DNA of 64,000 nt from Cycas panzhihuaensis. Lineage: Eukaryota > Plantae > Cycadophyta. Under the pieces are notes generated by a model. It was not told the DNA's origin. It did no database searches and saw only the letters and a program-made list of their open reading frames with translations. Every line of letters begins with the position of its first letter. The stretch's first letter is position 1. A program made the position numbers and the translations under genes. The DNA lies in contig CM041465.1 of the NCBI GenBank assembly GCA_023213395.1, positions 248,813,741 to 248,877,740 of the forward strand, given 5' to 3'. This document shows positions 1 through 64,000 of this stretch, piece by piece.

Positions 1-25
1 ATAAAATTTGGCATACACTAGGAAT

Positions 26-351
26 TGTTAGAAAACACAACTAAAACAAACAAGGTTGATCGGATCTTTCACATCAGGTAGATATCAAATAGAAACAAAT
101 CACATGAGACACCAGATTGCCATGGGAAACCCTCACAGGAGAAAACCCACAAATAATAATATTTCACATTATGACAAAATGATGATAATACAAAGTTTGA
201 CTTTGATCTATATTTATAGATCTAAAGTGCCAAATATAATTATAATTTATATCCATCAACTCGGTACACTCGAAAATATTCCTCCATATAATTAGGCACA
301 TAAATATGGAGGCTTACTTTACATTAGTAGGTATGGACACATTTTCTAATA
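26..351 (-). repeat. 3' LTR of element A
   Basis: tgttagaaaac...ttctaata; aligns with 11490-11816; PPT adjacent. Confidence 0.9.
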
Positions 352-1763
352 TCCCCTCTTAATGTAAATATGGGGTAATAAGGTTTATCATTGGGAATAG
401 ATCCCCTCTCAAGGATAACCTTACCCAACCCAATATACACGAATTTCAATGTGACAATCTTCAGTTTGAGCTTGGTGAATACATCCATAATTTAATCTCT
501 ACTTGGACAATCTTTAACCTGCATCTTCCCTTATTTGGATGTAATGGTGCTATGCCTTGTATGTGCTCAATTCTTTGGAAATACTCTAATAGAATTATAA
601 CCATACAACTCTCTCTACACCAGATACTTTGTCCATACAACTCAACCATATTCCTTTGACTAAGCCAAGAGGTTGAGCCACTTGAGCCATATGAATCACC
701 TCTTTGAGTCTTCATTAAGGAATACTGATATGATACAATACGATACCCAACTATCTGAAACTGCTAAAATAAATATCAAACAGACCAAAAGCAACATAAA
801 GACTAGTGCAAATGTCTCATCATACATTAATCCTTCTTCCTACTAAAGATCACATGTGCAACAAGTCTTCAAACTTGCAAACTAACTAGGTTCTTTGCTT
901 CAATACAACTCTCCATCATGACTTTGTACTCACTGGAACATTGGTATCTATCATAAGATTTTACTAGCATATTGATCCATGATCTTCAATCATCCTATAG
1001 GTCTTTAACTATCAATAGAAGATAGGTTTGTAATCCATGTCTACTTATTTAACAGCTCTTCATCGTCAATCTCTCACTAGATCTTGCTTCCATCTCAAGA
1101 ACAATGTTAGGTAAACAAACCTCCACACCTGCTGAATAATGACTTAGAAAAGTGAAGAAATAAAGGATAAAATTTGTAACCAAATGATACTAAGTATGAT
1201 ACGTCAATAACTCTTTAACTATATATCTAGACTAATCATAACACATTCCCTTACAGATCACACTATTTGTAAGTTAAACAACCCATAGTCTTCAAACTCT
1301 TGCAATCCCACTGCTACAATCTTAGTCTAAGATGTGTGCACTCTAATGCACTAAAGGAAATAAATGGAAGGCTTCTGACTTAGTCCAAACATACAACAAG
1401 AGGGGAATATATGCCACGAACAGTCATAATAGGGCTACCCATACCTGTCTGCTATAGCTTCTACCATCAAATCTATGGGAGGCAAACCAAAACATATACT
1501 AACCTCACCATCTACATCATAATACTCACCTGTAATATAACCTTACAAGCCAAATGTACATACCATGACAAAGGCATAACTAATTTTAAGGCATCTTGTC
1601 TTAGACCTTTCCATTCACACTTTAACTTTCATTAAACACTCTATCTTGATTCCACATCAGACCAGTTCATATATGCACCTATATTCAAACAACATTAAAC
1701 TAGGCCACAAACCTTATGCTATCATTAGTCTAACTAGCAAAGTATAATGGCCCATCATCAACT

Positions 1764-2073
1764 TGAAGGAAGGATAAATCTAAGGAATAAATCTGACATG
1801 CACCCAATGGAAATGGAGAATAAAAAAGTGATAAAATAAGATATGAGAGCTAAGCTTGGAGGTGATAATATATAATGACTCCCTCCTTGAGATTTTACCT
1901 TTTATTATTGAGGGTGAGCATTAGGGTTAGGATTTTCCTACCTAATGACATAAACTTGAAATTACATCTAAATGCACATAAAGTGCATTTCACTAAAAGA
2001 CTAATGCTAATAATATATCCTATGGTCACTTAATTAATTTACTCAAATGACTTTGATACATTAACCTCTTTCA
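1764..2073 (-). repeat. 3' LTR of element B
   Basis: tgaaggaagg...ctctttca; matches 9049-9360. Confidence 0.95.
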
Positions 2074-2520
2074 ATCCCCCTCTTAATGGTGGATGGTCAT
2101 TTTGAGAAAATCTATTCTATAAGGTCTTCATTTGAGCTTCATTATTACATTGAAATTCTAAATGACACTTTTGTGGGAAAACCCTCATGGAGAATAAAAA
2201 CCCATAGACTTTCTAAGATCTATAGCTCTTTTTATAAATAAAAATGGCTAAGGTGGCTCTTTGATATAGCCTGATAGTCAAGCAATTTAAATGTGTAGCT
2301 TAATTTGCTAAGTCTCCATATATCATTTGGTCATCCCTTATGCCCTTTTAGGTTTTCACAAGTTCTAATTTTCTAAAACTAATACAACCCTTATCCTTCT
2401 ATTCCCTCATAGGGTTTTCACAAATATGATAAAGCAAAGACTTACTCTTATTCTTCTTCACCCATAAGGGGTTTTCATAAATAAAATAGAGTGTGATAAT
2501 CATGTTGCTATCTTCTTTGA

Positions 2521-5500
2521 TTAGTCAAAGATGGAGGCCCTAAGGTCGAGCTGTTTTTGGAACTGTTCAAACTTCACCTTCTACAACTGTTTGGTGAAGA
2601 TATTAGCTACTTGATCTACTCTGAGGAAGTATTCTAGTTGAATTATGATGCTATGAATAAGTTCTCTAATCCTGTAGAATTTCTTACTTATGTATTTAGT
2701 ACAATTATGAAATACTAGATTTTTTTCCATTTTGATTGCTGATTGATTATCCATACGAATACCGGTAGGACTTGTTTGGGTGATATTCAATGTTTCCAAT
2801 AATTTTCTAAGCCATATCACCTCTTTGCTAGTCTTAAAAGTAGCAATGTATTTAACTTCAGTAGTTGAATCAGCAACTATCTCTTGTCGTCTAGATCTCC
2901 ATGATATTGGTGCTATTCCAAGAAACATTACATACCTAAATGTAGATCTTCCTATATATTTATCTCCTGCAAAGTCTGAGTTTGTGTATACAAAAGGCTT
3001 AAATTCATTATTAGGTTCATACAGCTGACCAAATTTATTGGTTGTCTTTAACTATTTTAATACTTGACATGTAGCCTACAAGTAATTCTACTTAGGATTT
3101 ATCTTAAATCGTATAAGAATACCGATAAAGTGTGTAATATCTGGCCTTATATTGATAGTGTAGATGAGACTACCTCCAAGTTTCCTATATAGTATTACAT
3201 ATGCCTCCCCAGTGTCGCCATCAACTAAGAGTTTGGTATTAGGATCCATAGGTAAATCCACTGGTTGAGCATCTTCTAACTGAAACTTGGTTAGAAAATC
3301 GTTGATGTATTTTTCTTTGGAGAGGAAATTTTTTTCATTCTTTTGTGTTACTTCAATTCCTAAGTAATATTTCATCAAACTAATGTTAGATAATTTGAAT
3401 GTTTTGCCAAGTTCCTTTTTTAGCTGGCTTATTACCTATTTACTATTACCCATTATTAGCATGTCATTCACAAAGATTATGAGATAAGTGACTTTATCCT
3501 TTTGGCACTTGATGAACAATGTTACATCAATATCTTGGTAGTCACAAATCTTGTATCCATGTTACCTCATTCTTTCAGATAACTTGGCAAACCAAGCACG
3601 AGGAGCTTGTTTAAGATCATATAAAGACTTTTTAAGCCTAGAAACCTGATGCTCTTGACCTTCAATCTCATATCCTTCTAACTAAGCCATGTAAATTTCT
3701 TCTTCAAGATCTTCATTGAGAAATGCAGTCTTAATATTGAGTTGATGGATTTTCCAACCCTATTGAACAGCCAAAGCTACAAGAGTTTTAATTGTAGGCC
3801 ACTTGGTTGTAGGTGCAAAGACTTTAATGTAGTTGATGCCTTCCCTTTATGTGAATCCTTTATCTACCAACCTCGCCTTGTGTTTTTTAAGGATGCCATC
3901 TTATCTATATTTATTTTTAAATACCCATTTATTTTGAACTACCTTTCTACCAAGTGGTAGATCAATGAACTCCCATGTACCATTTTTTATGAGAGATTGG
4001 TATTCTTCGTTCATTGCATTTATCCAAACTGTATGTTTTATAGGTTCCTAGTACGAGAGGGGCTCTTCATTAAGAGTAAGGTGTAATTCTTCTAGTTTAA
4101 ACTTAGTATATAATGATTCCTAAATCCTTGCTTTATGGGCACTTTGAGTGCTAATTTTTCCCACCTCATCTGGTCGTATATCCTTATTGAGCTGGCATGC
4201 TTCACATGATCCTTAAGTTGGGAATGAAGTCCTTATTTTCTCAACTTCTTGATTTTCATCTTGTTTATTGAAATGATCATTTTGTGAGAAGGATATTGAT
4301 GCGTTTGAGAAAGATGGTCCTTGTACCACTATTTTACCTTTTTTAACTAATGGTAGAGATGATGATTTTTCTATAATGGCTTTGCCTTTATCAACTCTGT
4401 TATCTTTAAAGGATAGTGTTAGATGTGTATGCATTGGTTCAGAGTCACAACTTATATCCTCTAAGGCTCTATTATCAGCTTCCAATATTTAGAGTAATTT
4501 ATGTCTGTCCCCCCCCTCCTCCTTTAAATTTTAGAATCTAAACATCATACTTGATAACATTATTATAGAGGCATGAGAGTATTTTGGAGTCTAATCTAAG
4601 CAACTAATCCTCTGTCTCTGCAAAAATGACATCTTTGGTAATGATGATTTTTCATTGTGAATATATAAAGACTTGATACCCTTTCTTATCCATAGGGTAT
4701 CTAACAAAGATGCCTTTAAGTGCCCTTAGCTGGAGTTTGTTTCAATCTGCATCTAGAATGTGGGTATAGCATGTAGAGCCAAAAATTTTGAAGTAGTGAA
4801 TAATGGGGGCTTGTCCTAACTACTTTTTATTAGGTGATTATCCTTCCTTTAATAGGCTAATAGAATTGATACAATAAACAACTATTCATATGGCTTTGGT
4901 CCATAGGTAGGAAGGTATATTTTTATATACCAACATAACTCCAGCCATGTTCACGATTGTCCTATTCATATACTCGGTAATTCCATTTTGTATGGGGTAC
5001 CTACTATTGTTGTTTGATATTTAATGTCATTGTCTTGAAGATAGATTTCAAACTCATGTGAGGTATATTCATCGCCATTATCAATTCGAAGATATCTAAG
5101 TTGATAACTTGACTCTTTTTTAGTGTAGGCTTTGAATTCTTTGAATACACGGAAGGCTTCATCTTTCTTATATAGAAAAGTTACCCATACTTTTCTAGTG
5201 AAATCATCAATGAAAGAGATATAATATAACTTTCCCTTCAGTAAAGGAATAGCCATTGGTCTACACAGATCATAGTGTACTAATTATAATGGATGACGTG
5301 ATTTCCATTAACTTTTGGAAAAGGGTTGTCAATGAGATTTGGCAATGATACAAACTTCACATTTAAAGGGCTTAGAGGAGATCTTTGGAATATTTGGAAG
5401 ACTGTTACAAATATCTCTAAGTCGATCAATGTAAACATAGCCCATGCAAGCATGTCAAAGAGCTTCTAGTGACAACATTGGGTGGGTCAAGATGGAGTTA

Positions 5501-7190
5501 AATGCAAATTCTTCATTGGCACAAGGGCTTTGGGCACAATGGGCTTCAAAAGATGGAGAGCTATTTAGTAGAAAGAGTTTGCTAGAGAGATGTCTAGTCA
5601 AGACCACTTGATTAGTTAGAGAGTAAATGACCTAGAGAGTCTGGTCATTTACGGTTACACTTAGATTAAATCCACAAGAGATAAGTATGGATAAGGAGAG
5701 TAGGTTTGGTTTAAGATTAGGTATATATAAGACATCAAGCAATGTAAATTCTCTTAAGCCTAGGAGTTTTAGGCCAATGTTACCAATTCCTTTAATAGGT
5801 TATTATGATTTATCAATTATATGAACAACTCCTTGAACATTTGAGTTAAATATTTGATATAGACTGTGATTACATGTCATATATTGAGTTCCTCCTATGT
5901 CTGTAATCCACTGTCTATCGATTGAAGCCATACTATTTGTAATTCTAATAGGGCTTGGTATTGATGAAGGGAATTCACAAATGATATATCCACATTGAGC
6001 TTCAAAGTATCTCTTTAGTTGGTCAATGGTATTTGATATTGAAAATCCCTCAATTCTTTAAAAGTATACTTGTACAAAACCTGTACCATTAAAGGATTCT
6101 TCACAAGTTTCTTCAACATTATGAGCTCCATGTTTTGGTTGGAATTTTGTTAACTTATAAGTAGTAGTTCTACAGTCTTTTGTAAAGTATCATTTACGAT
6201 TATACTAATCATATATACTAGTTTGATTGCTAGTCCCTGAAGAGGTACTAATTTGTCTTGACTGTCTTACTCTTTATTGAAGTGACCCTTGGCCTTGAGA
6301 CTGTCAAGGCTATGACTAAGGGTTTGGTTAACCTTACAAATAATTTTCCAAGTTTTGTCCTCTTCTTCTTGCTTGATTGTTTCCTCTGCCATGAGAGGGA
6401 CCTTGATTTTTTATGTAGCAAGCTTCTTCTTCCACCTCAAAGGTTACATCTAGAAGAGATTTAGAGGCTATAAAGTCGGTATCAAAGGTCTTGTCAAATG
6501 CTTCGAAATTGAGTATCTTCAATGTTCCACTAGATTAAAGACTTCCAAGCAAGTTTTTATAATCAATGACACGTAAACATGATTGAATTAAGAATGCCCA
6601 AGTGATACATTGGGTCTTAAAATCTTTATCAATTATTTGTTTTATTAGTCAAAGGAGATTTATTATCTCATGAGCTCATCCCTTCTACATTTTTAATTTG
6701 TTTATTTTCAGAACAAGATTAACAAATTCTAAATCTAACTTGGTATCAAAGTTCTTTTTTAGAACTTCAAGGACCTTCCAAGCTATATTACGTTGCTCTT
6801 CATTAATCAAGTTATGCAATGAGTGATCAGTAACCAATAGAATTCCTACATAAATCTTTTCATCATCTATCTCCCATTATAGTTTGGTTGCAACATCTGT
6901 AGGAGCTATTGGAATGGATCCACCAGAAGCAGATGTTATAGCTATTATAAGTATAATGGATGTAGGTTGCAAGTGGGCTTTCCAAAGGCCTTCATACTTT
7001 GTAGCATTTTTAACTCCTGTGTACCATAAATCTCAATTTCTTTGCTTTTCAATATGTAGTTGACATTCTTCTTAAATTGAAATGATTTGGTGATGATGAA
7101 GAAGTAGAAGAGATAATAGAAGTATGTGTCACTGAAGTAGAAGAGATAATAGAAGTATGAGTCACTGACACATGTGGTTAGTACACCTGA
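2521..7190 (-). pseudogene. gag-pol pseudogene of copia B
   Basis: ORF fragments: integrase YYISFIDDFTRKVWV...LRIDNGDEY (4966-5256); RT YYLGIEV...YRKLGGSLIY..RPDI (3088-3378); RNase H ISWRSRRQ..STTE..DNQSAI..DQVANIFTK (2581-2928). Many stops and frameshifts. Confidence 0.93.
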
Positions 7191-9048
7191 CACAACAGGG
7201 ATATAGAAATGAATACTATGATGAGAAGCAAGTAATAATTAAATATTTTTCAACAACTGTGAAAAATGAGTATAAGCAATAATGTAAGAATAAGGCCTAA
7301 TATAGAGCTGACAAAGGGTGGTGATGTGTCATGCTACTAACCTCTAACTTATGTCCAAATATAGGTGAGGTTTTCATGCCTAAGGCTTCTAGTATACGAT
7401 TAGGGCCTTCACCCGTGATATCTACACCTGTGCTTGGTAATGAAATCCAAGTGACAATGGAGTCCAAGTACTCTCAGTTCACTAATGAGTATCTATATAT
7501 CTCCTCTAAAGAGTTAAATAGTATGTGTGTATCCCACAACTATGATGGATATTGGATTGGTTTAATTTTAATCTTACATTAAGGTTTTCATTTTTTTCAA
7601 GTGGTTATTAGAATTATCCATGATTATAGGCCATATGTATAGCTAACCTGTCCATCCACCACTATTCTGGTCATCACCAGATTCAGTATGAAACTCATAC
7701 CTCCCTTAGGGCCCAGACTTCGGCCAACCATAGTCTATTTCAACTAAGTCAAGAATTGGTGGTATAAATCATACAAATGAGATTCTTTTTAGGAATAATG
7801 TAAGTTATTTCTAAATAACTAAAAACTAAAATAGAAAGTTGTCAAATATGCTTACTTTTCTTTCATGCTTGCTTTGTTGTTGTTATTACTTTATGTGATG
7901 CTTTATGCTATGTGTGCAAATAGAAAAAGCATGCTAGATTTAGCAGGGGAACTGGATGTTGCTTCTGATCTAAGGTTTCCCTTGCTTTAGTACAATGTTT
8001 CTAAATATATTTTTAGAAATTTCAATACAAAATCCATAAATGGCTAAAAAGCAAATCAACTTACCACTAAAATATTAATTTTTATAAATCTAGATGCATG
8101 TTATTTTGTCTTATTTTGTGAGTTTTTTCACAAACTTTATAAATAATAATAAATGGCCAAAATTTTCTAAAAATTACAAATATGAAGGCCTAAATGATGG
8201 AATTTAAATTTATGGTAGAAAAAAAAAAGTGTTTAGAATATTATTTTCAATAGAGTAGTGAAGTCAAATTTCTGAAAAGGCGTAAAATATTTTTACCTAC
8301 AAAAAATATAAAAGCTGAATCTTACCAGATCCACTATCTTAGAATCTGAACTTCAGTATGCCAAAAGTTACATCTTAACATGTACATCAACTTTTCCTTT
8401 TATACCATATTTAAAATTAGCCAAAAAACTACTTGAAATGCCCTCATAATATTTTTTGTAGGGTTAAGAAGGTAAATTCAATATCCGTGAGAAAATTGCA
8501 AAGATCTCACTAACCAGTGGATGAAATTTAATGAGATTTATCTTAAAATGATCCTAAGACATAAATCTACTAGATCCCTAAAAAATAAATTCAGATTTTT
8601 AGTTTATGTTTAAAGGATTTCATTGAGAAAATTATCTTAAGTCACTTATTCGTAAATTTTAACCTTTTATTTCAGCTAAAAATCGTTGTTTCAAGTTGAA
8701 TCTAAAGCTACTCTAGAAGACAAAAATGACCCTCTTAGTAAGAAAATCCTACACACCAAATTTTATTAAAATTTGAGATAGTCAAAATTTTCTTAAAATT
8801 TTAGGCCTTTAATGCTTCTGAGATTGTTTCGATAACCAAATGGCTTAAAAAACTTGTATTTTTCACCTCTAAAATTTTATACATATAGAGAAAGTAGAGA
8901 CATATGAAGTAATATAATTTTAAGTTTTCAAAATTTTAAAAATAATGAGTGCACTCTCAATACTTTACATTAAAGATGAAGGACATGTAAAATGACTCCA
9001 TGCAAGTAGAATGGAGTGAATAGATCCCTTTCTAACTCTGATACCACA

Positions 9049-9360
9049 TGAAGGAAGGATGGATATAGAGAATAAATCACTCACACATACACAATGGCAA
9101 TGGAGAATGAAAAAGAGATGAAACATGATATGAGAGTTAATCTTAGAGGTGAGAATGAATAATGACTTCCTCCTTGAGATTTCATCTTTTATTATTGAGG
9201 GTGAGTATTAGGGTTAAGATTTTCTTGCCTAATGACATGAATCCAAATTTATATCTAAATACACATACATTGTATTTCACTAAGAGACTAATGCTAATAA
9301 TATATCCTAAGGTCACTTAATTAATCTACACAAATGACCTTGATACATTAGCCTCTTTCA
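9049..9360 (-). repeat. 5' LTR of element B
   Basis: tgaaggaagg...ctctttca; preceded on + by actctgatacca (PBS). Confidence 0.95.
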
Positions 9361-11477
9361 CAACTAACAACCACTCATACGAGCAAATTATAAACTTTAT
9401 CACCTTATATACATCTGATGCAACATAACTCAAATATAAATGAATAAACCACACTCATTTCACAAGACAAACCACATAAACATAAACTTTATGCAATGGT
9501 TTATATCACACTAAAACAGTAATAGAGTTTGCATTAAATTACAATTAAGGTATCTCATATTTTTCTTCGCCCATCTCTCGCCCAATCTTGCCCTCAAACT
9601 CGAGCCTAGAAACTCACCCAACATACGCCAATCTTGCCAATGTAATACACATGCAACAAGTACTACATCACCACCTCATATCATCATTAGTAAAGCATAC
9701 TTAACACACTCTCTTTAAATCAAATCAGGTCACTAACATCACCCATCTAACTCTCCCATATAATCACATGCTAAATAACCTCATCATGCCTCATGCCATC
9801 CATTAACTTTCTCATGAAAAATACATGCAAGAAAGCACTTAACCACCATATCACCAACATACTTCTTAAGCATACCTCATGATTCAACCCATTCATACAT
9901 CACCATTAAAAAACATGCCCCCTTAGTGATGAAAAAATGCATTGAAGAAAAGTCCATAGATGCTTATATACCATTGCAAAACTTCATATCAAAGCTTCTT
10001 CACAAAGATCTCCTTAATTATAACTTTAATATGACTTTTAATAAAGTATAAGAAGGAATATCAATGGACAACTTCATGAGAATAACTTATGCAAAAGGTA
10101 AAAGGCTTTATAAGATATATGACCTATCATATATCAAATGATTTTAAAATGTGACTTAAATATCATAGATGACTTTATGAATCATCAAATGCCATTAAAT
10201 ATGCATCAAAGGTAACTATATATTTGATGAATATAAATCAAGGTGATTAATAAAGTTAGAGGTAAACTATCTTAAAAAATGGTGACTATGCTAAACAAAT
10301 ATCAAGGGCGAATTCAATATCAATGTAGACCAGAATATGTCACGCAGACTTATTCAGTTGAAGGTATTATGGCTACATGTCTACAATATAATCACACAAG
10401 GCATTTATCAATAATCACGCAGTTTGGTATACATGTGAATTCAGGCAAAAATACATCACACAGATGACTAAAAAATACACATGTAGGACACTATCATTAT
10501 GATAAGCTAGTTTATCTTATTACGTAGAGGAACCAGTGAAATATATAAATAATCATGGGTGATGTCAATTATCCAACACATGCAGATGAAATACATACAT
10601 TGATTATAATATCTTAACACGTGGGTGATGTTGCATCATGCAGACAAATATATATCACTTGGAATGTAATGTAGGCTGTAAATTATTCATAGGAGACATC
10701 AAATTACGAGCGACAAGAAGATATACATTATGTAAGTAATCTTTAAACATCATGGGTGAATAAATTATGCTACAACAGGCACTCACAGAGCATATAATAT
10801 GTAACTGCAAGTATTATCACGCAACTCTTAATACAAAGGCATAATATTTTCCATCATCGGCTAATAGACAACAAGTAATATTTTAGATGGACAATGCTTA
10901 TATAAATACATGAGTTACATATACTCTTAAATGACTCAAACTATTGACAGAGTATTTGGGTAATAGAGATATACCACAACTATCAATTATTAACAGTATG
11001 CACGAAGGCCATAACAAAGTAATAAGACTCAAAATATAATATTCAAACCTTAAATTTAAGTGGGTAATAAATATATTAAGCATACCTTTGTATTATTACC
11101 GTATTATCATTTCACAACTCTACAACTAACCTGCTAGGGTTTTGCACTCTCCCGCTAGCAACAGAGGGCTAGCAATCATCTCTAGGGCATGCAAACTTAG
11201 TGGCATCATCAAACAAGGATCTGGCACCTTTAGCAGGCTTAAACAACACTTACATGGCTAGAAACGGAATCAAAAACTCATCCACACACCTCCATATAGC
11301 TCAAAATACCTACAGACAATGACAAAAGGCTCATGAGATCTACCAACGATCATCTATACCACTGTGGCTATTCTATAGGGTCATCAAGCATGCCAATCCA
11401 TTAAGGGAAAGCCAACATGACCCGGCACTATCGTTTGGACCTCTAATAATGATCATCTACATGTGCATGACCTACAA

Positions 11478-11489
11478 GCTCTGATACCA
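11478..11489 (-). promoter_or_regulatory. Primer binding site (tRNA-iMet) of A
   Basis: Reverse complement is TGGTATCAGAGC, immediately inside the LTR. Confidence 0.92.
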
Positions 11490-11816
11490 TTTTAGAAAAC
11501 GTAACTAAAGCAAACAAAATCAAAAAGATCTTTCACATTAGGCAGATATCAAGTATGAACAGATTGCATGGGATACCAGATTATCGTCGGAAACCCTTAT
11601 GGGTAAAAAACCCACAAATAATAATATTTCACATTATGACAAAATGATAATGATATAAAGTTTGATATTGATCTATATTTGTAGATCTAAAGTGCCAAAT
11701 ATAATTATAATTTACATCGATAAGCTCACTACACTTGGGAATATTCCTCCACATAATTAGGCACATAAATAGGAAGTCTCAGTTTATATTAGTAGGTATT
11801 GACACATTTTCTAACA
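11490..11816 (-). repeat. 5' LTR of element A
   Basis: ttttagaaaac...ttctaaca; abuts the PBS. Confidence 0.9.
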
Positions 11817-12037
11817 AGAATATTCCACTTTAAGTAAACTTTATTTTCTAAATTTTATCTTAAGTGTTTTTTCATCATTAATTCATCATTTCTTATAGAA
11901 AAACACATTATTTTTTCTTTTTAACTTAGATAAACATATAAAAAAAAAAATTAAGTGTGTTTATCAAATTAAAAAAATGTATTCTAAGTCATTTAGAGTA
12001 TAATTAGTGAACAATTCACGTTTGTATATGTTTTTAA

Positions 12038-12609
12038 TGTTGAAGATAACATTTAGCCTTCACATCAATAGGTGATAAGCACAACCCTTAAGATTTTATG
12101 AAGAGAAAGTTGGTTAGCAAATGAAGATGATTAGTATTAAGAATAAGCAACATAGAATATAAGCACCTAAGCAAGTAACAAGCACAATGATCTCAAGCAT
12201 AAGATAAACATAAAATATAGAGGAGAAAGAATTTGTCGTTACTCTAAATAAGCAAGATTAACTTGGATTTAAATTAGTAGTATAACAATACAGACTCACT
12301 TACGTCATGTGATACATAAGGTTTGACTTCCTTATATAGATATGAAGGAGCACTTTGGGTGGTTGGATGTTTGACAAGTGTCAAACATCCAAGCTATACC
12401 ATATGCATGTGGGACAAATGTCCCTTGGGCTCTCTTTGTGAGTAAAAGTATATGAAGGTATATTAGCCTTTAAGTTATAATGTTATATCACTAGAACAAA
12501 TCTGGGTGTGTGCTTGATCACATTAGGTGATAAGTCATCCTAAAATAAAGTATATCAATAATATAATATAAAGTACAATGTTTAACTTATAAATATAAAG
12601 GTCTTAACA
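12038..12609 (-). repeat. 3' LTR of element C
   Basis: tgttgaagata...tcttaaca; matches 28120-28702. Confidence 0.94.
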
Positions 12610-12635
12610 CCCCCCCATTAATACTTATAATGTTA

Positions 12636-14284
12636 AGTCAGATACCCAAACCACCTCTAAATTTCTTAAAATTTTTTCTACCAAGTTATTTGGTAAAGAT
12701 GTCTAATAGTTGATGGTCTGTGGGCTTGTAATAGAGGTAAATCTCATCATTCTACACATACTCCCTAATGAAATGATGATGGACCATAATGTATTTAGTC
12801 CTTGCATAAAAAACTAGATTCTTAATTAGCTTGAGCACACTTTAATTACCATAATATAACTTGGTGGGGTGATCCTACTCAAGTCTAAGTTTGCTAAGAA
12901 TCTTCCTTAACTATATAACCTCACAAGTTATGTTGATTGCAACTTTGTATTTTACTTTGGTGGAGGATAAGGTAACATTAGGTTACTTCTTGTAACTCCA
13001 TAAAATAAATCTTAAAGTAAGGGTAAAGCAATATCATGAGGTCAAGCAATGGCTATCTTATCATCCCGCCCAATCAAAATCTAAGAATCCCTCCAAAATG
13101 AAGTTCTCGTTGTGTGTATATTAAAGGCCATATTGCAATGTACCTTTGAGATATTTCAATATACATTTTACTACATTTCAATATTTCTAATTAGGTTGAG
13201 ACATGCATCTAGAGCAAATCCTAATTAAAAATAAAAGATTAGGTCTAGTGTTTATCAAGATGATTAGACCACCTAACAGTTGTCGATATAAAGTAGAATT
13301 TGCTAGTGTTATTTTCTCATCAAGTAACAATTTTATTCCATTCTCTATGGGTGTAAACAATAGTTTATATTCCTTCATTCTAAATCGCTATAAAATATTC
13401 TAAGAATATTTACTTTGGGAAATAAAGATATGACCTAGTTGTTGCCATACCTCCATGCTTAGAAAATAATGGAGAAGTCTAAGATCAATCATCTTAAAAC
13501 TTCTCTTAAAATTATCCTTAGGAATTTATATCATCTTATTGTCACTTCTAGTGATCACTAAGTCATCAATACATAAAATGACAAAGACTACAAAGTTATT
13601 CATAACTTTTATGTATACGTTAGGATTTGTTGAAGATCGATGATATCCATGTCTAAAAAAATAATCATCAATTTTATAGTACCAAGCTCTAAAGGCCTGT
13701 TTCAATCTATACAAAATCTTCTTAAGATAATAGATCAAGTGTTCTTTAACATGTATAACATATCTAATAAGTTGCTTCAAATATACGTCCTCATCAAGAT
13801 TGCCATTAAGAAAAATGTTCTTCATGTCTATTTGATATATTTGCCACTTGCATTAAGCAACTAAGGCTAATATGAATTTGATGGTGATCATATTTACTAT
13901 AGGTGCAAAGGTCTTCTCATAGTCAAATCCTTCCTTTTACTTGAATCTCTGTTAAGCATTATGATACTTGGTTAAACTATCATATTAGAATTTGGTATTG
14001 TAAACCCTTTTACAACTAATTATCCATTTGTTTTTAAGTAATTCTACCAAATCATAAGTTCTATTCTTTTCAATAGAATGAATTTCACCATCCATGGCAG
14101 CTTTCTACTTTTCACTTTTACATGCCTCCTCAAAAATGGAAAGCTCATCTACATAAAGCACTTCAATCATAAGTGTATAAGTGATAGATTGTTACCTAAT
14201 CTTTAATAGATATTTTCCTTCTATAACTTGAATGCCCTGCACTATTTTAGTGTACCATTTAGGTAGCTTTTTCTTACATGTAAC
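12636..14284 (-). pseudogene. RT / RNase H remnant of copia C
   Basis: FLNGNLDEDVYLKQ...LKKILYRLKQAFRAWY...CIDDLVIT (13526-13825); LYRQLLGGLI..TRPNL (13187-13378). Confidence 0.92.
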
Positions 14285-14289
14285 TTGAA

Positions 14290-15210
14290 TGTGTAGGGGC
14301 GAAAAGAAATACATAATTTTGCAAAGATTTTTATGATTAGATCGCAGTAAATAGTTGGGTCAGTGAGTAGATTATAATTTGAGCAGATTATAAGCAAATT
14401 ATAGTTTGTGAGCAGATTATAATTTGGATAGATTATGAGCATATTGCAGTTCGCAAGAATATTACAATCTAGATAGATTACAAGCAAATTACAATTTAGT
14501 TGGATTGTGAGCAAATCATAGTTTTGCTAACATTGCAAGCATATTATAATTCGGGCAACATTGTAAATAGATCGAGATTGAGACTAAGATTACAAGCAAA
14601 TTGTGGTTCAAGACGAGATCACAAGTGGATCCCAGTTAAGGATGAGATCACGAGCAGATCGTGGTTCAAGATATGACCACGAGTAAATCATAGTTTAGGA
14701 CAGATCATGAGAAGATCGGAGTTCAGGCCGAGATTATGAGTAGATCGTGGATTAGGACAAGGTCACAAGCAGATGGTAGCCTGAGTCAAGATCAAAAATA
14801 GATCGTGATTTAAGCCAGGATTGCAAATGGATCATAGTCCACCAAAGAGTATTGTTACAAACAAATTATATTTTTGAACATACGATGAATTAACTATTGT
14901 ACCTGTTATAACTTATTATGGTTGATATTATTGGAAATTATACTATTTAAGGAAAGAATAGGATGTATTATATAGTAGTTCATACAAGAGTATATAGATA
15001 GCTAAGGATATCTCTTAGTTTATAATTTTCATCTCAATGTAAGTCAGTTTAGCCGTTGATTTTCAATGTACTATTAAGTTTGCATCTAGTTGTCAAAGGA
15101 TTAGCAGTTTCCTATTGTAATAATATCATGTTTTGCATAATATCAGTTATCCCTTATGCTTGCATAATTAATTAGGAGTAATGATGTAATAGATGAGTGC
15201 ACGGAGTACA
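14290..15210 (+). repeat. 5' LTR of element D
   Basis: tgtgtagggg...gagtaca; homologous to 22741-23769. Confidence 0.92.
14340..14840 (+). repeat. Minisatellite (27/18-bp and 29-bp units) in 5' LTR of D
   Basis: Units such as gagcagattataatttggatagattat and gagcagatcgtggttcaagatatgaccac. Confidence 0.9.
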
Positions 15211-15211
15211 T

Positions 15212-15224
15212 TGGTTCTGTTGCC
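15212..15224 (+). promoter_or_regulatory. PBS of D, probably tRNA-Asp type
   Basis: tggttctgttgcc, one base after the LTR-terminal CA. Confidence 0.7.
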
Positions 15225-15291
15225 TAATAAAATATGGAAGACTTAACTATAATAGGATGGATAGAGTCGAGTAGATAACAAGACCTCTTCC

Positions 15292-18200
15292 ATGCCACCT
15301 AGGGTAGAAAAGGAATTAAAAAAAGAATGCAGAGAATGCTAGAAGAATGATAGACTCCAGGCTGGAGTAAAAAAGTCGAGATTTGTAATTACGCTAAGGA
15401 AGCAAGTGAAGAGACAACCACTTGCTAACTTGATTTTAGGAAGGAAGTCAAGTAAGGAGGAGGAAATGTGAACATAGGCAGAAATATCAGAGGAGTCTAT
15501 CAAAGAAAAGATAATCGAAGTAGAAAATAGCCAAGGGTATACATTAGAAGAGGATCCCCCTAAAGTAGAAGTTAATATGATAGAAATCCATAAAGAAATT
15601 ATAGAAAATTTATTAATACAGGGGAGAAGAAATAGTTCGATCAGATTAGAACTGTATAGCACAATAAACAAAGAGGGGAACCATCATTTGATAGAAGTCA
15701 AAACTCCCCTAAGCCATATTTTGAATCCATTATTCAAAGTTACAATGGCAAACTCTAGAGGAAGTGCAGGCAGGGGAAGTACACTACCAGGAGGAAACTT
15801 GGGTGGTGGATCATCATTGAATCATTTGTTGTTTATGAATGTAAGAGGAAGTGGCAATCTACCATTGTAAAGAACAAGCCAAGGAAGTAGAGCAAGATCA
15901 ATGGGACCTTACATAATTGTACAAAATGATTTTGCATTCTTGAGTGTATAATTTGATGGATCGAAGGAACTTAGAGACCATTTAGCATTATTTCAAAATA
16001 AAATAAAAATAAAGAAAGTTACAAATCTAGAGGAGATAAAAGCTCGTTCTTTTCCACCTTGCGGGGAGCAGCAATTGCATGGTTCTAGCATGTTGCAGCA
16101 TAGAATCTATCATAGGATAGATTACAAGATTATTTTTTGGATCAATTCCAAAATTGAAGGATCCTATGGCCATTTTCCAAGCCCTAGAAGAAATAAAATA
16201 GTATCCCATAGAATCTGTAAGTGATTTTGATGGATGAATGCCAATAATAATGAGTAAAATATAGCCAATAATAGTAAGTAGCCTAATGCTAGTAATGAGA
16301 TATTTTATGCAAGGATTAATTCCATAATTGAGAGACAAAATTTTATTGTATTTGATGAATAACTACGAAAAAGCATGTGAGTTGGCTTTGAAGTCTGAAA
16401 ATAAAATGAAGACTATGTACTCTTAATGGGCCAACTAGTAGACAGGGCAAACGGGTCTAATTCTTTCTCATCTAATATGGGGAGCGAATTATCAAATAGG
16501 AACAAATCCAAAGGTTAAGGTGCTAAGAAAAGAAGTGGAAGCATTAAAACACCAACCAATAGTGGTAAAATTAGCCAATATGTACCATAACCAAGAAGTG
16601 GAGAATCTACATTTGGAGCTTGCCAACTTGTATTTGGAAAAATCATGATAAAATATATGGTATCCACCACCATACAACCAACAAGGATATCTAAAGAGTG
16701 AACATAATAAAACACTAGCATGGTATGAGTATTATAGGAAAACAAACCATAATACATGGGTGTGTTTTTCTCGTCCTAAGAATGATATCCACAATGTATT
16801 CCTGTAAAAGCTAGAGAAATAGAAAAATAATATAAAGGGAAGACCAAGCCAGTCAGATGTTTTCTATGTCAAAGATAGGGTCATTTCAAATCAGACTGCC
16901 CATTAGAAAAAAAAATGGGAGAATTCATCTGTAAAGAATGCGGACCAGTGGACCACGAGTGGATAAACTATCCAAAGAATAATACACAAAATGCAAATTT
17001 GGCCTTGATCATTCCAAATAAAGAAGTTCCTCTCCAATTGCAAACATAAAGTAGAAAGACAACTTCCATGCTTATCCAGGATACCTTTTTAGATCCAGTA
17101 GTAGAAAAGTAGAGAATCTAAGAAGTTGTCAAAATCTTGCAAGATGAAATGGGCAAAGTACAACAAGAAGAATCTCATTAAGAAGGCCGATTTAAAGGAT
17201 AAATATATAAGAGATAGACAACCCCTATAAAAATTCAGTCAAAGGAAGGTATGAATCCATGGTCAAGACTTCATATGGTTAGGGATTTACTGATTGAATT
17301 AGGAGTCTCAATTCCTACTACAGTAGTATTTAAATGGTAGGAAGCTGGTTATTTTTAACAATTGATTTTAGATTAGATTAAAAAACCTGTCATGATAGAT
17401 GTTAAAGAAAAGGGGGTCAATCCAAGAGTACTAATGATCATTTTTTATACAATATTATGTAAAATAATTTTGGATAGAGGATGATGAGTCAATGTGATCC
17501 TTAAGTCTTCTTGGATAGAATTGGGAAGGCTAGAAATGGTAGCCCTAGACTATTTAATTAGATTGACCAACCAGTTACAGGTAAGACCAATGGGAACATT
17601 AATAAATATTCCAATCATAGTTACAGGAACCACTATTTTATTAGATTTCGTAATGGTGCAAATGTAAAATGAAAAAAGAATGTATCTAACATTCCTAGGG
17701 AGACTGTGGTTACTGGAAACAAAAGCAATTCAAGACTGAGGGGAATTCACATTCGCATGAAAGCTAGAAATAAAGTAGTGACCTTACCATTATGGTCAGA
17801 TGGGCCTCAGATAGAGAAGATAGTTGATGAAGAACGAGCATCATCCACAACTGTAGGATCAGAACCCACTATAAGACCATGCTTGGAAGTGGTTTATTAA
17901 CTTCAAACAAATGTACCAAGTAATGCATCATTAAATATATGATAAATTAGCTACACAATGCTTGGGAAGAGACTGAATCTACTCCACGCTATAAGTTAGA
18001 AGTATGCATGAATTCTTTAGAATCAAATGGCGTAATAGAAAAGGAAGCAACACAGAACACACCAAGCCTAGAGGAAAAGTTCAATAACAAAAGGAAGTTT
18101 TGGGGACAAGTAGATCAGGCTAAAAACCATATAGATTATTGTAATCAATTATTAACAAATAAAAATCAGCATCAAGAATTTTGTTATTTATTTGCATTAT

Positions 18201-20995
18201 CACTTGAGGGTCAAGTTATAGTATGGTTTTCGATTAATAGTAGTATGTTTAGATCATGGAATAAAAATTCTTATTAAGATTTCAAAAATGAGATAGTAAG
18301 TCATCAACATTTTGAGATATTAATAATCCCCTAACAAACACCTATGAAATAGGAATTGAGCCAAGTTGTAACCAAATTGAAATAAAATAAAACGGTGGTG
18401 AATTTCCTAAAGAATATTCTAACATGGAATATGGGAACAAAGTAATTGAGCAATTACAAGCATATATGTTGAATCAAGATGGCAAGGTGATATTGAGTGA
18501 ATAATTAAACATATGACAGATAGATGTAGGCATGAAAGAATATCCCCAAATGATCTCAATAAGAGACTATTGGGATAAGGAGATTGTGTAATAGGCCACA
18601 AGTTTGTTTTTAGAATATAAAGATGTTTTTGCATGGTCTTATCAGTACCTAAAGGGGATACCACTGGAACTGGGAGAACATCGAATTGAGCTAATAGAAG
18701 GAATGAAGCTAGTTCGCCAGCATCCTTATCAGTTGAATCCCTAAGGAAAGAGTGAAAGAAGAATTGGATAAATTATTAGAAGTTGGGTATATTTTTGAAG
18801 TTAAAACTAATGAATGGGCAAGTCCAATAGTAGTAGTATCCAAAAACAATGGGAATCTTCCTATTTATGTAGATTACAGAGCTCTTAATAAAGCAACAAA
18901 AAGAGACCCCTTTCTAATACCTTTCACACAAGATATTCTGGAGAAGATAGCAGGCCATGAAGTTTACTCATTCATAGATGGATTCAGTGGATATAACCAA
19001 GTGAAAATTATGGAGCAAGATCAACTGAAGACAACTTTTATCACTGAATGGGGGACATATATGTATAAGATGATGCTCTTTAGATTAACAAATACACCAG
19101 CCACCTTTTAGAGAATCATTCTGAACATTTTTAGTAGGTAATTGGTAAGTCCATTAAAGTTTTTTTAGATGATTGGATGCTGTATTCATTATTAAAAAAT
19201 CACTTGGTAAATTTGAAAACAATGTTAGAGATGTGTTGGAAGAGCAAGCTTTGTTTAAACCTGGTAAAATGTACATTTTTTATTTCATTTAGATCCCATT
19301 TAGGGCATATTGTAAGCAAAGATGGCTACAGACAGATCCAAGTAAAGTGACAATAATCTTGAATTTTCTAGTACCCAAAACAACAAAACAGGTGAAGGCC
19401 TTTTTAGGTATGATAGGGTACTATAGGAAATTTATCAAAGGATATGTACAGATTATAAATCTTTTAGAAAATTTGCTTAAGAAAATGATAGCCTGGGAAT
19501 GGAATTTATAACAACAATTAGCATTCAAATTACTGAAAAAGAAAATTATAGAAGCTCCTATTTTAAGATTTCCATATTGGGATCAACCATTTCACATTCA
19601 CGTTGATGCTTCCTTAATGGCAATATGATGTGTTTTAATGCAACCTGGTAATAATAATATAGACTTGCCTATTCATTTTGCTAGTAGAAAATTGACCCCT
19701 ACTAAATAGAATTATTGAGTTACAGAGTGGGAGAGTTTGGGCATGGTTTACGCCCTATAGAAGTTTAAGCATTGTTTACTAGCTAACCCATTCATTTTTA
19801 ATGTAGATCATTAAGATTTGAAATACTTAATAAATAAACCTATTTTATAGGGCAGAATCAGCAGGTGGCTAATGTTATTTTAAGAATTTAATTTTTAAAT
19901 TATAGTTTAAAAATGTGACAAACATACAATACTGGATGTTCTCTCAAGGGAAGTGGAAGGGGAACCAGCCATAGGAGTACCAAATAACTTTCTAGATACA
20001 CAATTATTTTCTATAGAGGCCATACTGAAATGGTATGAAGGGATTACAAAGTACTTAGCCACTGGGTAGATATTGAAGGGACTAGAATGAGTGGAATGAC
20101 AAAGTTTTATTCATAAAACTTTTCCTTTCTAACTGGTATGAGGGATGCTATATAAGTTAGGCTTAGATGGTATGTGATGATGATGCAGAATGGAGCATGA
20201 GGTGTAGGGCATTTTGTGAGAAGCACATAAAGGGGGAGCAACCAAGCACCAAAGAGTTGAACCGACAATCAAGAAAATCTTACTAGTAGGCTTTTAGTGG
20301 CCATCAATATTCGAGGATACGACAAATGGATAAAAGGATACGATGTGTGTCAATAGGTGGATAAGTCGAGCAAGAATCATTTTATGCCCCTACATCCAAT
20401 TTTGGCACATACACCTTTTGAAAAATAAGGATTGGACTTCATTAAACTGATAAGTCCCCTAGTGAAATGAACAAATGCAAGATATATATTAGTAGCCATA
20501 AACTTTTTCATAAAATGGATAGAAGCTTAACCACTTATACATTGTGATACAAGAAGTACTATAAAATTTTTATATAAAAATATTATTATTTATTTTAGGT
20601 GCCCCTTAGAGTTGGTATCAAATTAGGGTAATAGATTTTTAAATAGTACTATAAAATATTTAACCAACAAATTTATGATCTAACATTTTTAATCTCCCCC
20701 ATACTACCTTAGAGAAAATGGTCAAGTAGAAAGTACTAACAAAATTTTAAAAATTGCCCTATAAAAATATGGGCAAAATGGTTGTATTATGTCCTTCGGT
20801 CCAATAGGACAATGATTAAGTGACCACATAAGTAGATACCATTTCAGTTGGTGTACGGACTAGAAGTAGTACTTCTATTAGAATTCCAAGTGGAAAGTTT
20901 TCGAGTGGCAATACAGTTGAGGATGAATGAATAGAACTCGTGGAATGTATGAATGATGGAATTGTTTAATTTGGATAAAAAAAATGCATAAGCAT
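15292..20995 (+). pseudogene. gag-pol pseudogene of gypsy D
   Basis: Gag FDGS..RDHL..F...TLRGAAIAWF (~15950-16140); two CCHC-like knuckles (16858-16899, 16930-16974); protease ILDRG (~17465); RT EWASPIVVV..VDYRALNKATKRDPF..DGFSGYNQV (18752-19111); RNase H HVDAS (~19600); integrase ~20200-20950. Confidence 0.92.
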
Positions 20996-20996
20996 T

Positions 20997-22600
20997 GTGG
21001 GAATTATGAACAGAGAAGAGTGTAGGAGAAAGATAATCATTGTAGGTCTCGATCAGTATGTATTGGTTGGACTTCATCCAAATATATATAGTTTTCTATC
21101 AATGGCCATGGCACTAGTAATATTGCAACCATCTATGTTGGAATGTTCAGTGGGCACAATCACAAGAGTAACTAGATTACCAAATGAAGGCCTAGATATC
21201 CCCAAGGATAAGTAGATATCCTAGGAACAAGCCACACAGGAAATTAGAGCTAAAGAACCAGATATTTCTTCTTTAGGAATTTGCATTTTAAGCTTTTTGT
21301 CAAAGGAAATATATTGGATGGCCTATTTTGTATTAACACGAATTATTCTCGACCAAAAAAATTCATTTATACTGACCCATCTCAGAACGATGTTGATTAA
21401 AATTGTTGAAGGCCAGAAATTCAATTGGGCCAAGTTCGTAGCTACCAAGTTTTCATGAAATTGGGAAGCAACGAGAGGTGCCACTCAATCTATCCTATTT
21501 TTTATCCCACCTTATTTCAAGGTTTGTTTTTTTTATAATGCCCAGGAATTTAGCTACTAGTGGTGCAATAAGGTCAACCTCTTCTAACGAAGTGGATAGA
21601 ATTATACTTAAGGGATCACGGAAGAGGCAGATCATAATTAGTAGAGTTACATAAATAAGTTATGGCCTAGCTTCAGGTACAGTGGCAAGCAAGAATTCCC
21701 CAATCGGGCCTAAAGTTTGAAGAAGAAGTAGAAGAAAAGTCGCGGGTAGAAGAGATCCTACAAGACCCAACAAGGAAAGAAAGAGAAAAGAAGAAATTAA
21801 AGGTGGAAATAAGGGAGGGGAAGCAGAAGGTAGAAGAAGAACCTATCATAAAGGAACCATAATAGAAGAAGCCAAGACCAGTGGAGCCCTTAAAGTATGA
21901 AGAAGAAGAAAAATAGAAAAGAAGGAAGTAAGCAGTAGAAAAAATGTGGCAGGAAATTTTAAAGGCATTAAATAATCAACTAGTAGAGGTAAAATTCAAT
22001 TAATCAAAAGACTACCTAGAGGAGGGCTTGGATCCATTACATTATGATCCATAGGATGTTTCCCAATGGAAAACTTCCTTTTTGGTGAGGGTAACAAGGC
22101 AGCTAGTGACAGAGTTAGAGTAGAGGAATCGAAGACCATCACTAGATATACAAAGAATTCAAAATCTAGAGGATAAATTGGTAGCAGTAGAAGCTTAATT
22201 AGAATTTTTAAAAGAATTTATCTTGTTATGGGTCAAGAATACAGATGAGATTCCTTCAAAGGTACAAGAATTTAAAAGCCATTTTTAATAGGAGATCCCT
22301 CCAAGATTACAGGACATAATTCTCAAGTTAGGCATATGGATACTAGAGACAGAGGAGGAAGCACAACATGCAAATAGATTTTGGTCAAGAATTTATCATT
22401 TGCACTAAGACTTGGAAAGAATAAAAAAGATACACAACAAGGTCAAGTAGGAAATCTCAAAGTTACACTAGGGAGAGAAATCAATATTGGTACAATTGGA
22501 TTCACTTCAAGACGTCGCAATCATGGTGGACTATTATCGATCGCAAGGAAACTAAATTACGTTAACCATTGCTCAACCTAACACTAATTACATCCATCAA
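20997..22600 (+). pseudogene. Additional sense ORF 3' of integrase in D (Athila 'env-like'/extra ORF position)
   Basis: Stop-riddled coding-like frame with IVEGQKFNWAKFVATKF (~21400-21455), followed by a Glu/Lys-rich coiled-coil-like stretch. Confidence 0.6.
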
Positions 22601-22740
22601 GTGATGAACTAGTTGCACAGAGAGTTGAGTGATATGTAAGTAATGATTGTTTATTTTTTCATTTTCTTAAAGGGAGGGAAGGAATAAGAAATATTTTTGG
22701 AAATAAGTATGGATATTTGTTAAAATTTTGATGGGGGATA

Positions 22741-23769
22741 TGTGTGGGGGCAAAAAGGAACACATAATTTTATAAAGAATTTTATAATTAGATCACAGCA
22801 AGTAGTCAGGTCAACGAGTAGATTACAATCTGGGCAGATTACAGGCATATTATAGTTTGCGAGTAGATTGTAATTCAAATATATTACAAGTAGATTATAG
22901 TTCATGAGCAGATTACAATTCAAACAGATAGTTATCAGATTACAATTTATGAGCAGATTATAATCCAGACATATTACAAGCAGATTACAGTTCAGTTTGA
23001 TTACGAGCAAATCGTGATTTTGGCCAACATTGTAAGCATATTATGATTCGGGCTGTATTATGAGTAGATCAAGATTGAGACAGAGATTGTGAGTAGATCA
23101 CAATTTGGGATGAGATCACGAGCAAATTACATTTAGGAAGAGATCATGAGCAAATCATGGTTCAAGACAAGATCATAAGCAGATCGCAATTCAGGACAAG
23201 ATGTCAAGTAGATCATGGTTCAAGACGAGATCGTGACTAGATTATGGTTTGGGATGAGATCACGAGTAGATCGTAGTTCGGCCTGAGATCACGAGTAAAT
23301 CATGGTTCAGGATGAGATCATAAGTAGGTCATAGCCTAGGTTAAGATTGCAAGTAGATAGTGATTTAAGCTAGGATTGTAAATGGATTACAATCCACTTA
23401 AGGAGTATTGTTACAAATAAACTATGTCTTTGAACACACAGTGAATTAACCATTGTACCCGTTATAACTTATTATGGTTAAGACCGTTGGAAATTATATT
23501 ATTTAAGGAAAGAATAGGGTGTATTGTATAGTAATGTATGTAGGAGTAGATAAATAGCCAAGGATATCTCTCAGCTTATAATTCTCATCTAGGTATAAGC
23601 TGATTTAGCCATTGATTTTTAATGTACTATTAGGTCTACATCTGGTTATAAGAGGACTAGGCACAGTCCCCTATTATAATAATATCATGTTTTGCATCAT
23701 ACAAGTTGTCCCTTATACTTGCATAATTTATTAAGAGTAATAACGGAATAGATGAGTGCATAGTACGCA
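22741..23769 (+). repeat. 3' LTR of element D
   Basis: tgtgtggggg...gtacgca; about 108 bp longer than the 5' LTR. Confidence 0.92.
22790..23397 (+). repeat. Minisatellite (27/18-bp and 29-bp units) in 3' LTR of D
   Basis: Same unit family as in the 5' LTR, with more copies. Confidence 0.9.
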
Positions 23770-23774
23770 TTAGA

Positions 23775-26256
23775 CTTTAATATCCTAGGCCTATAATGGA
23801 TGATGAAAAGAAGATCTACCAAGGTCAAGTGGAGTTAGAGCTGAAGTAGATAAAGAAGTAATAGAAGTAAATGATAAACATGGTGTGCAAGTTTATGAGG
23901 GAAGGAAATCCTTAACTGTCTACTTGCCTTTATCAAGAGGAGGATGGATGGATGCTGGTTCTAATTCCTTATTATCTTCAACAAAGATTACATCTCTAGA
24001 AATATGCATTTTCTTGGTAATAGTGTCACATACTTTATAAGCTTTGTGGCTAACAGAATAACCATTAAAAATACATTTGAAGCTATTATCATCCAATCTC
24101 TTTCTTTGTTATTAGGGAATATGCATATAGGTAGTGCACCCAAAAGTATGCAGATGGCTTATAGTTGGCTTTTTGCTAGACCGAGCCTCCTCTAATATAA
24201 TATCGGTGATTATAGTAGTAGGGATCCTATTGGCTACATATACTGTTGTGCAGAATATTTTTTCCTAATAGGAAAGAGAAAACCCTTTTGCATGTATTGT
24301 AGCTTTAGCTTTGTTGGCCAAAGTCTTATTCATTCTCTCAAATACTCCATTCTATTAAGGTGTCTATGGAGCAGTTAGTTGTCTTTTGATATCATGATCT
24401 TTATAGAACTAGTTGAAGTCTCCAAAAGTAAATTCACCTCCATTGTTAGATCTCAACATTTTGAGTAAATAATCTAACTCAATTTCTACCTCAAATTTGA
24501 ATTCCTTGAATTTTTCTAATGACTCATATTTATGTTTAATGAAATAAACCCAAACCTTGTGTAAAAAATCATCAATGAAGGTGATGTAGTACAAAACTCC
24601 TTTAAAAGATGATGTGAATATGGGTCCATATAAATTTGTATGAACCAACTATAAAGGTTATGATGCACACCATGCTTTGCCTTTAAGAAGAAGCTCTCTA
24701 TGTTGTTTCCCTATAATGCATACTTTACAAAGATATTTTGATATTGATATCTTAGAAAACCTATACATCATAGTTTTGCTAAACATCATTTTGATGTTAT
24801 CTAGGCTTAAGTGGCATAGCTTGTTATGCCAAAGTTGCTCTATAGTCATAAATTGTGTGATAGAATATAATAGAGAAAAATCAAGTGTAATATTTGAAGC
24901 ATCTAATTTGTAAAGGCCATGGTCTTCATGGTCGATGGTAACCATTTAATCATTTCTATCACTAATGGTACATTTCCCTCTTTTAAATAATATGTCCATG
25001 TATTATTTATCTAACTAATTAACAAATAAAAGACTTTTAAATATAAAAGATAACAAGTAGGTATCACCTATAGAAAATGTAAAAGCAATGCAATCTAAAG
25101 AATGAAAATAGATAATTTTGCCCACTTTAGAAATCTGAACTATCTCATTAGTTTACCTTCTTCCTTTATGAACATCATAGAGCAACTCTTTATCACCAGT
25201 CATGTATCAAAATGCTCCTAAATCAATAATCAATATATTATCACTTTGGGAGTAGTAATAAGCACAAAACAATTTATTATTTTTAGCAAATTGATTAGTG
25301 TGGTGTGGATTACTACCTCTAAAGCCCCCCCTTCTTATATGACATCTTCAAAATCCACCTTGATTTAGTCTATGGGTTGTTGCTACTATTGATTCCATTA
25401 CTATCATAGTTGTTATTGTCTTAGTTGTTAGAATTAATATTATTGTTGCATGATAGATTACTTTTTCCAATACTTAGGTGCAATGTGACTCATCTTGCCA
25501 TAATAATAAAATATGACATTGACTTTTAATGTGCTAATATTCATGTTCCCAAACTATTTTTGAAAATTTTGTTTACAATTTTGCTTGGCTTTGTACTTGG
25601 CCATGAAAACTCTCGAAGTAGAAGGTTCATCCTACTGTGAGTAAATTTTCTCCTCCTATAATAGAAGACCTTCAAATTGGTTGAAAATCATGGTACCAAG
25701 TATAGCATCCCTTATGATTGATGAGATGAAGCCATTTTACTCCCTTAGAAGTGCATAAAGAGTGGCAGTAATAAGGTCTTTATTAGTAGCTGGTTTTTCA
25801 AGTGTTATTAACTCATTATTGATTTCTTTGATAAAAGATAAGAAAGTACTTGTAGGTTCAACATATCTCAATGTAAACAACTTGGACTTAGTCATGACAA
25901 TGCGAGCATCATCCCATCTTTCATACAATAAAATCAAAGTATCCTAAGATTTTTTAGAGGTAGGAGTATAAGCAATATTTTGATCAATATTTGCATCCAC
26001 AATTATATGAATAAAGGCTAAGGCAATTTCATTCTTAGCTACCCATACAACAACCAAAGCAAGGTCAAATTAAATAATAAAATTCTTATCAAGTAGACTA
26101 TTATGTAAAATAGGCATAGGATTGGTCCCAAATATAAAACCCCAAAATTTATTCATAATCAACCACCTATGGTTTGTCTTTTCCACTCTCAAAATGTATC
26201 TTATCCATTCAACTTAATAGTACATATATTGAGCATATTGAGAGTAGTGATGATGT
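23775..26256 (-). pseudogene. gag / protease / integrase remnant of copia C
   Basis: LWHNKLCH...CKVCIIGKQHR (24658-24945); VHTNLYGP..YYITFIDDF..LRSNNGGEF (24409-24648); gag fragment at 25737-25937. Confidence 0.92.
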
Positions 26257-28119
26257 TAAAATTATTTAAGGATTTTTAAAACTAATAGATAACTCAGAGA
26301 CTCAAGGCTTTCATTTCTTAAATTCTTTCTAATCCACCAACAACTTTGATCTTACAAGGAAGATCCAACAACTAAAGAATGATGAGGAGTGGAGGGCTAG
26401 GCAAAGAGTTGGCCTAACCTTGATCTTTCTAAATAGATTTAATAATTGGTCAAGTCAAATCTAGAACAAACAAGGCATGATTAATCTGCATGGTCGTATC
26501 CTATATTTCTTATGAGTCATAGCCCTAATAACACCATTTTCAAACCCCATTTTCTCTAATATGAATATCAATTGTCATGCATTAACTATATAATGAGTTA
26601 GTTTCCTAAGGAATACACAAAGCTTGGGATTTTTAGAGCCAAGGTTTAAACCTTTTTTTGGACCTCTCTAATAAGATTTTAAAGCAAATTTTTAATGGTT
26701 AAAGTAGACTTAAGATAAATTACTTAAGTGAGTGATAATGTTACTTTATAATGCTTGATAAAACTCAATAAAAAGGGGCTTCAAAAGAATCAAATTAAGT
26801 ACATAAAAGAACACTTAAAGTATTGCAAAAGGCACTTAAGAAAAAATAAAAAAATATTAAGTGTCAAATGGAGATATGCTAGCTTTCTTATTGCACTTTG
26901 AGTGGTTTCATTTTAATGTAAAGAAACGACCACAAAATACTAATTTTAATGAAGTATGCCAAGAGAACAAGCCACCATAACAATATTAGGACTTTAAAAT
27001 AATCCTAACTAGCCCCAAATTAAGTGATTTGTACTTTAAAAAAAGTGATTTTTAATCTTTTTATGACTCAGGACATGAAGGTCACCACGTAGAGAGTCTT
27101 ATAAAATTAAGTACAATGCGATTTTTTCATTAAAAAAATACATAAATGACTTAAAAAATCACTTGATTTGAGTTCATTTTTATACTTGCAATTTTTTTTA
27201 TGTGTAAAAATAACTTTAAAAAAATAAAAAGGGCTAAAATTGTCTTTTAAATGATTATCATAAAAATCACTCAAAAAGCATAAAGTTTAGAAAACAAGAA
27301 ATATTTAAAAAAGAATATACTTTATATATCCCTTTTGATATAATCTAAAGTTGACTTGATAAAGTCAAAATATGAATTTTTTTTTTAAATGCACTTGAGT
27401 AATAATCGTACGACTTCAAATTGCTTTAGGTAAAGAGATATTTTCATACAGTGCTTCAATCAAGATAAAAGTTTAGGAGCAACTCTATTATAGGCCAAAG
27501 AAGATGTCTCTCAGATTTCACATGATTTCATGCAATAAGCAAGAGTGCACGATTGTGGGAGGTTCAAATGGTAGTTGGGTATGAAATAGAGGGTTTTAAT
27601 CTTATTTTTCTTCTAAAAATGATCTCCTAGGATAAACATAGGTGTAAGGTGCTTCAGATCTTCAACCAATAGAGAGATGAGAGAAAATTAATTTTTTTTA
27701 AAGAAAATCAATAAAAACAATAAGAAAATTCATCCTTTCTTAGTGTGGAGTCACTTGGGTGCAGTCACTTATAGAGATAGGAAAATTTTAGAGCCAGTAG
27801 AGGTAAATCACATATTGTGCCTATAAATTAACTAATAAATCCTGTAAATATATTTTTTATTTATAGGAAATGAAAGAAAATAATGTATTTTAAGTCATTT
27901 CTTTGCTACAAATACAAATTTATCTCAAAAAAATTCCAAAATATTAATCTAACATCTTCAAACTTGTAAATACTTTAAAATAAAGAGAAATTTGTAAGAA
28001 AAAGCCAAAGTTATGCTTGGATCACCTTTAGAGAGCGAAGGTTATCTCCAAAGGTTTGGAAACCCACTTTCAAACCTAAGAACAACAAGGATTCCTCTTT
28101 AGCAAGCTCTAATACCAAA

Positions 28120-28702
28120 TGTTAAAGATAGAATTCAACCTTTACACCAATAAATAATGAGCACAACCCTTAGGATCTTATGAAGAGGAAGTTGGCTAGT
28201 AAATGAAGATGATTAGTATCAAGGATAAGTAACTTAGAGAATGAGTGCTTAAGAAAGCATGAAATAAAATGATCTCAAGCATAAGATAGATATAAAATAT
28301 GGAGGGGAAGGAATTTATCCTTACTCCAAAATAAGCAAGATTGTCTTGGATTCAAACTAGCAACATAAAAGTACAAACTCTCTCACTTTATATGATACAT
28401 GAGGTTTAACCTCCTTATATAAATGTGAAGGAGTACCTTGAGTGATTTTATGTTTAATAAGTGTCAAACATCCAAGATATGACTTTTTCATGTGGGATAA
28501 GTGTCCCTTAGGCTCTCTTTGTGAGCAAAAGTACATGAGAGTGCATTAACCCTTAAGTTACAATGTTATATCATTAGAACAAATGTGGATATGTACTTTA
28601 TCACATTAGGTGATAATTCATCTTGACAAAAAGTTACATAAAATATATCAATAATACAATATAAAGTACAATGCTTAACATGTAAATATAAAACTCTTAA
28701 CA
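28120..28702 (-). repeat. 5' LTR of element C
   Basis: tgttaaagata...tcttaaca; adjacent to the PBS. Confidence 0.94.
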
Positions 28703-29589
28703 TTTAAGCTCCCTATATGCTCTCCTACTTAACCCTTAATCATTAAATAGGGATAAAAAAAAAAACATTTTAATAATAATAAAAAATTATTTTTTAGTGT
28801 GTATTAAGATTAATTTAAAGTATTAAAGTCTTTTGGTGTGTGTTTATCTTTGCACAAAGTGATTAAAATCTTATAAATCCTTATTTAATAAGCATTAAGG
28901 AAGGAATATTCTCAAAAGCACTATAAGGTAAGTTATTTTTTCATTAAAAACTTGAAGGAATTTCTTAGTTATAAAGTAAGTTTTATATTAAATACTTGAA
29001 GGTATTTTTCAAGTATAAGAAAGCTATCTTTTTCAATGCTTAAAAGTGTTTTCCAAACACTAAAGTAGCTACTTTACAAGCATTTTATCAAGTTTCAAGT
29101 AAGCATCATTTTAGCATCAAGCAATGTCTCAAGTTTAAATCTGAGTTTTCAACCCACATCATATTATTTCAAACTTGGAATTGATTAAAATCTTAAGCTA
29201 AGAGGCTCTAAAAGGATTCAAACCTTGCCTCTTGTCTCAAAATTGGTGCATTTGCTAGGGGACCAATCAACTGTATGGTTAGTACATAATAATTTATACT
29301 TAAAACTATAGGAAAGAAGATTAAAAAATGGTGTTATTAGAGATATGAACTCTAAGGAAATCAAAATATAACTGTGCAGATCAACCTTACCTTGGTTACA
29401 CTATGATTAAACTTGATTAATTGTTGAATCTATTTATAAATTAGGGTTAGTCCACCCAAAATCCTAACCCTCCACTTTCACATTATTCTTTAGTTATTAG
29501 ATCTTCTTTGTAAGATCAAGGCTATGGGTGTACTTGGAAGTAGAACTCAAGAAGAAACAATTTCAAGTTTCCAAATATAAAACTTAAAA

Positions 29590-32500
29590 ATATGTATTCC
29601 ATAATAATGCTTAATATAAGTCACATCAAATTAACTGGACTTGATAGCTTTCAAGATTGAAAAAACCAAGCAAATAATCTGCTCATAATAAATAAACTTT
29701 AGGAATATGTATCTGGAAGAATCCCCAAGCTTACACCAACTCAAAGCACTGTGGATGTTAATGTTACAATTCCTACTGATCATATTCTTGCTACTGCATG
29801 GGAAGTCAAATATGAAATTGCCTTAGATTTCATCCATTTGATTATTTATAATACTGTAAATGAGAATATTACTAATGCTGCTACATGTAAAGATACATAG
29901 AATACATTATTATCATTGTATAAAAGGCAAGACGATGCCTACATTGTAATGCCTAAAGCAAAATTGTTTACTATTAAATTTGTTAAGCCAATGGCGAACT
30001 TTTTTATCTATTATTAAAGAAATAAATAATCAGTTAACAACTTTAGGTAAACCTAAATCTAATAAAGACCATGTTACTACTATAATTCATGATTTACAAT
30101 GGGAGTACAACAACTTCATCTCCTCCATCATAAGAGGAGGCTCTTTGGGTACTACTACATTTAAATAACTAGAAAGTATCTTACTACAAGAGGAGCAAAT
30201 CTACTCTCGACAAGAAGAAAGGATGACTTCAGGAGCATTTACTACTAAGTTTAAAGGCCAACAACTAATAGCTCCTAAACAGAATTTATATAAATAGTTT
30301 AGAAACCTCAATATTAGTTCTTTAAAAACCAAAATATTTGTATCTCATTATTCTGGCAAGATGGGCCACATTCAACCCGATTGCAGGAAGAAGCAATTTA
30401 ACCTATAGCAGTAACAACATCAACAACCACAACAATAACAAAGATAATATAACTAGTGGAGGCAACAATAGTAGTAACGACCCCCACATAGACCAAATTG
30501 AGGTGCATTTTAAGGAAATCAACAAGAAAGGGGGGCATTTAAAGGTGGCTATTAAAGTCACATAAATTAATATTCTAATAAAAAGATGTTTTATGTATAT
30601 CACAACAACATAAGCAACAACACTTGCATTATCGAATCAAGAGCATCTTATCATATGATTGGTGATGCTAACATGTTATATAATATTAGTAAGAGCAAGG
30701 TATAAACTATTACCTTTGGTAAAAATTAAACAATATAGATATCTAGTGTTGGAAAATTTACTTCCTTCTACACTTCAAAAGAACCTACTCATATATTTAC
30801 CATTGATGATACATTCTTGGTGCCTTGAATGCCTAAAAAATTGCTACCTATTAGCCAACTTGATAAGTAACAAATAAACATATTTTTTAAATTTAGAAAA
30901 TGTCTAATTAGTGATAAATATGATCAAGTGATTTCCATTGGTCATGAAGATAATGGATTATACAAATTAGATTCATCTCAAGCAACACTTTATACTTCAC
31001 AAATCTATATCACTTAGTCTTTAACTAAGGAAAAACTATAGCACAATAGACTAGATTATTTAAGCCTAGAGAGAATTAAATTGATGTCTTGCAAAAATAT
31101 GGTATTTGGCTTACCAAAAATTTTAGTAGGTAAGGGCCTCTATGAGACATGTATTATGTGGAAATAACATGGAGAGCCTTTTTAGAGAGGCAAAGCATAG
31201 CGAGATTCACAACTATTGTAACAGCTTTATATTGTTATTTATGGACTCATGTCCACATAATCTTTTAGAGGAGTATCATACTACAATACTTTCATTAACA
31301 ACTTCTCTCACAAAGATTAGGTAGACTGCATTAAATTCAAATTTGAAGCATTAAAAAAAATCAAAAAATTTAATCTTGTAGTAGAGAAGGAATCATGTAT
31401 ATAAATTAAAATGTTATGGTTTGATAATAGAGGTGAATCTACTTCAAGAGAATTCAACCAAATTTGCATCAATCATGACAATAAAAGACAACTCATTATT
31501 CCATACACACCATAATAAAACACAATAGCTGAAAGGATGAATAAGACTTTGGCTAATAAAGATAAATCTACAATGCATACTAAAAACCACCCATTAACCT
31601 ATTGGGTAAAAACACTTCATACAGTTGCTTATGTCACCAACAAAAGCTCCCAAACAACTATCTAAGATATGACACCAGAAGAGGCTTGGACTGGTAGGAA
31701 GCCAATTGTCAACCACTTGCACATCCTTGAGTGCACAACCTATATGTATGTTCCCCATCAACAAAGATAAAAGTTAGATAAAAAAAGTTTTAAATGCCTA
31801 TTTATTAGTTATGGAATTAGAAGCAAAGTAGATAGAGTTTATCATCTCATTGGAAAAAACATGCATGCAACTACAAATGTAATCTTTACTAAAGATAATG
31901 AGGAAATAGACTAAACATTTATCCATATTCTTCTTAACAAAGGAAAAGAGATTATTTAAGACTTCATTTCCTCTTAATCATCAACACCGTGTACATCTTA
32001 TGCATATATATCTTCTTATCCACATCAACTCTATCTTTTTCATTAGCTTCTCTTGATCCTGACAATCTTTCTAACATTGAGAAGCCTTTACAAGCTTAGG
32101 ATATTGAGGTCACAATTATAATGATGAAGAAAATAACAAAACAATGCATGTAAACTATATAGGATGCTCAAGTACTTGAAGAAAAATACCCATCGAGGAT
32201 AAGGCAGTAATTTATCAATTATACATTTATGGCTGGAGGGATTTCTATTGATTAACCTTCCACTTTTGAGAAGGCATGTAGAGATAAAAACTTGAAATAT
32301 TGTCATGGATGATGAAATCCATTCTATTGAAAAGAATAGAACTTGGTATTTGATAGAATTTCCTAAAGTAAAATGTGTAATTAACTGCAAGTGGATCTAT
32401 AAAACTAAATTTTGATTTGGCAGTTCATTTGAGCATCACAAGGCTTGACTGGTTGCTAAAGGATCTAAATAAAATGAAGGAAAAGTTTATGATCTCATTA

Positions 32501-34410
32501 GAGAAAACATGCATGTAACTACAAATATAATCTTTACTAAATATAATGAGGAAATGAACCAAACATTCATCCATATTCCTCTTGACAAAGGAAAAGAGAT
32601 TATTCAAGACTTCCTTCCCTCTCAATCATCAATACCATGTACATCTTCTGCACATATATCTTCTTATCTACATCTCCATCTTTTTCATTAGCTCCTCTTG
32701 ATCCTGACAATCTTTCTGACATTGAGAAGCCTTTACAGGCCTAGGACATTGAGGTCACAACTATAATGATGAAGAAATTAATGATACAGTGCATACAGAT
32801 TATATAGGATACTCAAGTACTTGAAGGGAAATGCCCATCAAGGATAAGGCAGCAATTTATCAATTATACACTTATGGCTAAAGGCTTTCTATTGATGAAC
32901 CTTCCACTTTTGAGGAGGCATATAGAGATAAAAACTGGATTGTTACCATGGATGATGAGATTCATTCTATTGAAAAGAATAAAACTTGGTATTTAATAAA
33001 ATTGCCTAAAGTAAAATGGGCAATTAACTGCAAGTGGATTTATAAAACTAAATTTTGATTTGACAATTCAATCAAGCATCACAAGGCTTGATTAGTTGCT
33101 AAAGGATCTAAATAAAATGAATGCATAGATTATGATAAAACCTTTACACCATTTGCAAACATAAACATAATTAGACTGATATTGGCCTTAGCTACATAAT
33201 GCAAATGGCCCATTTATCAAACAGACATCAAGAGTGCCTTTCTTAATAGAAATCTTAAAGAGGAGGTATATTTAGAGAAACCTCTTGGATACGTAACATT
33301 TGGCAAAGAACATATGATCTATTTCCTTAAAGAGGATTTATATAGCTTAAAGCATACCCTACATACATGATATTTGAAAAATCGATCACTACATTTGAGA
33401 TATAAATTTCATCAATCCTCATTAAACCTAAACTTGTACATAAAAGTTAGGGACCAACATGCTATTTTTGTTGTATTATATATTAATGGATTAATAATCA
33501 TTAGAAGTGATACTAAGATGATAAAAAATCTCTAAGAGGACCTAAAGAGAAGTTTTGAGATGATAAATCTGGGAGTTTACAATTATTTCTTAAGCATAGA
33601 GGTGTGATAAAAACGAGGCAATATCTTCATTTCCTAAGTAAACTACACTTGGGACATATTGTAATGCTTCAAAATAGAGGACTATAAACTACCACCTATA
33701 CCTATAAAGAGTGGTATCTAATTGACACTTGATGAGAAATCACAACCTATGGATTCCACACTTTATTGACAACCGGTGGGTAGTCTTATATTTGATTAAT
33801 ACTAGACTTGACCTATCATTTGTAGTTAGAATTTGCTTACGATATATATCTCAACCTAATCAGAAGTATTAAATAACAACAAAATGTATACTGAGATGTC
33901 TTGAATGCATATTAAAATATGGCCTTTAATATACATACAATAAGGACTTCACACTAGAAGGATTCTTAAAATTTGATTAGGATAGTTGCCAAGATAGTCA
34001 TTAATCTACCTCAAGGTATTATTTTAATCTCAAATCAAATGTTATCTTATGGAGTTATAAGAAGCAACTAGGTGTTATTTTGCCCTCCATATAAGCAAAA
34101 TATAAAGTTGTAGTCAATGTAATATGTGAGGCAATAGAACTAAGGAAAATTCTTAATGAGCTTAGACTTTAGCAATCTCACCCCACCAAACTTTACTATG
34201 ACAACTAAAGTGTGCTCAAGATGACTAAGAATCTAGTGTTTCATGCAAGAACCAAGTATATTAAGGTCTATTACCACTTCATTAGGAACATGTATAAAAT
34301 GATGAAACTAACCTTGTCTACAAGCCTATAGATCAATAGTTGTTAGATATCTTTACCAAACCACTTGGTAGAGAAAATTTTGAATAATATAGATATAGTC
34401 TTTGGGTAAT
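29590..34410 (+). pseudogene. gag-pol pseudogene of copia E with a ~650-bp internal tandem duplication
   Basis: Gag fragment at 29980-30168; integrase 'AERMNKTL' ~31530; RT and RNase H motifs up to 'DIFTKPL' ~34350. Confidence 0.9.
31833..33123 (+). repeat. Tandem duplication, 2 x ~648 bp
   Basis: 31833-32480 and 32481-33123 align along their full length. Confidence 0.95.
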
Positions 34411-34420
34411 GGGGGGAGGG

Positions 34421-34930
34421 TATTATAACCTTTATATTATAATGTTAAGTTATGTATTATGTAAAATTACTTTATCACTTAAATGTGATAAAGTATGCAC
34501 ACACCTTTCTCTAGTATGTATAATATTATAACTTATAGGTCAATCAACCCTTCACCCTTGTATTTGCATATTTGCATATATGTATGTATCATGGACAAAA
34601 GCCCTTCATGCAATATGCTTATTTGGGTGTTTGACACTTATCAAAATACAACACCCTAAAGGATATCCTCCTCACCTATATATTTAGACCATTTTCTCAT
34701 ATATAGACAAGAGAGTATGAGATGTACTATTATATTATTTATTTAAATACAAGTTAATCTTAATTGGAGTTAAGATCAATTCTTGTCCTTCATTGATAGT
34801 GTGGTTATTTGGTTACTTAGTTGATATTGTTATTGATGTTGATTATCTAATCCTTATCCTTCATTGTCCCCATATGATCTCTTTCTCACAAATACAGGGC
34901 TTTCAAGGATATTAAATATTATTCCAATCC
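34421..34930 (+). repeat. 3' LTR of element E (end approximate)
   Basis: Follows the PPT; shares motifs such as gtttgacactt and ttatcac.taa.tgtgat with the C LTR. Confidence 0.75.
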
Positions 34931-34949
34931 AATTTAATGTAATACCAAT

Positions 34950-36388
34950 GTTAGAAAGAGTAAATTATTATAAAAAAATGAATTTGTTTTATCATAAACA
35001 ATGAAAATACATGACCACATAAGGTCACAGGAAGCCACACACACATTCTCTTCAAATTATCCCAATAATGAACAAATATAAAGCCAATAGTCAACCATCC
35101 TTATCACGTATAAATAAAGCTTCTACTCGACCCATCGTCATTGACAATTATAATGTAATTCACATGCCCTCTTTAAATCATCTTCAACAACCCATGGAAG
35201 TCAAATCTCTATGATCTATCATCCCTCGACCCATAAATAAATAAATAATCAACAATACGCTTTTAGCAAGAAGGATGATATCCACATAAACAAAGTGATG
35301 GTAACATTGATCTTCACATTCCCATAAGATGTCTTCTTTCCAATTGATTTTTTTTTTCAATTATTGCATATCTCTACACAAGGTTGTTGCTTGTTTCATT
35401 ATATATAAGGTCTTTGCAAACTTTCTCATCTAATTATTCTTAAATCACTAATAGCAACTATAACAACGATGCTTGCAAATAAATTATTGGCTTTGTCTCA
35501 CAATTATAAGGTGATTAGTCCTATTTGGATAATATCAACTCATGGACAAATACTCATAAACCTGCATGCTTAATATAAGTATCATATATATAATAAATAT
35601 CCACAAAAAAAAATTAAACAATAAACATTATTACCAATTTTATATCAATCTTTGTCTTATAAGTGGCTCTTTTCATGCGACTCTCTTCATCTTCATTTTG
35701 CATTAATACTAGTCATACATGCATATTTATAGTTCTTAGTTCATTACAACATCTTAGCTAACTCTCTAAATTACCCCATAATGGCTTATACTGGTTATGA
35801 TAACTTCATAAGTTTGCTTAAGATCTTCTCACTCGTGCTCTAATACAATGTGAATATTTTTTACATGCTTTAATACCATATTGAAATTTATAAAACCATT
35901 TTATGTATGCAGCTAATACCATGTTGAAATACTTAACATGCATTGATATCATAATAATAAATGTGTACAAGCATATAAGTAGGATATGTAACCATTCAGT
36001 TAATCATGAATATGCATATATGTGGAAGTATCAATAATTCACATGATTATTTAACAATAGAAAAGACAATAAGGGTAATCAAGGAGCCGATCAAACAACC
36101 ATAAATATGGCACAATACTAGTTCCAAATCATATATGAGATCTTATATTAATAAATCATAATGAATCATCTAGTCTCATAAGGAGAACTAAGTGATCTTA
36201 TTTATCATATAATATACATGTGCTTATATAAACTTATGTCACCTCATCACCAACCAATGATATTACATTGAATAACAACTAATTAGATCATGTATGAGAA
36301 CCCTTACATCAACTAATAATTAATCATCATAACTTGACCACATAAATTAAATGTTGTATCAAATATTATGATAATCAACATTCCAACA
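34950..36388 (-). mobile_element. Element I: 5' part of a decayed copia-like element (LTR ~35849-36388, PBS array, faint gag/PR)
   Basis: Reverse complement of the LTR is homologous to the G LTR (agatcacttagttctccttatga vs agatcacctagtcctccttatga); PBS-like copies at 35836-35951. Confidence 0.65.
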
Positions 36389-36799
36389 AGAAAGTATCTA
36401 AAGTAACTAATCATTGCATAGGTAGATGAGTCAACACTCTAATGCACTTTTAGAATTAAATTTCAACTTCAAATAATAAAGTTATTATAATCTTAGTGAT
36501 GACAAGTACTTTAAAAGTGAGTTGAGACTAAAAATTTGGCATTTAGTCCCTTTCACATATTTGTAGGTGGTCACATCAACTACTCCATGTGACTATGGAC
36601 TACTCCATAACACGATAATGGACTTCAAAAAATATCTCAATTTAATTTAATTAAGAAAAAACAGCGTACAAAAAACACAAACCCTAAAATTTTTGCCCTT
36701 TTTTTTTTTTTTTAAATTTTTGCAACGATCTAATCTAGATCTCTCTGGCAAGGTGAGATCCAATGTTATAAAAGGTGATATGGCCTATGGCCATGGCCA

Positions 36800-38840
36800 A
36801 AAAACCCTTCATTGAGCTCTTTCAAAATATTTACATGGTTGTTAAGCCTTTGTTACCAGAAATCTCAGGTTAAAGATAAAATACTTCTAACACCCATTTA
36901 CTCAAGGTGCTCTCTAAATCACTTTTCCCATCAGTAGTAGTAACTATGCCTTTTATGTAAATCTTATGCTACATTTTCTAGCTTAAAGATAATCTTCCTT
37001 CATGATAGATGTCTATCCATACTATATTTATATAGATTCACCTAGTGCTATATCTTTACACTATGCATTGTTTAAAAGCAATAAAGTTGTCATGTGAGCC
37101 AATAAAAGGATTATGTATTCCAACATATTTTATGCATAAATTTGTGTAGTCTTCTTTACGATCACAACCCATAACTTTAGGACGCTCAACATTGATGTTT
37201 AGGCTATGAACTCTAATTCTCTCATAGCAATCCACATAAGAAAACCATAGAATAAGAGCCCTAATAGTGAGATCTTCAAACCATTAACAAGTTCTTCTTG
37301 CACTTTATCCCTATTTATCACTACAACTCTTTGTTAAATTGTAATACTTAATCATCCATTTCTTACTAAAACACAAATCAACATAATCAAAATGTAATTA
37401 ATTTGATCCAATGTCTTGCTTGAGCCATAGAAACAAGTAATGATCTTTGTTTCATCCAAAATAGCCCTTCTAGTTTTCTTCTTGTGATCTTTATACATGA
37501 GCTTCTACTTAAGCCAAACAATTCCAATCTCCTTTATATATCCATATTCCTCAAGCCCCTTGAAGGGAATGAGGGTCTCTTTTTTTTATTTTCACTAGGG
37601 TTTTTCTCCAATTTCACAACCCATATAGGGTTTTGCTCCTCATTTTCATGATGGCCCTCACTTTTATCTTCCTTTTAAGCCACTGATCAACAAGCTTATA
37701 TATATTGTAAATATAAAATAGTAGAAATGAAATGAAAAAAATTAGGGTAACATTTTTTTTTTCCATCTTTCCCTCCCTTGCACTATCCTTCTTTCTCCAT
37801 AATGGGCCTAATTGTTTACTATAAACTAGTCAATGATAAGTTTAAAAAAAATAAAATTCAACATGAAAGAACAAGCCAAATATGTCAATATACTAGCAAA
37901 CAATGATCTAAAAATACTATCAACAATATATGCAAAATATTAATTTTGTAAAATATACAATAAACCTTACATCCTTCTGTATTTGCTCAACTATATACAA
38001 TAAATAGAAATTCATAAAGCTAATCTTTTAGCCATTAATCCTCCCTATAAAATGCATGTTTTCAACTTGTCCATCCTCACTTTTTCATGTCTCCATGGTC
38101 ACCATAAGCACCAAAAAGAAATCAAATTAATTACATAAAGTATCATCAAATATTCAAAGCAACAAGCATGACTCTCATTTTTTTTTTTTTAATTAGTGTC
38201 TAATATTCTCCAAGATCAAAGCATGGATATTTGATACCAAATGTTAGTATTCTCTAATACTAGTTGTTGATGTTGATCCATAGTCCTAATACCATATGCA
38301 ATATACAAGCAATTAAATAAACAATTAACCCAACTAGACTTGAATTAAAGATTTTTAAAAAATGTAAAATATCTATGAAATACACTAAAGAATTAAATAT
38401 GTATACAATGCAATGAATAATCTATATTAGAAGAATGACCAAACTTTAATTATTCAATAAAATAATATACATATTTATTAAATAAGTTCACCTTATATAA
38501 GATAACCTAAAAGTCAACTTTTGTGCGCTTGACATCTGATCATAAATTACTTTGATTATGGTGTTGCTACAAAGAGAATTGGTTATTCAATGCATGTTGC
38601 TTTAGTGCCTTTTAGTAGGATTGACATTAATTTTAAGCACCCAAAAATATAGTGAAGAACTGCTTATTTTTTATGCTTTTAGAGGACCATCTTTCTTTAT
38701 TTCTTAAAGAATATGTAGGCTCCTAATAAAGCTAATATGTCAGTTTACTGATGACTCATCTTAAGGTAAAGATGATCTAATACGTAAGGTAGTATGTTGG
38801 ACTCCATTCTAGATGAATTTAATGAATTTTTCAACATTCC
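36800..38840 (-). mobile_element. Element M: very decayed LTR element fragment; boundaries uncertain
   Basis: ttgatacca-aa-tgttag (PBS + LTR end) at 38231-38247; only faint coding-like texture to the left; no partner LTR found. Confidence 0.35.
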
Positions 38841-39345
38841 TAGTGCTGTAAGTATTTTAGGTTTATTATCCATTATACTCTTAGAAATAAATCTACACCA
38901 AGTAAGAAAAAGATGAGGAAATTATGTTTATGGTTATAGTTTCTTATATTTAGTTTAATATTTTCAACAATCTCTTCATACTATAATGTTATGTTTCCTA
39001 GGTTAAAGACTTGTACCTCTATTTTCTCTTAAATATGTAGTCTTGGCTATATTACCTATCATAAATTGATTAGGTTGTAGAAACTTCCAAAATCTATGAG
39101 AACTACCATATGTTTTCTATATAGCCTACAATTTGTTGCTAGTATATAAAATTCATAAAAGTTAATGTAATGTTTAATTACCAATCAAGTCATCATTGAC
39201 CAACACAAAAAGGTTTTTATACACGATCTTATTGGTTAACATGTCGATAAAATGATAATATATGATAATGAGTTGACATACTATACAAGGATAATGTATA
39301 TCATAAGATAATTAGATCACCTAGTCCTCCTTATGATGCTAGATA

Positions 39346-39653
39346 TATAACAAACCATTACACCAAAACCTGAATCGAAAGAGAAAAATCCAATTGCATA
39401 TGATAACACAAAGTTAAAATTACATATAAGAGTATAAAGCATCTATAATCACATATATCGATGGGCCTCTTCGAGAGGGCAACCTCCAATACATAAGATC
39501 ACAATACTTCCAGATGATCCTCACTCCTACATTACATACATATATATAGGGCTATTAAGACTGCCCATCTGTTACACTTATGAATATGGGATAATTACAA
39601 GAATAGAAATATAAGATTTGAGAAGAAGAGAGATAAGGGTTGGGTTCTTAACA
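39346..39653 (-). repeat. 3' LTR of element F
   Basis: Aligns ungapped to 43486-43793. Confidence 0.96.
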
Positions 39654-39679
39654 AGTTCCCCCCTTTTTTGAAAAGTTTT

Positions 39680-42600
39680 GCCCTCAAAGCTTGACTAGTC
39701 CAGGATGCTCTTAGATAAATTACTCACTTTTCCAAGTTGAATCGTCATGTGGCAACTGCTTCCATTTGATGAGATACTCTTTGATGTGTCGAGAGCACAA
39801 ATGCCTAACCCTTTCCTCCAATATTCGTTCAGGTATCAGTTGAAGCCTCCCTTCATTATCCAATATTGGCAATTACTTGTCAGTGCACTTCATCGCTCAA
39901 TTACCCTTTTAAGACAAGATACATGGAAAACATTATGGATTTTAGTTGTTATAGGTAACTCCAAGGCATAAGCCACTTCCCCCACTCGTTTAAGGATTTT
40001 ATAAGGTCCATAAAACCTTGTCTCCAACTTGTGTTTACCCTCTCTTTTAAGTGAAGTTTGCTTGTATGGTTGCAAGTGCAAGTAAACCCAATCTCCTACT
40101 TGAAACTCTCGTTCATTTCTTCATTTATCTACTTGTTGTTTCATTCGATTCTGAGACAAGTTAAGGTTTTCCTTCAATATCTTGAGTGTCTCTACCGTTT
40201 GTTGTAGATGCTCCTCCACTCCTTAAACTTTAGAATTCTCTATGGCGTAGTTCTTAATAGATGGTGGTTCATACCCATATAATGCATGGAAGGGAGTTGT
40301 TTTTGTTTCTATATGGTAAGTAGTATTATACCACCATTCTGCCATGGGAAGCCAATGATGCCATTAATTTTGTTTATCCGATACGTAGCATCGGAGATAT
40401 CCTTCTAAACATTTATTAACCACCTATGTTTATCCATCTGTTTGTGGGTGGTATGATGTGCTCATTATTAGTTTTGTACCTAAGGCTTGGAAGAGTTCAG
40501 TCCAAAAAATGCTTATGAACTTTGGGTCTCTGTCACTAACAATCTTCTTAAGCATTCCATGGAGCCGATATATCTCTTTTAAGAAAACCTCAGCAATTTG
40601 TTTTGCTTTATAAGTAGATTGGATTCCACAAAAATGAACATACTTTGTTAATCTATCAACAACTACAAGGATGGCATCCCTCCCATCCGGTTTTGGTAAT
40701 CCTGTGATGAAGTCCATGGATATTTCTTCCCATCTTTGATTTGGTATAGGGAGTGGATGCAATAGACCAGGCATCTTGCTCATTTCACCCTTTTGTCGTT
40801 GGCACACTTCACAAGCTGCAACCCATCTTTTAGTATCTTGCTTGAGCCCATTCTAATAGAAGGATTGATTAATCCTTTGGTAAGTCTTTAGGAATCTAGA
40901 ATGGCCTGCTATTGGAGAGGCATGTACATCATGCAATATCTTCTCCTTAATCTTAGAATCAAGACTAAGATATATTCTATTTTTGTACCACAGGATGTTT
41001 CCTACCCATGAAAAGCTTTTATGACTATCTTAATCAACCTGTAGATCCTGTATTAATTGCATTATCTTGGTATCCTTTTCCCACTCTTCCCTTGCCTCCT
41101 CAATCCATGAAGAGGTAACTGTTATTAATGCATATAATATAGAATCTCCTTCCTTTCGTGATAGGGCATCAGCTGCTATATTTTCCTTTCCTTTTTTATA
41201 TATGATTTCAAAATCAAAACCTTGCATTTTAGAGACCCATTTTTGTTGTTCCTCAGAACCTACGCTTTGGTCCAAGAAATACTTCAAGCTTTCGCGGTCT
41301 ATCTTTATTTGGAAATGGGTTCCAAGTAAATATTGGTGCCATTTTTTAATTGCTTGTAGGATTGCCATCATCTCTTTTTCATATGTAGACTTGACTAAGT
41401 CCTTGGACTTCAGTTTTTGACTTTCAAAGGCTATGGGCCTCCCTTCTTGCATGAGGACTCCTCCAATACCTTGTCCCGAGGTATCACATTCAATGATAAA
41501 TGTTTTAGTGAAGTCAGGAGTTGCTAAAACTGGTGTTGTAGTCATGGATACCTTTAGGCTATCAAAGGCTTCAGTAGTGACATCTGTCCATATGAATGAA
41601 TCCTTCTTTAATAATTGTGTCAAGGGTGTTACAATCTTGGCATACCCTTTAACAAATTTTCGGTAGTACCCTGTTAAACCCAAGAATCCATGTAGCCCTT
41701 TGATGTTTTTGGGTTGTGTCCAATTTACTATGGCTTCAATCTTCATTGGATCAACCTTGACTCCCTCTTATGAGATGATGTGCCCCAAGTACTCCACTTC
41801 ATGCCTTCTAAAATTATATTTTGATCTGTTTGCAAAGAGTTTATTGTCTTCTAATAATTGCAAAACCTTATCAACATGTTGAAGATGTTATTTCTTTGTC
41901 CGGCTATACACTAAGATGTCATCAGAAAACACCAAGATAAACTTCCTTAGATAAGGTTGAAAGATTTTATTCATGAGCCCTTGGAATGTGGTTGGTGCAT
42001 TGGTTAAGCCAAAAGATAATGACTAGGAATTCATAGTGGGCTTCATGGGTGCAAAAAGCTATTTTGTAAGCATCAACAGCCTTGATTCTGATTTGGTGAT
42101 ATCCAGATTTTAAATCTGTGGTGGTGAAAAGGGTTGTTCCATTCAATTCATCTAATAACTCATTAATCACTGGTATGGGAAATTTATCTTTAATAGTAAT
42201 TTTATTTAATTCCCGATAATCCACACACATACAAAAGGATCCATCCTTCTTTTTTACCAATATTACAGATATCAAAAATATGCTTTTACTTTCCCTGATA
42301 GCCCCAGCTTCAAGAAGTTCATGCACCAATTTTTCAATTTCATTCTTCTACTGATAAGGATATCTATAAGACTGGATGCTAGGTGGATTGCTACCAGCAA
42401 TAAGTTCAATGGCATGATCTTGTTCCCTTTCTTGAGGAAGCCCCTTAGGAATGTCTTCAAAAACCTTGCTATGTTTGACTAACACTTCTTGCAATTTAGG
42501 TGTTAGATTATTGTCCTTATGAAGATCTTCCTTTGCTACTAACTCATGCCCTTCTAATGTATAACATCTAACTATAAGTCCAGTTCCACCTTTTCTTAGA

Positions 42601-43226
42601 AGCTTCTCCATCCTATATAAGTTGATGACCTGTGATGGAGGTGGGCTAATTCCATTGAGTTGGTACTGTTGCCCTCCTGAGTTAAAGCAGATGAATAATT
42701 CCTCCAAGTTAAGTTGAAAAGTACCTAATGTTTTTAGCCATTGTACTCCCAAAACCACATCGACTCCTCCCACTGGAATGGCATACATTGAGGAAGCCAA
42801 TTGGTAATCTCCCATAGTCATTTAAATATTATGGCATTTATCTCCATAGGCTAACGTACCACCATTAGCAACCATAACTTGAAAATTCTTAACTGGATAA
42901 GGAAAACAATTTAGTTCTTCTGTAAGTTTCCTATTGATAAAATTATGGGTGCTTCCTGAATCAATTAAGATGACTACCCTTTTTTTCTTAATGTATCCTA
43001 TAATCTTCAAGGTCTGTCGAGCTACAATCCCTGCTAAAGCATGGACAGATATTGTTGATGTGTTCTCTTCTTCAATGTTTAGTGGTTTAGGAGCAATATC
43101 ATCTTCTACAATAGCTTCTTTTAGATCTTCTTCCTATGTATCTTCAATGATGAATAGTCATCTTTCTGAACATTTATGATCTTTATTCCACTTCTCATTG
43201 CATTAAAAATAAATACCCTTTATCAT
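39680..43226 (-). pseudogene. pol pseudogene of chromovirus F (Zn knuckle, PR, RT, RNase H, INT, chromodomain)
   Basis: LIDSGSTHNFI (42822-43010); [19 protein letters not shown] (41967-42329); [25 protein letters not shown] (41030-41746); ISMDFITGLP..SDRD..YHPQTDG (40430-40807); GPYKILKRVGEVAY.LELP; chromodomain EYLIKWKQLP.DDSTWE (~39700-39840). Confidence 0.96.
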
Positions 43227-43228
43227 TT

Positions 43229-43485
43229 GCTCTGATACCACTTATAACGAATCATTACACCAAAACCCCAAGGTGTTAGTGAAGATGGCCCCCTACCAAG
43301 TAGACCATTACCTCCCCCCTAGTTCAAATGGGCTAGCCCCGCTTTCACCGACGTTCTTGCATCCCACAGGCCCCGACTATGATGGCGTTTTACGCATCAG
43401 CGATATTTAGCACGTCACCCCACCGCCCCCATAAGCGGTGTTGCCCCCACGGGATTTGAACCTGGGTCTTGCCTCTGATACCACT
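43229..43485 (-). mobile_element. TRIM-like cassette: PBS - B-box - PPT - 68-bp mini-LTR - second PBS
   Basis: PBS1 43472-43483; GGTTCAAATCC 43452-43462; PPT AGGGGGGAGG 43311-43320; mini-LTR 43243-43310, whose last ~25 bp match the U5 end of the F LTR; PBS2 TGGTATCAGAGC 43229-43240. Confidence 0.7.
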
Positions 43486-43793
43486 TGTAATGAACCGTTA
43501 CACCAAAACCAGAATCAAAAGAGGAAAATCTAATTGCATATGATAACACAAAATCAAAATTACATATAAGAGTATAAAACATCTGTAATCACATGTATCG
43601 ATGGGCATCTTTGAGGGGGCAACCTCCAATACATAAGATCACAATACTTCCAAATGATCCTCACTCCTATATTACATACATATATATAGGGCTATTAAGA
43701 CTACCCATCTCTTACACTTATGAATGTGGGATAATTATAAGAATAGAAATATAAGATTTGAGAAGAAGAGAGATAAGGGTTAGGTTCTTAATA
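43486..43793 (-). repeat. 5' LTR of element F
   Basis: tgtaatgaacc...ttcttaata; adjacent to the PBS. Confidence 0.96.
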
Positions 43794-43954
43794 AGATAGA
43801 TCATTATAAGGATTATTAATTACTTTTCATTAAAATGATATCTCATATATATTTAGATGTAGTTTTTCCCATCTAGGGCTTTCCACATATAAATTTGATG
43901 TATCATTATGATATTTTTCTATTATGTATGACTATGTAAAATGGATATGTGCAT

Positions 43955-44343
43955 TGTTAAAACATTAATGATATCTTATTTGTAAATGTATCTTTTATAT
44001 CTATGTATCATTAGTTGTACCATATTGTAATTGAATTGTAATGTATGATGTTGTTAGATCTACCCCTTATTGAATAATGAGCCAATTGTATTGGCTCGTT
44101 ATGTCAGGTAATTAAATTAATATTCGAGATGTATCGTGGCCTATAAATTATGCATGAACGCTCTTCTATATACATTGAATTTCTAGATACAATGAAGCTC
44201 TACCAAATTGAAGATTGACGATGCCAACTAATTTGGTCATCTCTATTTTGTATAAAGAATTTGTATTGAACTATCATTTACTTTATTTCTACTTTTATTT
44301 AGGTATGCACATGAATATTTTAGATCTTGTGTTGATTTTTTCA
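43955..44343 (+). repeat. 5' LTR of element H
   Basis: tgttaaaaca...ttttttca. Confidence 0.95.
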
Positions 44344-46170
44344 TGGTATTAGAGCTATATTATGTGTATGTACTCAGTCAATTATAGGTATATGACATTG
44401 GAGAAAGCTTGGTTCTATTTTGTTATAAAAATAGGACCCTCATTTGATCTTGTTCACTTCCACTCAAAAAAATGACAATCTATTTAAATTATTTAGGACT
44501 CTATTTGTGATGTTCGATTGCCATCCTTACCATGTCAGTCATCTGTTAGCATTTGGCCTTTACATGTATAGTTATAATTGTGGATGTGGATCATGTTTTG
44601 GACCTGATTACTATCACGCATGTCATCATAGTTATCCTCTAAGAGTCTTGGATTCTTCACCTCATCTCTACGACTATAACCTACTACTAGTAACCTTCTT
44701 GTAGCTATGACCTATCATCTATCAATTTGTCTGAGGCATCACATCCCCTGCCTTGTGTGATACATCTATTGCTCATTGTCTAGTGTCGTGGATCTAGTGG
44801 TGTTTACTCCTCAGCTTAAACAAGCCTTACTTCACTCCTTGGTTATCCTCTATCACCTCCCTATAATTGCCTGAGGTAGGTCACGATCAAAGCAAGTGCT
44901 CTAGCATATAAGTGATTTTGATCGAACCTTGTTTTTACTTTCAATTTGTCATCATTTATATCTTTTTTACTCCTTGTTCACTGTGAAATTACATGGCTCA
45001 TATAAATCATTAGATCGCCCCCCCCTCCCCACTAAAGTTTGATGTGATTTATGTATATTTGAATTTTATTATAAATCTGCCAGCCCCTCCTGGGTCTAGT
45101 AGGTGGTCACATGGAGCAACCCAATGACTAAGGGATTAGTAGCCAAGAGGGCTTAAGCCCATTTCATTTATGTTTTTATTGCCTAAGGAGGTATGCTCAT
45201 TGTTTTAATGATAAATGTGCAACGAGAGGTTTGTCTTTCAAACTATAAGATCTACCAAAATCTAGAGTTAGAGCTCTACAACCTAGAGTTAGTTTTAGAT
45301 TAATTTGGATAGAATTTTAGGGCATTTGATTTAGTTAAAGTAAACCCTTTTTAATGATTGTTTTACTAATTGAGGACTTATTTCACATATTTCAAAGGGA
45401 ATTTTTTGTTATTTATTATTCACATTCATCTCATTAATTGTTCTACCTAATTTGTGGTTAACATTTATATTTTCCTTGTGGTTGTAGGTGCCCTACTTAA
45501 GTGAAGGAGGTTACTCTCATCTTACAACTATAGTCCTTCTTTTAACACCCTAAGCCCTACCCTCTTTTCATTTATTTAAATTTCCTTTTAGTCTCCTCCT
45601 TTTTTTTTTTTTAATTAAAAAGGAACCCTCATTTTAAAACGACCACACTTAAAAAGAAGTTAAACTTGAAAGATTAAAAAGGTAATTCTAAATTTAAACA
45701 TCAAAATTTTTTCAACCTTGTAAGGGGAATGATTAGGATCCCTGAAGTTATCACTTCACATACGAGTTTTCTTTTTATCAAACTCTGTAGATATTAGAGA
45801 AAGTTATTGGCTATAAGGTGTATTGGGTGGCAGATTTAGGTGTAAACCATCCTTAGAGTTTGGAGACTAGGCTAGACACGAAGGAGATGAGTGCCTTGGT
45901 TTATAGTTCTTTACTATATCTATTATTCGATATAAATCTAGTATAGGCAAACAAACAGTGTTAGGGGGGCACATCAACCTTCCATGCTTATAGAGCTTAA
46001 CTTCCTCATGTACTAAAGTATATAGAGTCCCTGAACTACCACTTATGAGTAGACACCACTAAACAAAATAACAATCAAGGGCTACCTAGAAACCCTTAAG
46101 GCTATAACATTTTAGTTTAGTAGCACATTAGGTAGATAGAACATAGAAACACACAAATATAGTAACATAA

Positions 46171-49100
46171 ATGCTAGTGGTAAACACCATCAAACTAAGT
46201 GGAACCAACAAATGTTTTGGCTTGGAAGAAACAAGTAAAAACTTTTTTATTATGAATGACTATTGGGCCTATGTAAATGGGGACATTGTTCAATTAGCAC
46301 CAACCAAAGGCCCAAACAATCTAAACTAAGAGATTCCTACTTATCATGTTGCCCTAGCTGCCTTTAAGGCCAAAGATAACATTGCCCTTCCCTTCCTTCA
46401 CCTTGTTGTTAAAGACTAAGTTGACCAAAATATTGAAACTGTTAAAACCTCTCATGAAGCTTAGAGCACCATATACTCCCTTTATGAGAGAAAAGATGAC
46501 TCTAAATCAATCACTTTGAAAGCTTGCCTCTTTTCCATTCCTTTTATTGGTAATATAGCTTCACACCTTATTAAAATTAAAAGTATAAGAAATTAACTCC
46601 ACAACATCGGTACCCCTCCTGCTGATCATGACTTAATATCAAGTATTATCAACACCCTTCCCTTTGAATATAATAGTTTTGTATCCCACCTATATGATAG
46701 CTTTTCCACAATGAGTTCAACATCTTAGAAGGAGTTTTACTTAGAGAGGAGGGCATCCTAAATCACTAAGGAGTGGAATCCACTTCAACAGCCACCTCAA
46801 TAGCAACCCCTTGCCCAACAATTTTGTTTATTGAACCTCACTCAATAACAATAATAGTCACAACCATCAAGGAATCAATAGCAAAGATAAAATATCACTT
46901 GCTTATATTATGACAAGAATGACAATCTTATAGTAGATTGTAGGAAAAGACAAGTAGACCCGTAACTTTTACAAATTTAAACTAGACAATAAAGGAGACA
47001 AAATTTTTAATAAAACAGGAATCAAGGAAGAAATCAAAATAAGAGGTAATCCAATAGGCAATAACAAAGAAACTAACCAAGGAATCTAAGTAACAACAGG
47101 AATTTCGAATAAGGAGGCAATGTAGTCAATTCTTAAGGCAACTATAAAAACTTGTTCTTTGCAGCCTTCTCATCCCAACATGGTGATAATTCTTGGTTGA
47201 TAAATTTTGGTGCCACTCACCATATGACTGATATTGAAATTTTGCTCAAGGATACACATGTTATAAGGTCTTAAACAATTATATTTGGAGATAATCTCAT
47301 TTCTGATGCAATCAAAATTGGTAGAGCCCCCATTGCAATGAATAACTTCAATGGTGGAAATCACATTAGTAACATTCTCTTGGTGCCTAGTGTGAAACAA
47401 AACCTGTTGTCAGTTAGCCATATAGACAAATAAAATCTTGAGGTTCTATTCAATCAAAGTGTCTGCACCATCACAGATCATGCTACAGGTTAATTAATTG
47501 CTATAAGACATGAGAACAATAGGTTATATAAGCTTGATGGAGTTTCCCACATCACTACCATACAACAAGATTCTTGTGCTTCTATACAAACAAATCACCT
47601 TAATAAAGGCAAGGGAATCTTAGTTGAAGATCCACCTATTAAAGAAATTATAGGTGAATGTTCATACCATAGCACCAAGGACCAATTATGGCATCAATTC
47701 TTAGGTCATCTGAACATGCAAAGCCTCAATGTCATATATAGCATATAAATGGTACACAACTTGCCTAAGATAAAAAGGAATAGTTGCATTTATGAGGCCT
47801 ATTTAGTTGGAAAATAACATAAAGATCTATTCACTTTAAAAAAGGCCTAGCATGCCTCTAAACCATTGGGGTTAATCCACTTAGATATATATGGACCTAT
47901 GTTAGTTCCTTCCCTCAATGGAAGTTAGATCTTCATGACTTTCATTGATGATTATTCATTGAAAGTTTGGGTCTACTTTCTTTGATACAAATTTAAAGCT
48001 TTTGAGAAATTTAAGGACTCTAAGGCTGAAGTTGAGAATGAAACCAGCAAGACTATCAAAATGTTTATTAGATAAAAGAGAGAGTATACATTAAGATAGT
48101 TTACCAACTTCTACTGAGAATTTAGGATCAAATGCTGATTCTCCACTCCTAACACACTCTAACAAAATAGTGTAGTAGAAAGAATGAACCAAACTTTGAT
48201 GAATAAAGCAAATGCTATGTTGAGTGCTGCAAATCTTGCTACTTGTTTTTGGGCTAAAGCTTTATCAACTACTATATATTTAACAAATAGAAGTGCCACC
48301 ATAGTTGTACAAGATATAACACCCAAGGAGGCTTGGTCAAGCCAAAGGCCTACCATCTGACATTTAAGGATATTTGACTACACCACATACAAGTTCATCC
48401 CCAAAGAAAATAGGAAAAAATTGGATGATAAGAGCTTCAAGTATGTTTTCATTGGTTATGTACCCAAATGTAAAGTTTACAAGGTGTATGACCTTATTGA
48501 AAATCATGTATACTTAACTCAGGACATTATCTTTACTGAAGAAATGCTAGACTTTAACCCATCTCAAATTTAATTTATCCTAGATGATGATATTGGTGTA
48601 TCTTAAGTGCCTCTTACATCAATTATTGAGCCTCTTACACCAACAACATCCTACACATCAACTCCATCCTCAACTCTATTAGCTTCAACCTCAAATTTAG
48701 ATGCCACCTCTGTAATGCCACTTATATCATTAAATGATCTTCAGGTGGAGGTTACTAGTATCCAAAAATCTCATAAGTGATACCTACAAGTGATAAACGA
48801 TGTATCTCCTCCTCGTACTACTCCTAAGAGAGAGTCTAAGATAAGGCATTCAATAAATTATACCATAATAGCATGTGCTCTCGAGACTCTTAAGCCTTCT
48901 ACGTTTAATGAGGCAATCATAGACCAAACATGGAAAGTTACCATGGACAAAGAAATGAATTCAATCATCAAGAATGACACATAGGAGCTAACCGAATTGC
49001 TACTTAAAAAAAAGCCAATTGATTATAGATGATAATATAAAATAAAATTTTATACCAATGCCATTATTGGGCATCACAAAGCTTGCTTGGTAGCAAAAGG

Positions 49101-50420
49101 TCTCAAACAATAAGAGGGGATAGATTATGAAGAGACCTTTGCACCTATTGCTAATATGACCACATTCCATCTAGTTATGTCACAGCTCAATTCAATTGGC
49201 ATGCATACTAGATGGATTTGAAGAGTGCCTTCCTGAATGGAGAGCTCACTGAAGAACTTTTTTTAGGCAACCTCCCAACTATATTATTCATAGAAAAAAA
49301 TATTTAATCTATAAGCTCAAGAAAGCTCTCTACGTACTGAAGTAGGTACCTTGTCCTTTGTATGCTAAAATTGATGCCTTCTTCATACAACATGGATTCA
49401 CTCATTTACCCTATGATCCTAGTCTATATATTCGAATTAGAGGTAATTTAATCACTATCATAGTTCTTTATATGGACAACTCAGTAATTACTAAAAATTA
49501 CAATGAAGGTATAGCTTGGTTCTAATCAAAACTCAAAAGCAACTTTGAGATGATTGACCTCCGGTTGTTACATTATTTCTTTGGTATTGAGGTGTGGTAG
49601 GAACCTGGTTATATATTCTTCTCATAATCTAAATATACACATGAACTTCTATAGCAGTTCAAAATGAGCGATTGTAAACCATCACCCATACCAATGGAAA
49701 TAGGGACCAACCTTGTACTAGATAAACAAGACAAGCCCTTTGATCCTACTTTGTATGAGTATTTAGTTGGGAGTTTGATCTACCTCACTCATACTTAATA
49801 AGATCTCTCCTATGTAGTTAGGATCTACTCTAGATACATGTTATAGCCCAAGGTATTTCACTGGAAAGTCATCACTAAAATCTTCAAGTACATCTGTGAC
49901 ACACTTCAGGTTAGTCTTGATTATAACCAAGCTAACAATCCTATCTTAAAAGGATATATAAATGTTAATTAGGCTAGTTTCCAAGACTCACACCATTCTA
50001 TGCCAAGGTACTACTCTGAATAAACTCAGTTGTAGTTTCTTACAGCTATAAGAAATAACCAAATATTACTCTCTCCTCCATGGAAGATGAGTATAAAGCA
50101 ACTATTTATGCCACTACTGAGGTGATTTAGCTATGTAGGATTCTTACTGAACTTAGACTTCAACAAACTCAAGCCACCACTCTCTATTATGATAATCAAA
50201 ATATTTTAAAGATGACTAAGAATCTTATCTTCCATGCAAGAATTAAACATATAGAGGTTCATCATCACTTTATCCATGAACATGTACAAAATAGAGAAAT
50301 TGACCTTGTGTACTGACCAACTAAGGACCAAGTTGCAGATATCTTCACTAAAGTACTTAGTAGATGAAAGTTTGAAAGATTTTGGCATGACCTTAGCATC
50401 AAGTCAAATGAAGTTATCAT
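46171..50420 (+). pseudogene. gag-pol pseudogene of copia H
   Basis: LWHQFLGH (~47690); LIHLDIYGP..TFIDDYS (~47870-47960); PSTFNEA..W..TMDKEMNSIIKNDT (48790-48984); QVADIFTK (~50330). Confidence 0.92.
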
Positions 50421-50430
50421 TAAGGGAGGG

Positions 50431-50818
50431 TGTTAAAACATTAGTGACATCTTATTTATAAATGTATCTTTTGTATCTATGTATCATTAGTTGTACCATA
50501 TTATAATTGAATTATAATATATAGTATTGTCAGGTTTGCCCCTTACCAAATAACAAGCCAATTATATTGGTCTATTATGTTGGCTAATTAGATTAATATT
50601 TGAGGTATATCATCACCTATAAATTATACCCAAGTGCTCTTCTATGTACATTGAATTTCTAGATACAATGAAGCTCTACTAAATTAAAGACTTATGGTGC
50701 TAACTAATTTGGTCATCTCTATTCTATGCAAATAATTTACATCGAAATGCCATTTATTTTATTTATGCTTTTATTCTGTATGCACACGAATATTTTAGAT
50801 CCTATGTTGATTTTTTCA
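50431..50818 (+). repeat. 3' LTR of element H
   Basis: tgttaaaaca...ttttttca. Confidence 0.95.
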
Positions 50819-53764
50819 TGCATCTCTTCATTTAATATGTTTGATACTTATCTTAAACACTTTATGAATGATTCATAGTTCATTTATTGTTCTTAAAAGT
50901 TACATATTAATAAATGTTTCATATATCTACCTACTTAGTTACATAAGATATTATCATAATGTTAACATAGTATCACAACTTATTTAAAAATTTAACACAA
51001 TATCAAGGCTTTTACATCAGTCATGTCATAACTTTTAACATGGTATTAGAGAACAGGTGAGGAGACGTCACATCAAAATGACACAACGAAAGTAGAAAGC
51101 TAAGATAAGTAAGAAGAAAACCACATGAATAGTTATAGTCTATGTCGTTTAAGAATGATCCATGTATGCATTATACATGGATTTGAGGAGCTAGTGATAG
51201 GTCAGTAAGAGTTGGTATCTAAGTCAAAAACTAAGCTATATTGATGGCATGTACTTGAGATTATTAGGGAAAGATGAAAAAGAAGTGATAAAGATTTAGA
51301 ACCATTAGTGAGAATGTTTACATTGATAGAATAGTTGAATGTATATTGATACATATAATTAAAGGTCCCATGGATGTAATGAAGAATTCAATGCCTCTAT
51401 TCCATGAAACAAACAACACATCATTGTTGGATGTAAGAAGAGATATGCAGGCATGATAGAACATGGCATAGTGAACAACATGAAAGGTAATTAATTAGTT
51501 GTTTGGAGGCATCGAGGTTTATGAAGATCCCACAATTTAGTTGAGCACTTCTAGATAGATAATGAGGCGATTTAAAATATCAAGAAAGCAACCAAAGATA
51601 AAATATTGGCCCATGAGAAGAAAGGCACTAACCAAGATGCCATCTGTCAGACAGACGATGGTAACAAATAACCATGGAGACGCATTATCCATAGTTCAAG
51701 AGTTCTTCAAGCTTTCCATTATCTTAAGAATAGAATAGATTGAGTCACTCATGAATTATTTATCCCTTAAAATTACATCTGCAAGCTCGATGAAATCTTG
51801 GTGTTGACATCTACCTCGGGCTAATTGTAGTTGCGAATCACAAGAACCACAGAATCTCAAATTTCAAGTTTGAGAATGAAGACAAATTATAACAAAGTGG
51901 AGAACAATAAAGGCATGAAAAGATATCTCATTTAGATCATAGATTGGCTATGGTGCACCCAATGGATCATTTATTTGGTGATCCAAATGCAAATATAGTA
52001 CCCAAACATCCTTAGAATCAATTGTAGACATGAATAATTTGTCTATGAAATTGCATTTGAAGTAAAGAAATCCTAAACATGAAAATGCACAAAAATGACA
52101 CAATGAATTCTTGATCATATTTATTTTTTATAATGTTGTGAATAAATTTAACCAGATTAAGTAATTTATTTAGATTTGTTAGATCCTACAAAGAGATGAG
52201 TGGATGGTCACATGGAGCTGTAACACGATCACAAGTTAAATACAGCAGGTGTTATGTTTATTTTTACCTTGATTTTATTTTTTAAGTGATATACTAATAA
52301 TGTTTTGAATATAAATTTTTAGTCTGAAAACATATTTCCAGCTTGTCAATTGTGTTGAAAAGAAGACTCAAACACAACTAAAACAGGTGGTCACAAGGAA
52401 TAATTTTAATACCATATCATGAAGATTTTAATCGATAGATATTGATAAGTAGTTTATTGCATGGTAAAAGATACATTTTCTAAGTAATTTAAGACATTTT
52501 TTATGATTTTAAAGACTCGTAAATATATTTGATAGAATTGGATACTTGATGATGAGTTTGGATAAATGTTTTACTGAATATTAATAAAAAGAGACATGTT
52601 AAGGCTCGATTATTACATATTACAGCTCAAAATCAAGATGTGAAGTAAATGAGAACTTATTCGATGATGAACATGAGACAAATACACGTTGGACTTTATA
52701 ACAAAATCCCCCTAATGCATTTAATACATTTGATGTAATGACTGCAACATTGATAAAATAACATTAGAGATAAAGTTGATCAAATATCATCTAGTTTGGT
52801 ATATCATTTAGTTCTATAAGGTACATAATGACCACCTAATTATTTGAATAAAATTTTTGATTGAATAATGAATGAATGATAGATATATTTGATACCACTT
52901 AATAATTAAAAGAATGTTGCTTAATTGAGTTATTGTTAGTTGAGAGTATGAATTCATTGAGTTACCCACCTGATATGAGATGAGAAAAGGTCTCATAAAT
53001 TTGATTGTTGATCAATTTGTAATAACGATTATAGGTTATCCATAAAACCAAAATCAACTGTTGAGGAGTCTAGTTGATATATGTTTCAGTTAGAAATCTA
53101 ATAGTTTTATATGGTAAGAGGCATGGAATATATTTTACATATTATCTTGTTACAAAAAATTTGGCAAGCAAGGTGATACACCATGTCCAAGGAATTAGTT
53201 AATTTGATAATTGATTGATTGATAAGATTAGTTACTAAAGAAAGTTGCAAGGGTTACCTTGTGTAGAATTTCTAATGGTGGAGCATAAAAGCTTTCCCAT
53301 ATCTTGTAGGACAAGAGGTAACAAAAAAATCATAAACTACTTTTGTTACAACATCTTTGTCTAATCACAATATGTTGTTCTCTGTTTGTGAAGTTGATAA
53401 ATCACATATGATAAATATTTCATATATAACTAGTAATTGTAGGACTTGGTTACCAATATAATTTCATAGATGGTTATTGTTTTATATGGACATTAGTGGA
53501 TTTGGTTTATTTATAAGTTGATGATTTTGTGTTGCAGTTTATATAACTAGAGGATATAAAGTTGTAAGTAATGTTTAATCATCAATTTATAGGTGGTGTT
53601 ATAAGTTAAGATATTGATGATATAACTAAATCTGCTTACTAAAGAACAAGCAATGAAGATAGGTTTGATGGTTTATATATTCATACATGATATAAAGACA
53701 TGATAAGTAGATGAAAATATTTAAGATTTCCATAAATAAAACATTTAAGGCGAGTGGGAAGGGG

Positions 53765-54294
53765 TGTGCTATAATATGAATTTCATGAAAGTTGATGTAA
53801 TGTTTAATTAGTAGTTAAGTTGTCATTGCTCAATGTAAAAAAGTTCTTACACATATTCTTATCAACTAATATAACAATGAAATATCATTAGATGATGATG
53901 AGATGACATGAGTATATAAGGGCAATGTACACTAGAAGGCATATTAGATCACCTCATACTTCTTATGAGCCTAAATAACTCATCATAAGGATTATTGATT
54001 ATCTTTCACGTATAAATTTGGTGTCTCATAATGAGACCTTTCTATTGTATGTGATTACACTATGTTGATGTTTACATATCTTCATTGAATGTGTTTGATG
54101 CTTACCTTGAACACTTCGTGAATGATTCATATTTTATTTATTATTTTTAAAAGTTACATATTAATGAATGCTTCACATATCTTCCTACTTGGTTACATAA
54201 GGTATTATCATAATGTTAATATTGTATAACAACATATTCAAGAATCTGACATCATATAAAAGTTTTTATAGAAGTCATTTCATAAATTTTAACA
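53765..54294 (+). repeat. 3' LTR of element G
   Basis: tgtgcta...ttttaaca; lacks a ~50-bp segment present in the 5' LTR (~43830-43882). Confidence 0.85.
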
Positions 54295-56369
54295 CTTTTT
54301 AAGGTCTTTAGAGTTTTCATCTTATTTGTTGCCATAAAGAGTTCTTTTAGGCATATTATATCAACTCTTTTTATTGCTACTTCATTTGATGTGGTTGCTT
54401 CTTTCAAATATTAGAGGCCTTCCCTTATTTCTATTAAATGTCCTAAGTCATATCAATTTAGTCTTTAGTGGGGCAGAGCATATATATTATTGGAAAACTA
54501 TTTTACGAATTGGTCTAAAATGCTAACATTTACTATGTTGATTTTTATTGATTCCAAAAGATCGATTATTTTGGGTTCTTATGTTAGTCTTATTACTACT
54601 TCTTTCTTAATCTTTTTCACTCTATTGGTTGTGACTTCCTACTAATTATTGACCTAAATAATTAGATTCCTAGCAATCACTAGAACTACTATGATATAGT
54701 TCTACATATTTTGCTTACATTATTCAAGTGGCTGGGATAAAAAGCTTTCTATGAATTGTGAATAAGTTACACACTTTTTAATAACAACCTTATATTAATT
54801 GCATGCCTAATAGTGCCTGCTTCCTCATAATTTATTATAGACCAAATACACCTTGCCAAAATCATAAAAGAAGTCACATTTTATAATCTTGTCATTTAGC
54901 ATTTTGACCCATTCTTCTAGGTCTATACGGTTATTAAAGGTGTACGGCATGATCTCCTTCAAACTCATATTTTCATCTAACACTATATCCTCCCAATATA
55001 CAAATGTATTTGAATTTATATATGTGGACTTTTAAGCACAAAATGATTATGATTCTCTTGTAACCAATTTCTAGACCCTATCATAATTCAAATTGTAGAA
55101 GATAAATTGGTCATACTTGGTAGAGATAAGCAGCGATAGGTGTGACAATGTTCCAAAGAGAAACTTGCTCATGAAATCATAATGCACCATAAAAAGTAAC
55201 TAATAAGCACTAGTAAGAATGATTGTTAGTGCAGGAAAATACTAAACAGTGCCTACCAAGAGAGTGGTGGAATTTCAAGGACAATACAAGAAGTTAGATG
55301 AATTGGTGATGGTGGTGATAAACACTTAAGGCTATAAATCTTGTGCATTCTACTTTCCTATCCTATCTTTTGTAAATCATTACTCTATAAAGGGCTTGTT
55401 GACATTAAAATTAAACTACTAGATAACGAATTAAATTTTTCACTAAAAAATAACAAAGAGGACTCTAATAAACCATGGAGACTTCTATATTATGATATAA
55501 GGAATGAATTCAAATTAATAACTAGGAACCTTGATGAATAATCATTGGCAATAAAAATAGAAGGTTAATTTAATAAATAATAGTAGAAAAATGAATTAAA
55601 ATAAGAATAACTTAATGATAAATGTTTCAAAAAATGTGAATTAAAATGATTTTAAAAAATAGATGAAGGTTAATCTAGAGTATTCTATTTTATAAGCAGA
55701 TGTAAAGTTATCCAATAACAACTAATAAAATAATCAAAATTTTAAAACAAAATATATACAACAATAACTTCTTCACTTTATTGGGTATTTTGATTTTAAA
55801 AATTCTAAATGAGAAGACACCAAAGAAAACTAGATCAATAAATATAAAAATCCAAAAAGGACAAACCTAATGGCTAGAGACATGAAAAATCAATATTGAA
55901 CTACAAAAATAAATTATTGAATGTGTGAAGTATGCTATAGATAGGAACCACTCAAACTACAAGCTAAGGGGTTTAAAATGTGAGATTGTTATATGGTATT
56001 CTACTTATTTTTAAAAGATGGAATATATTCACTTTAATTATTTACCAAAGTTTAGGAAAGGAATGATGTAGAGGATGAAAAATAAATGTCATATGCATAG
56101 GTTGAGTGATTACCCAAGAAACATCTCTAACCTTACCTATCTTTCAAAGTAGTTCATAATGGCTTTTTTATTATTTACCTCAACGCTTGTTATGAGGTTC
56201 ATTGACCAACTATTTCAACATCTGTTAACTTCGAAATTTCTCTTCTATTTACCATGTGGCAACCAACACTATATATTGCTCTTGTTTGCTTGTGTCAAAT
56301 GCTAATCCATGTTATCTCCTAGCCTACTATGTATGCACTTCGCAAATAACAATGTAGTCTTATCAATTT

Positions 56370-59336
56370 TGCTAGTACTAATATTTAATTACTTATTGTA
56401 ATGTTGGTTTAAGTCATGTTAAGTCCCTCCACTATCTCATTATTTCTTAATATTAAATTATAGAAACCTTGAAGATATATGCATGTTCTCACCTATTCAT
56501 ATATCATCATATTAGATAAGCTATAAGTTCTCCTATTTTGTTGGACATGTAAGAGGTGTATATATCAATAAGTATGTACTTCTTTATAATGCAATATTAG
56601 AGATGATCATTCCCCAATAGTTTATTATCTTGTGTCTTGGTGCATATTTCATCTTATTTATATTTCAATGTAATATTTTAAATTGCCTCATTATTGAAAA
56701 TTCCTCATGCTAAATCACATTGAATCATTGTATCGAATTACTGCTGCTTCTTTGTTTATGGTATTAGAATCAAAATTTAATATCAACAAGTGGTACAGGA
56801 GCTATGTGTGGTAATTCTAAAGAGCATGTATATGCATTAATGAAGTTGTATATTATCGAAGACTATGATAGCATATTGAAGAGATCATGTAGAGCCAAAT
56901 ATTTAGCTATAGAACTAGTTTATGCATGCTTCATCAATGAATGATTATGAATAAACTAGGTTGAGTTAGGAACCATTTCTCGCGATGAGAATTATCTTGA
57001 ATCCATTGGACTTATGTTATATGCATATGGTGCCAAAATAATCAACATGGAGGAGCTTTGAAGCCAACTCCAAATTTAATTACTCAGGAAGATTATTAGT
57101 CCATTTTTTTAGAGGTCATTACAAACATCCTAATTAGAGTTAATTGCCGGTTTAAGCTATATTTAAAACCCTAAATCACAGTTGAGAATAAGTGCCCTTA
57201 TGCAAAGCTAGTGTAGGGCATAAAGGAAAAAGGAAATGATATAACTTGTTGCTAGCAAGAAAATGTTGCAAAATTAAAGCAAATCTAGTTAGGAGTCCTT
57301 GAGCTCTTATTTCCTATTTTTTAGGGCAAAGTAATATCAATTATTAGGCTTTATTTTTTTTTTCATAGCTAATTAAGATGGTGGTGGAACATGTAATAAA
57401 AACAACAAAAATGGACGTTGCAATAATAGTAAATTATTATAGGTTTCATGTAAGTACATGGTAATTGGAGCTTAAATAATGCCACCAAACATTGAGGGAC
57501 CTACTCAATAGATCTAGAGAGTACCCATAGGAAGTTATTTTAGAATTTGATATGAAGAGAGTCCCCCACCATTAATGTTAAATGCCCAAAACATCAAGCA
57601 ATGAATTCCAAAACAACTATGGCTTTGGTGCTTTTTTTATTGCAAGGTTTTTATAATTAAACATTATGTAGTTAGTAATCATCCTTTTGTAACCTTTAGA
57701 TGATTGATACACATTCTCCACAAGTGGAACAATCAAATCCAACATCAAAGCCTTTAAAACAATGTAAAATAATAGTGGTAATCACATATACATGTTTATT
57801 GTTTATTAAGCATTTTTTTCCCCTTAGAGTTAAAATGAATTAAATTTGTTTGGATAAAATCTCTAAGTCCACCCCCTTGTCGTAGTAGATATCACACAGA
57901 GAAAATAAACAACCTAAGTCCTAAATGAAAAGGGTCTAAACGAAATTTTTACCCAATGCTTAATATTCTCATAGTAATAGTCACTAACTTATCCATAAAG
58001 TTTGCATGTAATAATGAAATTTTAATCCATTATTTGCATTGAAGAGTACGTTTCGATGACTTTGAAATGGTTCGTCACATAAGCCCATTTGGTGAAGATG
58101 CAATACAAATTTTAACATTTAAAGTGGATAAAATAGAGAATTACTCTTTATGGTTTCAATGTTTTGGATTTTCAAGCATGTTAAATAATTTCAATGCACC
58201 CAAATTAAGGGATAGCATGAAAAAGGCTCTATTTTAGGCTTATTAGAACCTATTTTATAAGAAGAAGCTACTAAAAATTTTTAAAGAGAGAGAGAATTTA
58301 ATATAAATAGAAAAAATAATATTTGATTAAAATCATATCTTGTAATGTGTCAAAAAAAAGAGAGTTTGAGTAAGTCAAGTTTCATTTTATTATTAGAGCT
58401 ATGTAAGCCCAACAGGGAAAACTAAATAAATAAAATCATGATGATTTGTTTCAAACCAAAAAACCAATCATGTTATGTTTACAGCTAAAATGCCAACATT
58501 GAACTCATATTCCACCCAAGATTTATTAAAGAAACTATTATCTTACTACTAATATACAAGGGGTGGAATGTTTATGCTACTCTCGTATTCTTAGCTCATT
58601 CATATGACTAAGTAGTGTGAAATGCTCCTAGAATGTGTTAATAATTGTTAACTAAGCCATATACTTGAAGTCCTTCATAGCAAACTAGTAGCTAGAGTAG
58701 TTGATTATCCATGTAGATTGATTGATGGTGATCCTTCTATATATGCATCAATAGATTTATTCAAGATGGAAGAGTTAACTAGCAACTTGTTAAAGATGGA
58801 GTTGACTTGGTGATGTTCCTCCACATGTAGATTTTCAACATTCAAGAGATAAAGAAAGAAAACTTATGATGTGACATTTATTGTTTCATGTAATTAAACA
58901 ACATAGAGGAAAATGTTCATAAGAATAGTTAACTACTGACTGTAAAGTTATGTTTAGTTATATTACATCCTCCCACTCTCTTGTTATATCTTAATACTAA
59001 ATTGTGAGCACCTTGAAGATTCTTGTATATGCTCATTAATTCATATATATCATCCTATTAAATGAGTTGTAGGTTCTTTTATTCTATTAAACTCCTAAAT
59101 GGTTTATGTATCTAGAAATATGATTTTTTTTCATAATGCAATATTGGATATGATCATTGCTTATCAGTTTATTGTCCTATATCTTAGTGCATATCTTATC
59201 TTATTTGCATTTCAATGTAATATCTTATGTCACTTCATCGTTGAGAAATCCTCATGTTAACATCATGTTCAATTATTGTGTTGAATTGTTATTTTTGATT
59301 TGTTTATGGTATCAAAAATAAACTTTAATACCAACA
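56370..59336 (+). mobile_element. Element J: old ~3-kb non-autonomous LTR element
   Basis: Diverged direct repeats 56370-56788 and 58914-59336 (TG...CA). Degenerate PBS tggtacaggagc at 56791-56802, purine tract agaggaaaa at 58905-58913. No intact domains, no clear TSD. Confidence 0.78.
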
Positions 59337-60366
59337 CTTTTCTAATACCGCTCCATGGAAATTGTGAGTATGCACACAATTGCGTAAGTTTTAAAGGAGA
59401 TAAAACAACTTATATTTAACTAATGTTGAGAAAAGCACCATAGACATCTACTTTCTATTAAATATTTGATGAGGTGGTGATCTCTTCAACAACACAAGCA
59501 TGCAAGTAAAATAATCTATCTCAAAAAAATAGAACCAAGCTCTTTATACAACAATGTTTCTTTTGCAAATTTGAGGTTTTATATTCTAAAAACTCCAAAA
59601 TTGCCAAATTAAAGATTTTTCTAATAAATAAATATGTAAAATTGTGTCATTTGGCTAGGCAAAAATTCTAGTAAATATCCCCTAAAATTAGGAAACTAAC
59701 TTGAAGCAAAAAAACACCCAAATTTCAAATTTTCTATTTATAGTACATTTTTTGAAGTACTCAAAATCATATAACAATTAACCCATGGGTACTTATGCAT
59801 GTCATGGGCCCTACGGGAACACTAATAAAGTAAAACTAATCTCCTCACTAAGAAATTTAGTACTCAACATTTTTTTAAAGTGACAAATAATCATAAATTT
59901 TAATTTTGGATAACCAGATGATCTTGGATGGTTTCGGGGACTAAATAAAGTGAAGTCATAACTCATAGATCTACATCCCCTAAAAAATTAGACTGAGACG
60001 GATACCGAAGTCAAAAGTTATGGTCTCAACAACGTAACCCTCCAAACATGGGATTTGTAGATGCTCTTACATCATCCTCCCATGTTTAAAAAGAACATAA
60101 CACCTATGAGTTATTATTCTAAATCTCCTTCCACTTGTTTATGTTAAGTTTCTTTAATTCACTTTTAGAAACTAAAGTATTATCCTCCTGTTGTATCCCT
60201 TTCCACTGAACTAAATGCCTATCATATTTGTCTTGCCTTATGTGAAGTGTCTCCATGTCCATTACCTACTCAATTTCGTCCCTCTTCTCCATAAGTATTT
60301 ATTGTTCCCAATACACCTATTCTACTTTATCTTTTACCTCATCTTCTCCTTCATGAAAAGAATATA

Positions 60367-62716
60367 GGTTAGAAACATTAAAAATAGATCAAATGTCAAG
60401 GTTATGGGAAGATTTGTACAATTGTTAATTTCAACATAACAAGAATGAAGAAACTAAAATAAAATGATTACTATTAATTAACGTGAAATTAATTTTATAC
60501 CAATGATACATCTCAAACATAGTCATCTCTTATTTAATTTTTACAATACGTTGTGTGTGCATAAGTCTCAAACAAAATCTAAATCATACCTAGTTACCTT
60601 GTGATATGAGAATTGTAATCCCCAATGACACATCACTCGCATAACAATAAAATAATCTAAAATCTAATATGATATAACACTTTAAAGGGAAGGCTCTAAT
60701 CAAAGTCATAATCCATAAATAAACATTAATGTCAACATTCTCCCTTAATATTTTATTCATTCTTTTTACATGTAAACTATCCCCGAAAGTCTAAAACTTG
60801 TCACGTGTTAGTGGTTTGGTGAAGATGTTAGCTAGTTGTTCTACAATTTACTTGTATGTTATATTAAACACACATTTTTTAATCAAATTTCAAATAAAGT
60901 GATGTTACACCTCAATGTGTTTGGTTCAAGTGTAGAACACATGATTTTTTATAATCTTCAAAGTACATTGATTATCATAGTACAAGATAGTTTGTTCTAA
61001 TTATGGTAGTCCCATGTCCTCCAGAATCTGTCGTAACCAAATAACTTCAATAGTTGTTGCAATTATAACCTTATACTCTAGTTTAATCAAAGATAAAGCA
61101 ATATTTAGTTGCTCTTTATTACTCCATGTAATGGTCGTTGATCCCAACCTAAAACAACATTTAAAAGTTGATCTTTTACTTTCTACACATCCAACCCAAT
61201 CAGAATTTGTATCCTTTCAACTTGAAATTATTATTATGATGGAATTTAAATCTATATTAAATTGTACTTTTCAAGTATTTGAGGATTATTTTTATAGCTT
61301 TCTACTGACTCTATTTTTGTGCTAATATAAATCTAAATATTACTCAAACTTCAAAGGATATCCCAAGTCTAGTAGTAATCAGGTGTATTAGACTTCCCAC
61401 AGGTTACCTATATAACATTATATCAACATTTGCTTTACCATTCTCTATTGTTAAGCAAAAGCTTGTCTCCCTTGGGGTAGGCACAAATTCATAATTATCC
61501 ATTCTAAAATTCTTTAGAATTTTCCAAGTGTATTTTACCTGGAAGATAAAGATATATTTAAGCCTTTGTTATACTTCCATACCAAGGAAGTAGTGTAAAA
61601 TTCTTAAACATGATATCTCAAACAAATGACTAAGATCTTCTTTGAACTTTGATATCATATCAATATCATTACTTGTGATTAGTAAATTGTTAACATACAA
61701 CATAACAAAAATGATATTATCATTTTCTTCTTTGATATATAGATTTCAATCAACTAGAGATCTCTTAAATCCATTCTTCAGAAAATACTAATACCTGACT
61801 ATAGGAGTTTATCTAAGACTGTATAAGGTATTTCTGAGTTAGCATACTAAGTGCACTTGACATTTTCCAACAAAGTTAGGTGGTTGCTACACATAAATAT
61901 CTTTGTTTAAATCCACATTCAAAAATGCGCTCTCTACATCCATTTGGTGTAGTTGCCAATTGAATTATGTAACTATCACCGTAATGAGACAAATGGTATT
62001 CATCTTTGAAATAAGAGCAAATGTTTCTTGGTAGTTGATCTATTCTTGCTACTTGAAACCTTTCACTATAAGTCAAGCATTGAATTTCTCTATAGATTTA
62101 TCCAACTTAAACTTTTCCATGTGGATCCATTTACTTCCAATTGCATGCTTGCTAACAAGCAATTCGACTAAATTCCATGTGTGGTTCTTCCCAAACACTT
62201 AGATTCCAGTCTCCATAGCATCAATCCACCTCTAATTGTTAACTACTTCTTCAATTGTAAATGGTTCATTTACATCTAATACATGTTCCATAAGAGTTAT
62301 AATCACCTATATAGAAAGTCACATTTGTTACCTTTGCTTTCCCTCTTGATTAGGTAAGAGTTTCTCAGCATCATCTATAATATTCATATACCATTTTAGA
62401 ATCTTCTTCTTTTAAGATGAAGGTGATGAATCAAATAGTTTCTCTAGCTATGGATTTGGCTTCAATGTTAGGACTTTCTTTAGCATATGTTCATATTTTG
62501 CTTCTAGAAACTAGAAGGATTCTAATTCTACTTCTTTATCTATATCAGATGACTCATATTCAAGTTTAATAATATCATGTGAAAAATTATATTCGTGCAA
62601 CTCCTCTACCTGATCCTCAACCTTAACTAAACTAACATCTTGATTCTAAACCAATATCTTGATTCTCATCTTCCTAAAAAATGACATCAAAAGTTGTATG
62701 AACTTTTCAAGTTAAC
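60367..62716 (-). mobile_element. Element K: 3' part of a Ty1/copia (LTR ~60367-60737, RH, RT, end of INT), interrupted by L
   Basis: PPT ttctccctt at 60738-60746; minus-strand EQLANIFTKPL, RTKHIE, HYFLGMEV, EPFTIEE motifs; left LTR boundary approximate. Confidence 0.85.
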
Positions 62717-64000
62717 TAAAAAGAGTGGATTTATCCTTCATCTCCATGCACTAAACACAAAGGCAAACATGGGAGCAAGAGAGACTTGAGAGAAAGAAAG
62801 TAGCTATCACAAAATGGGGAGGTAAGAATGAATCTCCTCCATTGAGCTTTTACTTTTATATTGAGAGAGGGAGCATTAGAGTTAGGTGAAATGAAATTAC
62901 GCATAATGCACATGAAAGTACATTTCACTTAAGTGATCTAATTTAAAGTTCACTTAAGATACTTTTTCGAAATAATCAACTAATGTAATAACCTTATGTT
63001 ATTAACCCTTTTCAATCTCCCCATTAATGGTAGAAGGTCATTTCATCCTATTTTATTATATCCTATGAGGTCTTCATTTGAGCCTCTTACAAAGCAAACT
63101 GCTATGACACTTTTGTGGGAAACCCTCATGGGGAAGAAAACCCACAAATTTTCTAATCTACTACCCTAGCTTAGGCGGCTCTTTAAATGTAGCCAGATAG
63201 CCAATTAGTACAATGAATTTTATAGCTAAAATCTATTGAGTCTCCATATACCATTTAGTCATCCCCCATGCCCTTTCGGGTTTTCATAGGTTTCAATTTT
63301 CTAAAATGATACAACCCTTATCCTTTCACGCCCACATGGGGTTTTCACGAATGGGATAGAGCAGAGACTTACTCTTGTCCTTCCGCTCCCACAAGGGATT
63401 TTCACGAATGAGACAGAGTATGATGGTCCTATTGTCATCTCCTTTAGTCAGTCAAAGATGGAGGCCCTAAGGCCGAGTTGCTTTCAGAATTGTTCAAACT
63501 TCACCCTCTTCAATGGTTTAGTGAAGATATCGGCCACTTGATCTGTTGTGGGGCAGTACTCCAGTTGAATTGTGCCATCATGAACTAGTTCTCTAATCTT
63601 GTGGACTTTTGTACTTATATGTTTGGTATGATCATGAAATACAAGATTTTTAGCCATCTAGATTGTAAATTGATTATCTACATGTAAGCTAGTAGAACTT
63701 GTTTGGGTGGCATTTAATGTATTCAACAATTTTATAAGACATATCACCTCCTTGCTTGTCTCGAGCGTGATGTACTCGAGTTCGGTTGAGTCTGCAACTA
63801 TCTTCTACCGTCTAGATCTCCATGATATTGGTGCTGTTCCAAGAAATGTTACGTGCTGCACGTAGATCTTCCTGTGTCTTTATCTCTGGCAAAGTCTGAG
63901 TCTATGTATGCATAAAGTTTAAATTTTGCATTGGGTTCATACAACAGACCATATTTTCTAGTCGTCTTTAGGTACCTTAACACTCGTATTGCAGCTTGCC
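62717..64000 (-). mobile_element. Element L: 3' end of a copia of the same family as B, running off the window
   Basis: LTR ~62717-63014 resembles the B LTR; PPT atctcccc at 63015. 3' UTR and RNase H (63015-64000) are collinear with B 2074-3080. Confidence 0.92.

What the first reader, a model, noticed from the sequence alone, without database searches (positions are those of the whole stretch)
43229..43485. Chromovirus with a TRIM-like cassette and a second PBS in place of gag
Seen in sequence (minus strand): 5' LTR, PBS1, ~150 bp GC-rich segment, PPT-like AGGGGGGAGG, a 68-bp mini-LTR, a perfect second PBS, then directly the C-terminal gag zinc knuckle (CNEKWNKDHKC). The mini-LTR shares only its last ~25 bp (ggttttggtgtaa.g.t....ta.a) with both full LTRs. 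Established: PBS-short internal-PPT-short LTR is TRIM architecture. Inference: a TRIM and a Reina-like element recombined by template switching, the element shares the TRIM's U5/att end, and the chimera inserted as one unit (matched LTRs, perfect AGATA TSD). This would directly link a TRIM to its helper lineage and show a parasite riding inside its helper.
Basis: partly seen in the sequence, partly recalled or inferred. Interest (0 to 1): 0.8.

Follow-up and report, generated by a model that had tools for sequence, protein, structure and literature searches.

The report
Mini-retrotransposon spliced into gymnosperm chromovirus
A decayed plant jumping gene carries one unit of a tiny, abundant parasitic jumping gene in place of most of its capsid gene; the two share a 25-base end and a primer site, and the join likely arose when both were copied in one particle, which would point to the parasite's helper.

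Summary
A 4,448-bp gypsy element with a chromodomain (308-bp LTRs, 24 differences, 5-bp TSD) reads LTR-PBS1-GC-rich internal-PPT-68/70-bp mini-LTR-PBS2, then the gag zinc knuckle. About 310-330 gag codons, including the capsid domain, are missing. Contigs of five public runs show that the cassette is one unit of an independent multicopy TRIM family. There, the mini-LTR rather than the long LTR precedes PBS and internal, mini-LTR ends abut unrelated flanks, and gag continues upstream in other chromovirus copies. So this is not an ordinary leader. The shared 25-bp U5 end is a multicopy trait of the long-LTR family and fits that LTR's own start (9 of 11), so capture from the TRIM is not shown. 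Matched LTRs and TSD do not date the chimera, because a later DNA-level event would keep them. No second chimeric copy was seen, and the element lacks capsid, so 'riding inside its helper' is unsupported. Best reading: a template-switch chimera of a TRIM and its probable helper (0.55), against repair after insertion (0.3). This is a new variant of known three-LTR complexes. Interest 0.42.

The parts
43794..43798 (-). 5' target-site duplication (TATCT on minus, AGATA on plus)
43486..43793 (-). 5' long LTR, 308 bp; shares a short internal motif with LTRs of pine-type relatives
43486..43510 (-). 25-bp U5/att end shared by the long LTR and the TRIM mini-LTR; junction 1 lies within this U5 plus PBS1
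43472..43483 (-). PBS1, initiator-Met type (motif assignment recalled); last letter differs from most contigs
43321..43471 (-). TRIM internal domain, GC- and CpG-rich, non-coding, multicopy
43452..43462 (-). B-box-like / tRNA T-loop-like motif GGTTCAAATCC just after PBS1; the only match in the window; function untested
   Evidence: 9 of 100 shuffles had at least 1 match
43311..43320 (-). TRIM polypurine tract
43243..43312 (-). TRIM mini-LTR, 68-70 bp (start 43310 or 43312)
43229..43240 (-). PBS2; junction 2 to gag lies at its 3' end, where the GAG at 43232-43230 fits both sides
43140..43228 (-). gag C-terminal remnant with zinc knuckle; about 310-330 N-terminal codons, including capsid, absent
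39696..43139 (-). decayed pol: protease, RT, RNase H, integrase, chromodomain (about 39872-39696); 16 stops in three HSPs, plus frameshifts
39654..39670 (-). polypurine tract of the chromovirus
39346..39653 (-). 3' long LTR, 308 bp; 24 differences from the 5' LTR (21 transitions, K2P 0.084)
39341..39345 (-). 3' target-site duplication

Best explanation
The locus is a decayed chromodomain-bearing gypsy retrotransposon in which one unit of a multicopy TRIM (PBS, internal, PPT, mini-LTR, PBS) replaces the leader and most of gag, and the chimera likely formed by template switching while TRIM RNA and chromovirus RNA were reverse-transcribed in the same particle. Shown: the anatomy, the free TRIM family, the shared 25-bp U5 and PBS, the gag loss, and both junctions sitting on replication signals. 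Inferred mechanism, preferred version: the chromovirus plus-strand strong-stop DNA (long LTR plus PBS copy) annealed to the PBS of the TRIM minus strand. It copied internal, PPT and mini-LTR and ended again in a PBS copy. That 3' end then annealed at a GAG microhomology on an incomplete chromovirus minus strand at the gag knuckle. This explains a PBS after a complete mini-LTR and a junction exactly at the PBS end. Minus-strand switches, or a tandem-TRIM transcript, give the same product. The product had correct att ends and would have been integrated, but without capsid it could move again only in trans; no amplification was seen. It implies (inference) that this chromovirus lineage packaged and mobilised the TRIM.
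For: Anatomy. Free TRIM: loose ends at 43510 in 65, 43, 60 and 86 contigs of X1, X2, X4, X5 contain the 14-mer of the window's own mini-LTR (43272-43285), so the mini-LTR normally precedes PBS and internal. Loose ends at 43245 in 36-53 contigs per run (4 of 4 runs) have agreement of only 0.42-0.46, which means unrelated flanks. Loose ends at 43229 in 35-48 contigs (3 of 4 runs) resemble the start of a TRIM internal. Loose ends at 43222 (16 contigs, X1) and 43232 (4 contigs, X3) read like upstream gag. Both junctions coincide with U5/PBS, the signals used for strand transfer (established retrotransposon biology). The cassette is about as decayed as the LTRs: 17 of the 40 listed variant rows fall in its 241 bp, 14 of them transitions, and the inner U5 differs from the outer U5s by 4 and 2 of 25, against 4 of 25 between the outer ones. 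Precedent: three-LTR complexes with TSD are attributed to template switching (PMC1950507).
Against: Matched LTRs and TSD do not separate this from a post-insertion event. One contig shows a tandem TRIM (table 5, X4, depth 4.8), so a DNA template for repair-type copying exists. The age comparison rests on 25 nt and has little power. No contig bridging either junction was listed: 0 of 32 shown, and none of the 32 shown of about 18,400. Both lists are cut and only about half of each run was read, so neither the chimera's reality in independent data nor its copy number is shown. Co-packaging is not observed. The beet survey argues that non-autonomous elements may use any available machinery (PMC13570524), so one recombinant need not identify the regular helper.
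Confidence: 0.55

Rival explanations
1. Post-insertion DNA repair. An ordinary chromovirus inserted, then a break in its leader or gag was repaired by copying from a tandem TRIM (or a TRIM circle) through the shared 38-bp U5+PBS, and rejoined at the GAG microhomology. One TRIM unit was gained and gag was lost, with no co-packaging.
For: It keeps the LTRs and TSD. A tandem TRIM exists (1 contig). Tandem TRIMs are common in plants (PMC4717578 passages; PMC4079214 passages). The cassette keeps more CpG than pol (12 in 241 bp against 26 in 3,541), which could mean it is younger.
Against: It needs ectopic invasion through only 38 bp and a second junction falling exactly at the PBS end. The cassette carries many private transitions, so it is not fresh.
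Confidence: 0.3
2. Nested insertion plus deletions. A TRIM inserted between the long LTR and its PBS, its 5' mini-LTR was then lost by U5-U5 recombination, and gag was deleted separately.
For: Nested insertions are common (PMC1950507 background). The end state is compatible.
Against: It needs a hit on a 2-bp spacer plus two later deletions, and no TSD relic is visible.
Confidence: 0.05
3. Assembly mis-join between a long LTR, a TRIM and a gag fragment.
For: No independent contig bridging either junction was listed, and junction 1 lies in a repeat.
Against: The perfect TSD and matched LTRs enclose a colinear pol. Junction 2 has only about 3 nt of homology, too little for a repeat-induced mis-join.
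Confidence: 0.05
4. Ordinary leader. All family members carry the segment, and the TRIM was cut out of the helper's leader.
For: The two share U5 and PBS. TRIMs can be deletion derivatives of full elements (PMC4717578).
Against: 30 of 32 listed pieces stay within 43432-43510 and none enters the long-LTR body. One long-LTR piece (X1 record 8, depth 14.8) stops at the PBS end and goes on unlike. 6 of 6 relatives checked have a single PBS. The cassette finds only matches of up to 26 bp in 80 loci.
Confidence: 0.05

Closest known systems
Template-switching complex LTR elements (Angela, Squiq, Opie complexes; PMC1950507, whole text read)
   Same: Internal LTR flanked by PPT and PBS, similar outer LTRs, 5-bp TSD, proposed co-packaging of two RNAs.
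   Different: There both halves come from one family, with complete cores. Here the inner LTR belongs to a different 68-70-bp TRIM sharing only 25 bp, and gag is truncated at the PBS2 junction.
Tandem-array TRIMs and multi-LTR Cassandra (PMC4717578 passages; PMC4079214 passages); tandem LTR retrotransposons (PMC11899658 abstract and discussion)
   Same: PPT-LTR-PBS internal junction.
   Different: Homologous repeats of one element, not a TRIM unit inside a coding chromovirus.
Chimeric and modular non-autonomous LTR families of sugar beet (PMC13570524, abstract, sections 27 and 32, part 1 of 2 of section 35)
   Same: Chimeras with LTRs from other families, template switching, and families retaining pol domains without GAG/PROT (7 of 15).
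   Different: The chimeras named in those sections are TRIM-TRIM. No TRIM unit inside a chromovirus is described in the sections read; supplements were not seen.
ta-TRIM and lennie of Echinococcus (PMC4558846 passages)
   Same: Helper candidate inferred from a shared LTR terminus, PBS and TSD length.
   Different: Eight shared bases at the LTR start and no physical chimera; here 25 bp of U5 and a physical recombinant.
Veju-L, BARE2 (cited in PMC1950507), SNRE and Dasheng partnerships (named in PMC4079214; details recalled)
   Same: Non-autonomous elements reshaped by recombination with other elements.
   Different: Those amplified as families; amplification is not shown here.
Helenus/Ajax/Cassandra TRIMp3 (PMC10886601, parts 1-3 of 6 read)
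   Same: TRIM with a box-B-like GGTTC motif.
   Different: There the tRNA- or 5S-derived part lies in the LTR. Here the motif lies after the PBS, with no tRNA or 5S match.

Membership tests
Chromovirus (Ty3/gypsy) | PR-RT-RH-INT order | tested here: met
   Pfam on five ORFs (the protease hits are below the curated cut-off); colinear tblastn
Chromovirus (Ty3/gypsy) | Chromodomain at the integrase C-terminus | tested here: met
   PF00385 E 2.6e-9, above cut-off
Chromovirus (Ty3/gypsy) | Paired LTRs, PBS, PPT, 5-bp TSD | tested here: met
Reina clade (includes Ifg7, PMC6317226 table passage) | Placement with named Reina references in an RT/RH/INT tree | not testable with these tools
   The quick RH tree (85 rows) puts the element with Ginkgo Gb_00235 (SH-aLRT 96) inside a 16-row group with PITA_23675 (98). 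No row carries a lineage name, and the reference FASTA was not among the supplements held. PMC3350952 notes that conifer 'Reina-like' chromodomains form their own branch.
Autonomous LTR retrotransposon | Complete gag and open pol | tested here: not met
   Capsid absent; 16 stops plus frameshifts
TRIM (cassette family) | Under 1 kb, non-coding, PBS and PPT | tested here: met
   about 310 bp for a two-LTR unit, computed from the window parts
TRIM (cassette family) | Independent copies with a mini-LTR at both ends | tested here: met
   5' side from loose ends at 43510, 3' side from loose ends at 43245, internal-PPT-mini-LTR pieces such as X4 record 26. Pieced from short contigs; no single full copy listed.
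TRIM (cassette family) | TSD around free copies | not testable with these tools
   No genome held; contig letters are not returned
TRIM (this window copy) | Two own mini-LTRs | tested here: not met
   Only one mini-LTR; the upstream LTR is the long LTR. It is a TRIM unit, not a free TRIM.
Template-switching complex (Sabot and Schulman) | Internal LTR, similar outer LTRs, flanking TSD | tested here: met
Template-switching complex (Sabot and Schulman) | Two complete core sequences | tested here: not met
   TRIM core complete, chromovirus core lacks leader and most of gag
Template-switching complex (Sabot and Schulman) | Formed before integration | tested here: inconclusive
   Needs orthologous loci or further copies; none listed
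Cassandra / Ajax | 5S rRNA-derived sequence in the LTR | tested here: not met
   No 5S match at E up to 10 over 38000-45000
Helenus | tRNA-derived boxes A and B within the LTR | tested here: not met
   The B-box-like motif is in the internal domain; no tRNA call over the cassette

The most novel reading that the evidence does not exclude
The chimera is a fossil of co-packaging. A gymnosperm chromovirus lineage is the helper of an abundant, apparently undescribed TRIM family. The two keep an identical U5/att end and PBS, and a double plus-strand transfer through the shared PBS produced a capsid-less chromovirus carrying a TRIM unit, which then spread in trans as its own family.
Probability: 0.15. 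Interest if true: 0.68.

Novelty: new variant of a known kind. Interest (0 to 1): 0.42.

Why it matters
Which autonomous elements mobilise TRIMs is largely open. Only 11 of 289 plant TRIM subfamilies had a related longer element (PMC4717578), and 61 of 115 beet families had no traceable partner (PMC13570524). A physical TRIM/chromovirus recombinant joined at U5-PBS, together with a family-wide shared 25-bp att end, names a testable helper lineage in a gymnosperm. It also hints at how three-LTR structures can form through the PBS. As a single old, dead copy it is circumstantial evidence, and three-LTR chimeras are already known.

Tried and rejected
No genome was held for the window, so a genome-wide copy census was impossible. 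The window has no second copy of the cassette. U5+PBS or mini-LTR pattern scans found 0 matches in metagenome contigs and in viral contigs. The protein search of viral contigs gave no relative. No RNA holder was listed. The cassette fold is not clearly above shuffles (z -1.52). Rfam and ARAGORN gave nothing meaningful. The idea that the long LTR hides a decayed earlier PBS and leader, from an earlier capture event, came from one alignment. Against shuffles it gave z 0.5-2.4 among 56 comparisons, so it is not accepted. The idea that terminal inverted repeats prove the U5 is TRIM-derived was rejected: the U5 end matches the long LTR's own start at 6-7 of 10 within each LTR and 9 of 11 between the 3' LTR start and the 5' LTR end. 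The Reina look-up in supplements found nothing; only 5 small files were held. Earlier scan findings: none. Eight literature searches listed no paper on a TRIM unit inside a chromovirus or on this gymnosperm TRIM; the library lacks most subscription papers. Summed contig depth was not used as a copy number.

Full report
Observation. On the minus strand the window holds a 4,448-bp LTR element, 43793-39346. Its two 308-bp LTRs differ at 24 sites (21 transitions, K2P 0.084), and TATCT flanks both ends. After the 5' LTR come AG, PBS1, a 58%-GC non-coding segment, AGGGGGGAGG, a 68-70-bp mini-LTR, AG, a perfect PBS2 and then the gag knuckle. The mini-LTR shares only its last 25 nt with the long LTRs (21 and 23 of 25; the next 30 nt match at 8 of 30). 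Relatives align from residue 313-331 onward, starting inside PBS2, so the capsid domain is missing. Pol is in gypsy order with a chromodomain and is decayed (16 stops in three HSPs).

Lineage. The best single-domain protein matches are 57-71% identical and mostly unnamed; named gymnosperm hits include Ginkgo Gb_00235 and PITA_23675. A quick RH tree of 85 rows groups the element with Gb_00235 (SH-aLRT 96) inside a group of 16 rows that includes PITA_23675 (98) (the careful search did not finish). Twenty runs hold part of the region (at most 42% of its words), under 14 organism labels. A multi-species gymnosperm genus, perhaps a cycad, is an inference only. 'Reina-like' is plausible but could not be tested against named references.

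Is the cassette a TRIM? No genome was held, so I laid Logan contigs of five runs on two stretches (about half of each run read, tables cut to the best rows). At 43510, where the window goes on into the long LTR, 43-86 contigs per run instead carry loose ends containing the window's own mini-LTR 14-mer 43272-43285. At 43245, 36-53 contigs per run leave the mini-LTR into unrelated AT-rich sequence (agreement 0.42-0.46). At 43229, 35-48 contigs in 3 of 4 runs continue after the PBS into a sequence resembling a TRIM internal start rather than gag. Pieces such as X4 record 26 span internal, PPT and mini-LTR. One contig repeats U5-PBS-internal, which is a tandem TRIM (table 5). Together these show a free, diversified TRIM family of about 310 bp. 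TSDs of free copies could not be read.

Is it the ordinary leader? At 43222 (16 contigs, X1) and 43232 (4 contigs, X3) other copies continue upstream in gag-like sequence. Of 32 listed pieces across junction 1, 30 stay on the TRIM side and 2 are long-LTR pieces. One of those two stops at the PBS end and goes on unlike for 12 letters; the other may be this element's own orthologous 3' LTR. None joins long LTR and cassette internal (3,204 pieces not shown). Among 80 related loci the cassette has only matches of up to 26 bp. The 6 gymnosperm-group loci I checked, each with a 5' end, have one PBS 648-956 bp before the gag match. The ordinary-leader reading is unlikely, though close family members with a full leader were not available.

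The shared U5. Long-LTR body joined to this U5 is multicopy. At 43511, 8-19 contigs per run (summed depth 207-959, against 3-15 for single contigs) cover the border, with up to 26-39 letters to the contig end. The sharing is therefore a family trait, more likely a precondition of the recombination than its result. Related LTRs end in CATAACA, unlike this element, which might suggest a graft. But the U5 end is also a 9-of-11 inverted repeat of the long LTR's own start (3' LTR start against 5' LTR end), and alignments of the distal LTR to relatives were not above shuffles. The direction of sharing is unresolved.

Mechanism. Both junctions sit on strand-transfer signals: junction 1 within the 38-bp U5+PBS identity, junction 2 at the last letters of PBS2, where a GAG fits both PBS and gag. 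A lone TRIM has no PBS behind its 3' LTR, so PBS2 needs either a tandem template or a copy of the primer made during plus-strand synthesis. The most economical account (inferred) is one round of reverse transcription in a particle holding both RNAs. The chromovirus plus strong-stop DNA transfers to the TRIM PBS, runs through the TRIM to a second PBS copy, and mis-anneals on a short chromovirus minus strand. The main rival is break repair after insertion from a tandem TRIM. Matched LTRs and TSD do not decide between them. The cassette's decay (17 of 40 listed variant rows in 241 bp) suggests it is old, mildly favouring one event; its high CpG content leaves room for a later arrival. I put 0.55 against 0.30, with 0.05 each for nesting, artefact and ordinary leader.

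Comparison. Three-LTR complexes with TSD from template switching are described within single families (PMC1950507, whole text). Tandem TRIMs are common (PMC4717578 and PMC4079214, passages; PMC11899658, abstract and discussion). TRIM-TRIM chimeras and gag-less pol remnants occur in beet (PMC13570524, named sections; supplements not seen and may hold similar cases). A helper inferred from shared ends and PBS is known for ta-TRIM and lennie (PMC4558846, passages). The cassette is neither Cassandra nor Helenus (PMC10886601, parts 1-3 of 6). Eight searches listed no TRIM unit inside a chromovirus, within a library that lacks most subscription papers.

Verdict. This is a real TRIM/chromovirus chimera and a useful pointer to a helper lineage for an abundant gymnosperm TRIM. 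It is old and dead, has been seen only once so far, and its mechanism is inferred. New variant of a known kind; interest 0.42.

Noticed in passing
window 43452-43462 (-): A B-box / T-loop-like motif follows the PBS, and loose ends of sister TRIM copies show a similar one. It could be a pol III box or a second annealing site for the primer tRNA.
   Followed up: partly
window 43468-43510 (loose ends): Several TRIM subfamilies seem to mix different internals and different mini-LTR bodies around the same U5+PBS module.
   Followed up: partly
window 43486-43502 (-): The shared U5 end is itself a short imperfect hairpin (TGTAAC...ATTACA), repeating an LTR-start-like hexamer 17 nt before the end.
   Followed up: no
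window 43600-43790: The central long LTR has very high summed contig depth (up to about 100,000 at 43670-43700), far above the gag side, hinting at many solo or non-autonomous users of this LTR.
   Followed up: no
L011 about 820-856 (+): A related conifer-type element has a near-duplicate of its LTR end and PBS start about 21 bp upstream of the true PBS, another case of PBS duplication.
   Followed up: no
window 31825-33136: Two tandem copies of about 645 bp (87-88% identity) inside decayed retroelement sequence.
   Followed up: no
window 43794-43917: The flank beyond the 5' TSD is itself repetitive (depth in the hundreds to thousands), so the element sits nested in another repeat; 43955-44345 recurs at 50431-50820.
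   Followed up: no
window 18743-19973 (+): Another decayed gypsy-like RT-RH region, 30-38% identical to P0077; further PBS motifs at 9046 and 11489 on the minus strand.
   Followed up: no
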